Shown one piece after another: positions 1-64,000 of a DNA stretch of 64,000 bases. Positions within the stretch are counted from its first letter, which is position 1; each line of letters begins with the position of its first letter. The DNA is taken from the NCBI GenBank assembly GCA_965113315.1, contig OZ220368.1; one strand, given 5' to 3'. The translations under genes were made by a program, and so were the position numbers. Under the pieces are notes generated by a model, which was not told the DNA's origin, did no database searches, and saw only the letters and a program-made list of their open reading frames with translations. The stretch is from Podarcis vaucheri (taxonomy: Eukaryota).

Positions 1-1114
1 TCATATTAATTTACAAGCCCCTTATCTGCTTGGGTCCAGATGCCTAATCCCTTATATCCCACCCCAATCACTGAGGTCTTGAGGGACCCAATTTTATGGG
101 ACTCACTTCCAGCTGAGGTCAGAGGTGTTGAGCTTCCAACACCTTCCAAAACCATTTTTATTCCAGTTGAAGTCTGATTTTATAGCTTTAACCTATTTTT
201 ATCTTTTCTGTATTGTATTTCTGAGACTATGGTAGTTAAGTATATATAAATGGTTTAAATAAATAAATAAACTTTTGGCCTACACACTTGAGTAACTATT
301 ATGATAAACAATTACACATGGGCCTTTGTGCTAAATATGTGAGCCAAAGTCCAAATCTCTTACCTTTAAAAAGGGGTCTGTGTATTCATTTGACCTGTGT
401 TGATGGCAGCCATTTTGAAATCTGACATGGCACATCTGGTTGGCAGGGAAGAGTGCAGAGCCTGCCATACAAAGGGATCCAAAACTCAGACGCCATCTTT
501 TGGGGCTGCAATCCTGTGCAAGTCATGTTACCCGTACAAGTTCTCAGCGCCCCCCAGCACTTGTTGGGGGCATGGTGCCCCAAAACATGTGTTTTGGGGC
601 ATTACACAATATTTCTGCCCTGAAAAAAGCACTTTTTCAGGGTGAAAGTGTACTGAAATCGTGTGAGCTCACAGTGGCCATTTGGGCTGCTGTCCTCTCA
701 GAAGAAAAATCAGGATGCCCTGTTTTTTTCTGGGACAGTTGATGTGTTTAAGAGTGGTGTTATATTTTGTGCCTTGTGCAGGAAATTCAAATGTTATCTT
801 TCCCTTCCACTAACTGATATGGGACACAATCCACTGATACCTTATTCTACTGAAATTGATGAGAGCTTGGGTCGATTAAGAGCAACGGTTTCAAGCTGCA
901 TCCCATTCATTCCCGAGGGGCCTGTGCAGGAGAAATCAGGAGAGAAGAGCCTGGCTTTGCCTAGCACCTCAAGGGTGCAACCTGATGAATAGAATGGGTG
1001 GAACAAGTGGCAAAACAGACAGGAAGAAAATAGTATGTGCGCGCGCACACACTGTGATTCTGGACCTCAGTCCTGAAATGCTGCTGCTTCCCCAGAGACC
1101 CTAAGAAGACTAAA

Positions 1115-2214
1115 ATTCTTGTAAAGAAGCTGGTAAAATGCGGTCTTGACTATGCTACCACTCAGTGGATTTGTAACTGGCTGACTGACCGAACCCAAAG
1201 GGTGCTCATCAATGGTTCCTCTTCATCCTGGAGAAGAGTGACTAGTGGGGTGCCACAGGGTTCTGTCTTGGGCCCAGTCTTATTCAAGATCTTTATCAAC
1301 AACTTGGATGATGGACTCAAGGGCATCCTGATCAAATTTGCAGATGACACCAAACTGGGAGGGGTGGCTAACACCCCAGAGGACAGGATCACACTTCAAA
1401 ACGACCTTGACAGATTAGAGAACTGGGCCAAAACAAACAAGATGAATTTTAACAGGGAGAAATGTAAAGTATTGCACTTGGGCAAAAAAAATGAGAGGCA
1501 CAAATACAAGATGGGGGACACCTGGCTTGAGAGCAGTCATGTGAAAAGGATCTAGGATCCTTGTTGACCACAAACTTGACATGAGCCAACAGTGTGACGC
1601 GGCAGCTAAAAAAGCCAATGCAATTCTCGGCTGCATCAATAGGAGTATAGCATCTAGATCAAGGGAAGTAATAGTGCCACTGTATTCTGCTCTGGTCAGA
1701 CCTCACCTGGAGTACTGTGTCCAGTTCTGGGCACCACAGTTCAAGAAGGACACTGACAAACTGGAACGTGTCCAGAGGAGGGCAACCAAAATGGTCAAAG
1801 GCCTGGAAACGATCCCTTATGAGGAACAGCTAAGGGAGCTGGGCATGTTTAGCCTGGAGAAGAGGAGGTTAAGGGGTGATATGATAGCCATGTTCAAATA
1901 TATAAAAGGATGTTACATAGAGGAGGGAGAAAGGTTGTTTTCTGCTGCTCCAGAGAAGCGGACACGGAGCAATGGATCCAAACTACAAGAAAGAAGATTC
2001 CACCTAAACATTAGGAAGAACTTCCTGACAGTAAGAGCTGTTTGACAGTGGAATTTGCTGCCAAGGAGTGTGGTGGAGTCTCCTACTTTGGAGGTCTTGA
2101 AGCAGAGGCTTGACAACCATATGTCAGGAGTGCTCTGATGGTGTTTCCTGCTTGGCAGGGGGTTGGACTCGATGGCCCTTGTGGTCTATTCCAACTCTAT
2201 GATTCTATGATTCT
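1115..2214 (+). mobile_element. CR1 LINE, 5'-truncated (RT C-terminal half + 3' UTR + (ATTCTATG)n tail)
   Basis: ORFs 1202-1555 and 1581-2045 contain [18 protein letters not shown] and [13 protein letters not shown]. The tail reads ctctatgattctatgattcta. There is a frameshift near 1538 and a premature TGA at 2043-2045. Possible TSD ctaaaat(t/c)ct. Confidence 0.97.
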
Positions 2215-2630
2215 AAAATCCTGAAATTTTGTCATACACTAGGATCTGGCAACCAATGGTGTCAGGACAAGAGTCCAGAACAAAATTCTGTAAAAGCACA
2301 ACCAATTAATTGCTGAAGGAGGCATCTTATAGCTTGATTACTCAAAGGGAAGTTGCACTGAGCTCAGTGAAGCTCCCAAATATATGTGCATAGGAGCAAA
2401 AGCTTCATGTGGCAGCCTTGCATGCAGTTACAGTGGAAGAGTATTATTACTTATTTATTTCATGACATTTATATAACACTTGATTGCTTCTCCTGTTAAT
2501 TTTCTATGTTTCACTCTACTGTTTAAAGTAGCAGGGCTTTCAAAAAATGTGGCAACCTTGGAACATTTCATAGTCTTTGGGTGGGATCACGTCACCTCAT
2601 GCTCACCCATCTCATGTCTCCATTACACAG

Positions 2631-2874
2631 GTTCACTGCAACAATATGTTTGCCAAGGGAGTGAAGATTTTCAAGGAGGTGCAGTGCCACTTCCGCTCTG
2701 ATGCAAATGAGTGGGAGCCTAACGCCATCTCCTCAGTGCTGGTGTTAGATGATGTGAACCCCAGTGCCCGCTTTGTCACAGTGCCCCTTCTCCATCACAT
2801 GGCTAGTGCCATCAAATGCCAGTTCTACTTTGCGGACACCTGGATGATGTTCAGTGAGATCACCTTCCAGTCAG
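2631..2874 (+). CDS. DDR2: DDR2 exon (discoidin-like domain, [14 protein letters not shown]...[10 protein letters not shown])
   Basis: cag|GTT acceptor, G|gtatga donor, 244 nt. The peptide matches the DDR2 DS-like domain. Upstream exons lie outside the window. Confidence 0.97.
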
Positions 2875-3339
2875 GTATGACACAGGGATGGGTGATGGAA
2901 CTGTGTGTGTTTATGTGTAAGTGAGAGATATTTTGGGAGGGAGCCAGGAATCCTTGTTCATCACTAGAAGGCCTGATGTGCTGGGAAAGTAGGTTTCATT
3001 GTCTCATATGTCTGGACACAGCATAGGCTGATGAACTGTATTTGTCATAATGATATACAAGATATGTGGATCTGTACAACACAGAAGACCTGCTCTGTAC
3101 ATGCAGCAAAATTGGTTCAGTGAACAGGATTGTGCCCTAGCCACTCCTGCCTCATAAGCCATGTAGGCATTCGCTCTAATGTCTAAAGTGTGCATAGGTG
3201 CATATACTTCATTGCACATAGATGTGACTAAGGCCAGGTCTATTTTTCCCAGGGAAGGATGCAGTTGATGGACCAGAAAGTCAGTTAGGAGTTCCTTTTA
3301 CTAATTTGTAAACAGTGGCCTTTCCTGGAGAAGTCAGAC

Positions 3340-3520
3340 TTAGACATGCTTATTCCTGTTCTTGTTACTGCCAGGTTGGACTACTTTAATTCACTTTACA
3401 TGGGATTGCCCTTGGAGTCCAGAAACTGCTGCTGCCAGGTTGTTATCAGGAGCTGGGCAGACACAGCTGATTGTGCCATGGGTTGCCAGCTAGTTTCTAG
3501 ACTCAGTTCAAACTGTGAGA
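3340..3520 (+). mobile_element. Old L2 LINE ORF2 fragment (boundaries approximate)
   Basis: LVTARLDYFNSLYMGLP resembles the L2 motif LVxSRLDYCNSLLxGLP. Confidence 0.65.
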
Positions 3521-5076
3521 GCCTTCAGGTATCACTGCCTGTCCCTTGGGCATCTTCCTAGGCTACAGCCTTTATTGGCCTTGCTCTGTCCCACCTCACC
3601 GGGTGTGTTTTTGCATGGCCAGAATGTGTCCGTCCCTGAATTGTGATAATCTCTTCCTTGCCTTTGTGTGGTAAGTTGGGTTCAAGCCATACAAAATTTG
3701 GAGGTTTCTACACCCACCCACACCCCTCTCCAGCCAAGCGAAAGTCACATTTCTGCTCCTGTTGTTGCCTTTGGCTGTGCCTGCCACTGAGGGAATATGG
3801 CTGCTGGGCTGAAAAGGGCCCCCTGTGGTTTAGACCTTTAAAAAGCCCTAAGCAGCCTGGGACCGCAGGGTATCTACCTTCTTCCCATAGGAGGCTGGTC
3901 ACAGAGCGAACTCCTAGAGGCTGAGGTCCCTTCAGACCCACCACATTTGAGGGGACTGCCCCCCAAGTTGATGGGCTTTGCCATTCAAATGGTGCACATG
4001 TGCTGCATATTGTGATCATCTATGTGGGGCAGGGCTTACTTTCCCCCTCCCCCATATTTTATTCAAGTTGGCACCCCTGAGCCTGGTCTAAACTTTGCTT
4101 AGTCTCTGAGGCCTATCCTCTTGCCCTCTCACACTTTCCCTCCCATGTCTTCTTGCCCTGTTTTCAATTTGGCCCAGGGCTGGGTGTTCCCACTTGTGAT
4201 TCTTGCCTCAGATTTTATCCCTGAAACTCCATGTTTTCCTGTTCAATAGTCTGCTTCTTGTGTTCTCCCCAACTTCAGCTCTGCCCACCTTCGGCAGTCA
4301 GTTAATCAGGGAACCAGATAATCAGGGAACCAGATGCTCAGAAGCTGGATAATCAGACAGTCATTTGACATACAAAAGAAGTGGGGACCCTTCCAATAAA
4401 TATCATTTTATCACAAGTTTCACATGAGCAGTAAACAGGGGAAAGTAAAATAAACAAATAAAACATTCTGAGAAAACCGGAAGTGCTTCTCAAAGCTGAA
4501 GAGACAACTGGGGAAATTACCCTGCAGGGCTAGGGGAAAGGAGGAGAGGGGGGGGAGCAGCCTCTCCCCTACACATGAAGCACATGAAATCCGATTCAGG
4601 AGCTATGTTAGGACTGGTTCAGAAGAGGGACACATTTTTATTCAGGTTTGCTGCAGACTGGCATTTGCTCCAGTTCAACAGTAACCAGTAGGTTTTCCTG
4701 GGGAAAGTGGTGGGACACAAACCCTATTGAACCTGTGATACTAGATCAGTAGGAATCACAGGTCAAACAAAAGTGTGGATGGGCCACTGACAGGAGTTTA
4801 GCTGGTTGGCCAAGGGAAACCGCCTTTTCCATAACCAAACCTAATGTTTTAATCACTGTTTGTGTGACTAGAGGAGCAAAGAGGCTGTGTGCACGGCCAT
4901 TAGGGGCTTTCGCATCTTTCTTCATTAAGCCAAGGTACGATAAGTGAAACCAGCTCAGTGTCTTGAGAAGCACCTATAATCTGATTTTCCACATTTAAAA
5001 ATGAAAGTTTCAAACAACCACTGTGTCTGCTGGTGCTGTTGTTTAAGTCTGGATCCCCCCCCCTTCTCTTTATTAG

Positions 5077-5139
5077 ATGCAGCCATGTACAATAATTCTG
5101 GAGCCCTTCCTGATTCTTCAGTGACTCCTACTACTTATG
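5077..5139 (+). CDS. DDR2: DDR2 exon (extracellular juxtamembrane, [21 protein letters not shown])
   Basis: tattag|AT acceptor, G|gtatgt donor, 63 nt, phase 1-1. Similar to human [21 protein letters not shown]. Absent from the ORF track. Confidence 0.95.
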
Positions 5140-5379
5140 GTATGTGTGAAGCTAGTTTAGAATGTGGACCATAAAGTGATCTACCTGGAATATTGTGGAT
5201 GAGCTAGCTGTGGAACAATTCTAACTTGGCACCAGGGAGACGCAGAGTAGCAGGTTTGCACTGTGGTGGAGGGGTGGGGGTGAGACCCTTACTTTCATTT
5301 TGCTACTCCTGCTCCAAGATGTCATAGCTGAGGGACCCAAAGATAGGTCCACTTGGGAGATCCTTCACCATTAGATGAT

Positions 5380-6100
5380 GATGATGATTTATTTGTATCC
5401 TGCCAATCAGACTGGGTGGCACCAGTTACTCTGGGCGGCTTCCAATATATATAAAAACATAAAACAATAAACATTAAAAAGCTTCCCTATACAGGACTGC
5501 CTTCAAGTGTTTTCTAAAGTTTATATAGTTACTTATCTCCTTGACATCTGTTGGGAGGGAGTTCTACAGGGTGGGCGCCACTACCGAGAAGGCTTTCTGG
5601 ACACGGCCCAGGAGAAAGGAGCAGAACTGCTGTATAACAGTGCCCTCAGCTCCCAACCTCTTTCCAGCCAAGAGGATATCATGGTCAATGGTATCAAAAG
5701 CTGCTGGAAGATCCAGCAAAACCAGGAAACAGCTTTCACCTCTGTCCCTAGCCCGCCAGAGCTAGGGACTACGAGACCGAGGCAGTTTCAGGCTTATGAA
5801 GGGGCCTGAATTCCAACTGGAAAGGGACCAAATGACCCGCATCCTCCAGATATGCCTGGAATTGTTCAGCGACCACCTGCTCAATCACCTTGTCCAAGAA
5901 TGGAAGATTGGATAGATCCAAGACCACTGGCAGCCTTCCCTGAAATACCTTATTTCAGGCCTTTTTCCTTCTACCAGAAGGGACAGCTGTAGCTTTCCAC
6001 CCTCTTGATTGCAGCTGGACCTCCCGTCATAATGAAGACCAGTGGCATTCTTCAGCAGAGGGGAACCTATGTGCCGTCTTGAGCCCACTCACTCAATACT
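5380..6100 (-). mobile_element. L2 LINE fragments (3' end plus decayed RT; boundaries approximate)
   Basis: The reverse complement of about 5680-5725 reads LVLLDLPAAFDTIDH (L2 RT motif). An L2-type 3' tail lies at 5380-5590. Confidence 0.65.
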
Positions 6101-6273
6101 GGAAGGGGCTAGAACTGCACTCTTAGTTATTCAGGCTGCTGTTCTCAGTGTGAATAGAGGCGGTATTTGAAAAGACACCAGGGATAATTCTGATGGAGTG
6201 GGGAGGTATGAAACCTAGGGCAAAAGATGGCAGCTTGCAATATGCCATATGAAAGTCTTTTTAATTTTCATAA

Positions 6274-6522
<249 letters not shown>

Positions 6523-6914
6523 TAAGCATGACACATGCAAGTAAGCATAGAAGTGTGTAGGAAATGTGAGTTTAGTATCAAGATTTGAAGCAACCCATTC
6601 AAGATCCTTTCATAACTGAATAACTGAACTATTCAGTTATTTCATAACTGTTGAGGAAACCTACTTGTGCCCTTAAGCTGTTTCCTACTCACAAGGGGTA
6701 AAATCCAAGGACCCCATCTCTTTCTCCCTCCCTTGTTCTACGCTTCTTAACTTAAAAGAATGTTAGTCTGGAAAAGCTCTGTACATCTTAAAACCTTGCT
6801 TGCGCTTGCACCAATGAATATGATTGAACAGGGATGTTAATGTCAGTTCATAAAGCCAGTCTCTCCCTGTTCTGCCTGTTGTACAGTAAAGATGAAACCT
6901 TGACTTGCTTCCAG

Positions 6915-7125
6915 GCCTCTCGCCGGATGCTGGATGACGAAATGACTGTCAGCCTCTCTCTGCCCAGTGAGTCCAGCATGTTCAACCATAACCGCTCCAC
7001 ATCATCCAGTGAGCGAGAATCAAACTCCACGTACGACCGCATATTCCCGCTGGCTGCAGACTACCAGGAGCCTTCTCGACTCATCCGCAAGTTACCCGAA
7101 TTCACCCCAGGGGAGCAAGAGGCAG
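6915..7125 (+). CDS. DDR2: DDR2 cytoplasmic juxtamembrane exon ([17 protein letters not shown]...EQEA)
   Basis: ccag|GCC acceptor, G|gtcaga donor, 211 nt. Confidence 0.97.
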
Positions 7126-8349
7126 GTCAGAGCAACCAGGCACTCTGTTGATCTTGTTCCCATATTTGCTCTGTTACCCTGGGCTATAAACCCCTATCCC
7201 ACCTTCAGCATTTCTTTATGGGGGTGAATGAGATTGAATTCTTTACTTAGGTACTTTTATACGTACTGCCTTTCAGTCCCAAAAAAGCCATCATAAGGTA
7301 GTTTTGTTATGCTTCTAAAAGCACAAATTTATTTTAAAACATAAAATAGCAGCCATCTCACAGAATATATAGATAAAAGAGTTATTAAATTATAAATCAA
7401 CAGCCTCATTCAGTTAAAATGAATTGTATGAATTCTCTGAATTTTGCAATGTAGGTCTTCTGCCACGTAATGCCTACAAAAACACATGTACGGTAGTAAA
7501 CTGTGTCTAAAAACACATATTTCCAAAAAATATATATAAAACCACATTATATTGGGAAGCCCTACCCTGCAAAAATGTGTAAATAATGCAGAATTGCATA
7601 CAAAAGTTTATTAGGAGAAATTCACATACGGGTGAATTTTCATGAGCACTTAAAAAACAACAACTGATGTGCAAATGTGGAGAACTGAACTTAAGACTGG
7701 CAAAATGAGAAACTGAGAAAAACTGAGGTCTGCCCATCCTTAATTTGGCATCCAAAGATAACTTAATGGCAGCAGGCGGTCTTCCCATTGGCAAACTCCA
7801 AATACACAATCGGGCCAGGTCTTGGGTCACCCCTGCCAACAACTTGCAGCCGGGCCCAGTCCCCTCAATATTTCTCACCCTGACCGCCTGCCTTCCCGCC
7901 TTCCTCTCTCACTCCCTTGGTCGGCGTGAGGTCCGCTGGCCTGTGTAGCGTCTCCCTAGAGGAAGGCTGCCCTGCCCTGCGCAGCGTTGCGAGGTGCATG
8001 TGCGCGCCAGTGCCCTTCCGTTTTGGGGGGAACCTGGAGCCTGTGGTGCCTTCACAAATCTCCTTACTGTATGAATAACAGAAACAGAAGAACTTACATA
8101 AAATAAAGAATAAAGCTCTTAGTATCCATAAGTTGCAGCATTCAACATTTTTATATACAGTATGTATAAATATTTTTATTTATGTGAAGAGTAAGCAACA
8201 GAATACAAACAGAAGAAAAAGAAAGAAAAAAACTTCCCCAACATAGGAGCTATGGCATAATAAACATATACAGAAAGACACTGCATAAATTACTGGTATC
8301 TTGCTATAATAATAAAAAAGTCTAATGTTGTCCAAAGTTCATTTTATTG

Positions 8350-8750
8350 ATTCAGCACTTTATATACCACCCTTCAACTGAAGATCCGAGCGTGGCTTAC
8401 AGCACAAATATACAAAGTGAAAACGCAAAATACTTAACAGCCACAAAAACCAATAACCCCCCTCCCACAAAGTCATTTAAAAGACCATTAAATTGTTTCA
8501 TCAGTCAAAGGTCTGGTTATAGAGGAACCTTTTTTCTTGGCACCTAAAGATATGTAGTGAAGGCGCCAGGTGAGTCTCTCTGGAGAGAGCCATTCACAAA
8601 TGGGGAACCACCACAGAAAAGGCCCCGTTCTTGTGCTGCCACCTTCTGGACTTCTCATGGAGCGTGGCACATGAAGAAGGGCCTCGGGTGATGATAGCAG
8701 GGTTCGGGCCAGTTCATATGCACAGAGGTGGCCCTTGAGGATTGCAGCCA
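8350..8750 (-). mobile_element. L2-like LINE 3' end fragment (boundaries approximate)
   Basis: Same tail pattern (tatataccacccttc...gtggcttacag) as copies near 5390, 25700, 30390, 52780 and 53210. Confidence 0.5.
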
Positions 8751-8806
8751 AAGACCCCAAAGTATATTTGGCTGAGACCCTCTCCTCTGCTTTCCTCCCT
8801 TCCCAG

Positions 8807-9030
8807 GTTGCAGTGCGTCTGCCAAGCCAGCCCAGCCCGGTGCAGCTGAAGGGGTTCCCCACTATGCAGAGGCAGACATTGTGAACCTGCAGGGGGTGAC
8901 AGGCAGCAACACCTACTCTGTCCCTGCAATCACCATGGACTTGCTGTCCGGCAAAGATGTGGCTGTGGCCGAGTTTCCTCGAAAGCTGCTGACTTTCAAG
9001 GAGAAGCTGGGAGAAGGCCAGTTTGGAGAG
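8807..9030 (+). CDS. DDR2: DDR2 exon (CSASAKPAQ...[16 protein letters not shown]...[11 protein letters not shown]; start of kinase domain)
   Basis: cccag|GT acceptor, GAG|gtgagt donor, 224 nt. Contains the GEGQFG glycine-rich loop. Confidence 0.98.
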
Positions 9031-9859
9031 GTGAGTTCACGGCTTGCTCCTTACAATATGTGTACCTTCCAGCAAGGATTGCAGGAGCAGGAGACGGATG
9101 ATAAAAGCATGGCATGGTCTGGTCATGGAGATAAGAGAAAGACTCAGCTGGACTGAGCACTAAGGCAAGAAGGCCATGAGCAGAAAAGAAAAAGGAGTTG
9201 GATAAACTATGGACTGGGATAGGAATGCCAAGATGTTCTGATCAGGGGTGCCAGCTATAGGGGACAGAAGGTGCTTCAGCCCCCTCAATATTTTGAAACA
9301 GGGGGCTGAGCCCCCCCAGTATTGAGGGGAGGGGGCTGCCACCCCCCGCTGCTCCTGGGTGAGCACCGGTGTGCTGGTTGGGGGTGGGAGGTACAGAGGG
9401 CGCTTTCCACCCTCTGTGCCCCCCCCCGATGGGTGAGTGTCTGCCCACCATGCACGGCAATTGCCAGAGTGCCCCCCCCCCAATGTTGGGCCCAACTTGC
9501 CGTGGAGCACTTGTCCTTGCTGATATATTTTTCAGTGACTTTCCATTGTGCTACTATGTCAATGTCTGTTGAAGTACCACTGTACTTTGGCAAGGCTCTC
9601 CTTGTCTGTCACTGCTGACCTTCTGGAAATGAATGGAGGGTGTTAATTTGGAGGAGAATTATGCCTAATAGTAGAAACTGATAACTGCTTCACTGCATAT
9701 GCTGCTCTGTCAGGTGTCCACTATGATCAACTGCCCAATAAAATAAAATACAAAATCACAGGCTCATGTGACCCACCTTATTTTTGTGATTGTGAAGTTT
9801 TTAAACTGCTTTTAATATTGTATTTTACTTATTGTAGCCTGACATGGAAGCTGTCATTA

Positions 9860-9860
<1 letters not shown>

Positions 9861-9898
<38 letters not shown>
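9861..9898. repeat. (AAT)n microsatellite
   Basis: Direct reading. Confidence 0.95.
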
Positions 9899-10631
9899 GC
9901 TTTTATTTTAATAGCCACAGCTTCCAGCAAAGAATTCCCAGGATTCTCTGAGGGAAGACATGCACTTTATATTTATCTTATGGATCTGAACATAAATACC
10001 AGTGCAAATTAAACTCTTCTTTTCACCACAGCAGTGACAATACATGGACACGGTGACAGTATTACCATCAATGATGGCTTTCAATTTTTACTGAAAGTTC
10101 AGATTTTATTTATTTACTGATTTTTTAAAAAATGTACCCTGCCTATCAAGGAAAAGTTTATTACCAGGGTGTAAACTAATTTAAACTACAATGCATAGGA
10201 ATAACAATATAGAAGCAATTAGATAAAACAAAAGTGAGTACAGTATCACTCTTTAAAAGACCTGAACAAATGAAGTTATTCTAGGGTTTTTTCTGTCATT
10301 GTTCATATGGCAAGGCATTGTTTATTATACTGTGCAGGCTCATCTCACTATCCTTTCTGATAAACAATTGGTTTTGCATTTTTGTTGTGTCTCCAAAGCC
10401 TATTTGAGCAGAGGTGACCGTGGGACAGAAGCAATATGTGTTTTCATCAAGTTCCAAAATGCTACTATCATATCACTTTCAGCTCTCTTAAAAGATAAGT
10501 GGTACAACAGAACCACTGCTGCCCTTTGTGTTCAAACATTTACTTTGCTCCAGTGTTATCTCAGGTCAAACAATTTTGCAGCTTTTTGAAATGCTATAAA
10601 ATTATACCTCTATCTGTCATGCCAGTTACAA

Positions 10632-10772
10632 AATCATAGAATTGTAGAGTTGGAAGGGATCCCAAGGGCCATCTAGTCCACCCCCTGCAATGCAGGAATC
10701 TTTTGCCCAACATGGGGCTTGAACCCATAATCCTGAGATTAAGAGTTTCATGCTCTACCAACTGAGCTATGT
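10632..10772 (-). mobile_element. tRNA-Lys(CTT)-derived SINE with CR1-type 3' tail
   Basis: The reverse complement starts ATAGCTCAGTTGGTAGAGCATGAAACTCTTAATCTCAGG...GGTTCAAGCCCCATGTTGGGC, followed by the CR1 3' end ccttccaactctacaattctatga. Confidence 0.9.
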
Positions 10773-11132
10773 AGCATGCTGGACAAGCTCTGTTGGTCCT
10801 TAACTTTGATCTTGTGCAGATACTTTTGGGTAGGGGGTGAGGGGAGAGACACAAAATATGTGTTCAGAAATCTCTTTGCATTTCTGAAAATCTCTGTGTA
10901 TTTCTGCTGCATGTTTCTAGGAGTGCTGTTACATTGCTTGATTAACCAACTTAACTGATTGGTTATAAAAAACTGGTCCAATAAAAAGTGGTTCCCTGTC
11001 CCTATCTCCCCACTGGAAACATAGGGATATGTTAAAGTTTAATGTGTGCATTATCAATTAGATAACGTGGCGTGTGAACCCTTAAAGGGAAACAGCGATG
11101 ACCCAGCAGCTCAGTCCTGGAGAGCCAGCTCA

Positions 11133-11440
11133 GGGCTCATCTGCGCTTAGCTTTTGCCCTGCCCTTTCTAGGCACAGGTCTGCAGTTTAAAGCCCCGTAT
11201 CTGAGCGCTTTCCCCCTGCCTTGACACTTTTGTCAGGAAAATGCGCTCTTTAATGCTGAATCGGAACAAACAGCAATTTGGGTTTTCTGCAGATTGCTGT
11301 TTGCTCCGATTCAGCGGTAAGGAGAGGGTTTTCGCGGGGAGAGCGCCAGGGTGAGAAAAGAAAAGTGTGCTTAAACGTCGTGCTTTAAAGCACGGACCTA
11401 TGACTAGAAACACAGCACAAAAGGAGGTCTGGATGAGCCC
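11133..11440. mobile_element. PIF/Harbinger-type MITE
   Basis: TIRs GGGCTCATCTG.../...CTGGATGAGCCC, 3-bp TSD TCA on both sides, internal hairpin ctgaatcggaacaaacagcaat...attgctgtttgctccgattcag. Confidence 0.8.
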
Positions 11441-11605
11441 TCAGAGGTGTGGCCTGGCTCTAGGAATTTGTTATTGCTCTGTCCGACTCCCAGGCCTTGA
11501 GAAAAAAGTTTGTTTTACCATATGTTTATGGCAAGTTTCTGCACAAAGGACAAAAAGTAGTCTTTAGGCCACCACCGTTTGAGGTAATTGCCACTGGCCT
11601 TCTTA

Positions 11606-11887
11606 GGGCTCATACACTTAGCTTTTGCCTCGTTCTTTCGAGACACACCTCCATACTTAAAAGCTCTGTGTCTGAGCGTGGGGGGGGGGTTGCCCCCCAA
11701 ACCTCACAGAAACCCGCTCTTTAAAACTCAGTCATTGCAAATGCCAATTTAGGTTTTCTGCTGATTGACCTTTTGCTCTGATTGAGCTTTGAAGTTCACG
11801 TTTCACAGGGAAAGATCCAGAACAAAAATGATGCTCCTCAGAGATGGAGCTTTTAAGAGCAGAAGAAAAGTAAGTGTGGATAAACCC
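11606..11887. mobile_element. PIF/Harbinger-type MITE, related to 11133-11440
   Basis: TIRs GGGCTCATACACTT / AAGTGTGGATAAACCC with TTA TSD. Related decayed copies start near 15386 and 57338. Confidence 0.75.
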
Positions 11888-11971
11888 TTACATTTCATTT
11901 CCCCTGAACTCATTCTTCTGTTTCCCCCTCCATGTCTACATGTGCTTCCCAATGCAGAATTGCAATTCATT

Positions 11972-12345
11972 CATCTGATGAGGTTGATCGTGGGCCACCA
12001 AAAGCTCATGCTATAATATCGATTCAGTATTTCTATTCTGCTTTTCAACAGCAAATGCTGAGCTCCAAGTGGCTCACAATAATCACAGTAGCATTAAAAC
12101 AACAAGCATTGCAATCATTGTACTATCAAATACAATAATATAAATATTATAAAATAAAGCAAACAACAAATTTATAAAAATGATTAGTACAATTCAATAA
12201 AGTCATAGTAATTCAAAATATCAGAAAACGTCAGAAATCATTAATCTAAATGATTAATACTGTTCAATAAATACGGTATGTTAGTTTTTTAGGTACCACA
12301 AGGTTTGGGAAGCTACAACAAACCAACAAGACTACAGTTCTGGAA
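11972..12345 (+). mobile_element. Old Penelope-like pLTR fragment with decayed hammerhead, split by an L2-tail insertion
   Basis: CAT-CTGATGA...CCAC-CAAAA-GCTC-ATG at 11972-12010. The tail tgttagttttttaggtaccacaagg...aaaccaacaagactac at about 12279-12345 resembles the tail of the 50000 element. Confidence 0.65.
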
Positions 12346-12959
12346 AACGACTCAAAGTAAAAACTTCTCTGCTTCCTCACACTAATCGGAGGCTATCTAA
12401 ACCCTGATGGGTATTACATGCCAATACTAGAGAACTATAAAGCAAAACATCAGTATTCATCTGTTAAATTCCTGATCCTCAGCAAATTTAGGCAAAACTA
12501 GTCATAGATCCATTTATGGTCATCCAGGCACCCAAATTCACACCACCAGATTGTTTTATTTCATACAAAATATGAAGAAGCTCATCTGATGGGTCACTCA
12601 GCCCTGGGCCTGATATCAGTCTGGTCATGTTGCCTCTCTCTAAGATCCTTGGCAGCAACTATGTTGTGTCTGGGGAGCTTTCCATTATGGATAAGGGGAC
12701 TTCAGTGGAGTGATAACACAACCAGAAGATAACAACCATCTGTCTGTACAGGAAATTCACAAGCAAACGGACTCTCAAATTGGCTGCACAGCACTTTGAA
12801 CTCATTTCTACTCCAGAAGCAGAGGAGGAAGTGGGGGGGGGGAGAGTTGAGTGGGGAGGGGGAGGCCATTCTCATGATCTTGCTTTTTTTTTTAAGTCCA
12901 ACCCTTCTCTCTGTAAGAGCTATTTGCCAGACCATTTCTGCTTGGTGCCTTCCTTCCAG

Positions 12960-13090
12960 GTCCACCTGTGTGAAGTGGAAGGAGGGATGGAGCAGTTTGT
13001 GGAGAAGGATTTTGTTCCGGACGGCAACACCAGCCAACCTGTCCTCCTGGCTGTGAAGATGCTGAGAGCGGATGCCAACAAGAATGCCAG
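12960..13090 (+). CDS. DDR2: DDR2 kinase exon ([13 protein letters not shown]...[15 protein letters not shown])
   Basis: ccag|GTC acceptor, AG|gtgctt donor, 131 nt. Contains the AVK catalytic lysine. Confidence 0.97.
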
Positions 13091-13395
13091 GTGCTTGGGA
13101 GGCGGAAGGCAGCTGTAGCAGTCCTAAGATCAGTCACAGCAGCTCCTTTACCCACAGCCAGACCAAAAATAAACAGAATAACGTAAACAGAGCCCTGCTG
13201 GACTAGAACAAAGGCCCATTCTGTCCTCATGGTGCCCCACCAGATGCCTATGGGAAGCCCGGGTGCAAGCAGGTTTCCTGCCCTGCTTGAGAAAGGAATC
13301 TTGAGTAAAACGCACCAAAAGGCTCTTAACCATTTAGAATTACAGTTCAAAAGCATTAGGTGAAATACAAAGTGTGTTCAAAACACTTCAGATAC

Positions 13396-13470
13396 ATAGA
13401 ATCATAGAATCATAGAGTTGGAAGAGACCACAAGGGCCATCGAGTCCAACCCCCTGCCAAGCAGGAAACA
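13396..13470 (-). mobile_element. CR1 extreme 3' fragment
   Basis: (CATAGAAT)n tail followed by gagttggaagagaccacaagggccatcgagtccaacc, matching the 44863 copy. Confidence 0.92.
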
Positions 13471-13870
13471 TGTTATTGCCGTAATCCTTAAAATAACGCT
13501 GTGAGGTAGACTGGTATTAGTATTTGCATATTATAGAGAGTGCAGGAAGTGAGGCCCAAGAGTGTGACTTGCCCAAGGCTAACGAGAAGGTTCATGCTAG
13601 ACTCGAGGCATGATTTGAACCAGGGCCTTTCGGATTTTTAGCTCAAGGCTTTCAGGCCCTGGGCCACATCCATTCCCCATGCTGGATTTAATTTCACTTT
13701 TAATATGTATACTGCCTTTCTATATTACTATACACAAGGCAGTTTACAAGCTGAAAGACAACAAAATATACAACAAAGATGCTGATGTTTTAATGTATTT
13801 TTAATCTCTTGTTGGAAGCTGCCCAGAGTGGCTGGGGAAGCCCAACCAGATGGACAGGGTATAGGTATAA

Positions 13871-13871
<1 letters not shown>

Positions 13872-13923
<52 letters not shown>

Positions 13924-13944
13924 TACTACTACTACTACTACTAC
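13872..13944. repeat. Compound (TTA)n(CTA)n microsatellite at an L2-like tail
   Basis: Direct reading. Confidence 0.95.
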
Positions 13945-14267
13945 ACACCTTATAACAATCTGATAGGATACAAAGGATTCATAATAAAAACATAGTAACT
14001 TTAAAACAAACAACTTTTACCAAATAAAGCTGTATTCAATAATCCATTAGAATATAACAGTACAAAATAAAATTAATTCTCAAACTATCAGCAAATAATA
14101 ATCAGAAACTCACTCTTAACAATTATAATAAATGATTACTAAACTATAATCAAGTAAAATAACAGCAAGTGACAAGGCATAAAATACCACAATACATACA
14201 AAACCATGGAAACTGAAAAACAAAGACACACAATTTTACAAAATTATAATAATTTTGTTTCTGAAAG

Positions 14268-14459
14268 GAATGACTTCCTCAAGGAGATAAAGATTATGTC
14301 CAGGTTGAAGGACCCCAACATCATCAGGCTGCTGGCCGTGTGCATCACTGACGACCCCCTCTGCATGATCACCGAGTACATGGAGAATGGCGACCTCAAC
14401 CAATTCCTGTCTCGCCAGGAGCCCCAGAGCTTGTCGGAGTGCTCCACCCCTTCTGTCAG
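14268..14459 (+). CDS. DDR2: DDR2 kinase exon ([25 protein letters not shown]...[12 protein letters not shown]...PSV)
   Basis: aag|G acceptor, AG|gtagct donor, 192 nt. Confidence 0.97.
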
Positions 14460-15883
14460 GTAGCTCATGAAGGCTGTGTGAGTGCTGAGTTGTGCACTGC
14501 CTCCTCTGTGTGCAGGCCTCATTTAGGTGGCAGCTGTTCCACATTCTGACTCCACAAGCCGCTGAGCTTGTGTGTGCGCATGTTGTACTGTGCTGCACAA
14601 AAGGGCTCAAGGTGCAGTCCTTGGGCATTCCCCCCCCCCGAGCCTTTATTGGAGCAAAGGGGGTCCTCATTATCCCTCTTCTGCCCCCCAGCAAATATTT
14701 GATTCCCACCCATTTCATCCCACCACCTCCTGCAGCCTTGTCTGTTCACAGAACTATGATTGCTCTCCAGATGCTTCCTGTATAAATAATATTACAAGCT
14801 CGTTTTTTGCTCTGGGGAGACAACAAAATCAACGGCAGAGTGGAAGGGCTTGGTAAAAGTACTTTTTCACATTTCTGTCCAGGCTTTTGTCCACGATGGA
14901 ACTCGGAGCAGCATATCTGAGTCTTCTAGTCAGTGTCCTCTCCAGGCACTGGTCAGAACCAGACCTGCTTCGCTTTGGGAAGGTTGCTGCACCTTGCAGG
15001 TTCAGAGTGTGGCATCCTGGGATGGAGCCATAGGATTTGCTAGTTGGGGATGAAGACTAAGTTTGCTAAGGCAAGAGCTTGAAGAAGGGGGGGGGCACCC
15101 AGCATGTTACGGGAGGACATACTGTCTGCATTAGGCAGAGTTATTTTGGAGAGCAGGAGACCTTCAGGCAGATGAGGATGATAAAGTGGGAAGCTGAGAT
15201 ATCGGGAAAAGAGCAGGAAAGGTGTAGCAGAGACACAGAAAAACTAAGGGTAGGAAGAGAGATACTGTACTATCTCGGGGACTTTCAATTATAGGGATCA
15301 GTGTAAAAGAAAAGCATCATCTAGTTTTTCTTGTTGCAAGGCCAACTCAGCCATGTATTAAGTAGCCTTCACAACTGCCATGTTAGGGCTCGCCAGCACT
15401 TGCATTTGTCCTGCCCCTTTCTCCTGGGGAGACCCTCTATTTGCGGCTGAATCGGAACAAGCAATAATCGATTTTGCTACAGATTGATGTTTGTTCCAAT
15501 TCAGCGGTAAATAGAGGGTTTTCCTGGGGAAAACAGTGGAACAAGCAGAAAACCTCTCCGTCCCGTGCTTGACGGGCCCTGCATCTCCCTCTAGATTTAC
15601 CCACCTAATTAGGGCTTTCCTTTTGCTGCTCCAGCTGATGGTCAAACTACGTGTGACTTCTAGGTGTTTTTAAATGGCGTGTTTAAGACTGCCCACGTCT
15701 TTTTCTCTTATAAAAAGCAGCTGTGGGAGCCCTCAGTCAAGAGAGGCTGTAACAGCTGGATTAGTAGTTTGCCCCATGCATTCCCCACCCCCACTTCCCC
15801 CCCTAGCCCAAAGCTGCTATTTGCCTCATTTAAATAAGCTCAAAATCAAAGCCACAGAATGCCTATATTATGCAAATCCAATT

Positions 15884-16596
15884 GAAAAAACACGTAAACA
15901 TAATAGGCTGTATGATATCAATTGCAAAGTTATTTACTAGAAACTACTTCCTAAAAAATTAAATACAGCTTCTCATAAGTGTCAAAATCAACATCATGAC
16001 ATAATACATTAAAATGTAGCTTATTCAGTTGACAACCAAGTCCAGTACGTACAAAATACAAAGCCTATTTTGTCAGTGCTGTAATTCATTCATTTCCAAT
16101 TTCTTCATCTTCTCTTGTATTTTTCTGTCTGACGTATTCCTTAGAAGAGGGACATGAAATAATCTTCTAAGTGTCTAATGACGATGATAAAGTTGGTAGA
16201 CAAAAGAAACTGGCACTGGTAGATGCTGGCACAGGCAGACAAGACAAGGATTTTTAATTGGTGTACCTATTATATTACAAAGTGTCTGTGTTTGTATGAT
16301 TTAGAACTACGCACAGCTGACGAAGCCCCTTCGGGCAAAACAGGGGGATATCCAGGACAAATACAAGAGAAGACGAAGAAATTAGAAATGAATGAATTAC
16401 GGCACTGACAAAATAGGATTTGTATTTTGTACATATTGGACTTGGTTGTCAACAGAATAAGCTACATTTTAATATATTATGTCATGATGTTGATTTTGTT
16501 ACCATGAGAAACTGTATTAAATTTTTTAGGAAGTAGTTTCTAGTAAATATCTTTGCAATTGCTATCCTACAGCCTATTACTTTTACGTGTTTTTTC
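15884..16596. repeat. Long inverted repeat (arms 15884-16122 and 16359-16596), probably Penelope-like pLTR pair
   Basis: The arms align as reverse complements with about 20 differences by eye. The spacer holds a CTGACGA-stem-AAAA hammerhead-like core. Confidence 0.9.
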
Positions 16597-16636
16597 CATT
16601 TAAAAAAACAACATATTTTGGGTGGCAGCAGTTTGA

Positions 16637-17272
<636 letters not shown>

Positions 17273-17788
17273 TGAATATTGAAGGTAAACATTCTTAAGG
17301 TTTTTAAAAATTATACTTTTAATCAAGTTTGTGGAATCCAGTTTGATACCATGGTTGGCTTTGTTAGCATCCTGCAAATTGGAATCGCCACTCTATTTTT
17401 AAAACATTCCTTTGCCCCATCATGCTTTTATTTCTCTGATTGAACACAGGCAATTGACCTTTCAAGGGTTCCTTCTGATAGCAAACTCCCTGATGGTGAC
17501 CACAGAAAGGAGAGCTAAATTTGGCAAAGGCCTGAAAATAACAGCTTCTTTCAACATGCCCTGCAATTCCAGCTGTGCTTCTCCACCAATGAGGGACTGA
17601 GAACTAGACTACCAAACTAGACTGCCCCATAGCCTGAAAAAGTGTCTTCTGCTGTTGCCACATATTTTTCTCCTGGAAGTCTCTTTGGGCTCTTGGGAGA
17701 TGTACATTCCTGGATGTTTGTAAGTGCATGTTCCTAAATGGTGTGCTTTCTTTCTCCCTCTCTCCCACCCACCCATTTATCCACCCAG

Positions 17789-17938
17789 GGCAAGTTCACC
17801 ACAGCAAGTGACGTGTGGGCGTTTGGTGTGACACTCTGGGAGACTTTCACCTTTTGCCGCGAGCAGCCATATTCTCAGCTCTCAGATGAACAAGTCATTG
17901 AGAACACAGGAGAGTTCTTTAGGGATCAGGGACGGCAG
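17789..17938 (+). CDS. DDR2: DDR2 kinase exon ([18 protein letters not shown]...FRDQGRQ)
   Basis: ccag|GGC acceptor, CAG|gtatgg donor, 150 nt. Confidence 0.98.
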
Positions 17939-18354
17939 GTATGGAAACAACAGGAAATAGGAAAAAATGAAATTTACCAGGTCATCTGCTCCATTATGAG
18001 ACACTTGCATGTGCTTTAGGTGAAAAAGAGGACAGGACTACTGAACTTTTAAGAGTGTTGCATGCAAGATCCCAGGGACTTACCCAGGGTTTTGTTTCCT
18101 TGAAATTAGGGACAGTGGATGCTACGACATCTTGATGATATATAGTTTATTTATACATATATGCAACCTGAGCCTAAGAGGAAGAAGTTTACAGCATCAA
18201 CACCCCAGAAGGTCACATCCTTGGATTCCAACAGAAGTCAAGTGTGGCTTCTTCCATGACCCTGCTTCCAGCCCAGCTCACACACACACCCCAATAATTA
18301 CAAGGGACTCAGGCATCGTGCACGCTGAACCCCCAAATGCACAACAATACTTTA

Positions 18355-18596
18355 CAGTGGTACCTCAGGTTACATACACTTCAGGTTACAGACACTTCGG
18401 GTTACAGACTCTCCTAACCCAGAAATAATACCTCAGGTTAAGAACGTTGCTTCAGGATGAGAACAGAAATTGTGCTCCGGCAGCGCGGCAGCAGCAGGAG
18501 TCCCCATTAGCTAAAGTGGTGCTTCAGGTTAAGAACAATTTCAGGTTAAGAAGGGACCTCCGGAACGAATTAAGTACTTAACCCGAGGTACCACTG
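18355..18596. mobile_element. Tc1/mariner (Tigger/pogo-like) MITE, CAGTGGTACCTC family
   Basis: TIRs CAGTGGTACCTC/GAGGTACCACTG flanked by TA. Sister copies at 41370, 47379 and 49623. Confidence 0.9.
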
Positions 18597-19311
18597 TAGT
18601 TGGTTTATAAGCTGCTTTCCCACAGTGAATTTTATCCAAAGCAGCTCACCACAAACACCAGCTTATCAATGTACCAAACATCCCCCTCGCAAATTTTTTT
18701 TTACAAAATGTATCAATAAATTTGAGTGTCAAAAATATTTACAAGCACAATATTACAAAGAAATAATATAATCTTAATACATAAAATGAAAGGTAATTCC
18801 CATGGCTTCCTTTCCTACCAGAATTGTGAGCTGTTTTAAAATAATTATAGATTAAATCTTGCACTTACACTCATCCAGCTGGCATCCCATAAATACAGTG
18901 GTGTTTTTGTTGTTGTGTGCTTTTTTCCTTGACAGGGACTCAAGGCAGCTATGGTGCTGTGTTCTGGGGGGAAAATGGGAGACTTTAAATCAGGATAATA
19001 AATAAGCCATGATTAGATTCTGGAAAGATTTACAAACCTGTGTTGTTGAATAGAAACATGGGTGAATGTGGGATTGAGGGAATGGATGCAATGAAGCGGA
19101 ATATTATTACTGGAGCTTTAAAAATGGAGTCAGAAAAATGGGTGGGATGGGAAGAAAATCAGTGTGACACTTCTGCTAGAATGAAGAACATGGCTTCCAT
19201 TCTTCATATGTAAACGAGGAGGGGAAAGATGCTCTTCCTTACCTAGTTATGATGAGGATGAACACAATGAAGAGGAAACATACTTTTTGAGCCCAAGTAC
19301 AGTATAAATCA

Positions 19312-19660
19312 TGGATGCAGGTGGCGCTGTGTGTTAAACCACAGAACCTAGGACTTGCCAATCAGAAGGTCGGCAGTTTGAATCCCCGCGACGGGGTGAG
19401 CTCCTGTTGCTCGGTCCCAGCTCCTGCCAACCTAGCAGTTCAAAAGCACATCTAAGTGCAAATAGATAAATAGGTACCGCTCCGGTGGGAAGGTAAATGG
19501 CGTTTCCGTGCACTGCTCTGGTTCGCCAGAAACGGCTTAGTCATGCTGGCCACATGACCCAGAAGCTGAACGTCGGCTCCCTCGGCCAATAAAGCGGGAT
19601 GAGCGCCGCAACTCCAGAGTCGATCACGACTGGACCTAATGGTCAGGGGTCCCTTTACCT
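19312..19660 (+). mobile_element. Sauria SINE, full length
   Basis: GGTGGCGCTGTG head, (ACCTTT)-type tail, perfect 14-bp TSD tacagtataaatca (19298-19311 / 19661-19674). Confidence 0.95.
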
Positions 19661-19841
19661 TACAGTATAAATCAGGAAAGCTGTGATCTTCCAAATCTTC
19701 CAACTCCCATTGTCTCTGGTTATTGGAGCCAGGCACATCTGAAGCACATTTCTCCCCTCAAAAAATTCTGGGCACTGTAGTTTAACCCACACAGAGTTAC
19801 AATTCTCAGCAACTCTTTGCATATCGTAGTGCCCAAAATTA

Positions 19842-20082
19842 CAGGTGAAACTCAGAATATTGTGGAAAAGTTCATTTATTTCAGTAATTCAACTTAAAAG
19901 GTGAAACTAATGTATGAGACTCATGACATGCAAAGCGAGATATGTCAAGCCTTTATTTGTTATAATTGTGATGATCATGGCATACAGCTGATGAAAACCC
20001 CAAATTAACAATCTCATAAAATTAGAATATTAAATGAAATCAGCCAAACAAGGATTGCAAATAGAGTAATATTGGACCTCTG
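19842..20082 (+). mobile_element. Tc1-like transposon terminal repeat fragment
   Basis: TA|CAGGTG start, then agaatattgtggaaaagttcatttatttcagtaattcaact, with an internal repeat of agaatatt. Resembles Tc1 TIRs known from fish and amphibians (from memory, not searched). Confidence 0.65.
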
Positions 20083-20650
20083 CAGGAGGGGGGCGGACAC
20101 TCAGGCCAGCAGTGGTTGGGGTGGTGGTGGCAGGCAGGCTGTGGTGGGGAGGGCAAGCAGGCAGGGTGGGGGGATGGCCTGATTTCCCATTTGCACTACG
20201 GCATGTTGACAATTTTTCACCCCTGACTGGAAGCACTCCAAGCCTTGAGTAGTCTGGATTGCCCCACTAGCAGGACCTTCCTTGCCTTGCAGATCATGCC
20301 ATCTTCTTCTTAGAACAAGGAAAACGAGAGTTCTCGTGTGGTCTACTGGGTAGAGTAATTGGCCCTGAGTTCAAATTCCCCCAGAGCCATAAAATTATGT
20401 CAGCCTCTGATTAATCCTCTCAGCCTCAACTTGTAAGCCATCCTGGATTCTTTGGAGGAAATGGGGCTACAGATCTGATTAATAAGTAATCATTAATAAA
20501 TGAAGTAGATTACTTTCAGCTACATTCCAGCTCTGCTGTTACATGCCACAAATGAAATCTGAAGTCTCCGGCTTCTAGTGTCTTTTTGAGAGGGGTTTTA
20601 TCTGCCTTTATTCAGTATCTGTTCTCTCTCTCTCTTTTTCCTATTTAAAG

Positions 20651-20788
20651 ACCTACCTTCCGCAGCCTGCCTGCTGTCCTGATCCTGTATATAAGCTAAT
20701 GCTCAGCTGCTGGAGACGAGACACCAAAAACCGACCCTCCTTCCAGGAAATCCATTGCCTTCTCCAAGAAGCAACCACTTTGTTGTGA
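20651..20788 (+). CDS. DDR2: DDR2 last coding exon ([45 protein letters not shown])
   Basis: Polypyrimidine tract + aaag|ACC acceptor, TGA at 20786-20788. Absent from the ORF track. Confidence 0.97.
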
Positions 20789-21699
20789 TGCCTTTCCTTC
20801 ATGCCCTAAATACTCTGGACCGTCCCAGCCCATCTGCCCTCAAAAACTTACACATAGAACTGAAGCCACTTCACCTGGACTCACAATTTCTTTCAGTAGC
20901 GGAGTTGGGACTTTCGTTATCGGCCACCAAAGGAAAGGAAAGGAAAAAGATGGGATCTGACCAGGTCTACCACACAACCTCATTCAAGGTGCTATACTTT
21001 GGATTGGCAAAGACTGGGGGAAGGGATGCTATTTATCTTGTAATGTCATAGGTTCCGGTTTATGAATGGGTTTAGTCTGCGATGGGAAGAGGAAAAGACG
21101 ACTCTTATTTTCTTATTTTCCTCTGAAGGAGGAACTTGAGATGTAGTCTGACTACACAGACTTGAGGTGGGAATAGGCAAACACACACACAGCTAGGAAG
21201 AGCGCCAGCACTTTATGCCCGGGGCTGTGTGTGTGTTGCAGTTCTGCCTGAGTGTAGAAAAAGAGTAGAATATGATACCGGATGTAGAATTTGGCTTCTT
21301 TAACTCAGCTTTCATTTTAAATAGGAATAAGTTTTATGGTCTTTATTACCGTGTCTATACACTTGAAAGTGTACAAACAATGCTTGCTGAAATCTCAGAA
21401 GCCAGAAAAATCGCTGAGGTAGGTTTCCAGTGGTTTGTGAGACAGTCCTAATGCACCCCCCCCAAAAAAAAATTAACCAGATATGAAAAATTGTGCAGAT
21501 TTGCCCAGCTTGCACATTTTACACAATAATCAGAATTTGGATCACTTTGTGCTGGTTAAATCTTCTTTTTTAGTGTGGAGTACAGACTGCCTCAATTTAG
21601 GTTTTTTTGTATGCTATATGAAATATAGAAATGTCTCCTCCTATACACTCCAGATCTAGAGCTTCTGAGAATCTCTCGATTTATCTATTTTAGAGCGCA

Positions 21700-22200
21700 T
21701 GAAGATTTTTAATACTGTGTACAGTCCTGGCTTCTCCCATCTCAAAAGGGTTAACATGGAGCTGGAAAAAGTGCAGCAGAGGGCAACTAAAATGAACTGG
21801 CCAAAGTGGCCATTTGAGGCACTTTAGATTAGAAAATGGCAAGTAATGGAGGGCATGATAAAGGCTTAGAAAATTATTCACAGTGTGGAGAACGATAATT
21901 TTTTCTCACTATCCCTAATAAGGCTAGGACTCACAAGTATGCAATGAAATCTATGGCACATCAGTTCAAGAGAGTCAAAAGAGAGCGTTATTTCCTACTA
22001 TGGATAATTATCATATGGAATTCAGTGCCACATGCTTTGGTGGTGGCCACTGGCTTAGATGACTTCGAAAGGGGATTAGATAAATTCATCAAGGGTGCAG
22101 TCCACAAGTGGCCATTAGCCATGACAGCTTCAGGGACAGCTTATCTCCTAATTCCGGTTACTGGGGCCAAACAGTGAGGTTCCTGTTTCTGGGTTTCCCA
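21700..22200 (+). mobile_element. Old decayed CR1-type 3' fragment (approximate)
   Basis: ggagctggaaaaagtgcagcagagggcaactaaaatga...gggattagataaattcat follows the CR1 ORF2 end. Confidence 0.6.
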
Positions 22201-25200
22201 GAAGCCTCTGGCTGGCTTTGGTCTGATTCTCCAAGTTTCTACTTATTGCCCAGGCTTTACCTCTCTGTAGCATCCCATTCTTTCATCTTTTTTCTCCAGA
22301 GCCTCAAAAGCTCATGCTCCAAGCTGTTTTGAGAACAGGAAAGGCCTATCATTTTGCTTCTATGAAATAGCTGCCTTCTGCAGAATAGATTCCTGGAATT
22401 GCTTAGTAGTAGGGCATGGTAGCTACCAAAGAAAAAGGTATAAAATTTTAGGAATTGTTAACTAAACTGAGTAAACCTTGTCACCAAAGTTCCCTGTCAA
22501 AATCTTTGCATTTTGTACCTTCAGAATTTGTAGGCTGGCCCATAATAACAATGGAAGATGCGTAGAGTTGGGATGTTCAGCTACAGCAGAGTAAGCGGCT
22601 AGATTTAGCCTTCAACAGTCAGGGCAGCACAAAGCTGCAAAATCTGCCTTTTGGAATTGGGCTGTATCTGGAATCTAGGGAACAGGAGAGCTCTGAAATA
22701 AAGAAGGCTGTCACCATACAAGGGTCTCTGCAGACAAGTCCCATTTTGAGCGGGTCACAGGCTGATAGTGAGGCAGCAGAGGGGTGGCAGGTGGCTTGCT
22801 TGCTGAAAACCAGAGATAGTATGAAACCTCTTGAGGTGGCCTACCATGAGGGGATAGGAGCTCTTGTAAGGCTCCTACTCATTTCAGTGAGGTGAATGGT
22901 GAAGGGCTAGCAAACTGGAGGCAGTTGGGTACCAACCAGGGAGCTAGTCTGAAAGCAGCTGAGAACCAAACTAGGCATGAAGCAGGCAGCTGCATCTGTA
23001 CTTACATACCTCTGCCTCCTTCCCATATAAAGTGGGAGGTTGGGGGAGGTCTGATGAAAGAGCTGGATTCTTGGTCTTTCCTCCCCTGTATTATCTTCCC
23101 ATGTTTCATCTCCCCAGCCAAGTTCACTTTTGGCATCGGACCAAAGCCGGGAGAAAAGTGTCTGAAGCAGCAGAGTAAAGGGAGGTGATCCTGAGGAGTG
23201 AAGGAGAGAGCCAGCTTCTCTCAGATGCATGTACCTTTTGTTGTAGAAAAAACCATCCTCACACGCCCCACACTTTATACATGAAAGGGGCAGATGGGTG
23301 AACAAATGCGACTATTTCCATCATGTCTGCTTTGGCCCTTGGCCTGCACAAGTTGCTCAGACTAAAGTGCCAGGCAAAATGAGTAAGTTTTATAGGAGCA
23401 AGCACTAATCTATTGGCTGTTTGTGCCACCTCAGCCACAGGCCGAGTGCAGGTCTTTTCAGCAAAGTGGCACAAAAAGCAACGTGCTTCAAGACCTCCAG
23501 TGCCTTATGGGATGTTCCAGTCGATTATGTCCCATAGTCATCGACAGGAGGGGGTGGGCATCCTGCTTCAAGCACCAAAATGTGTTGGGCTAGCCTTTTG
23601 TGAACAGCAAGCATGCTGCTTCTTTCTTCTTGCAAGGCTTAGTGAGGTGAACCTGTGAGACTTTGTGATTTCAGATCTGAAAATCTTTGACTTCTTGCTC
23701 TTCTGGGTGTGGAGCATGGAGTTGCGACCACAGTCCTATGGCCTCCAATGTGGCAATTCACACGGGTGGGGTGGGAGCCATCAACAAGCAGATGAAGCAT
23801 AATAAGGGATGAATAGATGACTTCCTTCTGCAGCAGGACTTGGCACCAACACGGGGGTTCTGAACAAAGTCAAAATTGTCTCTATGGATCTGGAAACCAC
23901 CTGGAAACCACAGCTCTAAAAGCATAGTTCTCAAGGTGTGAGGTGGGCTTCTTGGACAGTGCAGATAACAGAAAAGAGAGAGACAGATTGTTCCTTGAAA
24001 CTGCAAGGCCAGTTTGGGGTATGTTTTGACTGGGCTGAGAGATGGATTGCATCCTTTCACTCCCAGTCAGTCATGGGTGGCTCGGTGCCTAATTTCAACA
24101 TGTAGTAATAGTTTGCCAAATGTGTCTGTTTTGCTCTTTCTCTCATCTGGCACTGCTCTTCACTTTCTTGGGATCCATCATGCAAGGAACCTTAAATCAT
24201 GCTGTGTCAGTCTTCCCTCCTTTCCCTTTGATCGCTAGCCAAGGACAGGGGGAACGAGCTCTTGCCAGGCTTCCTTTCGGTCTTTGTATCTTGGGAGGCT
24301 CAAGCATTCCAGTTCTTCTTTTCGGATTATCACCATCGTCAGCATCATGTTCTTTGTATGCTGCCTTTCCTTAGTTAAAGCAATGTGCAAGGCAGCTTAC
24401 AACATGAAAATATTTACATAATTACAAACACAACTGAAACAATTATAAACAATGATTAAACACATCAAAATGTACAAATCTGAACAATTTCCACATTCAT
24501 CATAATAAGATCTAAAAATCAAGATAAAAATACTATCTATAACAGCAACAAAAGCCTTTCGGCACTTTTAGTGGTTGCTTCATTTAAATATAACTTTGTC
24601 AGACTTGACGCAAGTCACAGTCTGCGGGGAGAGACTGGCAGAAGTGAGCTGAGGCAGACCTGGGCAGACCTGGGCAGAGTGAAATAATCAGGATAACTGA
24701 GGAGTCTTCTTCCTGTGGTGTCAAACTCTCCACATACCCCTCTGTCCAGCACCCTGAAAGGCACCACGCTATTTCCCCTGCTAGAGGATACATTCTTGCA
24801 ATTGCCATTTTACAATTACTTACTAAGATCTAAATATCTCACTTAGACGTCTGCACAAACAGCCTGGCTTCCTTCGATGGGCTTTGCTGCTTCTGATTCA
24901 GTAGCATTCGGCTAATTTGCATCTTAGTGACTGCTCATTTACTCATACCACAAAACTAAACTAGGGGTGAGGGAATTTTGGGCCATGAAATGTGGGGAGG
25001 TAAGATGTGCGTCCATAGCTCATTGCCTTCCAATGTGCTCCTCACTTTTTAAGGATTTTTGAGGATTATTGCACTTTTGTTGGTAGCATTGGTACGTGCA
25101 ATTAAGCACATGCTTGTTTTATTTTGTCGCCAAGGGAGTCTTGTAACTAGATTTTTGAAGTATGAAATCGCAGATATAACATAGAAAAACAAACACCAGA

Positions 25201-26823
25201 AACCCCACCTTTCACGTAAAGAGAAGAATCTACTTTTCCTCCCAACTGTAAAGTTAATTTTTTAATTTTTTTACCATAGTAACACCACATTATATGCTAC
25301 AGCTTCCCACCATTGGTGGTTTAGATGGAGGTGAAATAACTCATGTTTGTAAATAGCTTGCGACCTGATTGCTTATGGGAACTAAAAATTCCATCCAGGC
25401 TCCAGATCACCAGGTTGGGAAGGTTCTGTAATCCCCCCCCCCGCCTTCCAGTCTCTCCCTCCCTGCCTTTCTCTCCTATAAAAGGCTCAGGTGTATGTAT
25501 TTAAGCAGACATTTTATGAAATTATTCACAATATAGGTCATATTTGCACTACATAACAAATGAATTACCGAGACATCAAATAACACAGAACTGCAGTATG
25601 TCACAAGTGAAGATGCAGTCTTAACAACAACCATTGTATATAGGCACACTTTGGTAAACTCTTCATAAAGCATCTTGGTAGAAGCCTGGTTTAAAAACCG
25701 GGCTCAGGGCGGCTAACAGCAAATATAAAACATTGATTAGAATGCAACTTAAAAACAGCATAAAGCAGCATAAAATACAACATAAAATGCAGCATCAGTA
25801 TCAATAAAATTCAAAAATTCAGGGGTCATTTTTTGGGGGGGGAGAACAAAACCCAGTCAGTAGACACCAAATGATCACCAGGGCTAACTGGCCAAGTTGG
25901 TCCTACTAGGGCCAGCAAGGAGACCAGGGAAGAATTTAAATGTGGGGTCCCAGAAAGGGTTTCTTCATAGGACAGGGAAAAGGGAATAGAGGATCAGGCT
26001 AATTCAAATTGAAGGCCAGGCGGAATAGCTCTGTCTTACAGGCCCTGTGGAAGGAGATCAAGTCCTGCAGGGCCCTCGTCTTGTGGGACAGAGCATTCCA
26101 CCAGGTCGGAGAGGTCACTGAAAAAGCCCTGGCCCTGGCAGAGAATAGTCTGGCTTCCTTAGGGCCCAGGACCTTTAAGCTATTATTACCTTAGGGTGCT
26201 CTGTGGGACATACCAGGAGAGGCGGTCCCGTAAGTACAATCTAAAAAGTTTGGGAAAATAAAAAGAAACAGTTTATTTTAGAGCAGGTTGTGTATTGCAT
26301 CCATCACATTGCAAGTCGTCACCTACAAGTGGAAGTGGACCTAGCAAGGAGCAACAGATGTTTCAGGGTGGAGGGCTCCTGTTTGGGGTGTGGGCCAGCT
26401 CAACCACCTACGCCTTTGTTCAGGATACTCCGTTCCATTAACCCCCTCCTAGTTTTCTGACACACCCACAACTTTCCCCCAACAGATGCTCAGCTTTCTG
26501 TGGCCACTGAAAAGGGGTTGATAAAGGGGCTGCCTTCCTGTCAGATCCAAAATTTGTTGTTGTTAGGATCTGCTCAGTAGGTGCGGTGAGCCTGAAGCAC
26601 CGCCCCCCCCCCCAGGCACAGAGGCAAGTGTGCCCTTTCTCTGAGTGCCAGCAAATGCTATTAAGTGCCATGACCACTGCTGAATATAGAGGTCACCTAT
26701 TGCTGCCATAGCTAATAACCACTCACAGTTTTTCCCTGCATGAATTTGTGTAATACCCTTCTAAAGCCAGCAGCCATCACTACAGCATCTGACCGCTAAT
26801 TAACTATTATTGTTTGTTAACTA

Positions 26824-27183
26824 AAAGGTAAAGGTACCCCTGACCGTTAGGTCCAATTGCGGACAACTCTGGGGTTGCGCTCTCATCTCGCTCTATAGGC
26901 CAAGGGAGCTGGTGTTTGTCCGCAGACAGCTTCCAGGTCATGTGGCCAGCATGAATAAGCCGCTTCTGGTGAACCAGAGCAGTGCACGGAAACTCTGTTT
27001 ACCTTCCCGCTGGAGCGATACCTATTTATCTACTTGCATTTTGATGTGCTTTCGAACTGCTAGCTGGGCAGGAGCAGGGACTGAGCAATGGGAGGTCACC
27101 CTGTTGCGGGGATTCGAACCGCCAACCTTTTGATTGGCAAGTCCTAGGCTCTGTGGTTTAGACCACAGCGCCACCCGCGTCCC
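26824..27183 (-). mobile_element. Sauria SINE
   Basis: Reverse complement of the 19312 family. aaaggtaaagg tail, imperfect TSD ttgtt(tg/ca)ttaacta. Confidence 0.93.
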
Positions 27184-28620
27184 TTGTTCATTAACTATGT
27201 ACCATATAAAGAAGCAATGTCCTGGAACTCCTGCCAACCAGTTTCATTGGATAAGCGCAAGTTCTGCTATTATTAGCAAGAAAAACTTCTCTTTGTCTCC
27301 TTCTTCACACAGTGTATAATTTTATAAACCTCCCATCATATACGGCATTGCCAGTGACAAAATGACTATCATGGAGGGCATGTCATAACACAAAATTTGA
27401 GTGCAGCCACTGTGAAGCTTTTCCCACAATTGTATGGGAAAAGGCTTTGGGAAAATGTTCCTTGGCTTCTTAGCGTAAGACTAAAGGTAAACATTATATT
27501 AATCCTTCTTAGCATTTTCCTCCAAAAATAATGTCAATAGCAAGCATAGCCACACTGTATCAAAAAACTAAACTCTGTCTTCACACATTTACAGCAATTG
27601 TATCAAATAGAAAACTGGTCTTCAGAGTGCACTTCCATGTGTGGTTGTGCATACACACATTGATTTTGGTCATTTTGTAAATCTCAAAAATGATGATCCA
27701 GAGTGTTACAATGGGTATGCCCGAGTGGTATTATGCTTATGAAAGTTCCCTCAGATTCAAAGGTGATCGGGGTGCAAAACTAGTTGTACAGTTCTTTGGA
27801 ACCTGGTCTGTTTATAATATGTTGTATGTTAGGCTTCTTGCTTGTAACGATAGTACAGTATTTGTCTTTTGGTTGTACTCCATTCCTCTCAATGCAGAGC
27901 ACATTTTTCTGAGATGTTCTGAGCTATCACTGCAAGTAATTGGCCCCTCTGCTTTATAGTGAACACTGGTAGCTGTGTTCCCTTCATCTCTAGTAAATAT
28001 TAATGTCAGGCTGCTTAATATTAGTTTATGACTATAGTACTCATTCAAAAACAGCCCTGTATTTTGAAATGGAGACTTAAAGACCAATGTATAGTTTTTT
28101 CTTTATTTATTCTCTGTAAGGCCACATTGAACTGTATTCCTGTAAAATGATCCATTTGTAAATAAGATTCTTTAAAACAAAACAATTCCTTGTGCTTCTG
28201 ATGTGAAAGTGGAGGGTGGTCAGTCCTGAGTTCATTGGTCAGTCTTCATGGTTTAATGGCCTTGCAGATCTCAGTTTAGCTTCTCCCCAGCACAGTAATA
28301 ATGAGGGGGGGGGGGCGACACTACATTAATGGTGAGAAGTACAGTCTAACAGCAAAGTTCATGTTAATAAAGGAGGTTATTTGAGCAGCTGGAATGAAGA
28401 CTGGAATGAAGAACGACTTCTGCCTCACCAACACAATGTATGGAGACATTCAAGGAATGTAGGGGCAGTAGTTGTGGTCTGCAATCCACTGCCTAATGCT
28501 TGCCAAAGACACTGTTCTACCAGCCACTGCCAAAAAAGAGGAAATGCAATGTCAAAAAGGGAGAGCAGATTTACAGATGCTAATTTCTATGAATAAAAGC
28601 AAATTTAGAAATAATTACTG

Positions 28621-29111
28621 CCAGTATTTTTCGTCCTATAGTGCGCACCGGCCCATAGGGCGCACCTAGTTTTTTTTTTTTGGGGGGGGGATAAAGAAAA
28701 AAATTTATTTCCTCCCCAGGCGCAAGGCTGGGGCAGGGGAAGCCCGAGCTTCCCCCGACCCCAGAACAGGCTGCTATCCGTAAGCCTGGGGAGCCCGGCG
28801 GGAACTCCCGCTGGGCTCCCAAGGTTTGCGGACATCTGCCCGAAGCCCAGGGTGCGCTGCAGAGCGCTGCCCGGGTTTTGGGCTGCAGGCTCCTGTCCGC
28901 AAGCCTTGGGAGCCCAGCGGGAGTTCCCGCCGGGCTCCCCAGGCTTACGGATAGCAGCCTGAAGCCTGGAGAGCGAGTGGGGTCGGTACACACCGACCCC
29001 TCTCACTCTCCAGGCTTCATCAAAAACCTGCATTCGCCCCATAGGACGCACACACATTTCCCCTTCATTTTTGGAGGGGGGAAAGTGCATCCTATAGGGC
29101 GAAAAATACGG
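28621..29111. mobile_element. Tc1/mariner-superfamily MITE (CCGTATTTTTCG ends) with nested GC-rich internal hairpins
   Basis: Ends ccagtatttttcgtcctatag / ctatagggcgaaaaatacgg|TA. Sister copies at 34949 and 42805. Confidence 0.88.
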
Positions 29112-29504
29112 TAATTCCTCATAGCAATCCCACCTGATCACTACACGGGACCACCCCACAGCAGGAGCCAGGCTGACTCCCAAGAACTTACGCTTGTTGA
29201 GCTGTTGAAGAAGAGACACAGCTCCCTGCCCCCCACCAGCAACCAATCCATTCAGTTGCTAATCGTTTGTTTAAGGGGAGGAAGATGGTGTTTGAAAATT
29301 TAATTGGGGGAGATAAAGGAGTTTGGAAGGGGAGAGAAGACAGTTATTCATACGACTTTTCTACTTATCATTTCTATTAAAGTGCATTGCAGCTTTTGCG
29401 GTAATGATGTGTTCAGAGCATCCAGCTTGAGGGCAAATACGACTTAACCAAACATGCTGTGGTGGTTTACTCCTTCACTTTCATCTCCGCGAAACCACCT
29501 ATCT

Positions 29505-29690
29505 CAGGGGTTGTCCACCTGGTCCCTACCGGCCACTAGTGGGCGTTTCAGGATTCTAGGTGGGCGGGAGGGGGTTCTGTGGCGCAAGCTGAATCCTCCT
29601 TCCATCAAGCCCTGGGGGGCGGCAAGGAAATTTTACCATCAAGAAAGATGCATTAGTGGGCAGTAGGTATAGAGAGGTTAACTACCCCTG
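29505..29690. mobile_element. hAT-like MITE
   Basis: TIRs CAGGGGTTGTCCACCT / AGGTTAACTACCCCTG, degenerate 8-bp TSD (acctatct/gcctttat). Confidence 0.65.
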
Positions 29691-30921
29691 GCCTTTATGC
29701 TGAATGTGTATAAAGTGAGCAACAAGTGTAGATTAACTGAGATTATCCAACAATGTTTTAAAATATTCTTAAATAAGTGGTTATAGTCAGTTTGCAAATA
29801 CAGCCTACTGTAGTTCCAGGTGGACTGGAGCAGAATGTTGTAAAGTAAAACTATAGAGAAAGTGGGGAAATTACCTTCAGTGTGTACTGTTATTTATTTG
29901 TTTGTTTGTTTATATCCCACCTTTCTCACAGTGCAGGGCTCACAGCACACAATAAACAAAAATAATTAAATAAGTAACTCTATTAAAAACATCACTGAAA
30001 ACCTTTCCTATTTATTTATTTATTCATTCATTATTAAATCTATTTGTATCTTACCTTTCCAACCAAATGTATGGACCTAAGGCTGTAATCCTAAACATGC
30101 TTACTAAGGAGTAGATCTCAATAAGATCAATTGGACTTCTGAGTAAACATGCTTAAACATACAGTAAAAACTGTAAGTTGTCAAAACAAAGATATGTGCC
30201 ATTAAAAGAACACTAGTATTTAAAACATTCTTTTTAAAACACATATAGAAAACAGCAAAAAGCCAAAGACTTGTTCCCCAAAGGCTTGAAGTTGGCCTAT
30301 ACACTGCTTATGACCGAGCAGGCCTGCTTCTTGTGGCTACTAGCTTCATCTCAGCCAGAGAAGCACGCATGAGTTTTATTTATTATTATTTATATATTTT
30401 TATACACCACCCTTCATTTGAGGATCACAGGGCAGCTTTATAATATAAAAACACAAAAATACATACCGTGGTAACAAACAAAAACAATTCCCTGTCACAC
30501 ACATAGTTCGTTTAATTAGCCAAATGCCTCATGAAAACTAAGAAAAGTTCGACACCTTTGGCCCCAAAGAAGAATAATTTCCCTTTTGGAAAGACGGGAG
30601 TCGTGTTTTCCGGGGAGGCCCTTCTCTCAGTCCCGGGACCGGCAGGGAAGGAGCCCGAGCCTCTCGCTCAGCGCGGCCCCTCGGGCTCTCCTGGGGGGGA
30701 CGAAGACGCCACCAGAGTCCGAAGGCTGCGCGCATAGGCAGCTCCCTCCTTCGCGCCTCTTTTGCGTTGACTGGGGCTCCCCCTCACGCGGCTCTTCTTC
30801 CTGACCCGCCTCGAGCCCCCCGACCAATGAGGAGCCCGAGGGGCGGTGATGGACAGGCCTGGCGCCCTCTCCCAGGCCCTGCCCGGCCTCCCTTGGCCGC
30901 CTGCCCCGCCATCGGGCTACC

Positions 30922-30931
30922 GTCACGCCAC
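30922..30931 (+). promoter_or_regulatory. Sterol regulatory element (GTCACGCCAC)
   Basis: Matches the TCACNCCAC SREBP consensus and lies between two NF-Y boxes, upstream of a cholesterol-synthesis gene. Confidence 0.75.
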
Positions 30932-31074
30932 TCGGCCGCTCGGCCCCGAGCGAGGCCTCTGATTGGGCCAGGGAGGCGGGGTCTGGAGTCGGGGGCGGGG
31001 CCTGGGCGGGGCCAAGCCGGCTTCTGGCGGCTCGTCCCGCGGCGCTCGCCTCCAGCCGCCAGTCGCCGCTCGCC

Positions 31075-31109
31075 ATGCAGAAGGTGGCCGTTGTCACCGG
31101 CGCCAGCAG
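31075..31109 (+). CDS. HSD17B7: HSD17B7 exon 1 (MQKVAVVTGASS)
   Basis: cgccATGc start context, AG|gtaagg donor, 35 nt. First half of the SDR TGxxxGxG motif. Confidence 0.96.
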
Positions 31110-31339
31110 GTAAGGAGGGAGGGGCGGCCCGGGGACCCTCCCGGCAGCGGCGCGGAGGAGCCGGGCTCGGAAGGGGAGGCTCGGCGGTGCCGAGAGGGAA
31201 GGAGCGGCCGAAGTGCGGGGAGCTCGGCGGAGCGCGGCGCTGGGACGGGGCGGGCGCGGGGTCCGGCGGGGGCGCTGGTCGAGGGGTCCGGCGGGGCGGG
31301 CGGAGGGCGCGGGGCGTCAAAGCCACACGGGGCGCAGGA

Positions 31340-31465
31340 CTGCAGAGCTGTCAGTTGGAAGGGACCGCGAGGGTCATCTAGTCCTGCCCGGCAGGAATCC
31401 TTCCCCACGCGGGACTCGAACCTGCAGCTCTGGGACGAAGAGTCTCGTGCTCTCCTAACTGAGCT
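31340..31465 (-). mobile_element. Diverged tRNA-Lys/CR1-tail SINE at the CpG-island edge
   Basis: The reverse complement reads AGCTCAGTTAGGAGAGCACGAGACTCTT...GGTTCGAGTCCCGCGTGGGG, then a CR1-like tail. Confidence 0.75.
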
Positions 31466-31988
31466 CCTCGGGGCAGAGGCTGCCTGTGGCTGCAGCCCAT
31501 TTCGAAGCCCCCTCCAAGCTCACTCTTTCCCTGGGAACTGTTAGCTCTGCAAGGGGCAAAGAGCAGCGCCCAGAATGATGTGCTTTAAATGTTGTGTGTG
31601 AACAGTTGTGAGAACAGCAGTGAAGAGGGTGGATTTCATACCTTGGCTTTCTAGGAAAGTGTCAAATCTGTCTTGCAACATGTAGGCAAATATGTTTAAT
31701 ATTACAGTACTGGTTGCTTTGTAGATTTGATAAACATTGAGAGGCACTAATAGTGTCTGGAATCAAAGTTTATCACTGGATTTTAACACTATTGTAATGT
31801 GCTTTATATCTTGCTTCTTAGAGAACTTTTTTGTTTTGTTTTGAAGTCTCTGTACATTATTGAAAACACAACAGCCAATATTTGTAAATCCATGGTGTGG
31901 CCATATTTGGAATGCCAAGTGCACTGCTGGCTATCCCATCTCAAAAGGTATTGTAGAGATAGCAAAGGTATGGGGAAACAACAACCAA

Positions 31989-32082
31989 GGGTGCAATCCT
32001 GTACATAGCCACTCAAAAGGAATAAGCTTCACTGAGTTCAGTGGGATGTACTTTCAGGTAAGTGTGCACAGGATTGCAGCCT
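31989..32082. mobile_element. Short palindromic MITE (GGGTGCAATCCTGT...ACAGGATTGCAGCC)
   Basis: Terminal inverted repeats visible directly. Confidence 0.6.
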
Positions 32083-33710
32083 AAAACTAGAGTCCCAACT
32101 TCACTTCGCTGAGAGTGTAAGCCCCATTGAATTCAGTGGGGCATCTGCTAGTGAAGGGGCTGAAGCGCCTGCATTATGAGCATATGTAAAAGTGTTCTGG
32201 GGTTTTTAGTTTAGAATAAAGGGGGGGGGTGTCAGGATTTTAGAGATGCTTAGGTGGGTGCATGGCCAACTGCAGCCTTGATTTGCACTCCTCTCCAAGC
32301 CAGGCTGCTCTGCTGCCTTCTGCTCTTCAGTTCAGCCACTGCCTCTGTTCCTTTCTTCACATTGAAGCAAGCGGTTACTTTATTATAAGTCTGGGTTTGT
32401 ATCAGCTAGACCAATATACTGTATTGCCCTGAGAAGATTTTGCATACTATTCCTATGGACATTTTCCTTCTCCTGGAAAACTAGCCCCCAAAATTGTTCA
32501 TCTCTGAAAGTTCAGTACAGCTGCTTTCGGATCACTGAACCTGTGTATCGTGAAACTGAGTTCCTGGGGTTCCTGCTCAGAGGGATGCAGAATCAATATC
32601 CAGGGCTCACATTTGGCCTCTGCAAGGCTTCCCAAGTATCCTTTGAATGCATGGCTTTTGTAGTTGTGTACCTCCATTTGAAAGCTTTCCAGGTTTCCCT
32701 TATGTACCTAGATAACTGATTCCTAGTTGATATCTTCTTGAGTGCAGTGCTAGATTTTTATTTTTGCCCCAGGTTATTCCCCCCCCCCCCCAAAAGGCTA
32801 GTTTTGCCCTTGCTTGAGTGAACCATCCTCCTCCTTCAGTCCTTGGTTCTATGTCCTATGCCTTCTTCTCAGGTTTGAAATCACAGTCTTGGGGTCAAGT
32901 CCTTGTTCTTGCTTGAGGTGTTTTCTATTGGGGCTCCTTCAGGGCAAACTTGTGTCTTCCTAGCGGATCTCCAGATAGCTTTAAATACTTATGAACTGAG
33001 TTTATATAGCCATTCTATGGTTTCTGTGGCAAATTGTCACACTTACTTTCTGTAGGCTTTTGAGACTAGTTAGGGATTCTTTCACTCTTTAGATCATGGT
33101 GTCTGTGTAGGGCAGGATTTGCTGCCTGCTTAAATTGTAATTTAACTGCTTGTGGGCATCAAATTAAGGATTAACACATATCCATAGAAAATGCAGTCAC
33201 AATTGTTGGCAATGTGTGTATGAGTGCTTGTGAATGGTGAACTCAAATGTGAGTTCAGACACGTGTCATTGTCACAGTCCTACTCTCCCTCTTTCAGGGA
33301 GGGATTTGCAACCTTCTAGACTCAAATGGACCTCTCCTCCCTGCTAGTTTTAATAAGCCAAGAAGGGCAATCGTCAGAGACTTCTCAAATGTCCTGCTCG
33401 CTAATTGTGAAGGCACGTTATTTCATGTGGGGCTGTGCAAAATACCCAGAAGGAAGAGGAGAGACCCTTGAAACTGCAAAGTCCTTGGTTTTGTTCCGAA
33501 GGGAGTGTTTTCAGTTTGGATCTCGGAAAGTAGCATCATATTGGGCCACATGGCAGGCTGGGCATGTTGCACTTAACCGATCTGGGAGGTGTTGCTCTTT
33601 TGGTCATCAAAGGAAGGGCTCCCTGAGACCGGGAGAAGCCTTCAGTTGCATGGAGTTGTGATACTGGACGCTCTATGTCTGGCCCTGATCCTGTGCTCTT
33701 ACTGTTGCAG

Positions 33711-33914
33711 TGGAATTGGATCTGCGCTGTGTGAGCGTCTCCTCCAGGAAGATGCCAGCCTCCACGTGTGTTTGGCCTGCAGGAACCTGGAGAAGGCAAA
33801 CGCCACCCGTAACCACCTGTTGTCCTGCTTCCCCAGTGCAGATGTCAGCATAGTTCAAATAGATGTTAGCAGGATGGCCTCTGTCTTACGCGCAGCGGAA
33901 GAGATCAAGGCAAG
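33711..33914 (+). CDS. HSD17B7: HSD17B7 exon 2 ([11 protein letters not shown]...[10 protein letters not shown]...EEIKAR)
   Basis: gcag|T acceptor, AG|gtatgt donor, 204 nt. Confidence 0.97.
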
Positions 33915-34566
33915 GTATGTGGGGGGAGCAGGAATGGTTTGGTTAGGCTGCCTGTGCTGTGGCTGCTCTCCAGGGAGCTGCTTCCTTAACTCATCACCTT
34001 TCCAGGACTTGCTTTTCTTACTTGAACTGGACCTGTTCTGAGATGTGATTGCGTGATGTGTGATGGCCAAGAGAAGTGGTTTGCACAACTGGCAGAATCA
34101 AGTCTTCATTAAGCTATAGATGGGATGAAATTATATGCTGAAATGTTCTACTGTACTCTATGAAAAAACTCCTTGCTGGTAGAAAGTAAGTATCTCAGGG
34201 GAAATCTTTCATCATAATCCCCTGGCATACTAGCTTTCTGTATGTAGGGAGGTTTCTGCCCCTCCTCCCCCAAATGGAAGAGCATTCCAGCCTGCAGCCC
34301 AAAACAGTTTAGGGCAAGCTTGACCTCTTGATTATGAGAATTCACCCCTAATGTGCTTCCCCAGAAAGATTTGGTGTTGGACCAGACATTAGGGGGAGAA
34401 ATTACTAACTTTTACTTAAACTACTTAGAGGTTTGGGATGATTGGTGTATGAATCCTATTAAAAAATAAATATATTTTAAATTCTGGGGTACTCCAGTTC
34501 TGCTTAATTGCTATTTAATGCTGCTTTCCCATCCATTCAATAACCACCTTTTTTGTTTTGGTGTAG

Positions 34567-34659
34567 ATTTCATCGTTTGGATTATCTCTTTTTGAATGCT
34601 GGGATCATGGTAAATCCACGTATCAGTTTATGGGCATTTATACGTGGCATCTTCTCCAG
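34567..34659 (+). CDS. HSD17B7: HSD17B7 exon 3 (FHRLDYLFLNAGIMVNP...GIFSR)
   Basis: gtag|A acceptor, AG|gtatgt donor, 93 nt. Contains the NAG motif. Confidence 0.97.
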
Positions 34660-34948
34660 GTATGTTAGATATCTAACTGTTCCATCGCTCGTCTTCATTT
34701 TCTGCCTGGCTTTGTGGATAGGAGGGGAGGACACGGAGTTACTTAGGCAGGGTTGTCCAGGGAAACAAAGCCTGGACCTCACTCTTTATCCGGCCTCCAC
34801 CCCACATGTTACAAACCTAAAGTTATGGAATGTGAACATTTCTCTTCTGAGACAGAATGCTGCAGTTTGTCAGTGAGCAAAATCTGACACAAGGGTGCCC
34901 TCTTAGCATTGCAATTCCTTTCCTGCGTATAATACAGGAAGAAAATTA

Positions 34949-35537
34949 CCGTATTTTTCGTCCCATAGGATGCTCCGTCCCATAGGACGCACCTAGTTTT
35001 TTGGGGGGAAATAAAGGAAAAAGGTTTTCCCTTTATTTCCCCCCCAAAAGCAGGTCGGGGAAACAGAACCAGGTCGAGGAACAGCGGGATGGCGGTGCTG
35101 CGCCTCCCTGCTGTCCCCCGAGCTTGTGGGGCTAGCCGATGTCTGCCCCGCGCGAGGGGCACTCTGCATCAGGGCGCCCCCCCCTGCGGGGCGGCAGGCT
35201 GCTATCCGCAGCGTGGGGAGCCCTGCGGGGAACTCCTGCAAGGCTCCCCACGCTGCGGATGTCTGCCTGGCGCGGGGGGCGCTCTGCTTCAGGGTGCCCC
35301 TCGCGCTGGGCAGCAGGCTGCTATCCGCAGCATGGGGAGCCCTGTGGGACCTCCTGTAGGGCTGCCCAGGCTGCGGATGTGTTCCTGAAGCCTGGAGAGC
35401 GAAAGGGGTCGGTGCGCACCGACCCCTCTCACTCTCCAAGCTTCAGCAAAAGCCTGCATTCGCCCCATAGGACGCACCCAGATTTCCCCTTCATTTTTGG
35501 AGGGGAAAAAGTGCGTCCTATAGGGCAAAAAATACGG
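34949..35537. mobile_element. Tc1/mariner-superfamily MITE (CCGTATTTTTCG family)
   Basis: TA|CCGTATTTTTCG...AAAAATACGG|TA with GC-rich internal repeats. Confidence 0.92.
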
Positions 35538-35929
35538 TAATGGGCTCTTATTAGAGGTTAAAAAAAGTGAAGCTTCCTCAGAGTGTGTGTATTTGTTTGT
35601 TTAGTTGCTTGTTACCCTTCACTGTTGCAGAGGTACATTGGATTATGTGACAGCACTGAGGAGTAAACAAGGAATAAAACCAAACAAAGCCCTATTCTAT
35701 CTGATTCTGCCTGTCAACCTCCACCTCAAGGCCTCCACCGCCAGTGTTCCTAACGTGAAACATATTAGAAGCCAAGTGTATCAGAAGCCATTTTGGCATA
35801 TAAGTGGTGTGTAAATTAATAATTAATAAGAAAATTGCATAGTGAGTTCACACTGGTATTTATGTTCGCTTATATATATGTGTGTGTGTGTGTGTTCAGA
35901 AGTGTTGCCTTGTCAGCCTGCTGCTGCAA

Positions 35930-36010
35930 AAACAACAGACTCTTGTGACGTGTAAAGTCTAACAATCTCTCTTTCAAGAATTTGCATCTACTTTGTCAGA
36001 TGTGTGAAGT
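35930..36010 (-). mobile_element. Old Penelope-like pLTR remnant with decayed hammerhead
   Basis: The reverse complement reads catCTGACAAagtagatgcaaattcttGAAAg...ttgttagactttacacgtcacaagagtctgttg, the same layout as the 50000 element. Confidence 0.5.
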
Positions 36011-36031
36011 TTTATGTTTTATTCTGTTCAG

Positions 36032-36036
36032 GGAGA

Positions 36037-36082
<46 letters not shown>
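36032..36082. repeat. (AG)n microsatellite
   Basis: Direct reading. Confidence 0.95.
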
Positions 36083-36084
<2 letters not shown>

Positions 36085-39000
36085 TAATGTGAAGAAGGAG
36101 GGGGAATTACACCATTAAGACATAATTGGTGTCAGTCTGCCTGAGCCCACTTAAACATGCACAGAGGAGCCTGCAGAGGGACGGGGACTCGAGTTGGGAT
36201 CTGCCTAAATGCAAAATATATGGGTTGGATCCTGTGTCCAGTCATACTTTGACTCACAGGGAGGAATTCAGCATTGTGCCCTTCCAGTGGTCCTGTTGGT
36301 GTAAGCATTTCCTGCGGGTTCTCCAGCCCCCCCCCCCGAAAGAACCTTCTCTTTTTGGCAGAGGACTAGTGAGATTCATTGTGTGTCTCCCATAGTGCAC
36401 CTGTGTAGTAGAATTCATCCCATGGAACTCAATGAAACTTTAGTTACCTGACTGACTTATGTCCCATTAACATCTATGGGTCTGCACTAAGTAGTAATGC
36501 TAATATTTGTTAGTCTTTCCCCCCCCAAAATGAAACAAATGGACTGAATCCAGCTACACACACTCATACTTACCTACCCCTGTGTGACAGGAACAGTGCT
36601 TTTATGTTGAACAGGTGGCTAGACCAGTAAGACAGCAACAAACCTCCCCTGGAACATGTGTGACGTTTGCAGTTCACTTGCCCTTGTCAGTGTAGTTGGA
36701 AACACAGGAAGACTGTCTAGCAGTCCTGTTACAATATCTGTATCTGGAATAAGTTGAGGATCCTATTTCCTCTCTCCTTTTCGCTGTCTCCCTTTTCCGT
36801 GTCCCATTTGCCGTAAACTCTTGCTGCTTGCTTTCAAGATCTTGCCTTCATCTCTCGTCTCTTGTTCTTTGACCTTTGTCCTTCCAAATTCTCACCATTC
36901 TGTTGGCCTCATCCTGTCTGCCAAACCTACGAGTGCTGCTTCTGTCTCTTCATCTCTGTTGCCTCGCACTGTTCCTTGTTCTGTCCTTTGGATGGCACTT
37001 TCATTTGACTTTATTTTGAAATAGAATTATATATTGAAATAGTGGCTGAGACTTCCCTGCTTTCAACCTTTACCTCCTCGTTCTTTTTCCACATTGTGTT
37101 TCTGCTCTTTTCTATCGTGTTCTTTTCCCAGCCTCCATCTTTTTAGTCTGTGAGCTTGCTAGAAGGGTAAGTCCAAAAAAGGACTGTGAGAATAAAAATT
37201 AAAATGTTTGCATCAAAAACACGGGCTGGACCTTGAGAAATGTTTTGATGTATGAACCTAAACATATGAGATTTGGGAATACTTTCATTTGGGCATTGGT
37301 ACTTGACGCCTTGACTGAGACCCCCCACATTTTCAAATGCATCTCTGAACCATGTAGACTAGAGAGTTTCTTGTTTGTTTCCTAATTTCTGGATTCTATC
37401 AAGTTCTTGTGAGCCACAGATTGTGCCCTCAGATGCAAGGGGAGGGAAGGTTCCAGTCTCTCTTTAATTACTGAATAGAAGAAGGCATTTCAGCAGGTGC
37501 AGCCCCTTGTTCGCCCCTTTGACACGATAAGCTGCATCTGCCAAAATTCCTCCTTATACACAACTGTCAAAGGCTCAGGAGCTCTGGGCGGCAAGTTACC
37601 CTGTGTGCTTTCTCAGTTATCCAAGCTGCAATGTCTTAATATTTACCTGTTTTCCTTTCTGTGCCTGCACTCATTCCTTTTTCTTTTTTCCCAATTTTTG
37701 AGTTCATCCTTTTTAGAAATGGGGAAGATGCACACAAATTCAAACCGTGAGAACACCATTGACGTGTATTTTCTGTAATCTGCATTTTGTCAAACCGAGT
37801 GTGGTCTCCTTGTTAGACCACTGAAAGGCATTGAGCTAGTGTTCCCAGAGAAGAATCCTGAAACGGCTTAAGATATCTAACCTGTAACTTGTATCCCTGC
37901 TCTTCGTCTAAGGAGTTCAAAGCAAGGCACATGGGTTTCCCATGCAGTCTCCCATCCAAACACTGACCAGCCCCAAACCTGTCTAGCTTCAGTGGTGGAA
38001 CATCCTCAAGTGGAACAAAATGAAGCAAAGTCCTCTTTGGCCCAGTATGTGCTACTTCCTTTGTGACACGGGAACTACATTTCTGTCTTGGTTTTATGTA
38101 GCAGTCCTTATTTGCATAAAGTTGTTTGCTATCTTCATCTTGTGTGTTCTGATGATGAGCCTCCAAGGTAGGTTATACTGCTGAGGAATCAACAACCAGG
38201 TATTGTTACTTTTCTAAGGTAGCTGTAGCTGTTGGCTATCTCTGGCAACAGGATGGATCCCTGCTACCTCACACTGCTGTGCATTCTGCCAATCAAAAAT
38301 AACATCAAATCTGCCTTCTGTTTTAGGTTTCCTGCCAACTGCAATATGCTTTCTGCTAGCTTTGTTCCTGTTGTAGAAGTGGACAGCTCCACTTTTCCTC
38401 TGACCTCTGATAATTATTTCCAGACACACACCTGGCTTTTTACCACAAGAATCCCGAAGTATCAGGCACCTCATAGGCTTTGTTCACACATAACACAAAG
38501 CCCATGGTTCAGTTAGCCCAACTGTGGGTTGTTGTTTTTTAAGTGTCTGATTCCACCCCACACGAACCATGGTTTATTTCCAGACAGCAAAGCATGATTT
38601 GAAACCATGGCTCATTCTTGGCTTTTTTGGTTTTTCATGACGCCTGAGCCAGCATCCTGGTTTTGTAACCTTTGTTTGGATGTCCTGTCACAGACAGATA
38701 CTCATGAAGTTCCAGAAGTGTGAGGCAAGACCTGTAGGAGAACAAAGCTACTCCCCAGGCTAAGCAGCTCTTGGTGTTACTTTTCCAGAAGTAGGTCTCT
38801 CGCCTCAGGTTGTGATGCCAATGGACATAAAATTGAAAGAGGTTTGACCTGCTTTGCTACTTTGCTGTCTATACAGGACTGTTGTGTTGAAAACACAACA
38901 ATTTTTTAAAGTTGGCTATCCTGATCATTACACCTACCCACAAATTATATCACTTCAGCCAGCAAATTGGTACTTAAAAAAAAACCCCCCAAAAAACGAC

Positions 39001-40012
39001 CTAATGGGGATGTTGTCAGGAGACCTGCAGGGCAAAAGTCTCCCCTGTCACTTATTGGATTCTGAATTTCTGATCTTAAGGCAGCATGGTGTGTGTCTGC
39101 GCTGGGCAGCTGGTTTGGCTTGGGGCATGTGGAGAGCAATGGAAATCTGTGAAAATTTCTCTCTTTGATTGCGCAACTGTCCAATTGTAAGGAAGTTGGT
39201 GATGGAGAAGCAATGCCAGTTACAGGAGCAATGTGATGGCTTTGGGATAACAGACAGGAGGGAGAAATACACAAAATTGAGCAAGCCAAGCTGTGATTTC
39301 TTTCCTCTGAGACCCATCATAGCTTGTTCAACAATCCGTGTGAATGTGGCCACTGTTTCTGAAATCTTTGTTCTAGAGTAGCAACTCTTGGCTGAACTGC
39401 AGGCTGCCATTTTGGTTTGCTTCTTAACAGCCGCAACCTGGGAGGCTGCTTGAGGACTCTCTCAAATTCAAACACAACTATTATATTTGTCTCTTTGTGG
39501 ATGTGATCCAGAGGAAAGCTGTGCACACAGCTAGGGGGGTTCATAGAAATTTCCTGCAACTGCTTGCAGTGCTGAAAAGAACCCAAGGGCACAGCTGGAT
39601 CCGGCCAAGAGTTCATCTCATCCAACATCCTGTTTCCACCAGTGGCCAACCGGGCAACTAACATAAAGACTTTTCAGTTTAGCATTTAAAAAACCAACCG
39701 CCTCTTCAGCATGTAATTAAAACATCCAATAACTTTCTGGCTCTTTTATTTATTTTACTTGTTCTTCTGTTCCTTTCATTGTAATCATGGGGACTGGGAT
39801 TAGTGGTAGTCCTTGGATCACAGTTTAACAACGTTCCAAATAAAAACCAGCTACAGTTTCTCTCATTTCCCAAAGATTGCTTCCTTTTTGCCGGCATAAG
39901 CCATCTCCACCCACCCTCACATTTAGTTGCAAGGACCATAATATTGGTTGGCGGTTTCTCTTAAGGGCAGCAGTTCTCTCTTCTACGCTCTAACCTCTTC
40001 CCCTGTTTTCAG

Positions 40013-40127
40013 GAGGGCATACCAGATGCTGACTACGGCAGAGGGGCTGATGAGCCAAGAGGACAGGGTCACTGCAGACAACCTTCAGGAGGTCTTTGAA
40101 ACAAATCTCTTCGGACATTTTGTTCTG
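40013..40127 (+). CDS. HSD17B7: HSD17B7 exon 4 ([12 protein letters not shown]...[14 protein letters not shown])
   Basis: ttcag|G acceptor, CTG|gtaggg donor, 115 nt. Confidence 0.97.
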
Positions 40128-41369
40128 GTAGGGAAGCTTTTACCTAGTTTTTGTCACACGTCCTGGTGTTGTGCAGATGTTATCTGGGCGTTCATACATG
40201 TATTGCAAGACATTATTCTAGGTGATCTATGTATTGTGCAACGTTGCCCTACATTCCAGAGTTAAAGATGGTTGTGAGCAAGCTCTCACCTCTTTAGTTA
40301 AGACATTGGTATATCCGGTGAGCTTTCCACAGATAAGAATAAGGATGCCTATTTGCATAGGTAAGTTTGCCAGTCCTTTGTTAGTCATTGTAGTGTGATA
40401 TCTCTAGCTCTCATCTTTGGTGGCTGTTGCTGGTCTCAGAATATTACATTGAGTGTGCTAATTCTCGAAAACTGAAGAAGTCTCAGTAGATTTGTTTTGG
40501 TGTGGTTGCTTTTTTAGCACGAGGGCTTAATTCTGCACCAGCAGCATCTGGTTTGACTTTCTGGATGTGATCTGCCGATTTCACAACGGGTTGGTAGCTG
40601 ACAGAAAAGCTGACCAAAATTACTGCCTCATTGACTTCAGGACTGAACTCACTGCTGGTCCTTTCAGTAGACTTCAGCAAACAACATTTAAAGGCAATCT
40701 TGTAAGCTGTAATTTGGCCACACAGGGCTAAAAAATATTAACAATAGAATCCCAGTATAGTAGCTTTATCTCCATAATTGTATCCTGTCATTTCCTTTAG
40801 TGTCCACTGCATGGAGCTAATGTATTTGACTCCTCTTTATTTTTGCAGAATGGATAATCAAAGTTTGTGGCATCTTGCAGTCAGCAGGGTAGTGAGCACA
40901 CGGACTGGTCCTACCTGTGCCAGATTCTGTGTCTGTGGGCTCCTATCGCAGTGCATAATTGTAATGTGTGCCTGGTGGCAGGAGAGGCAGGGGTGAGTTG
41001 GGGCAACACAATCGTGATGGTGTAGGTTTTACTTGCAAAGCAGGTGGGACCTTAACTGTCAAGAAGGGCAGAACCTCTTGTCCACGGACAGTGGCGACGC
41101 TGCCGGGCATCTATAACGCATGAGTGAGGATGCAAAGTGCTGTGTTACAATTTCACGCCTGTGCTGTGAAATTGGAAACCAAAGACCCGTTCCAAAGGTT
41201 TATGCTGACTTGTGGCTCACTTAAGAAGAATATGTTTATCCAGTGTATACTGTTATAAGTCATGTTGTATGGACAGGAAAGTAAATATATTTGTAAAGTA
41301 TTTTAGAGATCTTTGGGGAAATCCTGTTGGTTCTGTTGAGTACGGGTCAGCTTTGTTTTAGAATGTGTA

Positions 41370-41585
41370 CAGTGGAACCTCGGGTTATGTACTGTCCTCC
41401 GTACGGATGCTTCGGGTAATGAGCTCTGCTAACCCTAGTTGCGAACTTTGCCCCGGGATGCAAGCAGAAGTCGCATGGTGGCAGCAGGAGGCCCCATTAG
41501 CAAAAGCGCGCCTCATGTTAAGAACAGTTTCAGCTTAAGACCGGACCTCCTGAACAAATTAAGTTCATAACCGGAGGTAACACTG
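41370..41585. mobile_element. Tigger/pogo-like MITE (older copy)
   Basis: TA|CAGTGGAACCTC...GAGGTAACACTG|TA. Confidence 0.85.
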
Positions 41586-42256
41586 TATTCTGAAAATAAT
41601 ATTGATTAAAAAAAAAAATTAAAATGCCAGACTCATTCTGATTTATAATCTTTTTTTCTTTCATAGATGAAAATGCAGAACATACTTCTTGCAAGTAGAG
41701 CTTGTGAGGAAGGATCTGTATCGGGGGTTACCAAACATTTTCCTCCATTGGCCACTTGAAAATTGCAGAGGGGCTTAGTGGACAATGATTTTTCGCCCTT
41801 TGTAGTAATTGTAGTGCACTATGATAGGTGCTGTATGATTTTTAATTATATTTTTATTGCTCCTTTTGTTTTTTATATATTATATTACCGTTTGAATTCT
41901 GATATTAAATATATTAAATATTTTTAATTATTTTAACTGTGTTTTTATTGCTGCTTTTATTTCACATTGTACAGTATTACAATTTAAATTTCTTCAAATC
42001 CAAAATTTAAATACAATATAAGAAATAAAAGAAGCAATTAAAACAGTTAAAAATCAATATAAATATTTAATGCGATGGATGTGCTGTCTCCTGTCTCCAA
42101 ACACAAATCCACAGGCATACTGTGGACCACCTGAAAGACCCTGGTGGACCACTAGTGGTCTGTGGACCACAGTTTGGGAACCTCTGTTCTAGATTGTATG
42201 CCTCTTAAGGCAGGAACCTGGAGCCTTGTTAAAGTCTGGTTTCTTCATTTTTGCAG

Positions 42257-42451
42257 ATCCGGAACCTGGAGCCTCTGCTCTGCTGCGTTGAAAAGCCCAG
42301 CAAGCTTGTCTGGACCTCTTCAGTCAATGCCTGCAAATCTAACTTCAGCCTTGAGGACTTTCAGCACAGGCAAGGCAAGGAGGCCTACAGCTCCTCTAAA
42401 TATGCTACTGACCTTACAAGTGTGGCTCTGAACAACCGCTTCAACAAGCAG
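42257..42451 (+). CDS. HSD17B7: HSD17B7 exon 5 (IRNLEPLL...WTSS...[11 protein letters not shown]...FNKQ)
   Basis: gcag|ATC acceptor, CAG|gtgaga donor, 195 nt. Contains the catalytic YxxxK (YSSSK). Confidence 0.98.
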
Positions 42452-42804
42452 GTGAGAGCACCCTATCGTAGTCCTTCCAAAAGGCCCTTCCGACCGAAAG
42501 CAAAAGAAGGTGGCATTCTTTTCAGGAAAGTTGGCGAAGTGTGCCAAGATAAGCGGGTGTGAGTCCCATCAGTGGAAGGCTGTGCAAGGACTTACACATC
42601 TGCAATGGGGTCCCCCTCTACACACCTCATGCCTCCCAAATTGGCTCTGAGGTGTGTGGGTTGTGGGGACCCCCAGAATGTGGTGAGAAGAGTGAGGGGG
42701 CCGCTCCGTCTGGCAAGCGGAAACGCTTGTGGTGGTGGAACACTTGATATCGTGTGACTCTCAATTCCTCCCATTGTGTTGCGACTTTTCTGAACCGCTG
42801 CTTA

Positions 42805-43097
42805 CCGTATTTTTCGCCCTATAGGACGCACTTTTTCCCCTCAAAAAATGAAGGGGAAATGTGTGTGCGTCCTATGGGGTGAATGCAGGCTTTTGCTGAA
42901 GCCTGGAGAGCGAGAGGGGTCGGTGCACACCAACCCCTCTCGCTCTCCAGGCTTCAGGAAGCTATCCGCAAGCCTTGCGAGCCTGGTGGGAGTTCCCGCC
43001 GGGCTCGCAAGGCTTACGGGCAGCAGCCTGCAGCCCGAAGCACGGGGCGCGCTCCGGAGCGCGCCCCGGGCTTCAGGCAGATGTCTGCAAGCCTTGC
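42805..43097. mobile_element. Half copy of the CCGTATTTTTCG MITE, opposite orientation to the 28621 and 34949 copies
   Basis: TA|CCGTATTTTTCGCCCTATAGGACGCAC start. Breaks off at about 43097. Confidence 0.88.
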
Positions 43098-43121
43098 GAA
43101 TGTTAAAGGGATGTTGGATTG

Positions 43122-44030
43122 ATCCCTTTAACATTCATTAATTTTACAGTATTTCTGCAAATAGTCTTTAAATTTCTTCCAGTCTTCTTCCACCACTTCT
43201 TCTCCCTGATCTCGGATTCTGCCGGTCATTTCTGCCAGTTCCATGTAGTCCATCACCTTCATCTGCCATTCTTCCAGTGTGGGTAAATCTTGTGTCTTCC
43301 AATACTTTGCAATCAATATTCTGCTGCTGTTGTTGCATACATAAAAAAAGTTCTGTCCTTCTTTGGCACCAATTGGCCGACAATGCCCAGAAGAAAGGCC
43401 TCTGGTTTCTTCAGGAAGGTATATTTAAATACCTTTTTCATTTCATTATAGATCATCTCCCAGAAAGCCTTAATCTTTGGGCACGTCCACCAAAGGTGAA
43501 AGAATGTACCTTCAGTTTCTTTACATTTCCAACATTTATTATCGGGCAAGTGGTAGATTTTTGCAAGCTTGACTGGTGTCATGTCTGTAAATCATTTTCA
43601 TAATATTCTCTCTTAGGGCATTACATGCCGTAAATTTCATACCTGTGTTCCACAACTGTTCCCAGTCAGCGAACATAATGTTATGCTCAACATCTTGTGC
43701 CCATTTAATCATAGCAGATTTAACCGTTTCATCCTGAGTGTTCCATTTTAACAGCAAGTTATACATTCTTGAAAGTATCTTAGTATTGGGATCTAACAAT
43801 TCTGTTTCCAACTTTGATTTTTCCACCTGGAAGCTAATTTTTTTATCCAAATTATATACCTCTCTTATTTGGTAATAATGAAGCCAATCTCGCACTCTAT
43901 CTTTTAGTTTCTCAAAGCTCTGCAATTTCAATTTATCTCCTTCTTGCTCCAAAATTTCCCAATATTTCGGCCACTTGGCCTCCATATTGAGCTTTTTCTG
44001 AGCCTTCGCCTCCATTGGTGACAACCACCT
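43122..44030 (-). mobile_element. L1-clade LINE ORF2 C-terminal fragment
   Basis: Frameshifted ORFs carry the zinc knuckle CWKC...HLWWTC, plus IAKYWK and WEQLW motifs. Stop at 43128. No poly(A). Confidence 0.9.
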
Positions 44031-44862
44031 TCATATGCCTGAATTTTGAGGGTGAAGAAAGGGGGGCTTTTATCAGATTGACTATTCTTCTATTTCTCCT
44101 TTTTGTGAATAGTGAAAGCAAAATAAATCATGCAGACTAAGGGATCTTGAGCAAATTACGGTAGTTTAATTTGCATAATTTATACAGGACATAGAATTTT
44201 AGCTGCTTTGTGCTGTGTGGGTGACAAAATGAGACTGCATTCTCAGTGGTGGCCCCCAAATTATGGAACTCCTTCCCAAATTACATTTGGTTGTCCCCCC
44301 ACATTGGACTCATTGAGATGCAAGGTAAAAGCATTGTTATTTACCAAGATCTTTGTATATGTGATGTTGCTGCTAATGTCATTGTTGCTCTCTGCTCCTA
44401 TTATGATGAAGGGTGGGGTATAAGTACAAGGAAATGAATAAATACAAACTTTGGTTACTTTGGTTCAGATTTTGCCATTGTTTTGGACAGCATTATACAC
44501 TGTCACCCATGGAGTGTTTTAAAAATATGCAAGATGTATCACAATCTTGTCTTATTTATGTTTGCAACACCCCCTGTAAAATGTTCTTTCCATATTGGGG
44601 TGAAATAAAATTGACCATGGCCAATAGCAATTTCATGATAAAACAGTTCTTTTTCTAAAATGCCTTTAAGAGCTGATAACAATTTGGCAAGGTGTATTGC
44701 TGTTCCTTTGGGTCCTATTTTAATAGTCACAATGACCCTGGAAAGTCGCTTAGGCTGTCCAAGGCTACCCAGTCAGGAGTTGAACCCTGATCTCCCTTCT
44801 CTGGGCCAGACTACTGCACTGTGGCTTCTCACATATGTTCCTCCCCACCAAGCCCTTTCCAT

Positions 44863-45903
44863 TCATAGAATCATAGAATCATAGAATCATAGAGTTGGAA
44901 GAGACCACAAGGGCCATCGAGTCCAACCCCCTGCCAAGCAGGAAACACCATCAGAGCACTCCTGACATATGGTTGTCAAGCCTCTGCTTAAAGACCTCCA
45001 AAGTAGGAGACTCCACCACACTCCTTGGCAGCAAATTCCACTGTCGAACAGCTCTTACTGTCAGGAAGTTCTTCCTAATGTTTAGGTGGAATCTTCTTTC
45101 TTGTAGTTTGGATCCATTGCTCCGTGTCCGCTTCTCTGGAGCAGCAGAAAACAACCTTTCTCCCTCCTCTATGTGACATCCTTTTATATATTTGAACATG
45201 GCTATCATATCACCCATTAACCTCCTCTTCTCCAGGCTAAACATGCCCAGCTCCCTTAGCCGTTCCTCATAAGGCATCGTTTCCAGGCCTTTGATCATTT
45301 TGGTTGCCCTCCTCTGGACACGTTCCAGTTTGTCAGTGTCCTTCTTGAATTGTGGTGCCCAGAACTGGACACAGTACTCCAGGTGTGGTCTGACCAGAGC
45401 AGAATACAGTGGGACTATTACTTCCCTTGATCTAGATGCTATACTCCTATTGATGCAGCCCAGAATTGCATTGGCTTTTTTAGCTGCCGCGTCACACTGT
45501 TGGCTCATGTCAAGTTTGTGGTCAACCAAGACTCCTAGATCCTTTTCACATGTACTGCTCTCAAGCCAGGTGTCACCCATCTTGTATTTGTGCCTCTCAT
45601 TTTTTTTGCCCAAGTGCAATACTTTACATTTCTCCCTGTTAAAATTCATCTTGTTTGTTTTTGCCCAGTTCTCTAATCTGTCAAGGTCGTTTTGAAGTGT
45701 GATCCTGTCCTCTGGGGTGTTAGCCACCCCTCCCAGTTTGGTGTCATCTGCAAATTTGATCAGGATGCCCTTGAGTCCATCATCCAAGTCGTTGATAAAG
45801 ATGTTGAATAAGACCGGGCCCAAGACAGAACCCTGTGGCACCCCACTAGTCACTCTTCTCCAGGATGAAGAGGAACCATTGATGAGCACCCTTTGGGTTC
45901 GGT
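44863..45903 (-). mobile_element. CR1 LINE, 5'-truncated, uninterrupted RT C-terminal reading frame
   Basis: ORF 44951-45952 contains [10 protein letters not shown] and FADDTKL. (CATAGAAT)n tail. Nearly identical to the 1115-2214 copy. Confidence 0.97.
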
Positions 45904-47126
45904 TCTGTCTGCCCTCCTTCCCCACATGAGTCAGAGGCCTAGTCCACACCATAATTTAATATGGACTAGAAGCTTCTGTTTTGGGATGTCCACACAGTAC
46001 CTCATCCAACTGGCAGCCCACAAGGCCCACCTTCGCTGTTTTATTCAGATTCTCCCAATCTATGAATAATTTGTTAAGAGGACATAAAAATCCAACATAA
46101 AATCGCTTTCCACTGGCGTGTGGGTGTTAGGATATTTCCGTTCCACCTTCAAAGGGAGCAGGCTTTGTGAGTCACAGAGTCTGCGTATTTCCTGTTCACA
46201 GGAAGTTTATGCTTTTGTATATGCTTTCGTTTTCTCTCTGTGCCTGAGACATCGTAGCAGGCAGTCATGTTTTCTCTTTGTTCTGACTAACGCTGAATAA
46301 ACTTGTAAATATGCTCTCCTGAGTGCACCTTTCGCTGTATGTATCTGCTGACAGAGCGTGCCCAAGCTCTGGAATGTGGCAAGCTATTTCTGGGGCTCCT
46401 GTCGCTAATTGACTGATACTGCGTTATCTACGGGAGGTCGATGGATCGCAAGTGAGACGGCTTGGGCGCATGATGGCCTTTGTCTCCCTGGCAGTATCCC
46501 AACAGTGGGTGCCCTGAAGTGCATTTTGCGACTGGGGTCCCCCCCCACAATGTGTGTGGTGATGTTTCACTGGGTGCTTTGGAGGGGAGGAAGAAAAAGA
46601 AAAGCGCTGTGTCCACATCTCCACCCTGTTGCTCTCCTTGTCGTGCCTTTGCTGTTTATGTCCTTTTGGAAATTGCACAGCGGCTTTATGTTTTTTTGGG
46701 GGTGAGGGATTTCTGGAGACCAGCTTCCTTCACGCTGACATGCAATCACATGTAAAGCAGTGACTTGGGGATGCCGTTCTTTCCACTCCATCCTTCCACA
46801 ATAGCAGAGAAAGTGGTTTCTAATGAATGGGCAGGGGAAACCTCTCAGGTTTCACAGCTCTGAAGTCAGCCAAATGCAGGATTTCCGCCTCCCATTCAGA
46901 AGTAATTTTTGTGCTAGTTTATGCCATTCACATGTAGAAAGGGCAGAATAGTAAGTTAACAAAACCAGGAGGGAATATTTTTAAAGCTTCCACTTCTTTC
47001 TGTTACAAACTTGGCACAAGCCCTGTCTACGTGGTGTGAGTGTGGGTGTCTGCCAGCAGTTGTGTGTGTGTCACAGTGTGGCCCCATGGAACCATCTCTT
47101 TCTCTCTCCCCCCACTCTCTCAACAG

Positions 47127-47231
47127 GGCCTGTATTCTAGCGTTGTGTGTCCAGGTGTTGTGATGACCAACATGACGTTTGAGATTTTGCCTCCTTTCGT
47201 GTGGAAGTTATTTTTCCCCATTCTGTGGCTG
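47127..47231 (+). CDS. HSD17B7: HSD17B7 exon 6 ([35 protein letters not shown])
   Basis: acag|GGC acceptor, CTG|gtgagt donor, 105 nt. Includes the hydrophobic membrane-associated segment. Confidence 0.97.
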
Positions 47232-47378
47232 GTGAGTGTGATGGTTTCAGAAACTGCAGCAAACCCTTAAGTTCTAGGAACTAGAGGCTGATTCAGATTC
47301 CCTTGTAAGCAGAGAGAAAAGCTGAAGTGGTCAGTGGAACAAATACAAGCATATGGCGCGATCAGACTTTACAGTATA

Positions 47379-47602
47379 CAGTGGTACCTCGGGTTACAGA
47401 CGCTTCAGGTTACAGACTCCGCTAACCCAGAAATAGTACTGGGTTAAGAACTTTGCTTCAGGATGAGAACAGAAATTGTGCAGTGGCGGGGCGGCGGCAG
47501 CAGGAGGCCCCATTAGCTAAAGTGGTGCTTCAGGTTAAGAACAGTTTCAGGTTAAGAACGGACCTCTGGAACGAATTAAGTACTTAACCCGAGGTACCAC
47601 TG
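47379..47602. mobile_element. Tigger/pogo-like MITE
   Basis: TA|CAGTGGTACCTCGGGTTA...TAACCCGAGGTACCACTG|TA, perfect TIRs. Confidence 0.93.
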
Positions 47603-48143
47603 TATTTTACTATAGAGGAAGCCCTTTTTGTCTGTTTCTTGTTTGGGGTCAGACCATCAGAAGAGCCTCTCAGGTCAGGCCAGGGCCCCTCTACTCCTGT
47701 TCTCGGAGTAGCCCACCAAGTGCCCACAGGAGCCCCATAGCGGGACCTGATCACCAGAGCCCTCTCCCACTGGGGATGGACAGCAGCCAGCATTCAGAAG
47801 CATACTTCCTCTGACAGTGGAAGCAGAACATGGCCATTGTGGCTTCTCCTCCAGGAATTGGTCTCCCCTTTTAAAGCCATCCAAATTGGTAGCCATCACT
47901 GCCTCTTGTGGGAGCAGCCTCCTTCGTTTGTCTGGTGCTGGGTCTGCCCTGAAGCTTGCAACCTTCAGCTTTGCTGGGTGTCTTCAAGTTCTAGTGGGAT
48001 GAGAGAGGGATATGGCTGCTGTTTGGGGGGCAGAGGATGGTGGGGTTTTCCTTGCCCTCCTGGAGCTGCTTCCCCAGCTTCAGTGCCATGGAGTAGAAAG
48101 AAGAGAGAACTGACTTCTTGCTTTTCTCTCCCCGCAACTCCAG

Positions 48144-48200
48144 TTCCGCCTTTTTACCAACACGTATACACTGACGCCGTACAATGGAGCAGAAGCACTG
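48144..48200 (+). CDS. HSD17B7: HSD17B7 exon 7 (FRLFTNTYTLTPYNGAEAL)
   Basis: ccag|TTC acceptor, CTG|gtaaga donor, 57 nt. Absent from the ORF track. Confidence 0.95.
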
Positions 48201-48889
48201 GTAAGATGCTTTGGCACTGACATGTTGTGCATTGTGCCTGTCTGATCCATCGCGTATGCCTTGCGATAGCCGATGTACCAAGAGGTTCACAGCCACTTTC
48301 TTTCCTCTTCTGGGGAACCTGTTGGCTGCTCCCACCCTCACACACCCTGTGATGTGAGTAGGGCCAACTCTGGTCTGCACTCCTAGCCAGCAACTGTGTG
48401 TGTGCATGCGCGTTTGCTGCATGCGTTTGTTTGATCTGATTGATACCTGCCTGCAGGTGGGAGTGTGTTTGTGCTGATCATAGTGTGGGATGTTGCTTGA
48501 TGGCTGGCTGAGTGAATGCCGCTTGGGTGGGGGTGGGGGGAGTGGTCCAGGGCCTGTCTCACTATATAACAACAGGCCCTAGGGGACTTCAATATCCACC
48601 CAGGGGCTGCTGGCTCAAGACTTCGTGACTACCATGGGTCTTTCTCAGTTGGTCATGGTTCCAACACACCGGGCAGAGCAAAGTCTTGATGTAGTCTTTG
48701 CCCCAAGTGATATGAAGGACGGAATGAGGATGGGGCAGTGCCATGCCCTCCCTTGTCATGGTCAGATCATTATCTGCTTCAGTTTGGACTGACGACTAGT
48801 GGTGGACACATTCAGATGTCTCACCCTTGCAGACTGAGGGAACTCGATGTGTTCCTGAATGCTCTGGGGAATTTTCCAGAGGAGAAAGC

Positions 48890-49340
48890 GAGTGGAGTCC
48901 TTATCTGACAATGGAACAGCAAGATGAAACAGGCAGTTGCCCTGATCACTCTGGACCCTTCAGATTGGAACAGCTCTCAGCCAGTTGCCAGTACCTCCTT
49001 TGGGGGGAAGGTGGTGGAGAGGGCTGTGGTGGGGCAGATACAGGCATTCTTGGAGGACACAGATTATTTAGATCCATTTGAATCTGTGTTCAGGCCTAGC
49101 CATGGAACTGAGTTGGCCTTGATCACCCTGATGGATGACCTCTGCAGAGAGTGGGGACTGCTGGGGGGGGGAGTGAGTCATTGTTCTACCTTCTTGATCT
49201 CTTGTTGACATTTGATACCATTGACTATGGTATCCTCCTGGACTGAGAATTGGGGGCGCTGTATTACAGTGGTTCTAATTCTACCCTCTGCACCAAGTCC
49301 AGAGAGGGGCATTGGGAGAGTGCCTGTTGGCTCCCTGGCA
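48890..49340 (+). mobile_element. L2 LINE RT fragment, decayed (approximate)
   Basis: KVVERAV...YLDPFESVFRPSHGTELALITLMDDL corresponds to L2 RT motifs. Confidence 0.75.
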
Positions 49341-49483
49341 GCTTACATTATGGGGTTATCTCGTTTGAGCCCCTTTAGATCCAAATCCAGCCCCACAGGG
49401 GTTTTCAGCACTGGCAGCGGTTGTCTTGAGTCAAACGCACTTGCAAGGAAAGAACTGCTCACTTGTTTGCATCCCCTTTCTAG

Positions 49484-49582
49484 ATTTGGCTCTTCAAGCA
49501 GAAGCCTGAGTTGCTGGACCCCCTGGTGAAATTTCACAGCTGCACCACATTCTTTGGGAAGAACTACGTTGAGATCCGCAAG
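49484..49582 (+). CDS. HSD17B7: HSD17B7 exon 8 (IWLFKQKPELLDPLVKFHSCTTFFGKNYVEIRK)
   Basis: ctag|ATT acceptor, AAG|gtaagt donor, 99 nt. Confidence 0.96.
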
Positions 49583-49622
49583 GTAAGTAGACCCCTTCGT
49601 GTGCATTGTGTTGTCACGAGTA

Positions 49623-49831
49623 CAGTGGTACCTCAGGTTACTTACGCTTCAGGTTACACACTCCACTAACCCAGAAATAGTGCTTCAGGTTAAGAACTTT
49701 GCTTCAGGATGAGAACAGAAATTGTGCTCCAGCGGTGAAGTGGCAGCAGGAGGCCCAATTAGCTAAAGTGGTGCTTCAGGTTAAGAACAGACTTCCGGAA
49801 AGAATTAAGTACTTAACCCGAGGTACCATTG
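49623..49831. mobile_element. Tigger/pogo-like MITE
   Basis: TA|CAGTGGTACCTC...GAGGTACCATTG|TA. Confidence 0.9.
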
Positions 49832-49999
49832 TATTCCTTTCATGCTTTTGGTGCACGCTACGCCGTGGGAAATCATGGAGGACCTACGTCATGAGGCAAG
49901 GCAAGGCAGCTGTCTTGGAGGGGGGATTCCGAGTTCCATTAAGAGGCAGCAGAATCTTCCAGAAAGTTCCACTGCAGAAAGCCCCATGGAAATGAATGT

Positions 50000-50037
50000 G
50001 TATCTGAAGAAGTGTGCATGCACACGAAAGCTCATAC
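50000..50037 (+). ncRNA. Minimal type I hammerhead ribozyme
   Basis: GTAT | CTGAAGA A | GTGTG-CATG-CACAC | GAAA | GC | TC | ATAC. All core nucleotides are present. Predicted cleavage after C50033. Confidence 0.85.
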
Positions 50038-50129
50038 CAAGAACTAACTTAGTTGGTCTTTAAGGTGCTACTGGAAGGAATTTTTTTATTTTGACTATGG
50101 CAGACCAACACGGCTACCTATCTGTAATA
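50000..50129 (+). mobile_element. Penelope-like element pLTR insertion
   Basis: Perfect 11-bp TSD gaaatgaatgt (49989-49999 / 50130-50140). Hammerhead at the 5' end. Tail ttagttggtctttaaggtgctac...gcagaccaacacggctac. Confidence 0.85.
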
Positions 50130-50641
50130 GAAATGAATGTTACTCGCCTGGAGCTTTGGAGATAGGAAGGGCTAAAGCTTACATTTATTTTTAAATGTTA
50201 CTTCCCTGCGAAAGATGTGTCTTGCTGGACTAGATCAGAGGCCCATCCAAACCAGCGTTGTCTCCCACTGCATGGGCCACAGGCAGGCTGGGGTCGCATC
50301 AACACTCCCCACTTGCAGTGACCAGGCAAAGGCTGACTATGGATGCCCAGAGTGTTTTATGGCTCCTGCCACTTTGCAACCCAGGGGCTTTGCAGTGAGA
50401 AGTGCCAGCCGCCTGCCACCTTCGTGTCCCCAAGAAAGCAGCTGGGTCCGCCTTCTACGCACCTCTGCAGTTGGGTCAGAGCCAGCACCTGTGGTGTACA
50501 GTTCCTAGGTTCCTTTAGCTGATGGGAGGGAGGGGTGGCTCTGGGGTCTCCTCTGGGGGTGGGGGGGGTGGGCTTGTGGTAAAGGAAAGGAAACACTGCT
50601 GGTTCTATGGAATCTGTCCTGATCACAGCTGTGTCTTTCAG

Positions 50642-50743
50642 ATGGATCTCAGTGAAGATACCGCAGAGAAGCTGTACGAGAAGCTCCTGGAACTAGAGAA
50701 GCAACTTCTTGCAAGGTCCAACAGCCCACAGCATAAAAAATAG
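50642..50743 (+). CDS. HSD17B7: HSD17B7 exon 9 (MDLSEDTAEKLYEKLLELEKQLLARSNSPQHKK*)
   Basis: ttcag|ATG acceptor, TAG at 50741-50743. The spliced CDS totals 1005 nt (334 aa), a 3-keto-steroid reductase / 17-beta-HSD7. Confidence 0.96.
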   Translation: MDLSEDTAEKLYEKLLELEKQLLARSNSPQHKK

Positions 50744-51083
50744 CAAAGCCAGGCCAGTCTTTAGCCACCATTCCTCATGGCAATGAGTTTCTTCCACTTG
50801 GGACAGTTAAGAACCTCGGCTCCTCACCCCCACCCCACCCTGGCTTTTGCCTTTTGCAATGCAAACCTCTCTAGAGATGTATCTTTTGGCTGTCATGAAG
50901 CTGAAATGCTGAAAGAGACCAAAAAGTCTTACAGTTCAGTCCCTGCCCACCCCAGCGTGGATTTTATAACACCTTTGCTCTCCTTTTAGTTGCCGTGTCT
51001 TTACATCACTGCAGCATTTGTCTTTTCCCCGTTACGTGTTTCCTGAAGCCTTTGTACTCCTCAGTGCAGGATGTTTTTCAAAT

Positions 51084-51089
51084 AATAAA
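51084..51089 (+). terminator. Probable HSD17B7 polyadenylation signal AATAAA
   Basis: First AATAAA after the stop, followed by GT-rich sequence (gctgtgtccttgtttc). Confidence 0.65.
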
Positions 51090-52731
51090 TGAAATGAAGG
51101 GTCGCTGTGTCCTTGTTTCAGAAGTGGGCATTCGGGGGGGAGGGGTAGTCCTGCCATTGGGTTGTGTGGCATTGCCTACTAAAGAGCAAAGTAGAGCTGG
51201 TTTGTGCCCTGGCTCCACTTTTGACCCAAACATGCATTTGGGGACCCCTTTCTTAACCCTTTCCACGTGTTTGCATGGTGGAGGTGCTCCTCTTGTGACC
51301 CACCTTGAATGCCAGTCTGGAAAATCCAGTTCACCTTTGCTAGGACTCAGCGCTAAAGAGTGGGCTTTCCCTGGGGAAAGTGGCAGGACAAGCGGAAGTC
51401 TGGATGAGCCCTAAGATTGGTCAACATCCCCTCCCACCGTAGCTTCTTTCCAAGAACTCAAAGTAGTTTGTATTTTAAGCAGAGTGAAAGATGGATGCAT
51501 GGGAGTAGGAAAACAGAAATGCTGTCCTGCGCAGACAGTACTAATCAGTGGGAAGCTGTTTTAAATGCTTTAGATGAACATTGGGCATTTCCCTTCTATC
51601 AGTACTATCAGTAGCATCACCTGGCATGAAGGGGTTCACTCAATAGTTTGATTTCCCATGGGTGAAGTATCCCCCCCCCCCCGTTGCAGCTGCGCAACTG
51701 CCCTTGTGATCCCAGGACATGATCTGAGTGCACCTGATGCAGCCACCTTGCAGAAACACAACAGGAATAGACTGCTCTGGACGCCCCACGAGATTCATCC
51801 GCTATAACAGCAGAGTCAAGGTCTTGGTGGATGCAGGCAATTTTATCCTCAAAATGTTTTGCAAACAATTCACATCAGCTACTGTTGGTTCCGCCACCTC
51901 CTCTGGGCCAGCCTGTAAAAGGCCCTGTCCAGTCTGAAAAAGTTCTGCCGGACGACATGATGAGGATGCCATGGAGGCTATTTTGCTGTCTTCCCTGCCA
52001 CTAGGGAGGCTCCATAATGAGCTCTTACCAGTGTTCGGTTGCATTCATTTGGATCTTTTCTCCACTTGCATTCAATATAGAGGAATGATTTTTGAAGTTA
52101 TTTGAGGTAAAATTGATATGTTTGATTAGAGAAAAACCATTGCTGACATTTATTAATAATAATAATTAGAGAACCCCTTTTGGATTTTGAGTGTGAAAAG
52201 AAAATGAACAAATTTGAGACATTTGGGTCTGATCATTGTGAAAATATTGCTTAACAGGAAGTAGAATAGTTGGATGTCATCCTAGAGTGAATGTTTTGAG
52301 TAATTTCTTTTATGTAAAGGCAGCAATCATTTTGTGTGTTTCCACTTGAAACACAACTGCTGTTGTGCGGGTCCTTTTGGACCCGGAAGAGGGCAGAACC
52401 CACATGCAAAATGGTTGCTGCCTGTAACTGACAAATGGAACATCAGAAGTCCTTTTTATTTTTATTTCTCCCCCCCCTTTAATTTCCCGTTTCCCTCCCC
52501 CCCCCTTTTCCTTTGGGTGTCCTCTGCTCTCGGTCGTCATTGGGCTGCAAGGATGACACACACATGAAGGTGATGGACACTGAGTGAAGGACGCAGGGAG
52601 GGGAAGATCTCTCAGGGTGGGAAGCTGGGAGAAAAAAGGAAAGCTGTAGGGTTAAGAGCTACCTTTGAGGGACACTCTGCATTTTCTTTTCTCTTTCTCT
52701 GTTTTCTTTCTCTCTTTTTGTTTTTTTTTTA

Positions 52732-52732
<1 letters not shown>

Positions 52733-52772
<40 letters not shown>
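52733..52772. repeat. (AAT)n microsatellite
   Basis: Direct reading. Confidence 0.95.
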
Positions 52773-53724
52773 GTACTTATACCCTGCCCATCTGACTCTG
52801 GGTGGCTTACAGCATATATAAAACATAATAAAATATTAAACATTAAAAACTTCCTGATACAGGACTCTTTTATCTTACTGTATTATGAAAAAGCTTCAGT
52901 AAAATCTGAAAGTAAAACCTTGAGCCGCCTGGTCCAGTAGCATATAGGCATCCAGTGCAGTTCCTTCCACAGTAGTGACATGTTGACGATGGGTCACACC
53001 CTGCAAAGCAATTACCTGCTGCACTTTGCACTAGCTGCAGCTTCTGAACTGGCCTTAAGGGCAGCCCAACCTAGAGTGCCATGGCAGTAGTCTAGTCTTG
53101 GAAGTTACCAAGGCATGCACCTCTGTGGCCAAGTTGTCCCAGTCCTGGAAAGAACGAGCCACTGCAGGCATGTGGGCCTTCAACACTCCCAGACTACAAA
53201 CCTGCCCTCCATTTGTAGCTCTCACGGGATTCGCAGCATAAAAATGCAAGATAAAAACACAAAATACACAATAAAAAAGAGCAAAACAAAACAAAGCCCC
53301 TTCCCCACCGCCAGAAACATATTTAAGAGGATATAGGATGTTGTAAGCCAAAGGCCAGCTTGAAGAGGAATGTTTTCGCCTTGCGCCTAAAGGTGTATAA
53401 AGAAGGTGCTGGGCTCCTCCTGAGCACATGAACCTGCAAAACAGATCAGAATGCAGTTTCAAGAAACTTTCCACCTTCACCCAACCAAACTGACCAAGAA
53501 CTTGTGCAGCTGATTCATATGTTGCAGAAAAACAGAGTTATGTGCCATCAGCATGCTGAGAACACCCCGCCCAAGTCCAAAGCCCATGGTTTCATATGGA
53601 AGAGTCTTGGGAACAACTGGCTTGGTGTGCTATTTCAGGGTGTGGAAGCCCGCTTTGAGCTGATGGTGATCTTGAGTGCCATGATTTTGGAGGGTCATGG
53701 CATCCTTTCCCCGTGCACTCAGGG

Positions 53725-54304
53725 CTATGGTTTCATCATAGCCTGCCCCTGTGGTGAACGCTGCATGGCCTTTTTGTGTCCAAATATCTCCTGGAGACTC
53801 AGTTCCTTTTCCCAGGCAGGAGCGTTCTTGTGGCGAATGTAGCGGGCTTTCCTAGCTTCCGCATAAGACTTTAGGAAATCTGGCCTGGCATACATGGTCC
53901 TGAGGCGTCCATCTGCTGCATAGGCCTCTGGATCCATGATCAGCCTCTCAGGCCCAAGGGAAGGCCTTCGCTGCCCTGGGAGAGTCACGAGCTTTGTGCC
54001 CTTGGCCCCAGCAGCAGCTCTGCTCTCCTTCTCTGCAGGCCCTTCCCCTTGGCCCTCGGTTCCATCTGCTTCCTCTCCCTCCCCAGCCTCTGAGGAGATG
54101 CACAGCTGCTTGGCGATGGAGTCCTGTAGGGTGACGATGTCCCTGTCAGCAGTGGTGTTTGGGTCTGTGACATTCAAGGGGGGCAAGTGCCCTTTTCTGT
54201 CCTCTTCATTTCTTGCGACATCACCATCAGGCTTCTGTAGATACAAGGAAGGCTGGCTTGTCCCCGGAAAGCCTCCTGCCTTGGCCACTGTTTTCCTCTT
54301 GGAT
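53725..54304 (-). CDS. CCDC190: CCDC190 (C1orf110) last coding exon
   Basis: Minus-strand acceptor cttttcttctag|A, phase 2. The C-terminal motif RTMYARPDFLKSYAEARKARYIRHK...LSLQEIF matches the family. Synteny DDR2-HSD17B7-CCDC190. Confidence 0.88.
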
Positions 54305-55453
54305 CTAGAAGAAAAGAGGGAGAGTCACACAGCCCTGGCCTAAGCAGGGAGGTTTCAGTTCCCCACTGCACGGAGTATAAAGAAACTGCAACCGCCTCAG
54401 TGGCCTGGAAGTCCATGGGCTTCTGAGGGCAAAGTGCAGCCTCTAATTGGCAGGTCTAACCCTAAATTGGAGTGTTTCCTCATATCTTTTTTGAAGTGGA
54501 AAGAGTGAATGTGTTTGCGAACATGTTATCAGGCAAGTGCCCTCACGAGAATGCCAAGATTTGGCTGCTGCTTCTTGTTCAGTGTTCATAGTTTGCTGTG
54601 ACAATGTGGAATAGGGAGGAGGCTGCTGCTACTTTGCATGAGGCAAAGATTACGCAGTGACTCTGCCTCCATCCTCCATTTACACTTCCAGTCGAGGTTT
54701 TGAAGGCTTTGTTCTGTCTCCACAGTCAGAGACAGTTCAGGTGGTAGTCAGTTAACTAATTGTGCTCACACAAGGATTATTGCTGGCACAACAGGACTTT
54801 CCCCACTCTGCACATATCCTGCACTGTTACCAAATCTGTTCCAGAGATTTAGAACAGATTCAGGGGGTACACATGGGAGGAGAGGAGGAGAACCAGAGAC
54901 AGCCCAATACATTTCCCTGCCTGAGGCAAACCAGAAAATGGCAACCCGTGGGAATCCTGGGAACTGTAGTTTGTTCAGTGTGCATGGATAGCAAATATCA
55001 GACTCAGGGACCAGGTGCAGCCCTCCAGGTCGCTCTGCTGGGACTCAAGCCACCCCCTTCTCCAGTCCTTCTTTGCACCCGTCATAAGCGTTTTTGACTG
55101 ATGCACCCCTCCAAAAACATGCCGCCTCTTTCCATTCCCCTGACTGACTTCTCTCTCGCCTTTGCACCATGGCTAACTGGCTGGAGGCTGAAGCTGCTCT
55201 CTAGCAAAGCTGAGAGGGAGCATGTCTGTCAGGAGGCAGTCATTTGATAGAGATATGGAAAGGAAGGGCTAGTATGGTGCCGTGAAATGGGGAGACATTC
55301 TGTGGTAAAACAAGGCTGCTGAAATGGAAGAGGAAAATGGGCGGCAGATGCAATGCTCATGAAATGAGAATAAAACTTGGATTTCCATTCCTTAGACACA
55401 TGCATGGCATTTTAGGAGCCCAGATGTGAAGTTCTCCTGACAGACACCCTTAC

Positions 55454-55571
55454 CGCTGTGCCTCATCTTGGAATTTGCTGTAATCCCGTCCTGCCTGTGG
55501 CGACAGGAGTGGAAGAGCCAGTTTTATGCTTCTGTGTCCAGGGCCCACTGAAAGCTTCTGCTTGGAGCGAC
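55454..55571 (-). CDS. CCDC190: CCDC190 middle coding exon (SRSKQKLSVGPGHRSIKLALPLLSPQAGRDYSKFQDEAQR)
   Basis: ttctcccaag|GT acceptor, CG|gtaagg donor, 118 nt. Phases 1 and 2 exactly bridge the flanking exons, and the frame is open. Confidence 0.8.
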
Positions 55572-56380
55572 CTTGGGAGAAAAGGAGCAGGCTGGTTATC
55601 AGGATCCTCCCTGCATTAAAAGTCCCCAAACAGGGACTTTGGAGTCAATCTAGATCAAGCATTGTCAACATGGTACCATCCAGATTCTGTGGGCTGCTGG
55701 ATAGGGTTATAGGGGTTGTAACTCAAAACATGTGGGGTGCCCCACATTGGCTGCCCCTGCTCTACACAGGAGATGCATGAATGATTTGTGATTGTTTTAA
55801 CTGAAGAACAGCTGGGAGGAGGCTGTCAATTTCAACAAAGGAACAGAATGGGACAGAATTAATCCTGTCTTGATGTTTGTCTACTCAAAATGGCTTCCCC
55901 AAATTGCTTTTCACCCTGAAAGGAAGATTCTTTCATCAACTGGGCTGCATCTGAGTCAAAGAAGGGTGGGGAAAGGCTGTTTACCAAGGAGGATGGGGGT
56001 CATTTTCTGGCACTGAACTGCAACCAGTGTGCCCTATGACGAGGGTCTGATTAGGTCATTAGGACCATATTGATTGATGTTCTAAGTCATGGGGAACAAC
56101 TTGCATAGAATGGGCAGTCTCAGATGGGCAAAGATGCCATCTCCACTCTACATCCAAAAGATGCACCCAGCCAATTCAGTGGAAGAATATGCAACCCCAT
56201 TGGCACACATGAAAGCCTGCTTCTTCCCTTCCTGGATCAGGGCATCTGTGGCCTTCCAAGGGTAATCTTGGTGGCAGGGGTCAAATTCTGCACCAAATTA
56301 ATTCCAACTGCAGAATTCCTGCTTTCAAAAAGTGACTTTGCCGTTGCATTAGGTGAAAGAAGAAGGAAACAGCTCCTCAC

Positions 56381-56555
56381 TCTTCTGCATTCTCATGAGC
56401 TCCTGCTGGAGTCTCCGCTGCTCCTTCATCATTGAATTCAAATAGGAGAGGCGGGCTTCTTCTAAATGCTGCAGTCCGCGGATGAGCCTGGCCTCTGCCC
56501 TCTTGCCATCCTGCCTCTCGGCCTCCCAGCGCCTGGAGGTCTCCCCACCTGCCAT
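56381..56555 (-). CDS. CCDC190: CCDC190 first coding exon (MAGGETSRRWEAERQDGKRAEARL...EQRRLQQELMRMQK)
   Basis: Coiled-coil N-terminus like human ERKNAKQAEARL...EQRQLQKEL. A|gtgagg donor. An acceptor near 56606 implies an upstream exon, so the start codon is not certain. Confidence 0.87.
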
Positions 56556-59500
56556 GTCTGTCTTTAGTCCCAGAGAGAGAAAGGCTTCCTGGCACCCCTG
56601 GAGAATCTGAAAAAGATTTAGCAAGGTCAGCCCCACATCCTCTTTCCCTCAAGATAGCTGCATATCTCCCAGCTGTCCAATTAACAGCCCAGCATTTGCA
56701 TAGAATTTATGAATGTTGCGATTAAACATGTCAGGCAAATTTATCCTCCACTACTGAGACATTATTTTTGTACAAGAATAGCCCACTTATGTGCATTCTA
56801 CTTGCACATGACTGCATATATTTGTGGTGCCGGGAAATAATTAAATAAATAGAATCGTACCAGGAATTTGTGGGAGAGCTGGAGAGTCTCCGTCAGTGAG
56901 GGCAGAGGAAGTCCCAAAGAGACCAGAGGCACAGTGGGGCTTTGTTTAGGCTCCTCAGCCTCCCCACCTAGGAGCTGATGAGCAGGGTAGTGCAGCAGCA
57001 GCCACTTTTCTGCAGCCAGTCCCGAAACTTCAACTCTAGTTAAAGAGAGCGTTGTGGAGAGAGAGCGCTGGAGAGCAGGAGAAAACAGACATTTAAAGGC
57101 TTGTTAGAGGGTGCTCCCCACTTTACACAATTTCACTTATGTGTGCAGGGGCCCAGAACGTAACCCCGACATAAGTGGGGAGATGCCTCTATTTGTGGGG
57201 TGCCCAAATCTTGTTTAAAAATTTGGATCCCATCAGAAGTTGCCTCATTACAGCAGAACAAGCAACATTAATCTGAACAGGTCTAGGCTCACATTCGGAG
57301 TGGTCTCAGGGATCTCCTGTGATTCTGTCCACACTCGGGGCTCATCCAGACTTCCTCTTGGGCTGTATTTCTATGGAAAGGTGAGGGCTGGGCTTTAAAG
57401 CTCTGTGTCCAAGTGTGTGTTTATTTGGAGCTGGCGCTCTCCCTGGGAAAATCTGCGTGGTACTGCTGAAGCTGGGCAGACGGCAACCGGGTTTTCCTCA
57501 GTGGGACTTACTTCTGAAAAAACATGCAGAGAATCAGGCTGTGAACTGGGCCGCGTGGGGTCAGGCGCTCCCAAAGATCTGAAAGAGAAAGGGAACAATC
57601 CTGGAATTGCCAAACCCTTAACAGGGGGCCTCCGTTTGTTGTGTTACGCAGATGGTGTTGCTATGAGAAGGGCTGTTACCTAAGCCATAGTTAACACATT
57701 AGGTGAACTCTGTTCTGGAAGGCTAAAAAGTAAATCTTGCTGTTGACATACCCCTTTTAATGCGTGAGTAAACAGTGCAGAACTTGCTACACCTATAACT
57801 TCCTTAAGTTATTCACTCCTATGCCTCCAGTGTAAAGGAGCAGAGTCCTGAAGCTTTTCATGGGTTGTGAACGCTAGAAAGAGATCCAGTAGTGGATGCT
57901 AGACTATGCCTTGACTCTTGGCTACGTTATTCCTTCAGCTGCCCAGGGGCATTGCTGTACAGAATTTCAAAAATGCCACTATTCCGTCCCAGAAGATGTG
58001 CAATGTCTGTTGTGTGAGTCGCATAGGAACGGGGGAGGGTTGAGATGAAGAACTCTGGGATTGGTTAAGGAAGAGGCGAGTGGCCTGGCTGCAGTGGAGC
58101 AGGGAAAGTGGATCAGGCCAGCTGACCTGTGCCAGTGTAAAACTAAGCCACCCAAAGTCCTCTTTGCATCCAAAGAAAGATGGTGCAACATTAGGTTTCT
58201 TGGGTTTCTCTCAGGAGAACAGTGTTTCTTCCTGTTCCTTTAATGCTCCTATCAAAGAGGAAAATTTCTAATCCCTGCAATGGCAAGCTGCAAATACCGT
58301 AATGGCCCACACAGCTATGAAGCCCTGTCCTCCTTGGCCCCCTGGCCTTGGCACACACCCTGCAAGGGCCCCTGCCAACACACAAGAGAAGAAATGCTGG
58401 AGAACAGCAGCAGCACTTACAGTTGAAGGATTCGTCCTGTGATTCTCTTTTGCTCAGGATGACAGGGACCCTGAGGCTAGTTGCGGAATTCCAGGCACAA
58501 TCCACAGAGCAAAGAAAGGCTGATCATGTTAAAAGCCAGCAATAAATTTCTGTTTCTGTCTTTTGCTTGCTCTTCCCCAAGGAACGCATGGCGGTGGGGA
58601 ATCCAGAAAGCTCCTGAAATCCTGAACAGTAGACCCAAATCTTCCCACAATGGAGGCTGCTTGCAGGGCAAGTGAGAGCCGCATGCTGCCAGTGCTGCGT
58701 GAAAACTCCGCTGCTGCCGGCTCTACTACATGGATTTGGCTTGTTGCCTAGTAGGCGGAGGCAAAGAACAGGGCAGCTCCTTGACTCAGGGGAGCAGCCC
58801 CCGTGAAACTGCTCTGCAAATAAGAAACAGACATGTGATGTGGAATCATCACTCAGGAAGGGTCTTTGCAGTCGATACAAAGCAGCACACATTTATTTTC
58901 TTAGAGGAAAACATAATACATAAAGTAAAGCACTAAAGTAGTGATATGTCAGCCTGGGCTGTTCTGACAATATCTTCTCCCCATACAATGGAGGGGAGAT
59001 TTTCCTTGTTGTGGGGCCTTGGGGGAGAGAGAACTGTGTTGCAGGGAGATAACTGATTACCCTTTCAGAGATATTCCTCCCTTGGAAATGCTCTCCCCTA
59101 GCTCTCTTCCTTTACAAAGCAGCATGCACAGGTGAGCTCCCTTCTGGGCTCTCTTCCCATTACAGGTGTCTGTTTTGATGCTCCAGGCGAGAACAAAAAA
59201 CTAAAAAGAAAAAAGGTTTGCAAGACTGAGCAAAATCTGCAAGAATGAGAGGAGCTCTGCCATTGCCTGCTATTTTTCAGCTTTGTAAAAGGCTAAAAAT
59301 AGCATGCTTTGGTAAGTGTGTCACCTGCCCCCAACACTAATTATTATCTCATTTTATTTTGAAGCTGTGAAAAAGCCAGAAATCTTGATACCTGGAGGCT
59401 TTTGCAAGCGACTCTATAGCTTTTTCTCCTACAAAAATTCCTACCCCACAATCTATTGCATGCAAAGTACAGTGACTACTGGCAACTAAATTGACACAGC

Positions 59501-61418
59501 AATCTGCGCAAACGCAGACAAACATGCAAGTATACATACATACAAACAAAACATCATGCACACAAGGTAATCTTACTCAAAGGATTAACCCCACTCCCCT
59601 GCCAAAATCACATTACTTGAAAACTTTCCCCACCATCAGAGACTCCAAGAGGGAGTTCCAAGGAACCCTTAGGGACTTGATTTATTCTGGAGAATTCATT
59701 TGGAGCCTAGTTAGCAAGCAAATCTTCAGTCTAAGCCCACAAGCAAGCCAAAGGTAATTAAGAACGTCAGCCCAAAGATAGCTATTGTGTTAGGAAAGCC
59801 TAGCAACAAGAAACCAAGAGACTTGTTGGCTCCCAGACCTGCTTTCCCTGGTCCCCTCCAGAGATTAAGAGAAATCTCAGAGTGCTGCAAGGACACGGTT
59901 CCAGAGCCAGCTCTGAAGTGAACAGCTTCATGCAGCACAATAAAGTGTGCGTGTGTAACAAATGAAGACAGGAATTGATGTCTGAGGTGGTGTGAGGGGG
60001 GGGGGCATCATTTGGGCTGGCACTGGAAGGTCTCTGACATTACGGGAGGAAATGGTAGCAGGTTCCAATTGGCAAATTACCGCTAACATACAGAGACATT
60101 TACTGGGGCATTATCTTCCTCAGCAATAGTTGGATGACGTGCTGGGAGTGCTGGGCGTACATCCCTCCATGATGCTGTGGGGCCAGACCAGGGCCTGAAC
60201 CCAAATCCAGTCTTAGAGACCTAATGTATTTCAGGTGATTTTGTGAGCGCATAGAGAGAGGAGGGGCAGGCAGGCAGGCAAGGGCTGCTGTGGTGCCGTC
60301 TACTATGTTCCATGCATGAAGATGCAGAGCTACAGAAAGACAAGCCTCACAAGTTTCTGATATCAGTAGGCTTTCCCCATCTCACTGAGGAAACATGAGA
60401 CCTGTCCATAGAAATTAATGGGGAAATCAAAGATTTTACTGCATGTGCAACTGGGAAGTGTCTCCCCCCACTGCTGGCAAAAAGCAAAACAAAAACAGCA
60501 GCAGAGACAAGGTCCCTACACTTTCTAAATGCGGTCTTGCTGTTGGGGGAGGGATATTTTCATGAGTTCTTTCTTGCACATTTAAAAGTGCAACCCATCT
60601 GCATGCGACTGAACAAAGCACAAGGCTCCTGCCTGCATGGGCGCAGCCTTAAATCAATAAAAATCAATATAAATCTTAGGTTCTCCCCCCCCCCAACAAA
60701 AGTCTGCCCTCCGTAACAAAAACCCCGGCTATGCCCATGTCTGTATGTGATGAAAAGCAATGTTTTTATGTGAAATATGAGCTGACTTAGAAAGAGCAGG
60801 ACTTCCTCTGTTTACTGCTTCCATTTGTTTGTGGGGCGTCCAGACAGGCAGCTACACTGAAATCTTTGGCTATGTGGCATCTGAATATAGACTGCATTTT
60901 TAATCAAGGCTTATATTGGCTTATATCTTGATCAGGTTCCTAAAATTAAATGGGCTTAGATTTTCAAAAGTTTCATGCCAGGCAGAAGACCAGCAGCTCA
61001 CAGAACCTTGGTAATGTTTTCCTCCCAGACAAGGGGCCCCTTGATTGATAGCAGAAAACAATTCTCAAAGTCGTAAAAGCTGAAATTACAGACTGAGAAC
61101 GGACACTGACCCTACATGTTATAAAAAGGGCAGAGACCAAACATAATTAGGAATGGGTAAATAGTAAATAAAACCATTAAACTTGAGCCACAGGACAAAA
61201 GGCCAAGGGCACATGGGAAAAGCAGCTGGCTGGAGAAGGGGGGAGAGTGTGAAAAGGGGAAGAGGCTTTTTTCTCCTATTTTATTTTGAGGCTGTAAACT
61301 GTTTCTTCCTTTTTACTTTGAGGAAGTTTATCCTTTTAAAAGGCTACCTATGTTATGTATTAAATATATTGTCTTAAATGTAATTATTAAGAAATGCTAG
61401 ATTCTTATTTCATATAGT

Positions 61419-61997
61419 TGTAAGAGTGGTAATTAAGTCAGTCACCAGTCTAGCCCCCCTTGTCAGATAAGAGACGCCATTCAAGCAGCCCTGATATATT
61501 AGTTGTCAGATATTTGTTTAGAAACCTTCAAATGAAGGAGATCTTTCAATGTTGATGTGAAACTCAAGATCCTTGACATATGTTTAAGATAAAAATTATT
61601 AACCATCTGTTTTGGAGGGCAAGGAAGGCAAGAGACACATGTAAGATATATTACTACTTATTTGTCATTTATAGATGTAACAATATATAGCTCTTTGTGT
61701 TCCATATAAGGACAGGAGGATATGGGTGTATCTCTTAGAATTAATTATAGTAATCAGCCAATAGGAAATCCAACCAGGCTGATTGAACAGAGGCAGCCAC
61801 AGGAGGAGCAAAGGGGGCTGGATTAAGGGAATATAAGTGCTGGCCATAATGGCAGGAGGCCAGGCCAGAGCTTGGTAACCATATACCACTGTGCCTCTTA
61901 TTTATTTGTCTGACAAATAAATTATTTTTTTAATTTCTCTGTTGCTGCGTTGAATATTTCATTCCAGCTAAGCGTTAACCACAAGCAGGGTGCTACA
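61419..61997 (+). mobile_element. 5' LTR of a gamma-like endogenous retrovirus
   Basis: TGTAAG...GCTACA termini (5' boundary inferred). CCAAT at 61758, TATAAG at 61832, AATAAA at 61916. Immediately followed by the PBS. Confidence 0.8.
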
Positions 61998-62002
61998 TTT
62001 TA

Positions 62003-62021
62003 TGGTGCCTGCGACTCGGAT
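62003..62021 (+). other. Primer-binding site, tRNA-His type
   Basis: TGGTGCCTGCGACTCGGAT versus the His PBS TGGTGCCGTGACTCGGAT (one insertion, one substitution). Major splice donor AGG|GTAAGT at 62217. Confidence 0.85.
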
Positions 62022-62513
62022 AAGTGGTCTGCTGGAACGCAGCCCCTTCGCCTTACTGGACGGGGTACAAGAGAGAAGACAACTGATTGCCTACCCAGCG
62101 CGCACTGGAAAAATTTTTTCCAGGGGAACGCAGCAGTCTCGTCTGTCTGATACCCTGCCCACTGACGGCGACGGACCGGGGGGGAACCAGAGAAATAAAC
62201 AGGGAACCAGCTAAGGGTAAGTGCACTAAGGGGTTTTGGCCCTCCAATTAATTGGGAGGAAGAGAAGTCCTGATCAAACTTCTGCGTCTCAGTAAAGGGG
62301 AACTGAGTACGCTAGGTGGCTGGGTACATCAGATGGTGATCTGGTGTAGGGAAAAGGGAAGATTGGGAGGTAGAGTATGGTTGAAGTATCTGGCGCATTG
62401 CATGTGTGAGAAAGTACAATGTGTAGCTGACCTAAGTGTGGAGTGAGTACTACTTCGTTTCCCAGTAAGGTGTGTGTGTGAGTGACTGAGTGGATACTTC
62501 ACAGGGCCATACA

Positions 62514-63838
62514 ATGGGAGTTGGGGGTTCAAAGGGGGGAAATACACCTTTTGAATGTATGTTAAATAATTTTAAGAAAGCCTTCTCAGGGGCATATGGA
62601 GTCAAAATGACGCCAGAACGCCTGAGAACGTTATGTGAATTAGAGTGGCCGAAACAAAATACTGGATGGCCATCTCAAGGAACCTTTGATATAAATTTAG
62701 TAAGCAAACTTTGGCCTAACATCGCCAAAGAAACTGGAGGGTGCCCAGAACAATTTTCATATATAGATTCCTGGCTGAGCACATTAAATAAAAATCCTCC
62801 ATGGATAAGGGAATGCAAAGTCCAACGATGCAAATTATTGGCTGTAAAAGCCGAAGCTAGGAAAGGAATCTTGCCAAATAAACTCAAACCCATTTTTGAG
62901 GGACCAGAGGAAGAGGTGCTTCTATCTCCACCCTATGCTCCACATCGAAGGGAGCCTAATTCAAACCCTCCACCAGTTGTAACCCCAAGGCAAGAAAGTG
63001 GAACGAATAATGGGGGTGGAGTCACAGAACTTGATTCCTTGATAGATTATGATAAATATCTTCAGGAGGCATTGGAGTCCTATAATAAAGCCCAAGCAGA
63101 AGTGGTTATTCCACCTGTGAGTCCCAGTAGAACTCCATCTACAGTCTCTTTTAGTGGAATAACTGATTGCCCACCCCAAACCCCTGTACATCCAAGTCCT
63201 AGAGAATTATTACAGAAGTTACAGGGAGACCTTTATTGGTCAGCAAGCAATACAGCCAGGCGTATAAAGCTGCTAAAAGAACGCCTTGGGACAGATACCA
63301 TCCCCTATGATTTGAGGCCCCTAGAGCAAAGCGAAGAGAAAGGTCACGTAGTAGCCCCTCTTAGAAGGGTATTTGATGCACTTGAGGAGCCTGTGCTGGT
63401 TAATGGGCAACCCGGACCACGGCCACCTCGAACTTCGATCCTCCAGTACATTCCATTCACAACTACGGATCTGATGAATTGGAAAACACCCCATCTTTCT
63501 CAGAAAAACCTCGGGCTATGATGGACTTGGTGACTTCAATAGTAAATACTCATAGTCCTACTTGGACAGATTGTCGCCAGCTCCTGAATACTCTCTTCAC
63601 CACTGAGGAAAGGAGAGACATAATTGAAAAGGCACAGATATATTTGCGTGAGCAGGCCAGAGTGGGAAATATTTATAATATTGACCGTCATCTCCAGGAC
63701 AACTTTCCCTTGGAAGATCCTAATTGGGATCCAAACAATGCAATTCACCTGGCCAGGCTTACCACCTACTGCCAGATGCTTGTGCAAGGTATCTGCAGGG
63801 CATGCCAGAAGCCCACTAATATGTCTAAAGTCTCAGGA
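62514..63838 (+). pseudogene. gag: ERV gag (MA, p12-like, N-terminal CA), frameshifted near 63487 and truncated before the MHR
   Basis: MGVGGS myristoylation signal; RLRTLCELEWP...GWPSQGTFD matrix motif; SPPY; CA begins PLR at 63357; YIPFTTTDLMNWK / PSFSEKP; HSPTWTDCRQLLNTLFTTEER; PNWDPN; PTNMSKV. Confidence 0.93.
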
Positions 63839-63840
63839 GG

Positions 63841-64000
63841 GTAGACGTGTTACCCATAACACTGTTTCGTGTTCGGTGCACACCCACAAAAAGACTTAAG
63901 TTGTCACCTTTTGAGCTCCTGTATGGGAGGCTGCCCTCCTTTGTTCAGGATATTCCAACTGACCTCAAACAAATAGGAGACCATGCGACACAGGGACAAG
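63841..64000 (+). pseudogene. pol: ERV pol integrase C-terminal segment, running off the window
   Basis: Translation from 63841 gives VDVLPITLFRVRCTPTKRLKLSPFELLYGRLPSFVQDIPTDLKQIGD, matching the retroviral IN motif LPxxLxRxRxTP...LSPFELLYGR. Confidence 0.88.

Follow-up and report, generated by a model that had tools for sequence, protein, structure and literature searches.

Minimal type I hammerhead motif in a likely recent, probably Penelope-like insertion of the last HSD17B7 intron of Podarcis vaucheri, probably spliced out uncut

A complete hammerhead core that lies in sense orientation within the final HSD17B7 intron of Podarcis vaucheri raises the question whether the host pre-mRNA is cut by it or merely carries it as part of a transposon copy. 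This was addressed computationally in a window of 64,000 nucleotides (contig OZ220368.1 of assembly GCA_965113315.1), the first letter of which is position 1. HSD17B7 lies on the + strand and comprises nine GT-AG exons of 35, 204, 93, 115, 195, 105, 57, 99, and 102 nt, giving a product of 334 amino acids with 329/334 residues identical to Podarcis raffonei HSD17B7 isoform X2. The gene is preceded by a tyrosine-kinase gene and followed by CCDC190; the former is presumably DDR2, judging by the mammalian order DDR2-HSD17B7-CCDC190. A PDB search with HSD17B7 exon 5 gave 0 matches. The 3′ part of the gene is arranged as follows.

49484..49582, + strand: penultimate exon, 99 nt
49583..50641, + strand: last intron, 1059 nt, with the cut position of the motif 451 nt past the donor and 608 nt short of the acceptor
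50642..50743, + strand: last exon, coding part to the stop; AATAAA at 51084; sense RNA reads on the 3′ UTR in single-cell RNA run X21

An earlier note on this DNA had located the motif between exons 8 and 9. This applies to the 334-aa isoform but not to a 378-aa isoform, which has one extra upstream exon. The latter is a 132-nt in-frame cassette exon (37913-38044, + strand, AG...GTATGT) between exons 3 and 4, and its 44-residue insert is well conserved in all seven long squamate isoforms aligned (Podarcis, Rhineura, Tiliqua, Hemicordylus, Elgaria, Sceloporus, and Pogona). Part of the cassette exon has what we take to be a resemblance to antisense 5S rRNA or a 5S-derived SINE; no 5S match was found in it in Rfam, and it is possibly an old exonised repeat.

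The motif itself is a complete minimal type I hammerhead at 50000-50037 on the + strand, with the scissile bond at 50033/50034. It consists of the following parts.

50000..50003 with 50034..50037, + strand: helix I, GUAU/AUAC, 4 bp, closing both ends of the motif
50004..50010, + strand: core CUGAAGA, followed by an extra A at 50011
50012..50025, + strand: helix II, GUGUG-CAUG-CACAC, 5 bp with loop CAUG
50026..50028, + strand: GAA
50029..50032, + strand: AGCU
50033, + strand: C17

All core positions are present (C3 U4 G5 A6 N7 G8 A9, G12 A13 A14, A15.1-U16.1, and H17), A50011 being an extra nucleotide between 9 and 10.1 and G50012-C50025 the G10.1-C11.1 pair. Helix III is absent and its place is taken by the palindromic AGCU (15.2-16.2), while helix II together with its loop (50012-50025) forms a perfect 14-nt palindrome. 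Both strands of the window were searched with a hammerhead descriptor, resulting in a single match, starting at 50000. A similar descriptor gave any match in only 3/200 dinucleotide-resampled windows, and a chance motif was ruled out by these resamples and by the position of the motif at the start of a high-copy insertion. The minimal hammerhead sense to the last intron, as described in the earlier note, was thus confirmed position by position. Detection with hammerhead models, also proposed there, gave a divided outcome: the descriptor found the motif, but an Rfam search with E up to 10 returned no hammerhead model or other relevant family over the element. Compared with canonical type I hammerheads, 50000-50037 has a helix I of 4 bp instead of 6 bp with loop contacts, and no real helix III. 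Folding of the 38-mer yielded helices I and II without special stability (z -0.44).

The hammerhead opens an insertion that is bounded by direct repeats, as listed below.

49986..49999, + strand: left target-site duplication copy, probably 14 bp, with an exact 11-bp core at 49989-49999
50000..50126, + strand: repeat insertion of 127 bp, probably the 3′ end (pLTR/tail) of a Penelope-like element; with an 11-bp duplication it would reach 50129 and measure 130 bp
50127..50140, + strand: right target-site duplication copy, with an exact 11-bp core at 50130-50140

About 90 nt separate the hammerhead from the right duplication. No ORF was found in the 127-130 bp insertion, and the only ATG frame through helix II closes after 10 codons. 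Further copies of the element were not found within the window, leaving a solo fragment without a tandem unit. Five scans of viral, metagenome, and genome contig collections, which contain little reptile DNA and are thus uninformative on the family, gave 0 matches.

Occupancy of the site in related lizards was assessed in 4 of 24 listed sequencing runs, namely DNA runs X1 and X8 (organism A) and X4 (organism B) and the single-cell RNA run X21. One contig from X4 follows the window over 49809-49985 and resumes at 50127, skipping 141 bases that correspond to the element plus one duplication copy; the empty site thus has a single copy of the duplicated target where the window has two. Similarly, one contig from X8 skips 140 bases, passing from 49990 to 50131. 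The empty site was therefore seen directly in two of the three DNA runs. Run X1 matches the right flank of the window with 3 differences in 1054 bases (99.7% identical). Its left contig ends at 49985 with 50 leftover letters, and its next contig starts at 50147; if the leftover letters are continued from 50127, they reach 50176 and share exactly 30 bases with that next contig, from which we infer an empty site in X1 as well. The insertion junction was not found among the DNA-run pieces listed, which are contigs and as such drop rare variants. Contrary to the earlier statement that every HSD17B7 pre-mRNA contains the ribozyme, the site is thus empty in X4 and X8 and, by the overlap, in X1. The insertion is not common to close relatives and is probably either polymorphic or lineage-limited, in line with the young and possibly polymorphic insertion that had been proposed, and it is likely recent. 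A conserved or host-domesticated intronic ribozyme was considered and rejected on the same empty orthologous sites.

The empty sites also bear on the length of the duplication. Exact 11-bp repeats (49989-49999 and 50130-50140) do flank 130 bp, as the earlier note had it, but the repeat runs on to 13 matches in 14 bases (49986-49999 against 50127-50140), with a mismatch at 49988/50129. Judging by the aligner's placement of the joint, the target was probably duplicated over 14 bp, the left copy later changing at one base (49988), and the element would measure 127 bp. A duplication of 14 bp is favoured because the empty-allele joint of X4 lies at 49985/50127 and the X1 piece also ends at 49985; an aligner would choose this position for an empty allele carrying the right-hand letter of the mismatch. 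The joint in X8 does not discriminate between 11 bp and 14 bp. With one mismatch in a 14-bp duplication, its description as perfect is weakened.

The element belongs to a very abundant family. In X1, X4, and X8, contig depths add up to 2.7-6.7 million over the element and to 22-123 over the flank, giving ratios of approximately 50,000, 61,000, and 122,000, which are inflated by overlapping contigs and are no true copy numbers. We take the copy number of the family to lie between thousands and tens of thousands. Among the joints listed from other loci, four of five in the element lay at 49997-50000 and two more at 49998-49999, and in this small, tool-selected sample the letters preceding the 49997-50000 joints differed from joint to joint. 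This hints at a recurrent 5′ end of the family at the base of helix I. Other repeats in the window include an endogenous retrovirus start at the window end (62490-63518, + strand), with a 343-codon open frame carrying a retroviral Gag matrix domain (Pfam Gag_MA, E 2.7e-13), and a LINE fragment at 1058-2042, in which a reverse-transcriptase frame (Pfam RVT_1) occupies 1058-1552. An apparently related LINE piece, presumably CR1-like, lies on the opposite strand in HSD17B7 intron 5 (~44880-45870). At 10712-10769 on the - strand, a tRNA-like match above the Rfam gathering score (41.2 bits, model positions 8-63) is possibly the head of a tRNA-derived SINE.

RNA of the family was analysed in X21, which carries the label of organism B, the label of the empty-site DNA run X4. 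Approximately 12% of this run was read, yielding 8396 reads including those on a control repeat. Reads on the HSD17B7 3′ UTR fell on the + strand with depth up to 11, so that + represents sense. Element-like reads, originating from other loci, reached a depth of 545 on the + strand and 377 on the - strand; sense RNA of the family is thus about 50 times deeper than the HSD17B7 3′ end (545 vs 11). RNA ends at 50033, suggested earlier as a mark of cleavage, were looked for and no pile-up was found in X21, although this is a weak test, as the run has another species label, its library does not capture 5′-OH or cyclic-phosphate ends, and its reads represent the family and not this allele. In 61-base bins, the sense/antisense ratio went from 1.29 upstream of the cut position through 1.44 across it to 1.69 on the downstream side, hence lower by about one quarter upstream than downstream, which alone could mean some cutting. 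A ribozyme-free repeat in the same intron was used as control.

49622..49833, no strand assigned: MITE-like high-copy repeat with inverted ends, unrelated to the element; control without ribozyme for the strand ratio

Over this repeat the ratio ranged from 0.77 to 3.16 from left to right, and the ratios of the element fall inside this range. The MITE-like repeat occurs in four copies (49622-49833, 47378-47604, 18378-18598, and 41478-41587, 71-83% alike to the first) and shows very high summed depth in all runs examined.

The capacity of the motif to cut was evaluated by sequence search and folding. The 20-kb pre-mRNA (31000-51150) contains no second core or exact substrate strand, only three 9-mers with one mismatch. 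In an energy model, in-context pairing probabilities were 0.76-0.90 for helix II and 0.24-0.68 for helix I; with the core intact and both helices predicted, the motif could cut if assisted. The classical active dimer, joined through helix III, had +3.5 to +3.8 kcal/mol in the model, with two monomers as reference, and missed 10% occupancy at 1 μM by 10.7 kcal/mol, figures of which the size of the gap matters and not the exact value, as nearest-neighbour energies omit core stacking, Mg2+, and proteins and understate the stability of the hammerhead junction. The best modelled dimer paired instead via the 14-nt palindromic helix II, at -16 kcal/mol vs two monomers and still without helix III; for the palindrome, the intermolecular duplex had -25.2 kcal/mol vs -4.1 for the hairpin. 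As a general dimer device this palindrome was rejected, because the duplex lacks helix III and because, counted by eye in PMC4209133, only 1/56 listed minimal hammerheads has a Watson-Crick self-complementary loop II (Oikopleura, GAUC). A 4-nt loop is palindromic by chance in about 1 in 16 cases. Closure of helix III within the same helix II duplex looks sterically impossible, by reasoning only.

Published activities of related motifs are low. In PMC4209133, minimal hammerheads showed no activity as monomers and low activity as dimers at 10 mM Mg2+, the dimers assayed being tandem copies on one RNA, and very low rates even as dimers are stated in a review (PMC6765202). For the hammerhead of the anole element PAc, PMC11167929 describes cleavage only with the element's own protein, abolished by core mutants, and no RNA-seq ends at the cut site in vivo. 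Cutting by a slow hammerhead leaves an intron able to splice, while a fast HDV ribozyme blocks splicing (Dye 2006 and Fong 2009, as summarized in PMC2995048), and splicing takes 5-10 min (PMC2995048). For illustration, with assumed values of 1% occupancy and 0.1/min for 10 min, 1% of transcripts would be cut. The concentration-dependent cut of HSD17B7 pre-mRNA put forward in the earlier note is not borne out, given the missing partner core in the 20-kb pre-mRNA, the unfavourable helix III dimer, and the inactivity of minimal hammerheads alone.

The best explanation, to which a probability of about 0.8 was assigned, is an intact minimal hammerhead within a 127-130 bp repeat, likely derived from a Penelope-like element (its 3′ end) and likely inserted recently, that is predicted to be a passenger spliced out uncut. 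Following this explanation, the endonuclease and reverse transcriptase of an element would have nicked the site and copied uncut element RNA from the tail back through the hammerhead; copying would have halted at the base of helix I, and repair would have left the duplication of ~14 bp. The nascent intron would then fold helices I and II, while helix III, consisting of one A-U pair and a 2-nt loop, would be unable to form on its own. For pairing with a partner RNA, only 4+4+4 bp and the ~5-10 min before splicing would be available, so that negligible cutting is expected; if a transcript were occasionally cut slowly, exon tethering would probably still allow it to be spliced. Against the passenger explanation, partner RNAs are plentiful in X21. 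With a family so abundant, insertion into a sterol gene calls for no explanation.

Other explanations allow the motif or its surroundings an effect on the host. In one, two RNAs would pair via the AGCU palindrome, and the ensuing concentration-dependent cut of HSD17B7 pre-mRNA would tune a sterol enzyme. AGCU is self-complementary, dimeric minimal hammerhead constructs do cleave to some extent (PMC4209133), and sense RNA of the family is abundant, but those published dimers were tandem on one RNA and of low activity, the helix II duplex wins over the active dimer in the model, no partner exists in cis, and the absence of the site in related lizards speaks against a conserved regulatory role, so that this proposal was considered extremely improbable. 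Cutting assisted by a protein was judged unlikely, less strongly so: the protein of an autonomous Penelope element, likely in the germline, would bind the intronic copy, help it fold, and cut a fraction of the transcripts of the insertion allele. The protein dependence of PAc cleavage and its loss in core mutants (PMC11167929) fit this proposal, as do the intact core at 50000-50037 and a family that looks recently active at a site that is not fixed. The RNA that PAc requires, on the other hand, is the first 172 nt of its ORF according to the same text, where the Podarcis copy has ~90 nt after the hammerhead and an ATG frame of 10 codons; PAc itself left no RNA-seq ends in vivo, ends were not piled up in X21, and a slow cut need not block splicing (PMC2995048). 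At its widest, this line of thought would make the intronic Penelope hammerheads of lizards live ribozymes, joined by the palindromic helix II or folded by protein, that cut host pre-mRNAs in vivo, with the insertion allele measurably lowering or altering HSD17B7 output. We hold this to be quite improbable; if true, the insertion/empty pair would be a natural experiment, and thousands of transposon ribozymes would act on a vertebrate transcriptome.

An effect on splicing would not involve the ribozyme and would depend on the following feature.

50081..50103, + strand: T-rich tract (14/20 pyrimidines) then CAG (50101-50103), possible cryptic 3′ splice site

If this CAG competed as acceptor, read-through would give an early stop, the last 33 residues being replaced by 7 others and a stop. 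Its pyrimidine content compares with 13/20 at the true last acceptor (13-17 of 20 at five real acceptors), and a branch-like CTAAC lies upstream at 50044; 56 nt, interrupted by further AGs, however separate the branch-like A from the AG, and no such joint occurred among the 15 joints listed, beyond which there were 133 more, the species label of the RNA run X21 being that of the empty site, so that an effect by way of this acceptor seems very unlikely. A further proposal concerns the element and not the host, and was held tentatively as a minority possibility: the insertion would be a short non-autonomous family unit, a retrozyme-like or SINE-like Penelope derivative with a fixed 5′ end at the base of helix I, and not a chance 5′-truncated copy. 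The recurrent joints at 49997-50000 with differing letters before them point in this direction, as do the intron of Drosophila virilis Penelope ending at the 5′ end of helix I (PMC4209133) and the solo monomers described for retrozymes derived from Penelope-like elements (bioRxiv 10.64898/2026.07.22.740005). The joints are however few and selected by the tool, the window holds no upstream element sequence and does not display longer copies, a tandem unit is absent from it, and RNA cut by the hammerhead would start at 50034 and not at 50000. This proposal is compatible with the passenger explanation as regards host function, and the verdict at host level is unchanged.

Positions 50000-50126 are one more copy of a very common repeat, of which the motif class has been known since 2014 and a close turtle example is in print. 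A report of Penelope minimal hammerheads cutting host pre-mRNA in vivo was not found in the open-access literature. The practical use of the locus is that an intact sense core in a short last intron, combined with an empty allele in close relatives, provides a clean allele pair for the cleavage question; should cutting be demonstrated, many of the copies in lizard introns would be candidate expression variants.

Among known systems, the motif is of the kind described for metazoan Penelope-like elements (Cervera and De la Peña 2014, PMC4209133) and matches the minimal hammerhead consensus in Fig. S3 of that paper, in agreement with the Penelope assignment of the earlier note. The closest example listed in that figure, from Chrysemys picta, has the same layout, with CUGAAGA plus one extra A, G10.1-C11.1, a 4-bp helix I, and a 5-bp helix II; AGCU likewise replaces helix III, and both are solitary dispersed copies. 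By eye, in these two sequences, the helices carry compensating changes, GCAU/AUGC in Chrysemys vs GUAU/AUAC in Podarcis for helix I and GUGGG/CCCAC vs GUGUG/CACAC for helix II. The Podarcis motif differs from the published form shown there in its loop II, CAUG, which makes helix II a 14-nt palindrome, and in C instead of U at H17; the Chrysemys motif is not marked in the figure as linked to a Penelope-like element. The Poseidon element PAc of Anolis carolinensis is likewise a squamate Penelope-like element; it carries a minimal hammerhead and, downstream of it, a tail in which reverse transcription is initiated (PMC11167929). The PAc ORF begins at helix II, according to that paper, whereas the Podarcis frame there stops after 10 codons; by this stop the Podarcis element probably belongs to a family other than PAc. 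The motif words were not found in three supplements of PMC11167929, and the open-access literature yielded no paper on this Podarcis family.

Non-LTR retrozymes, too, are short non-coding repeats bearing a type I hammerhead; they also exist as solo monomers, and ~42-44% of the Xenopus copies are in introns (PMC7229834 and bioRxiv 10.64898/2026.07.22.740005). Unlike these, the Podarcis fragment lacks a tandem array, a second hammerhead, and the canonical helix I of 6 bp with its loop contacts. Penelope-like elements of the endonuclease-bearing clades have one ORF encoding a telomerase-like RT and a GIY-YIG endonuclease, a hammerhead close to their 3′ end within the pLTR, a tail of 30-40 bp, and pLTRs in tandem or inverted arrangement. 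Rotifer Penelope-like elements have target-site duplications of 8-10 bp (PMC8557442 and PMC3846280). Motif type, 3′-end-like layout, duplication, and abundance make a Penelope-like retroelement the likely source of the fragment, which would be its 3′ end. Conserved intronic ribozymes share with it a motif on the sense strand of an intron and, unlike the Podarcis copy, are kept across species. Conserved intronic hammerheads are active as single RNAs, whereas the Podarcis copy lacks helix III and is absent from close relatives.
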